This document shows, piece after piece, positions 1 to 64,000 of a stretch of DNA of 64,000 nt. Position numbers and translations under genes: made by a program. Under the pieces are notes generated by a model, which saw only the letters and a program-made list of their open reading frames with translations, had not been told where the DNA came from and did no database searches. The stretch's first letter is position 1, and every line of letters starts with the position of its first letter. Origin of the DNA: Octopus vulgaris. Lineage: Eukaryota. The stretch covers positions 81,468,001-81,532,000 of the forward strand of contig OX597825.1 of assembly GCA_951406725.2 (NCBI GenBank), read 5' to 3'.

Positions 1-9
1 TTTAAGCCA

Positions 10-120
10 CGGATTTTTGTCAGTAAACAGGTCGCGGTCTTATAGCGACAAAAAAAAAATATTTTGACAAATTAAACTTAAATGTTGAAGTGAATCGAAC
101 GGCTTTTGTGTGTTTATTAA
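10..120 (+). repeat. Dispersed repeat fragment, second copy at ~55041-55145 (probable DNA-transposon part)
   Basis: gatttttgtcagt(a/g)aacaggtcgcggtctta...gacaaattaaacttaaatgttgaagtgaatcgaa(c/t)ggcttttgtgtgttt is near-identical at both sites. Confidence 0.8.
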
Positions 121-129
121 AATTACCGC

Positions 130-1290
130 GGAATAGAAAACCTTCCAGAAATTGTCCATAGTTTCAGCAAAGACATCATGATGAGCCTGGGATTGAATGA
201 ATGTACCAAAGTGACATCGAGAAGAAGCAAATTAATCAACATTGAAACGTTGCACCGGTCAAAGACATAGAAATCAGAGGGATTAAGTCACGATCGCCCA
301 TATGACTCATCTAGGAGTAGAGGAAATAACGAAAATACAACACACGGAAATGAAAGAGAAAATTAGAAGATAATACTAAAGGAGAACTGGACTAATATTA
401 AACACTGAAGTCAGTGCTGAAAATAAGATAATAAGGATAAAACTGCTAGCCATACCAGTAATAAATTACAGTTCCAACATAATAAGCTGAAAGATTAGTG
501 AATTCAAAAACTTAGAAAACCCAGAGAATTGTTAATAACAAACGAAGTCACCACCCGAAAGCAGACACAGACAGAATATGTCTACTCAGCTTAGAAGGAG
601 GTCGCGGCCTGATACAGATGGAGGAACGGTATAAAATAGTAACAGCTGAACTAGAAAGATACTTGGAAACAAAAGATGGAGGACAAGTACATGTCATAAA
701 GCAACACACACACACAAAGAATGAAAACGCTTTTGTCTATGCAAAAGGAGGCAACAAAGCGGAAAACAGAAACAAACTAGTGATGCACTAATCTCAGATA
801 ACAGCAAAGCAGAAGATGGCCAAAGAGACAGAAAACATGAAAACAGAACTGCAAAGCATACTAAAGAAGAAATGGAGAGAAAAATCAGTCCATGGCCAAT
901 ACCCTGCAAAACTTGACATAGCAAACGTGAACCTAATTAAAAGCTAATAATGGCTCAAAAATTCTGGACTAAAAGCAGAAACGGAAGGACTGATTATCGC
1001 TGCAAAAGACCAATGCCTGACTACAAATAATTATAAAAGCAAAATAGGTCCTAACGCCAACTACCGAAGGTGTAACCAACAGAATGAGACAGTTGACCAC
1101 TTCGTCAAGTCCTTGACAAATCTGAACATATAAGTATATATAAGCAAGCTACAAAAATCAGAATTGCTTGGAACTCTAAGAATTCTTTCCAGGGTTCTTG
1201 AAGTAAGATCAGTAAGAGACACCTTAGTCTGCTGGCTGTGGACAGCTGACACTTTCCATCATAATAAGCTGAGAGATTTCATATAATAAC
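130..1290 (+). mobile_element. Decayed R4/Dong-like non-LTR retrotransposon, RT C-terminus to 3' end
   Basis: Frameshifted translation gives VHSFSKDI, LGVEE..QHTEMKEKIR, HHPKADTDR..EGGRGLIQ, HGQY, WLKNSGLKAETEGLIIAAKDQCL.TNNY, RCNQQNETVDH, LQKSELLGT.RILSRVL; followed by a trinucleotide tail. Confidence 0.85.
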
Positions 1291-1387
1291 AATGATGATG
1301 ATGATGATGATGATGATGATGCTGATGATGATGATGTTAATGATGATGATGATGATGATGATAATAATAATAATAATAACAACAACA

Positions 1388-1506
1388 TATGGCTGTGATG
1401 CATGTGCTTGGTGTACCCCTATCAGACGGGTAGTCATGATGGGTATACTGGGCTTCGTATATTTTAACCCAGTGTTACTTTGATGGCATGCACTGTTCTC
1501 TCACTC

Positions 1507-1556
<50 letters not shown>

Positions 1557-1579
1557 TAATAAAAATAATAATAATAATA
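1388..1579 (+). mobile_element. LINE 3'-terminal fragment with (AAT)n tail; homologous to the reverse complement of ~62207-62320
   Basis: gcttggtgtac..atcagacgggt.gtcat.atgggtat.ctgggcttcgtatattt..accc.agtgt.actttgat.gcatg...ctctcactca is shared with the minus-strand element at 62.2 kb. Confidence 0.75.
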
Positions 1580-1911
1580 GTCGACATAGCATGCCCCGGT
1601 GACAACAAGATCAATGTGAAAGAAATATATACAAATACATAAAAAGGCAAATATACACAAATGCATAAATAAATAATTGTACATTCAAGAACCACAAGAA
1701 CAACAACGAAAAACAAAGAGTCACGGTTATTTTATTCCCCCTCAGTTCTGTTTGCTTGATTGCTTAAAACATAAAAGTGTGTGGCAGGTCCTTTATGAAG
1801 TAAAGTCTCTAACGAAATATATCTGTTTCAATAATATTGGCAGGTTTCTCCATTATTTCGATTGGCAGTCCCCTATGCTGAAAGCAGCAGCAGTAGTATT
1901 AGTATTAGTAT

Positions 1912-1945
<34 letters not shown>

Positions 1946-2029
1946 TGTAGTAGCAGCAGGAGCAGCTGAAGGAGTATTAATTGTAGTAAGAGTAGTATCA
2001 ATTCGTCTCCACTTAACATCTAATACACA

Positions 2030-2063
2030 TTTTTCTTTCTTTCTTTTCTCTTTCTTTCTTTTT

Positions 2064-2099
<36 letters not shown>

Positions 2100-2135
2100 T
2101 TTCTTTTCTTTCTTCCTTTCTTCCTTTCTTTCTTC

Positions 2136-2181
<46 letters not shown>

Positions 2182-2225
2182 CTTCTTCTTCTTCTTCTTC
2201 TTCTTCTTCTTCTTCTTCTTCTTCT
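2030..2225. repeat. (TTTC)n/(TCT)n polypyrimidine microsatellite
   Basis: Direct inspection. Confidence 0.95.
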
Positions 2226-2484
2226 GCTCCCGTCCTCCTCCTTCTCCTCATCTACCACTTCCTCCCCCTCCCCATTCCTTCTTTTTTCTTCTCCTCCTCC
2301 TTCGTTTTCTTCTTCTTCTTACCCTCCTCCTTCTCTTCCTCATCTTCTCTTTCCTTCTTCCTCTTCATTTTCTTCTGTTACTTCTCTTCCAATCATCCTG
2401 TCATACATAGGCAAAAAATGCATAGGCACATTCCTACATATATACATGTACATATATACCTACATAAATCTATACATTCATTGC

Positions 2485-2735
2485 TACATACATACATACA
2501 CACATACATACATACATACATACACACATACATTCATGCATACACACATACATGCATACATACATACATGCATACATACATGCATACATACATACATACA
2601 TGCATACTTTCATATATACATGAATACATACATACATACATGCATGCAAACATACATAAATACATACATACATACATGCATACATACATACATACATGCA
2701 TACATACGTACATCCATACATGCATAACATACAGA
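2485..2735. repeat. Imperfect (CATA)n microsatellite
   Basis: Direct inspection. Confidence 0.95.
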
Positions 2736-3227
2736 CAGACAGACAAACGGACATTCATACAATCTGGAAAATGCTAGATTTTCCAGAAAAAGATATTAAC
2801 CAGAGAACATGCACTTTACATATATAGTCCGTAAGCGGATCAATAAAAGTATGTGAGATTTTTCTCAACTTTAGCATGTAACACCATATTTGTGGTCAAC
2901 ATTCTAACGGTGAGGCTTTGAGCTTTGTTAGACACAAGCACCCGTTTAACAGGAAGACCCCAAATAATTCAAAATAGAGGAGACCTTAACAGATTCATAT
3001 ATTCATAAATCATGCATACTTGCATGCATATATCACGTGACCGGCCAGATTATCAGATGTTGCAACACACGTCGCTGATCACAATGCGCTTTGCATCTAA
3101 TCCAGGCATCAAACCTCATTTTGATTGTTGAATATTATAGCCAAACAATATTAAAGAAAACAATGAAATAGTAAATAAAGCAACGAAATCAGAAATTAAT
3201 GGAAGAAGTAGAATAACAGACTATGAA

Positions 3228-3725
3228 AGAAGGAGGAGAAGGAGGAGGAGGAGGAGGAGGAGAATGAAGAGAAGGAGGCGAAGAGGCAAAGAAGGAGGAG
3301 GAGGAGAAGAAAAAGGACAAGAAGAAGAAGAAGAAGAGGAAGCAGAAGAGGGAGGAGGAGGAGAAGAAGAAGAAAGAAGAAGAAGAAGAAGAAGAAGAAG
3401 AAGAAGAAGAAGAAGCAGAAGAAGAAGGTGAGAAGGAGGAGCAGGAGGAGAAGAAGAAGAAGGAAGAGGAGGTGGAAAAGAAGAAGGAGGAGGCGGAGGT
3501 GGAGAAAAAAGAAAAAGAAGGAGGAGAAGAAGAAGATGAAGATGAAGAAGCAAAAGAAGAAGGAAAAGAAGAAGGAGAAGACGACGACGACGACGAAGAA
3601 GAAGAAGAAGAAGAAGAAGAAGAAGAAGAAGAAGAAGAAGAAGAAGAAGAAGAAGAAGAAGAAGAAGAAGAAGAAGCAAAAGGAGAAGGAAAAGAAGAAG
3701 GAGAAGACGACGAAGAAGAAGAAAT
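3228..3725. repeat. (GAA)/(GGA)n polypurine array
   Basis: Direct inspection; source of the poly-E/K/S ORFs. Confidence 0.95.
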
Positions 3726-4569
3726 AAAGGAAAAAGAAGTGAGGGAAAGAGGAAAGAGAATTATATTAATAATGCGTTGTCTTGCCAATCCCCGGACGTT
3801 CGAGTATTATCATTGCTTGTCAACGTTATTGTTGTTGTTGTTGGTGTTGTTGTTTGCATTGTCGTCTCCGCGAGTCTCGTTTTGACATTGATCCCACGTT
3901 ATAAGCCGCGGATCAACTCGTATATATGTATGTGCCGCAAATATGGCGGCTACGTAACAGATCGCCATCGGATTCCACTCACGATTAATCGTTAGCAGAC
4001 GGTGTCTTGTGTTATTAACTTTCATATCATTTCCCGCAAGATTATTGAAATATTTGCGCTTTTTATTAATGCTATCATCGAAATCTAAAACACTAGCAGG
4101 TCGCCATATGCGTAGGGGGAGGGGGCTCTCCAGCGTATATATGTATGTATGTATGCATGTATATATGTATATATGTTTGTATGTATGTATGTATGTATGT
4201 ATGTATGTATATATGTACGTATGTATGTGTGTATGTGTGCGTGTATAAATATGCTTGCATGTTCGTATGAATATGTTTGTGTTATGCATGTATGTATACA
4301 GGCATGAGGGTGTATGTACGCATGTATATATATATATGTATATATATGTGGTTGTATGCATGTATTTCTGTGTGTGCATATGTGAATGTTTTGGATGTGT
4401 ATGCTTTAACGGGTGTATAAATCTGAAAGTTTTTAATATTTTTTGTATCGTTGTGTACAACACCCCCAGCACACAAACGCACGCACGCATACACACACAT
4501 ATGTGCATATGGCTGTGCGTAAAGATATGAGTATACATATACATGCATATACATAGACATATATGTATA

Positions 4570-4574
4570 TATTT

Positions 4575-4617
<43 letters not shown>

Positions 4618-4721
4618 CATGTATATTCATATGTATGCATATATAAATATATACATATATATATATATATACACACATATATGTGTGTGTTTTTGTGTGT
4701 ATATGTATGTATCTTTCTGTC

Positions 4722-4773
<52 letters not shown>

Positions 4774-4829
4774 TGCGTGTGTGTGTATATGTATGTATGT
4801 TTCTGTCTGTCTGTCTATCTATCTATCTG

Positions 4830-4891
<62 letters not shown>

Positions 4892-4988
4892 AGTCTATCT
4901 GTCTCTCTGTCTATCTGTCTCTGTCTGTCTGTCTGTCTCTCTCTCTCCCTCTCTCGCTCTCTCTCTCTCCCTCTCCCTCTCTCTCTCT

Positions 4989-5081
<93 letters not shown>
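4570..5081. repeat. Compound microsatellite (TA)n-(GT)n-(CTAT)n-(CT)n-(TA)n
   Basis: Direct inspection. Confidence 0.95.
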
Positions 5082-5987
5082 CGTGTTTGAGGGGCCATGT
5101 ACTTCAGTACTTATGTTTGTCCTTTCATTGAGGCGGTGGTGGTGCTGAATAGCGTGGATGGTGGTGAAAACGAACGAGATAAGATGACGGAAAAAGAACT
5201 GACGAGAAAATGGCGTGCCGGTCGATATATCAACGATATAATTTGTAACTGCCATATTTCATTGGACAATGAATTTTAGCGACTCTAACCATGTTGGATA
5301 TAATCCTAGTTTTGTGGTCAACAACCTAACGTGCTGAGTCTGCGACGATTCCAGCGGGGAAATTATTCTCTTCACGTATTCTGAACCACGGTACCATTTT
5401 GTCACTGTGGCTCTAATCCACCCTTCCTTTCCTTTAACAGCCTCGTTTTCAATCTCCCCATCCACCATTTTCTCGTCTGTATTCTCTCTTAATATGTTTA
5501 TATATTTCTGCCCAAACCCCTCTCTCTCTGTTTCGCTTCTTTCTCTGTTTGTCTGTCTGTATTACAACAAAAGGAATTTGATAATCGCTTATTTATATTC
5601 ATTCAGCCACAATTGTTCGGAGCGGACTTGCAACACTCATGTGATTTCAATCGGTCATCCGTTGGTCACCATTTTGTATGACGAGCACGTTCGAAAGGGG
5701 GAAGGTGTACCGAGTCCAAGAGCGTGCGTGGTAGCGTGCGTGCGTATGTGTTCCATGTGTGAAGGGAGCGTTTGGGTGGGTGTGGGTGTGTTTGGTGCAG
5801 TGGGCGGTTGGGTGGGTGATTCTAACGATGTCCGATGTCCGAAAATGAAGAATTATCGCACAAGTGGCAGTAAGGCGTTCATTAAAAATATGATTGGAAG
5901 AGATAGAAGTCAGGTTTAGCGACTTCAACTAAACAAGTATAAAAATATTACGAATAATGGAATACGCCATAGAACACACACATATTG

Positions 5988-6047
<60 letters not shown>

Positions 6048-6149
6048 ATATACATATATAAATATATATATAATAATAATATTAGATAACATAATACCAA
6101 GTAATATAATGAAATATAAAATGCAATATATTATATAAAATACAGTATA

Positions 6150-6182
6150 TTATTGTTGTTGTTGTTGTTGTTGTTGTTGCTG

Positions 6183-6253
<71 letters not shown>

Positions 6254-6378
6254 TCTGTTGTTGTTGTTATTATTATTTCTTTTGCTGTTATTATTATTAT
6301 TATTATTATCATTATTATTATTATCATTATTGCTGTTGTTGTTGTTATTGTTGTTGTTGTTGTGGTTGTTGTTGTTAT
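6150..6378. repeat. (TTG)/(TTA)n microsatellite
   Basis: Direct inspection. Confidence 0.95.
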
Positions 6379-7785
6379 CAAATTGTGTAAAATATGTAAA
6401 AAGAAATAGAAAAGGTGAGAATGTGATAAAGTTCAAATTAATATTGTTGTTATTCCAGTTATCGTTCTCAATACAAAAATGAAGTTAATGATGCTGTTGG
6501 TGGCTGTGGAGGATAAAACGATAAAGATGACGACGATGTCGACTACGGTGATGATGATGGTGAATGATGATGATGATCGTAATGATGATGGTGATAGTAG
6601 TAGTGGTGGTGTGGGTGGTGGTAAAGAAAGTGATGAAGATATGATGCTAATGGTCGTGTTTATGTTGTTACTCTTGATGATGATGATGATGATGACGACG
6701 ACGATGATAATAATTATAATGCCACCACCACAACCACCACCACCACCACCACTACCACCACAACCACAACCCCACCACCACTACCACCATCACCACCACC
6801 GCCGCCGCCGCCGTTGCCACCATCTACATTTATTTTTCCTGTTTTTCTTCCGTTTTCTTTTTACTTAATCTCAACATTTATAAAGAAACAGACACGTTAA
6901 TCCACTCTGATCTGCTCTTCTACAATTTACATCTATTTGTTCTTCTTCGGGCCCATCTCATCCCCATCACTACACTCCGTCACACCACACCCGTCCCTCC
7001 ATCCCTCCATCCCTCCCTCTGTCCCCACTCCACGTCCACCCCAACAGACACGGCTAGATTGTCTCAGAAACCTCCTCTTATTTGAGATTATGATAACGTC
7101 ACGAAATCGACTGAGTTAATCTGACCTCTGTGTGTGTGTATGTGTGTATGACTGTGCGAGTGTTGTGTATAAGGAGAGTGGTAGGAGGGAGGGGTGAGAG
7201 GAAAATCTATTAAAGTAGCCACCCTCAATAATTCACACTCTTCTTCTTCTTCTTCTTCTTCTTCTTCTTCATTTTCTTTTTTTCTTTTTCTTCATTTTTC
7301 TCATTTTCTCCATTTACTCGTTTTCTTCTTTTCCTTCTCTTTTCCTCCTCCTCTTCTTCTTCTTCCTCCTTTTTCTCTTCCTCTTCCTTACACCTCTCCT
7401 CCTATTCCTTACACACTTCTGCCTCCTCCTCTTCCATGCTTTTTACCACCTACACATTCACCACAACCACAATCGTTGTCGACATCATCATCAGCCCCAT
7501 TACCTTCATCCCCATCATTCTTATTCCCTTCCTTCCTCATCCTCACCACCATCAGCACAACAATAAGGCACGACCATTTAGTCAAAGAACGACCTTCGAC
7601 ATGGCTGCCGCAGCCGCAAAAAGTAACAGCCAAATGTCTCTCAGAGTACAATGTTTCTAAAAGAAGGAAACTCGAATTGGATAACGAACATTTAAGCACA
7701 CAAAACCCCCACCCCACCACACTCACAGATAAACATGTATGTATATCTATACACACACGCATATATATTTGTGTGTGTTTGTGTG

Positions 7786-7841
<56 letters not shown>

Positions 7842-7913
7842 CACACATACATATATATATATACATGTACATATATATATATAATGAAAATAAGCAACAA
7901 GAATGACTCCGGT

Positions 7914-8007
7914 AATTTGGTACGATCGTTTCGTACTACATCATTTTATTAAATGTTGTAAGTATTGCAACAACAGATTTAAGATGCTGAGTACTCATCA
8001 GCCAATT
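7914..8007 (-). ncRNA. Type I hammerhead ribozyme, intact core, long helix II (Penelope-like)
   Basis: Minus strand: aaUUGG CUGAUGA GUACU..(~62 nt stem-loop)..AGUAC GAAA CGAUCG UA CCAAauu; helix III is the palindrome ACGAUCGU and the cleavage triplet is GUA. Confidence 0.8.
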
Positions 8008-9795
8008 ATAGAGGTTTTCCATTAATACAGAAATTTTCAAATCAAGTGGCAACATTATAGAGAAGGTAGATATACAGACAAAGATGTGGATTTAAATTTT
8101 AAGAACATATGAAGTAGTGAAGTCCTTCCACTGACTGACTAAGATATGGTTGTTCCTAACTGCTGTAAGGTTAGAAGCAATAAAGATTTTTTTAATTGTA
8201 GAAATGGGGGTAAAGGAGGTTTCAGAACTCCGTAAAAGGAATTCATGTTGAAGACAGCAATTGCCACTAATAAATGCCAATTACTGCTATTTGATGAGAG
8301 AAACTAGGTCAATATCAAATGGTCCTAATCCCATTCAAAGAGAGTGTAATTTAGAGAAAAAAAACCTATCACTTATTATTATGAGTAGACATAGTATTTT
8401 TTAACTGGGGGAAAGCCTTATTAATTTTAAAGCTAGATTAATTTTAGACAAAAATTCCAATTTCAAGTTTGCAGTGAAGTGTTTTTAGTCATCTATGATA
8501 GACAGATATATAGATAAATAGATAGATCAATAGATAGATAGACAGACTGATAGACGGATATAACAATATAATCGTATGTTTTGGATATTTATATAAATGC
8601 TTGCTGTATATATTTATATTACGATTCAATACATAAGGACTGGATGGTCACGATTGGACTGTCTTTCGACATAGTCTTGCTTCATTCACTACAACACCTG
8701 TTGTTGCTAATTTATCTGAAATAATTGGAATATTACATGAGCCTCGATCGAGGCGTGTGGTTTGCTAGAAGTAGTAGCTATATCACCCTTAAAATACCTT
8801 AGTGAAACAGCGTGGTCTTGGAACTAATTCAGCGTAGAAGTAAGACAGGATTGTCACGGCTGGAAGAAAGGTATTGATTGAAATGGTTAAGGGATACGGA
8901 TTAGCCTTATGGTCAGCAACACATGCATTTCAACCATTACGTCCATCTACAAATACCAACAAAAACAACAAAAGCATCATCATCGTCATCATCTACGCCA
9001 CAACTATTACAACCACCACCACCACCCCCTCCTCAACAACAACAACAACAACAACAATACTAGCAACAATCATCGCTGCGACAACCACCACTACCCAAAT
9101 TATCAATGCCTCCACCACCACCACCACTAACACCACCAGCATCACCTCTACCACCACCACTAACACCATCACCTCTATCAAAATCACCACCACCACCACC
9201 ACAACCACTGACCAATACCACCATCATAAACTATCGACATAGCCACCATCAACATTTCCAGCCCCATTGAGGCCACCAGCAATGCCACCAGCAACCACCA
9301 CCACCACCACCACCACCACCACCACCACCACCACCACCAGCAATACCACCACTACCGTCGCCGCCACCCGGCCACCGCCGCCCTTATCACCGTCGTCACC
9401 ACAAGCGGCTCCATGGTTGACACAGTTAAGCCCGAGCTAATATATTTTGCCAGAAACATATGAAGGAGATTAGTGAAGGCAATAACTGTTCATTCCCCTG
9501 TGTTGGATTTCGTATTGGAAGGTGGGAAGGGGTTCGGAGGGGGTGGGAGGGAGTTTGGTCAGGATTATGATGACGGGAAAGGCGTGGGGGCAAGGTGTGG
9601 GGGCAAGGTGTGGGGGAAGAAAGTGTGAATATACATAGAAATATGCCCTTACATACATGCACACGAACATCTACACACACATCCACACATGTACATATAC
9701 ACATACATATATATAAATATATCTATATCTATCTATCCCTCTCTCTATATATATATATATATATGTGGGCAGGGTGTATATCTATCTATCTATCC

Positions 9796-9879
<84 letters not shown>

Positions 9880-9940
9880 GTATATAGATATATATGTATA
9901 TACATACATACATACATACATACATACATACATACATACA

Positions 9941-9974
<34 letters not shown>

Positions 9975-10591
9975 CATGCATACATAAATACATATATGCA
10001 TACATACATACATACATACATGCAGATATACAATATCGAACACATTCACGAGGTATTAAGTTTGCTTGTTCGTGTGTAGGCTGCGCTTATTGGCGTAAGA
10101 GAGGGTATTCTCATCAATTCGCCTGGTGGTAATCGATTCCCACCTCGCTCCTAGACTACAATGGATAATGTAAGTACAATTTGAACACTGGGGTCGATGT
10201 TATTGACTTACATCCAACCCCGAAATTGCTGGCATTGTGCCAAAATTTGAAACCAATAAATCAATATTCCTTGGAATATTAAATGGATTTTGTGGGAAAT
10301 TTGCAAAGTGCTGAATATCCCCTTATGTCACATTCCAAAAGTTATTATTTAGCATTATAAAAGGGATCCCTTACCTTCATGGTACAGAACGCTCAGCCAG
10401 AATTTCAGTTGTACAGGGTACATTTTTCCGTAGGGTCTTGCTGGTCGCTTTCTTCCCCGTCTTCTAAAATTATTTACTCAAATTTTTAATCTGTTTTTAC
10501 AGCTCTTCTGCCTTCTGGATTTTACTTAATTTTTTTTTGTAAAATACCAACTGACTCGGTGCTTTTGAGTTTGTTTATAATATACATATAT

Positions 10592-10738
10592 GGCGGACTC
10601 TCACGTCGAAACGACGTATGGTCGTTCATTTTGGCCGAACGACCTGCACAAGTGATTTGTTTATCAGCATCAAATGTTCGTACCGCATATCAGTTCCCTC
10701 TCTCCATCAAATCGACGTTTTGATGGAGAGAGGGAGCT
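10592..10738 (-). mobile_element. 3' part of SINE family D ending in a 20-bp snap-back hairpin
   Basis: Similar to ~32771-32900 (gacgtatg..gccgaac.acc..tgatttgtttat..atcaaatgtt..tccatca.atcgac); agttccctctctccatcaaa/tttgatggagagagggagct arms. Confidence 0.65.
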
Positions 10739-10752
10739 AATGTATATGTATA

Positions 10753-10977
10753 TAAATTAGAGAAAAAAACCCCACTATTATGCAATTCAAACAATGATAG
10801 ACAGAAACCAAATCATAAATCATAAATAAAATATATTTTTATAAAGCATATAACTAGGCCACAAAAAGTATAAAAATGAATAATCAATATATAATAAGTA
10901 ATAAGTATTTATGATTTATGATTTGGTTTATGTCTATCATTGTTTGAATTGCATAATAGTGGTTTTTCTTTAATTTA
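10753..10977. repeat. Inverted repeat, ~75 bp arms and ~77 bp spacer, flanked by TA-rich DNA
   Basis: ccactattatgcaattcaaacaatgatagaca.aaaccaaatcataaatcataaata and its reverse complement at 10906-10977. Confidence 0.9.
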
Positions 10978-10992
10978 CATATATTATATATT

Positions 10993-11059
10993 TATATTGT
11001 GAAATTTGATTTAATACTAAATTGAATTTTTCCCTGTTAGTTTGGAGTTATACTCCCTA
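10993..11059 (-). repeat. Short dispersed repeat; inverted copy at ~55504-55570
   Basis: tagggagtataactcc.aact.acagggaaaaattcaatttagtattaaatcaaatttcacaatata at both sites, each abutting (TAA)n. Confidence 0.85.
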
Positions 11060-11062
11060 ATA

Positions 11063-11064
<2 letters not shown>

Positions 11065-11156
<92 letters not shown>

Positions 11157-11183
11157 TCATCATCATCATTATTATTATTATTA

Positions 11184-11244
<61 letters not shown>

Positions 11245-11256
11245 CATCATCATCAA

Positions 11257-11313
<57 letters not shown>

Positions 11314-11330
11314 TATTATTATTATTATTA
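11065..11330. repeat. (TTA)/(TCA)n microsatellite
   Basis: Direct inspection. Confidence 0.95.
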
Positions 11331-11829
11331 CATATACATACATACAAACACACACACTCACAAACATATATGTATATATAATATCTATTAGCGCATGTTT
11401 GATGGTGTGTATTTTACGCCTGCGCATAGGCATTTTATAAAATGGAATATTTTTATGGCAGAGCAGTTTTCTGCATTCCATACGAAGGATGCAACAAAGC
11501 CAAACACAGAATCAGGCAGAATGTAAAACAAAAAAAACAACAAAAAACATAAAACCATAGAATATAATATTTAATATACTTTTGTGTTTAAGTAGGTGTG
11601 TGTGTGTGTGTAGAGAGAGAGGGGGGGGTAGAGAAAAAAAGGGAGATAAATCAAATAGCTTTTAGAGAAAGTATTCAGCGCGAATAAAAAGTACAAACAA
11701 AAAAAAAAGAAAATAATAGATAAGACGACGTGTGGAGCGAACTTCTTTTCATGAAACGAAGAGTAGTCGACAGTAATGGATAAACGAAGAGTTTAGCGAG
11801 TCACAGATCGCTGAGTCTCATACAGCTTT

Positions 11830-11988
<159 letters not shown>

Positions 11989-12264
11989 GTTGTACTTGTT
12001 GTTAGCGGGGGAAATAATTACTTTGTGGAAATTAAGTCTTGCATACAATGGAACTTGGATGATGGCTGTTAGCTTTATTTACAGAGATCTGTTTGTCTGT
12101 TTGCCTAGATGATGATGATGATGACGATATATATACATACATGTCTATACATAGCTATATATATATATATATGTGTGTGTGTGTAATTATATACATACAT
12201 ATATATGGGTGCATATACATATAGGCTCACATATATACATACACATATAGCACATACATACCGG

Positions 12265-12299
<35 letters not shown>

Positions 12300-12460
12300 G
12301 TGTATATGCTCATATATCTATATTTCTCAATCTTGTCTCTATAATCACTGGAGTGAGGCTATTTCCGTAATAGATAAGACTCTTCTCCTACTCACCCACT
12401 TGCTCTCTCTTCCTTTCTCTCTCTCTCTCACCTTTTTCCTCTTTTGCTGTATATGTGTGT

Positions 12461-12563
<103 letters not shown>

Positions 12564-12577
12564 TCAGAAAATCAAAT

Positions 12578-12664
12578 TTTTCAGATTTCTTATATGCTAG
12601 GCTACTGGTTTTAAATTGATATTAATTATATTAATATTCAATTTATCTCCCTCATTATTTAAAT
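12578..12664 (-). repeat. Short dispersed repeat; inverted copy at ~54825-54910
   Basis: tcagattt..tatatgctag...actggttttaaattgatattaat....ttaatattcaattt matches the reverse complement of the 54.8 kb segment. Confidence 0.75.
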
Positions 12665-12665
12665 G

Positions 12666-13217
<552 letters not shown>

Positions 13218-13597
13218 TCTGTATTGAATTAAATCGTACCAGAGTCTTGTTCTAGTTTCAGGTCAGCCATTGCAGTATGTCCTCTACAAATGTGACGCAG
13301 TTTTTGCACTGACTTCCCTCTCACACTATTTTCATATCTGCTGAGCATTATTGATATCCATTCGAATCTCAGCAGGAACCGATAGTTCGAATGTAATCAA
13401 ACGGCAAGTGTAAAGAGACCGACAGGGCATTGACTTACCCTGTGTTTGTTATTATATATCAGTGGAGGTGGTGGTGGTGGAAGGGAATTGTGTGTGTGTA
13501 TTGCTGCTTTGATGTTTACAAAGGGCAAAACTCAATCACTAAGGTCGGCAGTCGCTATGGTCATGTGTATGTTTGTGTATGTGTGTATATATACACA

Positions 13598-13807
13598 TGT
13601 GGCTGTGTGGTAAGAAGTTTGCTTTCCAACCACATGGTTCCGGGTTCCGTTCCACTGCATGGCACCTTCAGCGAATGTCTTCCGTCCGACTAGAAGTCTT
13701 GTGAGTAGATTTGGTAGATGGAAACTGAAAGAATCCCGTCATATACACACACATGCACAATCACACACAAACATACACACACTCTCTTTCTCTCACTCAC
13801 ACAGATA

Positions 13808-13842
<35 letters not shown>

Positions 13843-13990
13843 CACGAGCACGGGTGTGTCATTGTATCTGTGTTCGTCCGCCACACAGTTTGATAACCGG
13901 TTCTGGTTTGTTTACTTCCCTGTAATCTTGTAGTTGAGCGAAAATGACCGATGGAACAGGCACTTTAAAAGTAAACAAAATGTACTCGAA
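13598..13990 (+). mobile_element. SINE family A, diverged
   Basis: tggctgtgtggtaagaag..ccaaccacatggttccgggttc..gatttggtagatggaaactgaaagaa. Confidence 0.8.
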
Positions 13991-14030
13991 CCCTTTGTCA
14001 AGTGTTAGCATGGAACGAAAGCGAACAACA

Positions 14031-14031
<1 letters not shown>

Positions 14032-14100
<69 letters not shown>

Positions 14101-14103
14101 GCA

Positions 14104-14170
<67 letters not shown>
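14032..14170. repeat. (CA)n microsatellite
   Basis: Direct inspection. Confidence 0.95.
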
Positions 14171-14173
<3 letters not shown>

Positions 14174-14220
14174 CGACTGGTTTCTTTCAGTTTCCGTCCA
14201 CCAAATATCTTTTATACTTT

Positions 14221-43101: not shown

Positions 43102-43435
43102 ATTTACAATTATTTGAAAAAAAATTTTTATTCCTGTATCATATAGATGTAATTTTTGACGCTGAATCCAAATTCGTTTTTCATTTATTCCAGAAAAAAA
43201 ATTGTAAAAAAGTTACAGGTGTTCAAACTTTGATAATTTTTAGAATTTTCCGTCAACAAGAAAGCAGCACGATCGCTGCCTCTTCCATTATCGGGGTTGG
43301 GGGGCGGGGATCGGCATGTCAAAACATTGCTAGACGCACAGACATACAGACATATATTCACACAGAGTTGAACCGCGGATTTTCCTTTTCAGCGTTGAAT
43401 TTTCACCATACCACTTCCATTGCATACACATCGCG

Positions 43436-43469
<34 letters not shown>

Positions 43470-43872
43470 GACATTCACACATCTCCTACTTACCTACAAA
43501 CACACATATACTCACACAGAGTTGAAACGCTCCCACCACCTGTTTGCGATCACCCCTTCCTTCCTTATTCATCTATCACCCCCTTCCTTTCTCATTCATA
43601 TGAGAAGAGTATTATTATAGTAAGATCATCTTTCTCGTATCTCCTTCTCCTCTTTGTGCGCATGCGCAGCGTCTTTGGTTACTATGGAAACAGAGTTTTT
43701 CGCCGCGGTGATGTGTAAAATACTCGCTTCTGATTTGCTAAAATACCCAAACTTCGCAAATTTTAAAGACTAATAACTTTTTAATTATGGATTTATAGTT
43801 AAAATTAATTTCATTTTCATAATTAGCATACAAAACTTAATCCATATACAAAATTTGAAAATAATTGGAACA
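43102..43872. mobile_element. Probable old non-autonomous DNA transposon with diverged long inverted ends
   Basis: caattattt..atatagat...tttt...gct.a.t...aaaaagtta...aaa.tttg at the left loosely mirrors the reverse complement of ~43750-43870. Confidence 0.4.
43657..43691. promoter_or_regulatory. Adjacent NRF1-type palindrome and RFX X-box-like motif
   Basis: TGCGCATGCGCA 43657-43668; GTTACTATGGAAAC 43678-43691. Confidence 0.4.
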
Positions 43873-44032
43873 AAATTGTGAATAGTGACGAAAGCCAGAA
43901 AGATCTTTAGAAATATTAATAACGTGCCTCAAGTATTAAGCTCTATTTCAACCGTTTGGAAAACCGAATGTATTTATATGTTGTTTTAATTCATTCTTCA
44001 TAAGCATTGGCGCGCGCTCACACACATACACA

Positions 44033-44103
<71 letters not shown>

Positions 44104-44203
44104 ACACACACACACATTTAGTTTATATGTATATAAGTATGCACATGCTTTTGTATGTGTTTATATATTGTGCCTCTCGTCAGTCAGAAACAGCCAGAAT
44201 ATG

Positions 44204-44250
<47 letters not shown>

Positions 44251-44379
44251 TTATATATAGTTATATGTATTTATGTATGTTTTTTCATGATTTCTTGCCA
44301 ACAGAAAATGAGCCGGTTTCTCATCTAGATCCAAGGCTCCTTCATTGGAATTTCGACAATATCAACAAGGTATTTTTGT

Positions 44380-45012
44380 GTGTGTATGTATGTATGTATG
44401 TATGTATGTATGTATGTATGTATGTATGTATGTATGCATGTATGTATGTATGTATGTATGCATGTATGTATATACACGTGCAGATTTGTATGTTTTGCTT
44501 TATGTATGTATTCTCATGCATATAGTTGCTTATCAAGACATGCTCATATATATTTAAATGATAAACTTCTGGAAAGTTTTGCAGATTTTTACAGTTCCGC
44601 TGATGGATTGGATCCGTAGTCTTCGAATCATCTTTCTCCTTTCTGGTTTTTGAAAAGTATGTATGTATGTATGCATGTATGTATGTATGTATATATGTAT
44701 GTATGCATGTATGTATGTATGTATGTATGTATATATGTATGCATGAATGTATGAATGTATGTATGTGTGTGTATGTATGTATGTATGTATGTATGTATGT
44801 ATGTATGTATGTATGTATGCATGTATGTATGTATGTATGTATATATGTATGTATGTATGCATGCATGAATGTATGAATGTATGTATGTATGTATGTATGT
44901 ATGTATGTATGTATGTGTGTGTATGTATGTATGTATGTATATATGTATGTATGTATGCATGCATGAATGTATGAATGTATGTATGTATGTATGTATGTAT
45001 GTATGTATGTAT
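44380..45012. repeat. Two (TATG)n arrays
   Basis: Direct inspection (about 44380-44470 and 44657-45012). Confidence 0.9.
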
Positions 45013-46041
45013 GCGCAGACAAACAAGTTGTAAATCAACGGCAAAGCTAGTTTGAGACGGTAAAAATCCTGTAATTGGCAATGATGAGGTGGAAACCGGC
45101 TGTGATGAGTTGGAGGTAGACTTCATGTGACTGAAGAGGATGAGGTAGGGGAAGAAGTCGTGGTAGTAGTAAAGGTGGTGGCGGGGATGTCGTTGGTGGT
45201 GGGAATGGCTGTGGTGGCGGAGACCGTTGCGATGGTGGGGACCCGGGGTCGATTTGTTATAGCGATAGCGATGGTGAAGCTTGTGCTAATGGATGTGCTG
45301 GTGGCGGTGGTGGTGACGGTGGTGGTGGCGGTGGTGGTGACGGTGGTGGTGGCGGTGGTGGTGACGGTGGTGGTGGTAGTGGTGATTGGGAGGAGTTTTA
45401 CTATGGTGGTGGCGTCAGTGACGTCAGCAGTTTTGGTGGCAGTGATGGCGGTGAAAGATTTGCACTGACTATGTCGTGATAGTGATGAGACGGGGAGAGG
45501 CGGTGATGGGGGCCGCTGCTGTGGTGGTGGTGGTAGTAGTGGTTGCAGTAGTGGTCGTGATGTGTCTCTTCGTGCAGGTGATGGCGGTGGAGAAACCGTG
45601 AAGGTTTAATGTTTGGTGTTGCTGCGGTAATGGCTGTGATTCTAGGCTTAGAATCGAAGCCTAAAGGCGTCAACAAAAATTTGGGTTGGGCGCCATCTTT
45701 ATAGTTACCAGTCACCTTTTTAAAGTGCAATCGTCCTTATATGCACAAACTGAGATATAGAGAGATATGCATATACACACTCTCTGTCTGTCTGTCTCTC
45801 TGTCCCTGTGTGAGAGTGTACATTTATATGATTGTAATCATGCACAGTCATCTATACATAAATGCATGTATGCGTACATACATATATACACATATATACA
45901 CATCGCTTTGCTGATGACTGACTGGAATTCTGCGAAAACCTAAATCTCAAATACACACATGGAGACTTAATAAGCACACACTCATACACAGATATGTACA
46001 TACATGAATACATATATACATACATGAATACATATATACAT

Positions 46042-46108
<67 letters not shown>

Positions 46109-46434
46109 TATATGTATATATATATATGCATATATATGTATACATATATGTATGCAGGCATATATGTGTATACATATGCATAAAGATATACATGAGTATA
46201 TTTATTTGTCTGTCTATCTGTATATTTACAAATACAAATTCGTGTGGTCACATAAACAATTACCAAAATTTAATCTAAATTATATACACGAAGAACAAGT
46301 TACAGAATATATATATATATAAATACACACCCACACATATATATACGTATATATATGTATATATATATATATATATATATACATATGCATATGCACATAT
46401 ATATAAATGTATACATATATACATATATATATAC

Positions 46435-46525
<91 letters not shown>

Positions 46526-46659
46526 GCATGTATGTCTATATGTATGTATAGAGTGTTTAAAGTGGTGTGTACAGATATTGCATACGATGAAGCTAGGAGG
46601 CGGTCAGAATTTTGGCTAATTCTTTATTAACGCTGTCGTTCGTTGAACCGAGTTCTTCA

Positions 46660-46703
<44 letters not shown>

Positions 46704-46827
46704 ACAAAACATACACGATAAATTTAATGGAAATAATGTAGACAGAAACTAGAAAAGTGAATACGTATACATATACGTACAAAAATACATACGTACATAG
46801 ATATACACACACACGCACACACACACG

Positions 46828-46864
<37 letters not shown>

Positions 46865-47016
46865 TCGTGTATATATTTCTACCTACTTAAATTTAATCAT
46901 AATGATATAGGCGTAGAGAAGAGAACAGACTACATTCGACATAAATACATACATAAAATTAAATTTAGGTATGTATATAAGTACATACATATGTATGTCT
47001 ATAAATACACACGTGT

Positions 47017-47147
47017 CTACATATGTACATACACCTAAATTTAATCTTAATGATACTAGAGGACAAAACACATACGTACCTACATATGTACATACACCTA
47101 AATTTAATCTTAATGATACTAGAGGACAAAACACATACGTACCTACA
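47017..47147 (+). repeat. Tandem duplication of a 63-bp unit, with diverged relatives at ~46885 and ~47222
   Basis: ctacatatgtacatacacctaaatttaatcttaatgatactagaggacaaaacacatacgtac occurs twice. Confidence 0.9.
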
Positions 47148-47849
47148 TACCTACACACATATATATGTATAGCTGTATACATACGTAAATGTATATATGT
47201 GTGTGTATGTATGTATATATATCTAAATTAAATCTAAATGATATAAAGCAGAGACAAACAGATAGATGAAATTACACGATATACACACCTCTGGTTTGTA
47301 ATGAACCAAGGCAAATTAAAGCGAAGCGACAGTTCTTATTGCACCATTAAAAGTCTTTCTTAACGGGCTAACAATGGACGACGGCAGATGAGGCGGGAAG
47401 TACAGAAGACGGAGTGGTTAACGTTTGTAATAAGCTTGTCGAAAGTTCGAATATTGCCAACGTCAGCGGAAAACGTTTCCTGACATTATTGAAAGAATAC
47501 GGTGTTGTAGAATCGTTGACCAAAATGCAGTGCTGTTATTTTCGTTCTCTTTTTCTTCCGAACTGGCAACTCATTGACATCGTCCTTTTTTTTTCTTGTA
47601 TAACATCATCTGTGAGTATGTTGAGTATGTTAATGAAGCTGTATATACACGTATATGCGTATGGTGCATGTTACGAAGTTCGTGTGTGTGTGTTTGTGTG
47701 TAACTAAAACATTTATGATTTCTGTTAGCATGCTTTCCACGTTTCGATACGTGGTGAAATAATATACGTGAAAATAGTTTATGTGGTTAGATTTAGTGTC
47801 TATTTTTAGCATATTGGCGAAGAAATTTTTTCTTTTCACCCTTATAGAA

Positions 47850-47965
47850 AAATAAAAGACGAAGACAGGTGTATGAGCAACAAGCAAATATATTAGTTTG
47901 ACGCTCGGGAAGAATGCAAAAGTCTTTTACGTTTCGGGCCTATGCTCGTCAACAGAAAGGAATAA
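47850..47965 (-). mobile_element. Penelope-like short terminal fragment with variant hammerhead (47924-47959)
   Basis: aagacgaagacaggtg..aacaa..a.at.tattagt family; minus strand cuuu CUGUUGA C GAGC auag GCCC GAAA CG UA aaag. Confidence 0.7.
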
Positions 47966-48044
47966 GAAGAAATAAACAGGGAGGGAATGAAACAAAAACG
48001 TGTTTATTTCAACGGTCCAGCATGTATACATATACATACATACA

Positions 48045-48082
<38 letters not shown>

Positions 48083-48113
48083 CATACATATACATACACA
48101 CACACACACTACA

Positions 48114-48195
<82 letters not shown>

Positions 48196-48271
48196 CACAC
48201 ATATATATATATATAGAGAGAGAGACAGAGAAAGAGAGAGAGAGGGATGCATAAATACACACACATACACG

Positions 48272-48403
48272 TGTTCCTTGCTAAGAAAGAGCATAGGCTC
48301 GAAACGTTAAAGACATTTTTACTTCCCGTGCTTTATACTAATACATCTGTTTGTTGTCTATACCACCTGTCTTCGTCTTCTGTGTTTTTTGTGAATTCCC
48401 CCA
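48272..48403 (+). mobile_element. Same family in opposite orientation; degenerate hammerhead at 48277-48312
   Basis: cuug CUAAGAA A GAGC auag GCUC GAAA CG UU aaag ... actaatacatctgtttgttg..cacctgtcttcgtctt. Confidence 0.7.
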
Positions 48404-48633
48404 TATATATTATATATTCGTGTGTGTGTTGGTGTGCATTATATATAAATACTACATACTGTATATTAATTATTTTGTATACTAGGTGTATTATGTGTAC
48501 TACATGTTATGTGTGTGTGTGTGTGCATTAGGTGTTTAAATATTGCTGTATGTAGGTGTAAAAACCAAAGGAAGGCTATCTCCTATATAAACCACGCATG
48601 CATATCATTATGTACATGAGCGTATGTATGTAG

Positions 48634-48725
48634 TGTGAATTTACAAAAAAAAAAGATGAAGACGGGTGTGTAAACAACAAACAGATGTATTACTTTAACG
48701 GTCGGAAAGTGAGAAAGTCTTTTAT
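48634..48725 (-). mobile_element. Same family, truncated at the hammerhead
   Basis: aagatgaagacgggtgtgtaaacaacaaacagatgtattac..aaagtctttta. Confidence 0.65.
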
Positions 48726-49119
48726 GCATGTATGTATGTATATATCTGCCTATCTGGCACTCTCTCCCGATATATATAGATAACATTCCTGTTTAACAAT
48801 TAGACATCTCTCATCATTATACTCCAGTTGAAAAACTTATCTAGAGATATTTATGCAATAATGGATAAGCAGTGAACATATTTTAGTTTTGAAATCAAGT
48901 GTGACATCAAAAAAGCTCATTAGCAGATCTGAAAAAGTTAGAACAAAGTTAGAATCAAAACGAATATATTCATATCTTCAATTAAACACCTTTTTAAAAG
49001 AGGACCCTTAACCCTTCTACACACGATGCATATACATACGTATGTATACAAACATACATACATACATACATACATACATACATACATACATACATACATA
49101 CACATGCATACATATATAA

Positions 49120-49151
<32 letters not shown>

Positions 49152-49196
49152 ATATATATATATAGGTATGCATACACACATATATATCTATCTATG

Positions 49197-49229
<33 letters not shown>

Positions 49230-49369
49230 ATTTATGTATGTTGTGTGTATGTATACATGTACATATACTTTGAGATGTATGAATCCAAATTCAAATATAT
49301 TTTCCGTGTTTACATCATTACAATGGCTATACACGCTCACATTTAATGTATATTTGTGATATATATATG

Positions 49370-49434
<65 letters not shown>

Positions 49435-49499
49435 AAATATATATATAAATATAAATGTATATACATATATATATCTGTATAAATTATATATATATACAT

Positions 49500-49534
<35 letters not shown>

Positions 49535-49904
49535 CATACATATGCATATGTATTTATGTGTGTGTGTAAATGTGTATGTGTATGAGTGTGCGTGTAACTG
49601 ACCGTATATACCATTATTAACGACATTTCCTCTAAGCAAGTCTAATTCTTTTACAGGTAAGGAAATCAAGGAAGAAACTCAGAGAATTGAAGTAACGTGT
49701 TTATTAGCAAGAATTAGAAACACATGGATTTGATGGAAGAATGTGATATCGTTCGGGAAAACAAAGGACAAAGCAAAACAACTAAAACACAGATTTAGAA
49801 ATGGTAGAATTAGCAGACAAATGTAGAGTACCAGTGTCGTCACAGGTCGAAGATCAACCACGGGTCACATGTAAGAGAGTAGTTCTTATTAATCTCTTGC
49901 AAGA

Positions 49905-50072
49905 CGGTATTTCGTTTGTCTTTCGTTCTGAGTCCAAATTCCGCCGAGGTCGACTTTGCCTTTCAGCCTTCGAGGGTCGTTAAATTAAATACCAGTTGCG
50001 TATTGAGGCCGATCTAATCGACTGGCCCCTTCCCCCAAAAGTTTGGGCCTTGTGCCAACAATAGAAAAGATT
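49905..50072 (+). mobile_element. SINE family B (second tail type), 5'-truncated
   Basis: ggtatttcgt..ttctgagt.caaattccgccgaggtcgactttgcctttca..gggccttgtgcc..agaaaaga. Confidence 0.8.
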
Positions 50073-50373
50073 AATCTCCTGCAAGGCATCGCAACGGTTT
50101 CGTCGTGATGTTTTCGTAGCAGCCTGCTCAGCCGTGTCAGGTCAATTTCCTGACGCTCATATTTTTGGGGGTTTTTTATCTTGTAAACTGCCCAAGCCTG
50201 AACACCGTTTTCCAAAAGACCCAAATAAGATGGAATGGACATCTTAGTTGTATCTTTACATGTCCGAGTAGTTCTTCTATTTAGGGCGAACTCGGTTAGG
50301 CAGAGAGAATTGTTTGTCAGTAAAAGAAGGTACCAGGTATTGCTTAAAAGCATTTCTACAAAATAAGTAAATA

Positions 50374-50783
50374 GGCACAGGAGTGGCTGTGTGGTAAGTA
50401 GCTTGTTTACCAACCACATGGTTCCGGGTTCAGTCCCACTGTGTGGCACCTTGGGCAAGTGTCTTCTGCTATAGCCTCGGGCCGACCAAAGCCTTGTGAG
50501 TGGATTTGGTAGACGGAAACTGAAAGAAGCCCGTCGTATATATGTATATATATATATATATGCGTGTGTGTGTTTGTGTGAGTGTGTTTGTTCCCCTAGC
50601 ATTGCTTGACAACCGATGCTGGTGTGTTTATGTCCCCGTTACTTAGCGGTTCGGCAAAAGAGACCGATAGAATAAGTACTGGGCTTACAAAAAGAATAAG
50701 TCCCGGGGTCGAGTTGCTCGATTAAAGGTGGTGCTCCAGCATGGCCGGAGTCAAATGACTGAAACAAGTAAAAGAGTAAAGAG
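50374..50783 (+). mobile_element. SINE family A, full length, with 10-bp target-site duplication
   Basis: TSD taagtaaata at 50364-50373 and 50784-50793. Confidence 0.93.
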
Positions 50784-50929
50784 TAAGTAAATAAATAAAT
50801 AAAATATTGTGATGCTTCCCTGGAAGCTGCTTGTCCAAAAGCGACTCGACCAGCGTAGATAACAAGAATCGCATTTGCTACGAAAGAAACGCTCACTCTG
50901 CAAAGCCAGAGTTAATGGAATCTCACGTA

Positions 50930-51060
50930 AGGCGGTGAGCTGGCAGAACCGTTAGCACGCCGGGCGAAATGCTTTGTGGTATTTCGTCTGCCGTTACGTT
51001 CTGAGTTCAAATTCAGCCGAGGTCGACTTTGCCTTTCATCCTTTCGGGGTCGATAAATTA
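50930..51060 (+). mobile_element. SINE family B, 5' half
   Basis: ggcggtgagctggcagaaccgttagcacg..gcctttcatcctttcggggtcgataaatta. Confidence 0.88.
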
Positions 51061-51439
51061 ACCCCCCCCATATATATACCTAGGTAGCATTGATTTTATT
51101 ATATTTTCTTCATTGTTTTACTCCAACTCTAAATTATTCATACCTCACACCCATCCCTGACCCCCTCACCAGGAAGCATATTTTTCCCTCCGTATTCATT
51201 CCTTGTTTCTAGTAGCTCGTTTCATAATTGTTTATTTGTATTTCTTTTTACTGTTCCATATTTTGCCAAATTATTTCCTTGTCCTGTTATCGAGGGACAA
51301 CTTTGTATCTATATTTGCATTCATAAGAGATGGCATTAGCAGAGTTTTCTTTCTTTTAACATGATGTATTAGAGGACTTAAGGAAAACATGTCTATCTGC
51401 GTTATGTGGCAGTATACGAGTATATGTGAGAGTTCAACA

Positions 51440-51495
<56 letters not shown>

Positions 51496-51901
51496 AATCT
51501 ATCTATCTTTCTATGTATCTATCTATCTATCTATCTATATAATATGACATATATATTGTATATATATATAATATATACTGGATATATAGGATTATATATA
51601 TATGTGTATATATATATAAATATAAATATATATATATAGGTGTGTATATGTTGTATATACGTACACATACACCCACACGCATACACTCACACGAATACAC
51701 TCAGACGCATACACTCACACGCATACACTCACACGCACACGCACAACGCACGTACAAATCCACACACATATGCATAACAGCTTGCAAACACATACATATA
51801 CAAATACACTTAGGAGCTTAGCTACACATATATGTGTATACATACATATATATATACATAGATACATATATATATATATGTGTACATGTATATGTATATA
51901 T

Positions 51902-51962
<61 letters not shown>

Positions 51963-52324
51963 TGAATATATAAGTGATCACATTGAAATCGTTGGGAGAT
52001 GTGATGACCTCGATTGCATCTTTGGTGATAATGGCAATGATTAAAGATTCTAAATGTGTTGTTGCTGCTGCAAGTGCTGCTGGTGCCGTTGCTGCTGCTG
52101 CAAGTGCTGCTGGTGCTGCTATTGCAGATGATGATGATGATGATGATGATGACGATGTTGAGATGAGTCTGGTGATGAAGAAACTAATGACAAGTGTGGT
52201 GATGATATCCATAATTATAATGATGTTGATAAATATGATGATGACGAGGAGGTAGGAGGAGTAAGAGGCTGAGGGGTAGGAAGAGGAGAACAAAGATGGC
52301 GGGAATGACAAATTCAATAATAGA

Positions 52325-52678
52325 TGGTGATGATGATGATGATGGTAATGATGATGATGATGGTGATGATGATAATAATGGCGATAAGGAAGAGGAAATG
52401 GAGGACGGGAGGATGGGAATGATGATGATAATGATGGTGATGAAGACATTAATGACGCGAATGATAAGTTTGATAATAGATGATGATGATGATGATGGTG
52501 ATGATGATGTTGATGATGATCATGATAGTAATAATGATGATGGCAATGATGAAGATGATGATAATGATGATGATGTTGGTGATGATAATCATGATAGTGA
52601 TGATGGTGATGATAACGTTGATGATGTTGATGATGATGACGATGATGATGATGGTGATGATAATGATGATGATGATGG

Positions 52679-52740
<62 letters not shown>

Positions 52741-52840
52741 GTGATGATGAAAATAATAAAAATGATGATGATAAAGATGACGATGATGATGATGGCGATG
52801 ATGATGATGATGGTGATGATGAAGATGGCGATGATGATAT
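52325..52840. repeat. Imperfect (GAT)n array
   Basis: Direct inspection; source of the poly-D/poly-M ORFs. Confidence 0.95.
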
Positions 52841-53774
52841 TAAGAGCGATTATGATTATGAAAAGACGACGGTAATGATGACGGATGGTTGCGATAGGTA
52901 GCGATAGCGTCGACGGTGGCGGCCACAGTGCTGCCGGTGCTTGTGGCGGCGGAGGCGGTGGCGGCGGCGGCGGCGGCGGTGGAGGCAGTGGTGATTTATC
53001 CGCCCCAAGAAAAGTGGGTAAAGCGGGAAGGATGTCAATCGTCGTGGGACCGTAGACAGGACAGCGCTGTTTGTTAGCAGAGTCGGCAATGGCAGCGGCT
53101 CTTTCGCTCTCCGATCACGTAGGATGATATTATTAGGCGCTAATTCAATCTGCTACTAACACCTAACACTGCCACACTACCACCCATACATAACTGGCAC
53201 ACACACACACACGCGCACGCACGCACACACATACTCACGCATACACACACGGACGCACACACACGTATGCACACACGCGCATGCACTCGCGCATGCACAC
53301 ACACGCATGTACTCGCATATACACACACATACATATACATATACACAAGCACACACAATACACACACATACATATACATATACACAAACACACACACGCA
53401 CGCATGTATACACACGAACAGATAGACGCACACATACACGTACACATACATATACACACGCATATACGCACACACATACACACACACGCATATATATACG
53501 TGCACACACGCACAACCACGTATACAGTCATCTACATCCACGAACACCCACTCACACTTACGTATGCATACCCCAACTCCCGCATATATATACACACCCA
53601 CACGGACGTACGTAGAAACACACGCTCCCACATACACTCGTATAGAAACATCTACACACACAGCCACAAACACGCACTTACACACATACATGCACACAAA
53701 TACACACCAACCCTTGCACGTGAGTTCGTGGACGCGTGTAAACACACGCGCAATTACACATACATGTATCCACG

Positions 53775-53833
<59 letters not shown>

Positions 53834-54551
53834 ATATACATATATATATATATACATACATATATATATAAATATATACACACCTATGCTGACTTATATA
53901 GAAACACTCGCTGACACATACATGCACATAGACAAACACATACGCACACATACACACACACGTACACATACACACACGCGTACGCATATGTACTCTTATA
54001 CCTGTTCATGGATACGAACGTCTAAACACTTACATACGCACCTGCTCATACACATTCACATACGCTCTCCTTTACACGTACACAGTCACGTTAATATATA
54101 TATATATATATACAGATACACACACACACTCACACGCACATATGTATATATATACACACACATTCACATATACACATCTATACAAACATCTACGTACACA
54201 TACACGTCCCTTCATACAAATATTTAAATACATACATACGCACACATACGCATACAAACACAGATAGATGCACATGTGTACCAACATCGATGTACACATT
54301 CACACGCACAAACACGTGCACATACACATATATACACACCTACACGCCGACCCCGCGCTGTACACATACGTGTATAGACTAACATACACACATTCAATTA
54401 CATTCACGCAAACACACACAAACGCATTCTTTTGCATATGCGTACACACATAAAATTTTACCATAATCCTTTGTATGCCATTTCCATTATCTCTAATAAC
54501 GAGACCACAACTAACTCAACCTTCAAAATCACTCCACCAACATATACACAA

Positions 54552-54604
<53 letters not shown>

Positions 54605-54609
<5 letters not shown>

Positions 54610-54805
54610 AGAGTTTACGAAAAAAACAAAAGACGAAGACAGGTGGTGTACAAAACAAACAGATGTATTAGTATAACGCTCAGAAATAGAAAAAATCTTT
54701 TACGTTTCGAGCCTACGCTCTTCTACAGTAAGGGACACAGATAAAAAAACAAGGAGAGAAACAAGGAGAGAAAAAAATGTGGGTAGTGGCTAACGATCTA
54801 TTATG
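54605..54805 (-). mobile_element. Penelope-like terminal fragment in (TA)n with variant hammerhead (54697-54732)
   Basis: tagggagagtttacgaaaaaaacaaaagacgaagacaggtg...; minus strand cuua CUGUAGA A GAGC guag GCUC GAAA CG UA aaag. Confidence 0.75.
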
Positions 54806-55260
54806 CATTATATATGTATATATAATTTAAAATAATCAGGGTGAAAAATTGAATATTAATTTGATTAATATCAATTTAAAACCAGTGGTCTAGCATATAG
54901 AAAAATCTGAGGGTTCAGAAAAATTATATTACATACATATAAGAGGGATGACCACTAAATTTTCTTGAGAACATTCCTTTCTTTGTGGTAAGATCATGGG
55001 GGGCAACTTCTAGCATAATTGATGTCCACTTAGTGGTCACAGATTTTTGTCAGTGAACAGGTCGCGGTCTTAAAGCGACGAAAATATTTTGACAAATTAA
55101 ACTTAAATGTTGAAGTGAATCGAATGGCTTTTGTGTGTTTCTTAAATGGCTTACGAACACCTTCCACGCTGCAATTGTTTTCGTTTCAGCACACGATCTC
55201 AGATCAAATCACTTGCTATGCAAGTACATCTCTGTAAATCTCTTATATATATATATATAT

Positions 55261-55450
55261 AGCTAATCCAAACAAGAAAGCACAAAAAAACACAACAACG
55301 CGAGGACGTGGAACAAATATAGTATTATTGGACGCTCAGGAAAGAAGGAGGGTTTAACGTTTCGAGCGGAGCTCTTCGTCGGAAACATAGGAAAAGGAAA
55401 GACCCAGAGAAGGGAAGACAGAGGGAAAAAATCGCCAACGGTACACATTT
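55261..55450 (-). mobile_element. Related Penelope-like terminal fragment with variant hammerhead (55352-55386)
   Basis: Minus strand guuu CCGACGA A GAGC ucc GCUC GAAA CG UU aaac; shares tatta..gacgctc.g.aa with the 47.9 and 54.7 kb copies; flanked by (TA)n. Confidence 0.7.
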
Positions 55451-55453
55451 TGA

Positions 55454-55505
<52 letters not shown>

Positions 55506-55713
55506 GGGAGTATAACTCCGAACTTACAGGGAAAAATTCAATTTAGTATTAAATCAAATTTCACAATATAAAAGTCGTTTATATAATATATAAATTAGAT
55601 AAATTCTGTTGTGTCTGGGGAGAGTCATTTTCTTTTTGTGCCTTATAATATAACACACTCACCGGTAAAATTTCCATCTTTTTCTTATTTTTATTTTCCT
55701 AAAATTTTCGTTG

Positions 55714-55763
55714 CGTCTTGCAATCTTTTCAATAGTTTTGACTATTGAAAAGGTTGCAAGACG
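55714..55763. repeat. 24-bp-arm hairpin
   Basis: cgtcttgcaatcttttcaatagtt-tt-gactattgaaaaggttgcaagacg. Confidence 0.9.
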
Positions 55764-56303
55764 AAATTTGAAATAAGAATGTAATAACGGACGAAATGCC
55801 GCTAAGCATTTTGCCTGGCGCTCTAAAGACTCTGCTAATATATATATATATATGTATATATATAACCTGTTCCGTTGATTGGATCAATTGGAACCCTCGT
55901 CGTCATAACCGACGGAGTGCAGTAAATTCTATCGGTTCTTTATTAGTCTTGTCAAGGGCCGTGAATTTCATTTTAGTTGGAGAATTGCGAGGTTCCGTCT
56001 CATGGGGTTTGCGCTCCACTTCAGACGGGAACTGCCGTCCACTTCGCAGGAAATGTTGTCCTTCTCTCGTCACGATAGATCGATGGGGTCTATTCTAACG
56101 GAGACAATCTTCTCACCAGAAAATATTTCCTCTTTACAAGAGTTGTCTTCCTACTCAGACATTATCATCACCTTCTAAAAGTTTTCTTTATTTCGTGTGG
56201 ATGTTACGTAAAGATTTTCTTGTAGCTAACTACGAAGTAAACTTCTCATAGCATGCTATTCTTGTTGCCGTGGCTAACTCTCTTTCTATCTCCTCTTTAT
56301 TGT

Positions 56304-56608
56304 TGTTGTTTGTTCCTTCTCGAGCCACATCTGGCTCTTAAGGGCCGGGTCCCGATTTCCTTGGTGTATAGGTTCCCCACCTGGACGGGACGCTGGTCCG
56401 TCGCAGATGAGCTGCAAGATGCAGGAGGAAAGAGTGAGATAAAGTTGTGGCGAAAGAGTCAGCAGAAATTCGCCATTAAATTCTGCCGGAGATGCATGGA
56501 GCTTAGGTGTTTCGCTCATAAACAGACACATTGTCCAGTCTGAGATTCGAACCCGCGATCCCTCGACCGCGAGTCCACTGCTCTAACCACAAGGCCATGT
56601 GCCTCCGC
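56304..56608 (-). mobile_element. SINE family E (tRNA head, V-SINE-like domain, (CAA)n tail) with 12-bp TSD
   Basis: Minus strand tggccttgtggttagagc..gggttcgaatctc; ctgcgacggaccagcgtcccgtccagg; TSD cctctttattgt at 56292-56303 and 56609-56620. Confidence 0.88.
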
Positions 56609-56644
56609 CCTCTTTATTGTAATTGCTGGTTATTGTCGGATGAA

Positions 56645-56876
56645 AGGCAGCGAGCTGGCAGAATCGTTAGCACGTCGGGCGAAATGTTTAGCAGTATTTC
56701 GTCTGTCTTTGTGTTCTGAGTTCAAATTCTGCCGAGGTCGACTTTGCTTTCATCCTTCCCGGGTCGATAAATTAAATACCAGTTGCATGCTGGGATCGAT
56801 GTAATCGACTTAATCCGTTTGTCTGCCCTTGTTTGTCCCCCTCTGTGTTTAGCCCCTTGTGAGTAGTAAATAAATA
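56645..56876 (+). mobile_element. SINE family B, full length
   Basis: Matches 33083-33312. Confidence 0.9.
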
Positions 56877-57189
56877 GGTATGTCCCGAATAGTTTGGGCT
56901 TGTACTTTCAGCCCTTTTCCGGTCCTGAATCCCATGATATATGCTGCCATGTATTCTTTCATTGCTAATAAAAGAAATTCCAATCAATCTTTCTACGAGA
57001 TCGATTTTTGATCTCTGATTGAATGAGACGAAGAACCATTGTGACTTCGGCAAGGCACATAATCTTGCACTTCTCTCGTTTTCCTGGGTGAGAGAGATTC
57101 TGTTGGCGACCACAGCGTTTGTTGTGACTGATATTTCCGTTTCTGGTTGCTCCTTGACAACAACATCCGGGTCTTTACATAATACTTAT

Positions 57190-57388
57190 TACTGGTTTCA
57201 AAGTTTGGCACAAGGCCAGCAATTTAGGGGGTGGGTGGGGGATCAAGTCGATTACATCGACCCCCAGTGCTCAACTAGTACTTATTTTATCGCACCCCCG
57301 AAAGGATGGCAGACTAAGTCAACCTCGGTGGAATTTGAACTCAGAACGTAAAGACGAACGAAATGCCAGCAAGCATTCAGCCCGGCGA
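57190..57388 (-). mobile_element. SINE family B (third tail type)
   Basis: ggtttcaaagtttggcacaaggccagcaattt..gtcgattacatcgacccc..gaatttgaactcagaacgtaaagac. Confidence 0.85.
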
Positions 57389-57399
57389 TGGCTGTTCTT

Positions 57400-57404
57400 G
57401 TAGC

Positions 57405-57488
<84 letters not shown>

Positions 57489-57562
57489 TGTAGCAGTAGT
57501 AGTAGTAGTAGTAGTAGCAGCAGCAGCAGCAGCAGCAGTAGTAGCAGCAGTAGTAGTAGTAG
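57400..57562. repeat. (AGT)/(AGC)n array
   Basis: Direct inspection. Confidence 0.95.
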
Positions 57563-58305
57563 TACTGGTGGTTGTGGTGGTAGTGAACGTGGTGGATGTT
57601 GCAATAGAGGTTATGCAGTAGTGGTTGTGGTGTGACGGATGAAGTGGCGGTGGAGGTTGTAACAGTAGTAGTATTAGTGGTGGTGGTTGTGGTGATGGTG
57701 GTGGTGGTGGTGGTGGTGGCGGCGGCGGCGGCGGCAGTGGTGGTGGTCGTGGTGGTGGCCGTCGCTGTTGTTATAATGGCAATAGCGATGGTATAGAGAC
57801 GGTAATAAAGATGGCGACAGGGTGATTGTTAGCGGCGTCGACGGTGGCGGCGAGGGATTTTTGTTTGCGGATAATTACATAGGTTTGTGGATTAAATAAT
57901 ATTAGCTTGATCGATATTGGTCATGGAGCAAATAATGTTGCAAGTTTATGCAGCATTAGACAGCATTAACACACTGATTGATATTTTTATTGATCTCTAT
58001 CCGATCTGCTTTGTTTGGTGTTGATCTACGAGGGAGTCCATAAATCGGTAGACTTCAGAAAAGAGATCGATATAATGTGGAATGGATCGGAAGGATGGGA
58101 AAGGAGCGATGGGGGGGATGATGGTGGGGGAGTGGGGGGGATAATGACAAGTAATAGTTGGTAATTGTTTATCGATCACCGTCAAATATTTGTAGTATTT
58201 CAAACGAACATAAGCTGTTTTGATTAGTTTCTCTTCCTTGTAACAATTTGCCCCTCTCCCCCTCTTTCTCCCTTTCTATACATGTGTGTGTGTGTGTGTG
58301 TATAT

Positions 58306-58507
58306 ACTCTTTTAATTGTTTCAGTCATTTGACTGCGACCATGCTGGAGCACCACCTTTAGTCGAGCAAATCGACCCCAGGACTTATTCTTTGTAAGCCC
58401 AGTACTTATTCTATCGGTCTCTTTTGCCGAACCGCTAAGTGACGGGGACGTAAACACACCAGCATCGGTGGTCAAGCAATGCTAGGGTGACAAACACAAA
58501 CACAAAC

Positions 58508-58542
<35 letters not shown>

Positions 58543-58710
58543 CATATATACGACAGGCTTCTTTCAGTTTCCGTCTACCAAATCCACTCACAAGGCATTA
58601 GTCGGCCCGGGGCTATAGCAGAAGACACTTGCCCAAGGTGTCACGCAGTGGGACTGAACCCGGAACCATGTGGTTGGTTAGCAAGCTACTTACCACACAG
58701 CCACTCCTCC
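58306..58710 (-). mobile_element. SINE family A, full length
   Basis: ttgtttcagtcatttgactgcg...cttaccacacagccactcct. Confidence 0.92.
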
Positions 58711-58715
58711 ATATG

Positions 58716-58749
<34 letters not shown>

Positions 58750-58944
58750 TGTATGTATGTATGTATGTATGTATGTATGTATGTATGTATGTATGTATGT
58801 ATGTGTGTGTATGTATGTATGTATGTATGTGTAACAAAATAGGAAGTTGGAAAATATCATACACACACACGCACACTACAATCTTCATCCGCATGTGATA
58901 ACAGAAAAAAGAAAACTTTGTACCATTGTGAAATGAATATGAGT

Positions 58945-59150
58945 GTAATGTACAATGTGAGTTAATTAATCATCCATTAATGTACAGTTTCCCCAGTGTG
59001 GATCGCATATGTCGTACGCCTTGGACTATCATATGTTACCATATAACAGCATACTATAAGTATGGTGGTTCGTCTACATTATGAATAATCCACACAGGTA
59101 AAGCAGTACATCAATGATGATTAACAAAATTATTGCATTGTTTAGTACAC
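58945..59150. repeat. Diverged ~205 bp palindrome (old MITE-like)
   Basis: acaatg..ttaatcatccattaatgtacagtttccccagtgtggat versus atccacacaggtaaagcagtacatcaatgatgattaa..cattgt. Confidence 0.65.
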
Positions 59151-59569
59151 TAATACACGTACATCGATCTATACGTCAAGAAGACGTATACATTTATAAG
59201 TAGCGTATCTTACCCAAGACTTTCTCCAGCAAGCCGAGCACTTTATAAGGTTAAGCTATTTACCGTTATTCCTGCAGGAATCCGATAGCGCACAATTCGC
59301 TTATTTACTTTTAATTAATTATCGTTATTGTTTTCGCTGGTGTTGTTGTGTTGGCCCGAAGTTTCATTTCTTGGTTTTATAATAAAACCAAGCCCCGATT
59401 TTTTCGTGAACCACGCAAAATGGTTGCTATAAAATAGCAGGTGCGTGTTTGCATATATTTTTCTCTTCATTAAAAAAAACTTTACAATTACATGAAACTT
59501 TAAGCCCAAAATCTGTACCAATTTTCGTAGATATTCTTCGTGATTTCTACTAATATTAGGACCCCTCAG

Positions 59570-59776
59570 AAGGCAGCGAGCTAGCTGAATCGTAAGCATC
59601 CGGGCAAGATGCTTGGCGGCATTTGGTCCGCCTTCATGTTTTACGTTCAAATTCCGCCGAGGCCGATTTTGCCTTTCATCATTCGTGGTCAATAAGTACT
59701 AGTTGAGTACTGGAGTCGATATAATCGACTTACTCCCTGCTCCAAAATTGCTGGACTGGTGCCAAAATTTGAGACC
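59570..59776 (+). mobile_element. SINE family B, diverged, third tail type
   Basis: ggcagcgagct..gaatcgt.agca..gttcaaattccgccgagg..ttgcctttcatc..aaattgctgg..gtgccaaaatttga.acc. Confidence 0.8.
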
Positions 59777-60571
59777 AAAATTATGGTTCCTCAGTGTTGT
59801 AATTTCTGTCGTCACTATTGTTGTCATTCTAAGAAAAATTGGCGATTCTTCCCAAAAACAACATATATTTTAAATATAAATTACTGGGAGCCCTCGCAAA
59901 TATATATCGCTTCCAGGAGGGAGCTGGAGATAATCAAAAAGTGTCGCCACGAAAACAAATATATCCTAGTTAATCTGAATAACGATATTCATTTCTACAC
60001 AACGTGAATCATGCTGGACCTAGAAGTCTGTAGATCTTCATCCCACAGAATAGACAAACAGGAAGGAAATAAAACAGAACGTGATACCGCGAAAGAAGAT
60101 GGTGATAGCAACTTGAGCGGATTTTTTAGTTTGCTAGTGACTTACTATTCGCCACTAATGGATTATCCCCTGTCAATATGATCCATATCTATAACTCGTG
60201 TCCATCCCTCCGGGTTGTACAGATTTGCGCAACAATGACAAGGAGATTAAATTTCATTGATTGCATTCTAATTGTCTCCCATATTTACTACTATTACAGT
60301 TAAAACATTCCCCACCCACAAGAGGATTTTAGCCACGTATTGCATAGATATTATATGCATGGCACAAAATAGTCCATGTTTTATAAATATTGTTTCACGG
60401 TCCCTAGAGCATTATGCATATAAAAATACTCATATTCATGTATGTAGATATATGCAATAATATAATGTTATGCTTTGGGAGGGTCATATTTTGTGAGTTA
60501 AACACACACACTGTATGTTTGGCCTTCATTTCAGCTTTATTATTATTATTATTATTGATTCATTGTCAAAG

Positions 60572-60845
<274 letters not shown>

Positions 60846-61228
60846 ATGTAACGAAGCATGATTAAGACGTTCACCTATCCATGTTTGGGGGCCTCTTTGA
60901 TACGAAGCATCATCAGAATGCTTAAATGTCATGCCGGTGCTGGGGCGTAGTGATGGTGATGCTGGTGGCAGTGGCGATGGTGGAGGTGGTGGTGATGGCG
61001 GCGGCGGCGGTGGCGTCGATGTTGGTGGTGATGACGGAGGTGGCCGGCGTGGAGGTGGCGGTGATGGTTACGGTGTTAATAATGGTGGTGGTGGTGGTGG
61101 TGGTGGTAGCTGTGGTGGCATTGATGTTGTTGTTGGTGGTGGTGTTGGTGATCGCCGCCGTGGTTGATGAAGTTGTAGTTGAAGTGATGATGGCAGTGTT
61201 GGCATCGAAAGAGTTGAGGGTGGGGCAG

Positions 61229-61306
<78 letters not shown>

Positions 61307-61369
61307 CCGGCGCTGGTGGTAGTGTCGGGGTTGGTGGTGGTGTGTTGTGCGCCACGGGAGGCAACAATT

Positions 61370-61605
61370 TCAATGTAACTAAGCAGAAAGCGGTGCCTTT
61401 GCTCAGTCAGCCAATAAAGAGGATTTAGATCTGCAATTGTTAGTTAGAAGAAAGCGATAATAAAGTATTAATTATGTAAAGTAATTGAAAACAATTAAGT
61501 GAAAGGCCATTAAAACTTATGCAGTCAGATCGTCAAGCCACGAGGGAGGAATGAGCGCTCGACTGGTGGCGCCCACTGGTGCATAGCTGGTTAATTAAGG
61601 GCAGA
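61370..61605. promoter_or_regulatory. Candidate enhancer: TAAT-dense unique island with CCAAT box and CTCF-like site
   Basis: ttaatta, taattg, caatta, cattaa, ttaattaa; agccaat; minus strand GCACCAGTGGGCGC at 61569-61582. Confidence 0.35.
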
Positions 61606-61664
61606 GAATATATGAGTAATGTATGCGCTTGCATTGGGAGGGAGAAAAATGTGAAGAAGAAGAA

Positions 61665-61695
<31 letters not shown>

Positions 61696-62099
61696 TGAAA
61701 AGAAAAATTGAAGAGCGATGAAAGAGTGATGAAAGGAAGAAACTATGCGAAAAGGAAAGACAAATAATTAGATAAAATAAGATAAAAATAATGATGGTTA
61801 GGAAGAATGAAAAAAAAATATATGAAAAAATCTGAACAAATGGAATGAAAAAAAAATATTCGTTATGAAATGATTTCGCGCTTGTCAAACCAACAATTTA
61901 TTTCTGTTTGTGTAAAAATATTCTTCTTTTTCTTATTGTTGTTGTTGTTGGAGATTAATCTCAGGTCAATCCTGATCCAGCAGACAAATGATTAAAGGCA
62001 CTTTAGCCATGACTATCCCATCGTCACCGTTATCATCATCATCATCATCATCATCATTATCATCGTCGTCGTCGTCGTCGTCATCATCATCACCGTCAT

Positions 62100-62100
62100 A

Positions 62101-62163
<63 letters not shown>

Positions 62164-62990
62164 GTTGTTGTTGTTGTTGTTGTTGTTGTTATTATTATTA
62201 TTATTAGTGAGTGAGAGAGCTGTACATGCTATCAAAGTGACACTAGGGTTCAAATATACGAAGCCCAGCATACCCATTATGACCACCCGTCTGATGAGAG
62301 TACACCAAGCATCATAACATGTGCGCGTCATGGTGATCTTATATCAAGATAAGCAGCGCACGACCTTGCAGGTGGGGCTCACAATTTTCTTCAGGTTGAG
62401 TAGTCCAAGTCCTGAATAAGGGTCGTTTAAGGATGATGAACATAACATCCATGTTTCCAGAGGTGAATTATTCAAACCCCACATAATTCCTCTCAACACA
62501 TGGCTATGATGCTCCCCCACTACTTCTACTGATCATCAGAGATGCACCTATCGTCAGCCACTAAGGGACATGCTCAACCGGTTAAGGTCAAACAACTGAC
62601 AAGTAAATCTGTGGTATCTGAGAGCAGATCTTACATCTTCTACCTTGACACCCTCCCACTTTTGCTCCTCTAAGGAGTCCAAGTCTGTAGATATCCTATC
62701 AATCAAAGGGGCCTTTTCGTTGTGTGTTTTTTCTTCAGCCTAAATTTTATTTCAAAATCCCTGCACTTCTTCTTTTCATGGTACAGACTTTAGAGTAACT
62801 ATCTTCCTGTAAAAATGTTTGGGGTTATTTTTGAACATGTTGTTGCCCTTGAAGAATCTAACGCGCATTTCATACCTCGCCATGCGGGCAGCTTTAGCAG
62901 ATACCTTTTGCTTCATGGTTTCTATGGTGGCATCAATATCAAGTATAGTTTTCATAAAATATTTTTTCTTTAATTTTTGGGTCGAAAGAG
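62100..62990 (-). mobile_element. Internally deleted R4/Dong-like LINE: pre-RT ORF piece joined to 3' region and (TAA/CAA)n tail
   Basis: IETMKQKVSAKAARMARYEMRVRFFKGNNMFKNNPKHFYRKI is typical of the R4-clade segment preceding RT; 3' end shared with 1388-1510. Confidence 0.75.
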
Positions 62991-62994
62991 ATGA

Positions 62995-63956
62995 AAATTT
63001 GACGGCGCCAATATGACTTCTCATTCGAGTTCTTGAATCGCGACTTTGGTCATATTGGCAATGTGAGGACGGGATTTGTCGTGTTGTAGAAGAACGCCAT
63101 TCCGCTTATTCGGTCTCATTTGCTGAACTGCTTCGTTGAGTTGGTGCAGTTGTTGAACGTAGAGCTCTGCATTGAGTGTTTGGTTGCGCTCAAGCAGTTC
63201 GTAATGAATTATGCTTTCCCAACCCCACCATACACACAACATGGTCTTTCGAGGATGAAGGTCTTGTTTAACTTGCGGTGTTGCTTGTCTGTCGACGCTG
63301 AGCCATTCTTTTCGTTGCTTCGCTTTGACGTAAAAACACAATTTTTCATCGCCAGTGACAATGCGGTAAAGAAAACGCAGTTTGTGACCATGTGTTGAGT
63401 GATGTCGAACGAGAAAACTGGCGGCGATTGTGAATTTTTGTTGTTTTCGGTCAAAGTGTGTAGCACCCAAGCGCCAAGTTTCTGAGCCTTGCCCATTGAG
63501 TGAAGGTGGTTCACCACAGTTCTTTTTTTCATTGCATTCCATCCGCACCGCCAATTCTCTCGTCGTTTGGCATGGATTTCGTGAAAAACTCAATTGGTCG
63601 ACCGGTGTGTAATCCGTCCTTGAGGTCAAGATTCCCATTTTTGATGCGCGAAGTTCAACGGCGGGCGATACTTTGAGGCATTGCTCCTTCTCCATACACA
63701 GCAAAAATCGCTCAAACATGTTCGGTGGCTTTAATACCTCGATTAAATGCAAAAACAAAATGGTGTCGGAAATGCTCAGTTTTGTCCACTTGACATTCCA
63801 TTCTAATGATCTGAAAATACACAAATATCAATGAAATCAAAATATTAAAACATACTATCTTACAGGGCAAAATATTCTCTTTTAAATAACATCAAACATT
63901 TTGCCAATGCGCTTTTAAATTTGAAAAAAAAAATAACGCTCATGAATTATTCCTAA
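62995..63956 (-). mobile_element. Mariner element, 3'-truncated transposase pseudogene with 5' TIR
   Basis: TA-ttaggaataattcatgagcgttattt TIR; ATG at 63801; KLGAWVLHTLTE, RFLYRIVTGDEK, HPRKTMLCVWW, IIHYELL, VLLQHDKSRPH; frameshifts; ends before the third catalytic Asp. Confidence 0.92.
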
Positions 63957-63971
63957 TATATATATATGTAT

Positions 63972-64000
63972 ATAGGGAGAGTTCACGAAAAAAACAAAAG
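63972..64000 (-). mobile_element. Start of another copy of the 54605 family
   Basis: tagggagagttcacgaaaaaaacaaaag after TA-rich DNA. Confidence 0.7.

What the first reader, a model, noticed from the sequence alone, without database searches (positions are those of the whole stretch)
47924..55386. Family of ~36-nt hammerheads with a non-canonical core and compensatory stems
Seen: four motifs share stem I-core-(extra nucleotide)-GAGC loop GCUC-GAAA-CG-UH-stem I (GCCC in the first copy): 47924-47959 (-, CUGUUGA), 48277-48312 (+, CUAAGAA), 54697-54732 (-, CUGUAGA) and 55352-55386 (-, CCGACGA). Helix I covaries (cuuu/aaag versus guuu/aaac), the helix II loop varies (auag, guag, ucc), and helix III is reduced to the palindrome ACGU. 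Two separate copies have U at the normally conserved A6. Inference: A6U may be the family consensus rather than decay, i.e. an ultra-minimal dimer-dependent variant spread by a Penelope-like element that favours (TA)n. Strict CUGANGA searches would miss it.
Basis: partly seen in the sequence, partly recalled or inferred. Interest (0 to 1): 0.72.

Follow-up and report, generated by a model that had tools for sequence, protein, structure and literature searches.

The report
Active retrotransposon hammerhead with A6U core
A very abundant jumping-gene family in this animal genome, its young intact copies included, carries a tiny hammerhead-shaped RNA motif in which one normally fixed core letter is U instead of A while the rest has been kept, so it likely still cuts itself slowly (untested) and is missed by the standard search pattern.

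Summary
The four motifs are real. They are 3' ends (pseudo-LTRs) of Penelope-like elements (PLEs): three of a family with a four-base helix II loop (A), one of a sister family (B). A6U is family A's consensus, not decay: 18,170 U, 228 A and 532 C/G genome-wide, the minority letters at neutral-mutation levels. All 33 motifs in 20 stretches around long RT-GIY-YIG frames have U6; 13 stretches hold two about 4.5 kb apart. Across six subfamilies 62 of 154 flank columns changed but 0 of 15 unselected hammerhead columns; only N7 and N17, free in hammerheads, changed. The motif therefore stayed under hammerhead-type selection after losing A6. The fold, extra nucleotide, ACGU palindrome and PLE link are published (Cervera and de la Peña 2014). 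I found no A6U hammerhead in print, but could not read Lünse 2017. Cleavage is untested. This scan noted A6U in PLE hammerheads of other genomes (shark-like) before. Verdict: new variant of a known kind.

The parts
47842..48025 (-). Family A PLE 3' end, old subfamily, 5'-truncated, next to microsatellite
   Evidence: blastn to natural copies, 83% identity; sequence
47924..47959 (-). min-HHR motif, core CUGUUGA (U6), decayed helix II (GCCC)
48271..48407 (+). Family A PLE 3' end, nearest the N7=G subfamily, decayed
   Evidence: (87% identity), tree
48277..48312 (+). Decayed min-HHR motif, core CUAAGAA, seen in no other fetched copy
48645..48722 (-). Tail-only family A copy whose 5' end lies within 2 nt of the predicted cleavage site; no hammerhead
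54612..54805 (-). Family A PLE 3' end, N7=A subfamily, followed by (TA)n
   Evidence: (39 other places at 90-97% identity over most of the query)
54697..54732 (-). min-HHR motif, core CUGUAGA; position 6 at 54725, N7 at 54724, predicted cut between 54701 and 54700
   Evidence: 5,686 exact matches of this core with its helix II
55258..55443 (-). Family B (three-base loop) PLE-like 3' end
   Evidence: (93% identity)
55352..55386 (-). min-HHR motif, core CCGACGA (A6 kept, U4C), a subfamily trait of family B
   Evidence: about 22 of the 100 listed family B matches (counted by eye)
63956..64000 (-). Tail of a further family A copy whose CUGUAGA hammerhead lies just beyond the window (L341)

Best explanation
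The motifs are minimal type I hammerheads in the pseudo-LTRs of a Penelope-like retrotransposon, and family A carries U at core position 6 in old and young intact copies alike while keeping the rest of the fold, so it likely remains a slow ribozyme that would cut only as a dimer. Shown: the motif lies about 100 nt before the element's fixed 3' end; full elements have it at both ends of a 4.4-4.6 kb unit encoding RT, a Cys linker and GIY-YIG; most genomic copies are 5'-truncated tails in (TA)n. Inferred: in a tandem transcript two motifs pair their ACGU palindromes to build helix III and cut after GUA or GUU, releasing unit-length RNA that may be circularised and reverse-transcribed past one unit. 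Inferred: U6 lowers the rate, by loss of the A6 contacts and by a predicted U4-G5-U6 : A15.1-C15.2-G16.2 pairing that hides the palindrome, so most templates stay uncut or are rejoined.
For: Position 6 genome-wide: U 18,170, A 228, C/G 532, i.e. 96.0/1.2/2.8%, against 96.05/0.89/3.06% at flank T columns (3,720 cells); A6 copies are scattered among U6 subfamilies on the tree. In a sample anchored on the tail only, 95 of the 100 listed have U6, 3 C, 0 A, 1 garbled, 1 without hammerhead (counted by eye). Of 30 loci picked by ORF similarity, 23 show the motif downstream and 22 have U6; the A6 one is the query itself. All 33 motifs in 20 stretches picked for long RT frames have U6; 13 stretches have two, 4,380-4,573 nt apart; 14 of 18 aligned ORFs have no stop; median pairwise divergence is 0.3-0.6% for 16 of 18. 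Between six subfamily majorities 62 of 154 flank columns differ but 0 of 15 pattern-free hammerhead columns (Fisher p 0.0012); the two that differ are N7 and N17. Natural A6C hammerheads cut slowly but detectably (PMC3088659 section 8; PMC7151607). Weak hint of cutting in vivo: 4 of 13 incidental short copies start within -2..+1 of the predicted cut (binomial 0.008 or 0.036 by the range assumed).
Against: No cleavage assay. In a pairwise mutagenesis of a type III hammerhead, all single and double mutants of the CUGA region except the C3-G8 swap had low activity (PMC9901934 passages). Canonical min-HHRs already cut poorly as dimers (PMC4209133). Insertions keep the 100 nt beyond the cut; only 1 of 100 tail-anchored copies starts at it, and an estimated 23 of 6,635 with an A/T-only flank (12 of 30 checked among 57). 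Starts at the cut could also come from RT stalling at the helix base or from TA microhomology. The hammerhead-shaped dimer scores -14.9 kcal/mol against -28.0 for the best predicted dimer of the young motif. The constancy of U6 alone is not significant, because about 60% of flank columns are also constant. At 8 and 10 clusters one constrained column varies (1 of 15, p 0.005), in a 6-copy cluster of which 3 were picked for A6.
Confidence: 0.55

Rival explanations
1. The U6 motif no longer cuts and is kept as a shape or sequence signal, for example for binding the element's RT, for RNA dimerisation through ACGU, or for priming near the 3' end.
For: Insertions include the sequence beyond the cut. 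In 13 of 20 stretches the upstream motif is intact inside the insertion. Mutations in the CUGA turn gave low activity in a type III hammerhead. Naiad and Chlamys PLEs are reported to spread without canonical hammerheads (PMC8557442 passages).
Against: The only positions that changed between subfamilies are the two that hammerhead catalysis leaves free, N7 and N17, and the subfamily majorities at N17 are A or U, not G. A binding role would not be expected to copy this pattern. Some copies start at the cut.
Confidence: 0.22
2. U6 costs little in the cell: a metal ion such as Mn2+ or a protein chaperone restores near-normal dimer cleavage.
For: A6C hammerheads cut well in Mn2+ and poorly in Mg2+ (PMC7151607). 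Cervera and de la Peña propose host factors for min-HHRs. Family A is far more abundant than the mostly canonical family B (21,491 against 930 pattern matches).
Against: No data for U at position 6. Cut-site starts are rare.
Confidence: 0.15
3. A6U killed the ribozyme in one founder, and the dead motif has hitch-hiked since.
For: One founding change explains the fixation. Craig et al. raise the idea that hammerheads may simply parasitise PLEs.
Against: A dead motif should drift like its flanks: 40% of flank columns changed between subfamilies against 0 of 15 pattern-free motif columns. The ORF-picked copies show the same intact helix II and GAAACGU without pattern selection on those columns beyond 3 allowed mismatches.
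Confidence: 0.08

Closest known systems
Minimal type I hammerheads (min-HHR) of metazoan Penelope-like elements (Cervera and de la Peña 2014, PMC4209133; main text parts 1-3 of 4 and supplement file 2 part 2 read)
   Same: Place in both pseudo-LTRs, 4-5 bp helix I, extra nucleotide between A9 and G10.1, G10.1-C11.1 pair, ACGU palindrome instead of helix III, mostly solitary truncated copies, dimer model.
   Different: Published consensus is CUGANGAH, and every alignment row in the supplement part I read has A6 (their descriptor required it, with U3-A8 as the one added core variant). Here U6 is fixed in the family, intact young copies included.
Small PLE-associated hammerhead variants that cleave as dimers (Lünse, Weinberg and Breaker, RNA Biol 14:1499; not held; known from the review PMC6765202 passages, and from recall)
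   Same: Reduced helix III, PLE association, dimer cleavage.
   Different: I could not check whether A6U variants or cephalopod sequences are in that data set.
Natural core-variant hammerheads: A6C of phage Bcep176, U4C of a viroid (PMC3088659 section 8 and passages; PMC7151607 parts 1-2 of 4)
   Same: Change at position 6 (family A) or the same U4C change (family B subfamily); low but detectable activity in those cases.
   Different: Those are rare single cases in non-minimal hammerheads; here the change is U and is carried by more than 18,000 copies.
Neptune/Nematis-type EN+ Penelope-like elements (Craig et al. 2021, PMC8557442, passages)
   Same: Single ORF with DKG motif, RT, CX2-5CXXC linker and C-terminal GIY-YIG; partial tandems; (TA)n targets.
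   Different: Clade not fixed by a tree here; the hammerhead core is non-canonical.

Membership tests
min-HHR of metazoan PLEs | Core CUGANGA | tested here: not met
   Family A is CUGUNGA: 18,170 U against 228 A. Family B mostly meets it, apart from a U4C subfamily.
min-HHR of metazoan PLEs | GAAA box, A15.1-U16.1, H17 and palindromic 15.2-16.2 | tested here: met
   GAAACGU plus A or U in ORF-picked and tail-anchored copies
min-HHR of metazoan PLEs | Helix I of 4-5 bp, helix II opened by G10.1-C11.1, extra nucleotide after A9 | tested here: met
   Pair tallies, column table, folds
min-HHR of metazoan PLEs | Located in both pseudo-LTRs of an RT plus endonuclease element | tested here: met
   13 of 20 stretches hold two motifs 4.4-4.6 kb apart around the ORF
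Hammerhead ribozyme | Self-cleavage 3' of N17, as a dimer | not testable with these tools
   Only contigs were available; cut-site starts are a weak hint
Rfam hammerhead families | Match to an Rfam hammerhead model | tested here: not met
   No hammerhead hit at E up to 10 on 54610-55450; none among the 150 of 734 rows shown for the whole window
EN+ Penelope-like element | RT with DKG motif and C-terminal GIY-YIG in one ORF | tested here: met
   RVT_1 32.2 bits (cut-off 29.6); GIY-YIG E 0.0054, 17.5 bits, below its cut-off of 22.6; DKG, YIDD and YIG motifs in the translation
Neptune clade | CX2-5CXXC linker before GIY-YIG, and (TA)n targets | tested here: met
   CX4CXXC linker; copies end in (TA)n. 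The linker is shared with Nematis.
Neptune clade | Placement in an RT tree with reference PLEs | not tested
   No reference PLE proteins were at hand
Non-LTR retrozymes | Non-coding short tandem repeats with a type I hammerhead in each unit | tested here: not met
   Copies are dispersed 5'-truncated ends of a coding element; the tandem unit seen is 4.47 kb with an ORF

The most novel reading that the evidence does not exclude
A6U is a selected brake on the PLE hammerhead: it weakens the core and lets the core strand pair with the dimerisation palindrome, tuning cleavage low enough that uncut or rejoined RNA is copied, and it has arisen independently in distant animal lineages (here, and in the shark-like genomes of earlier unchecked notes). 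Strict CUGANGA searches would then have missed a class of very abundant, active PLE hammerheads.
Probability: 0.3. Interest if true: 0.72.

Novelty: new variant of a known kind. Interest (0 to 1): 0.52.

Why it matters
What hammerheads do for Penelope-like elements is still open: they may process tandem precursors or merely ride along (PMC8557442). A young, intact, abundant element with a one-letter change in the catalytic core, natural A6 copies and a mostly canonical sister family in the same genome gives a direct one-letter test of how much cleavage the element needs. It also shows that a core position treated as fixed can be replaced for a long stretch of a lineage's history, and that descriptor searches undercount hammerheads: more than 18,000 motifs in this genome fail CUGANGA.

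Tried and rejected
Rfam: no hammerhead match. The RT beside L064 looked like the partner but belongs to other PLE families (Hydra-like by recalled motifs) with canonical long-helix II hammerheads; rejected. Sequencing runs: no RNA holder on record. Contigs of four guessed-RNA runs showed no piled ends or clear joints, and contigs cannot show cleavage. In one search runs labelled organisms A, B and C show all three other letters at N7 and no row at position 6, but 21 rows were not shown, so U6 in related species is only suggested. Metagenome scan: 1 relative from 78 candidate stretches, 49% identical, uninformative. A distinct A6 subfamily inside family A: not supported, as A6 copies are scattered and at neutral frequency; a small A6 lineage among N7=G or the oldest copies is not excluded. 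Core-palindrome pairing as a U6-only effect: weakened, because canonical CUGACGA copies also pair there (P 0.92) and the energy gaps are 0.7-2.6 kcal/mol for the common U6 forms. In one search hits starting at +39 or later were nearly all TA-repeat artefacts and were dropped, as were one copy cut by a locus edge and copies picked by their hammerhead. Papers not held: Lünse et al. and one hammerhead review id; file 1 of the PMC4209133 supplement was not searchable.
Full report
Observation. The four motifs are present as described. The window lies on contig C12 of a 2.8 Gb genome of 227 contigs; earlier notes of this scan call the genome octopus-like, which I did not test. Rfam gives no hammerhead match. 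The motifs belong to two repeat families: family A with a four-base helix II loop (copies 1-3) and family B with a three-base loop (copy 4). A core-blind pattern finds 21,491 exact family A matches and 930 family B matches, with 0 for the reversed controls. Copy 2's core occurs in no other fetched copy and is decay. Copy 4's U4C is a subfamily trait, about 22 of 100 listed family B matches (counted by eye).

A6U is the consensus. With the rest of the pattern held fixed, position 6 is U in 18,170 places, A in 228 and C or G in 532. Flank columns whose subfamily majority is T read T 96.05%, A 0.89% and C or G 3.06% of 3,720 cells, close to 96.0, 1.2 and 2.8% at position 6. The canonical copies are thus at the level of mutation after insertion, and they are scattered among U6 subfamilies on a tree of 125 copies. 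The 80 stretches used for the neutral rates were taken from the listings, leaving out most N7=A copies and the one A6 copy already fetched, so they are not an unbiased sample of position 6 itself. A sample anchored only on the tail (6,635 matches) is unbiased: of the 100 listed, 95 have U6, 3 C, none A, one is garbled and one lacks the hammerhead (counted by eye).

The carrier. Longer copies run upstream through a pyrimidine-rich 3' UTR into a GIY-YIG frame on the same strand. Of 30 loci picked by similarity to that frame, 23 show the motif within 1.5 kb downstream and 22 have U6; the exception is the query, chosen from the A6 set. A protein search scored 135 of 14,072 candidates, many with identical scores and long open frames. 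In 20 stretches fetched around such frames, all 33 motifs have U6; 13 stretches hold two, 4,380-4,573 nt apart, and two adjoining stretches on C6 hold four in a head-to-tail array. Fourteen of 18 aligned ORFs have no stop, and 16 of 18 differ from the others by a median 0.3-0.6%. The protein has DKG, YIDD, a CX4CXXC linker and YIG, with RVT_1 above its cut-off and GIY-YIG below it. This fits a Neptune- or Nematis-type PLE as described by Craig et al. (PMC8557442 passages); I built no tree. Copies share a fixed 3' end about 100 nt past the predicted cut, followed by (TA)n, and most 5' ends lie 40-100 nt before helix II (54 of 84).

Selection after the change. Among 168 family A copies in six clusters, 62 of 154 flank columns differ between cluster majorities, but 0 of 15 hammerhead columns that my patterns left free (Fisher p 0.0012). 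The two motif columns that differ are N7 (all four bases) and N17 (A or U), the positions that hammerheads leave free. With 8 or 10 clusters one column, position 6, differs in a 6-copy cluster of which 3 were picked for A6 (p 0.005). This shows that the motif was kept with U6 in place. It does not show that U was favoured over A, since one column stays constant by chance about 60% of the time.

Mechanism. By the published model, two min-HHRs in a tandem transcript pair their palindromes to form helix III and cut after N17; the unit may be circularised and copied past one length (PMC4209133). The anatomy here fits that model. U6 should slow the reaction: A6C gives low but detectable activity (PMC3088659) with a preference for Mn2+ (PMC7151607), and changes in the CUGA turn lowered activity in a full mutagenesis of a type III hammerhead (PMC9901934). 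I found no measurement for A6U. Folding predicts that U4-G5-U6 pairs with A15.1-C15.2-G16.2 and hides the palindrome: probability 0.61-0.99 in the CUGUNGA forms against 0.10-0.38 in natural A6 copies with N7 A, G or U, but 0.92 in canonical CUGACGA copies through another register. The hammerhead-shaped dimer is far from the best predicted dimer. Most insertions keep the sequence on both sides of the cut, so templates are mostly uncut or rejoined: 1 of 100 tail-anchored copies starts at the cut, and 12 of 30 checked among 57 A/T-flanked matches. Among 13 incidental short copies starting between -28 and +33, four start within -2..+1 of the cut, the window's 48645-48722 among them (binomial 0.008 over 62 positions or 0.036 over 36). 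That is a weak hint, open to RT stalling at the helix base or TA microhomology. Public runs were contigs only and show no ends.

What is known. The architecture and the PLE link are published, with consensus CUGANGAH, and every row of the supplement part I read has A6. Searches for hammerhead with A6U or A6C, hammerhead with A6U (the one hit is a twister mutation), the U6 core spellings (20 of 34 listed, judged by title), octopus with hammerhead ribozyme and octopus with Penelope and Neptune found no report of this variant. Lünse et al. was not held and may contain such rows. Earlier notes of this scan describe A6U in PLE hammerheads of other, shark-like genomes; they are unchecked and I did not test them.

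Verdict. Observation confirmed; interpretation partly supported. A new variant of a known kind: a min-HHR with U6 fixed in a recently active autonomous PLE and kept under hammerhead-type constraint. Most likely a slow dimeric cutter (0.55); rivals are a non-catalytic signal (0.22), cofactor-rescued activity (0.15) and a dead passenger (0.08). Interest 0.52.

Noticed in passing
window 55258-55443 and G000: Family B mixes canonical CUGAYGA cores with a U4C subfamily; several copies are truncated inside the core at a TA microhomology. No ORF was linked to family B.
   Followed up: partly
L044:1400-1630 (+): Copy with a family B 5' flank and helix I strand joined inside the core to a family A helix II and tail; suggests recombination or template switching at the hammerhead.
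   Followed up: no
L121, L123, L127-L129: Other PLE families with long open frames (842-1,091 codons) and a short C-terminal GIY-YIG-like domain, Hydra-like by recalled motifs, carry canonical CUGANGA hammerheads with long helix II and six- to eight-base palindromes upstream of the ORF.
   Followed up: partly
L271-L272 (G000:C6:117390000-117409999): Head-to-tail array with four U6 hammerheads at 4,470-4,477 nt spacing; the three ORFs aligned carry frameshifts.
   Followed up: partly
L273 and related young copies: In the youngest subfamily the reading frame runs past the usual end into the low-complexity 3' UTR, giving variable Pro/Ser/Leu-rich tails.
   Followed up: no
L046, L176, L255, L269: Inverted pairs of family A ends close together, as described for PLE insertions.
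   Followed up: no
window 54697-55386: Copies 3 and 4 lie 650 nt apart on the same strand and share the ACGU palindrome, so a read-through transcript could in principle form a mixed dimer; copy 3 has a broken helix I pair.
   Followed up: no
whole window: Very dense microsatellites (206 tandem-repeat rows) give many spurious miRNA matches below the Rfam gathering scores.
   Followed up: yes
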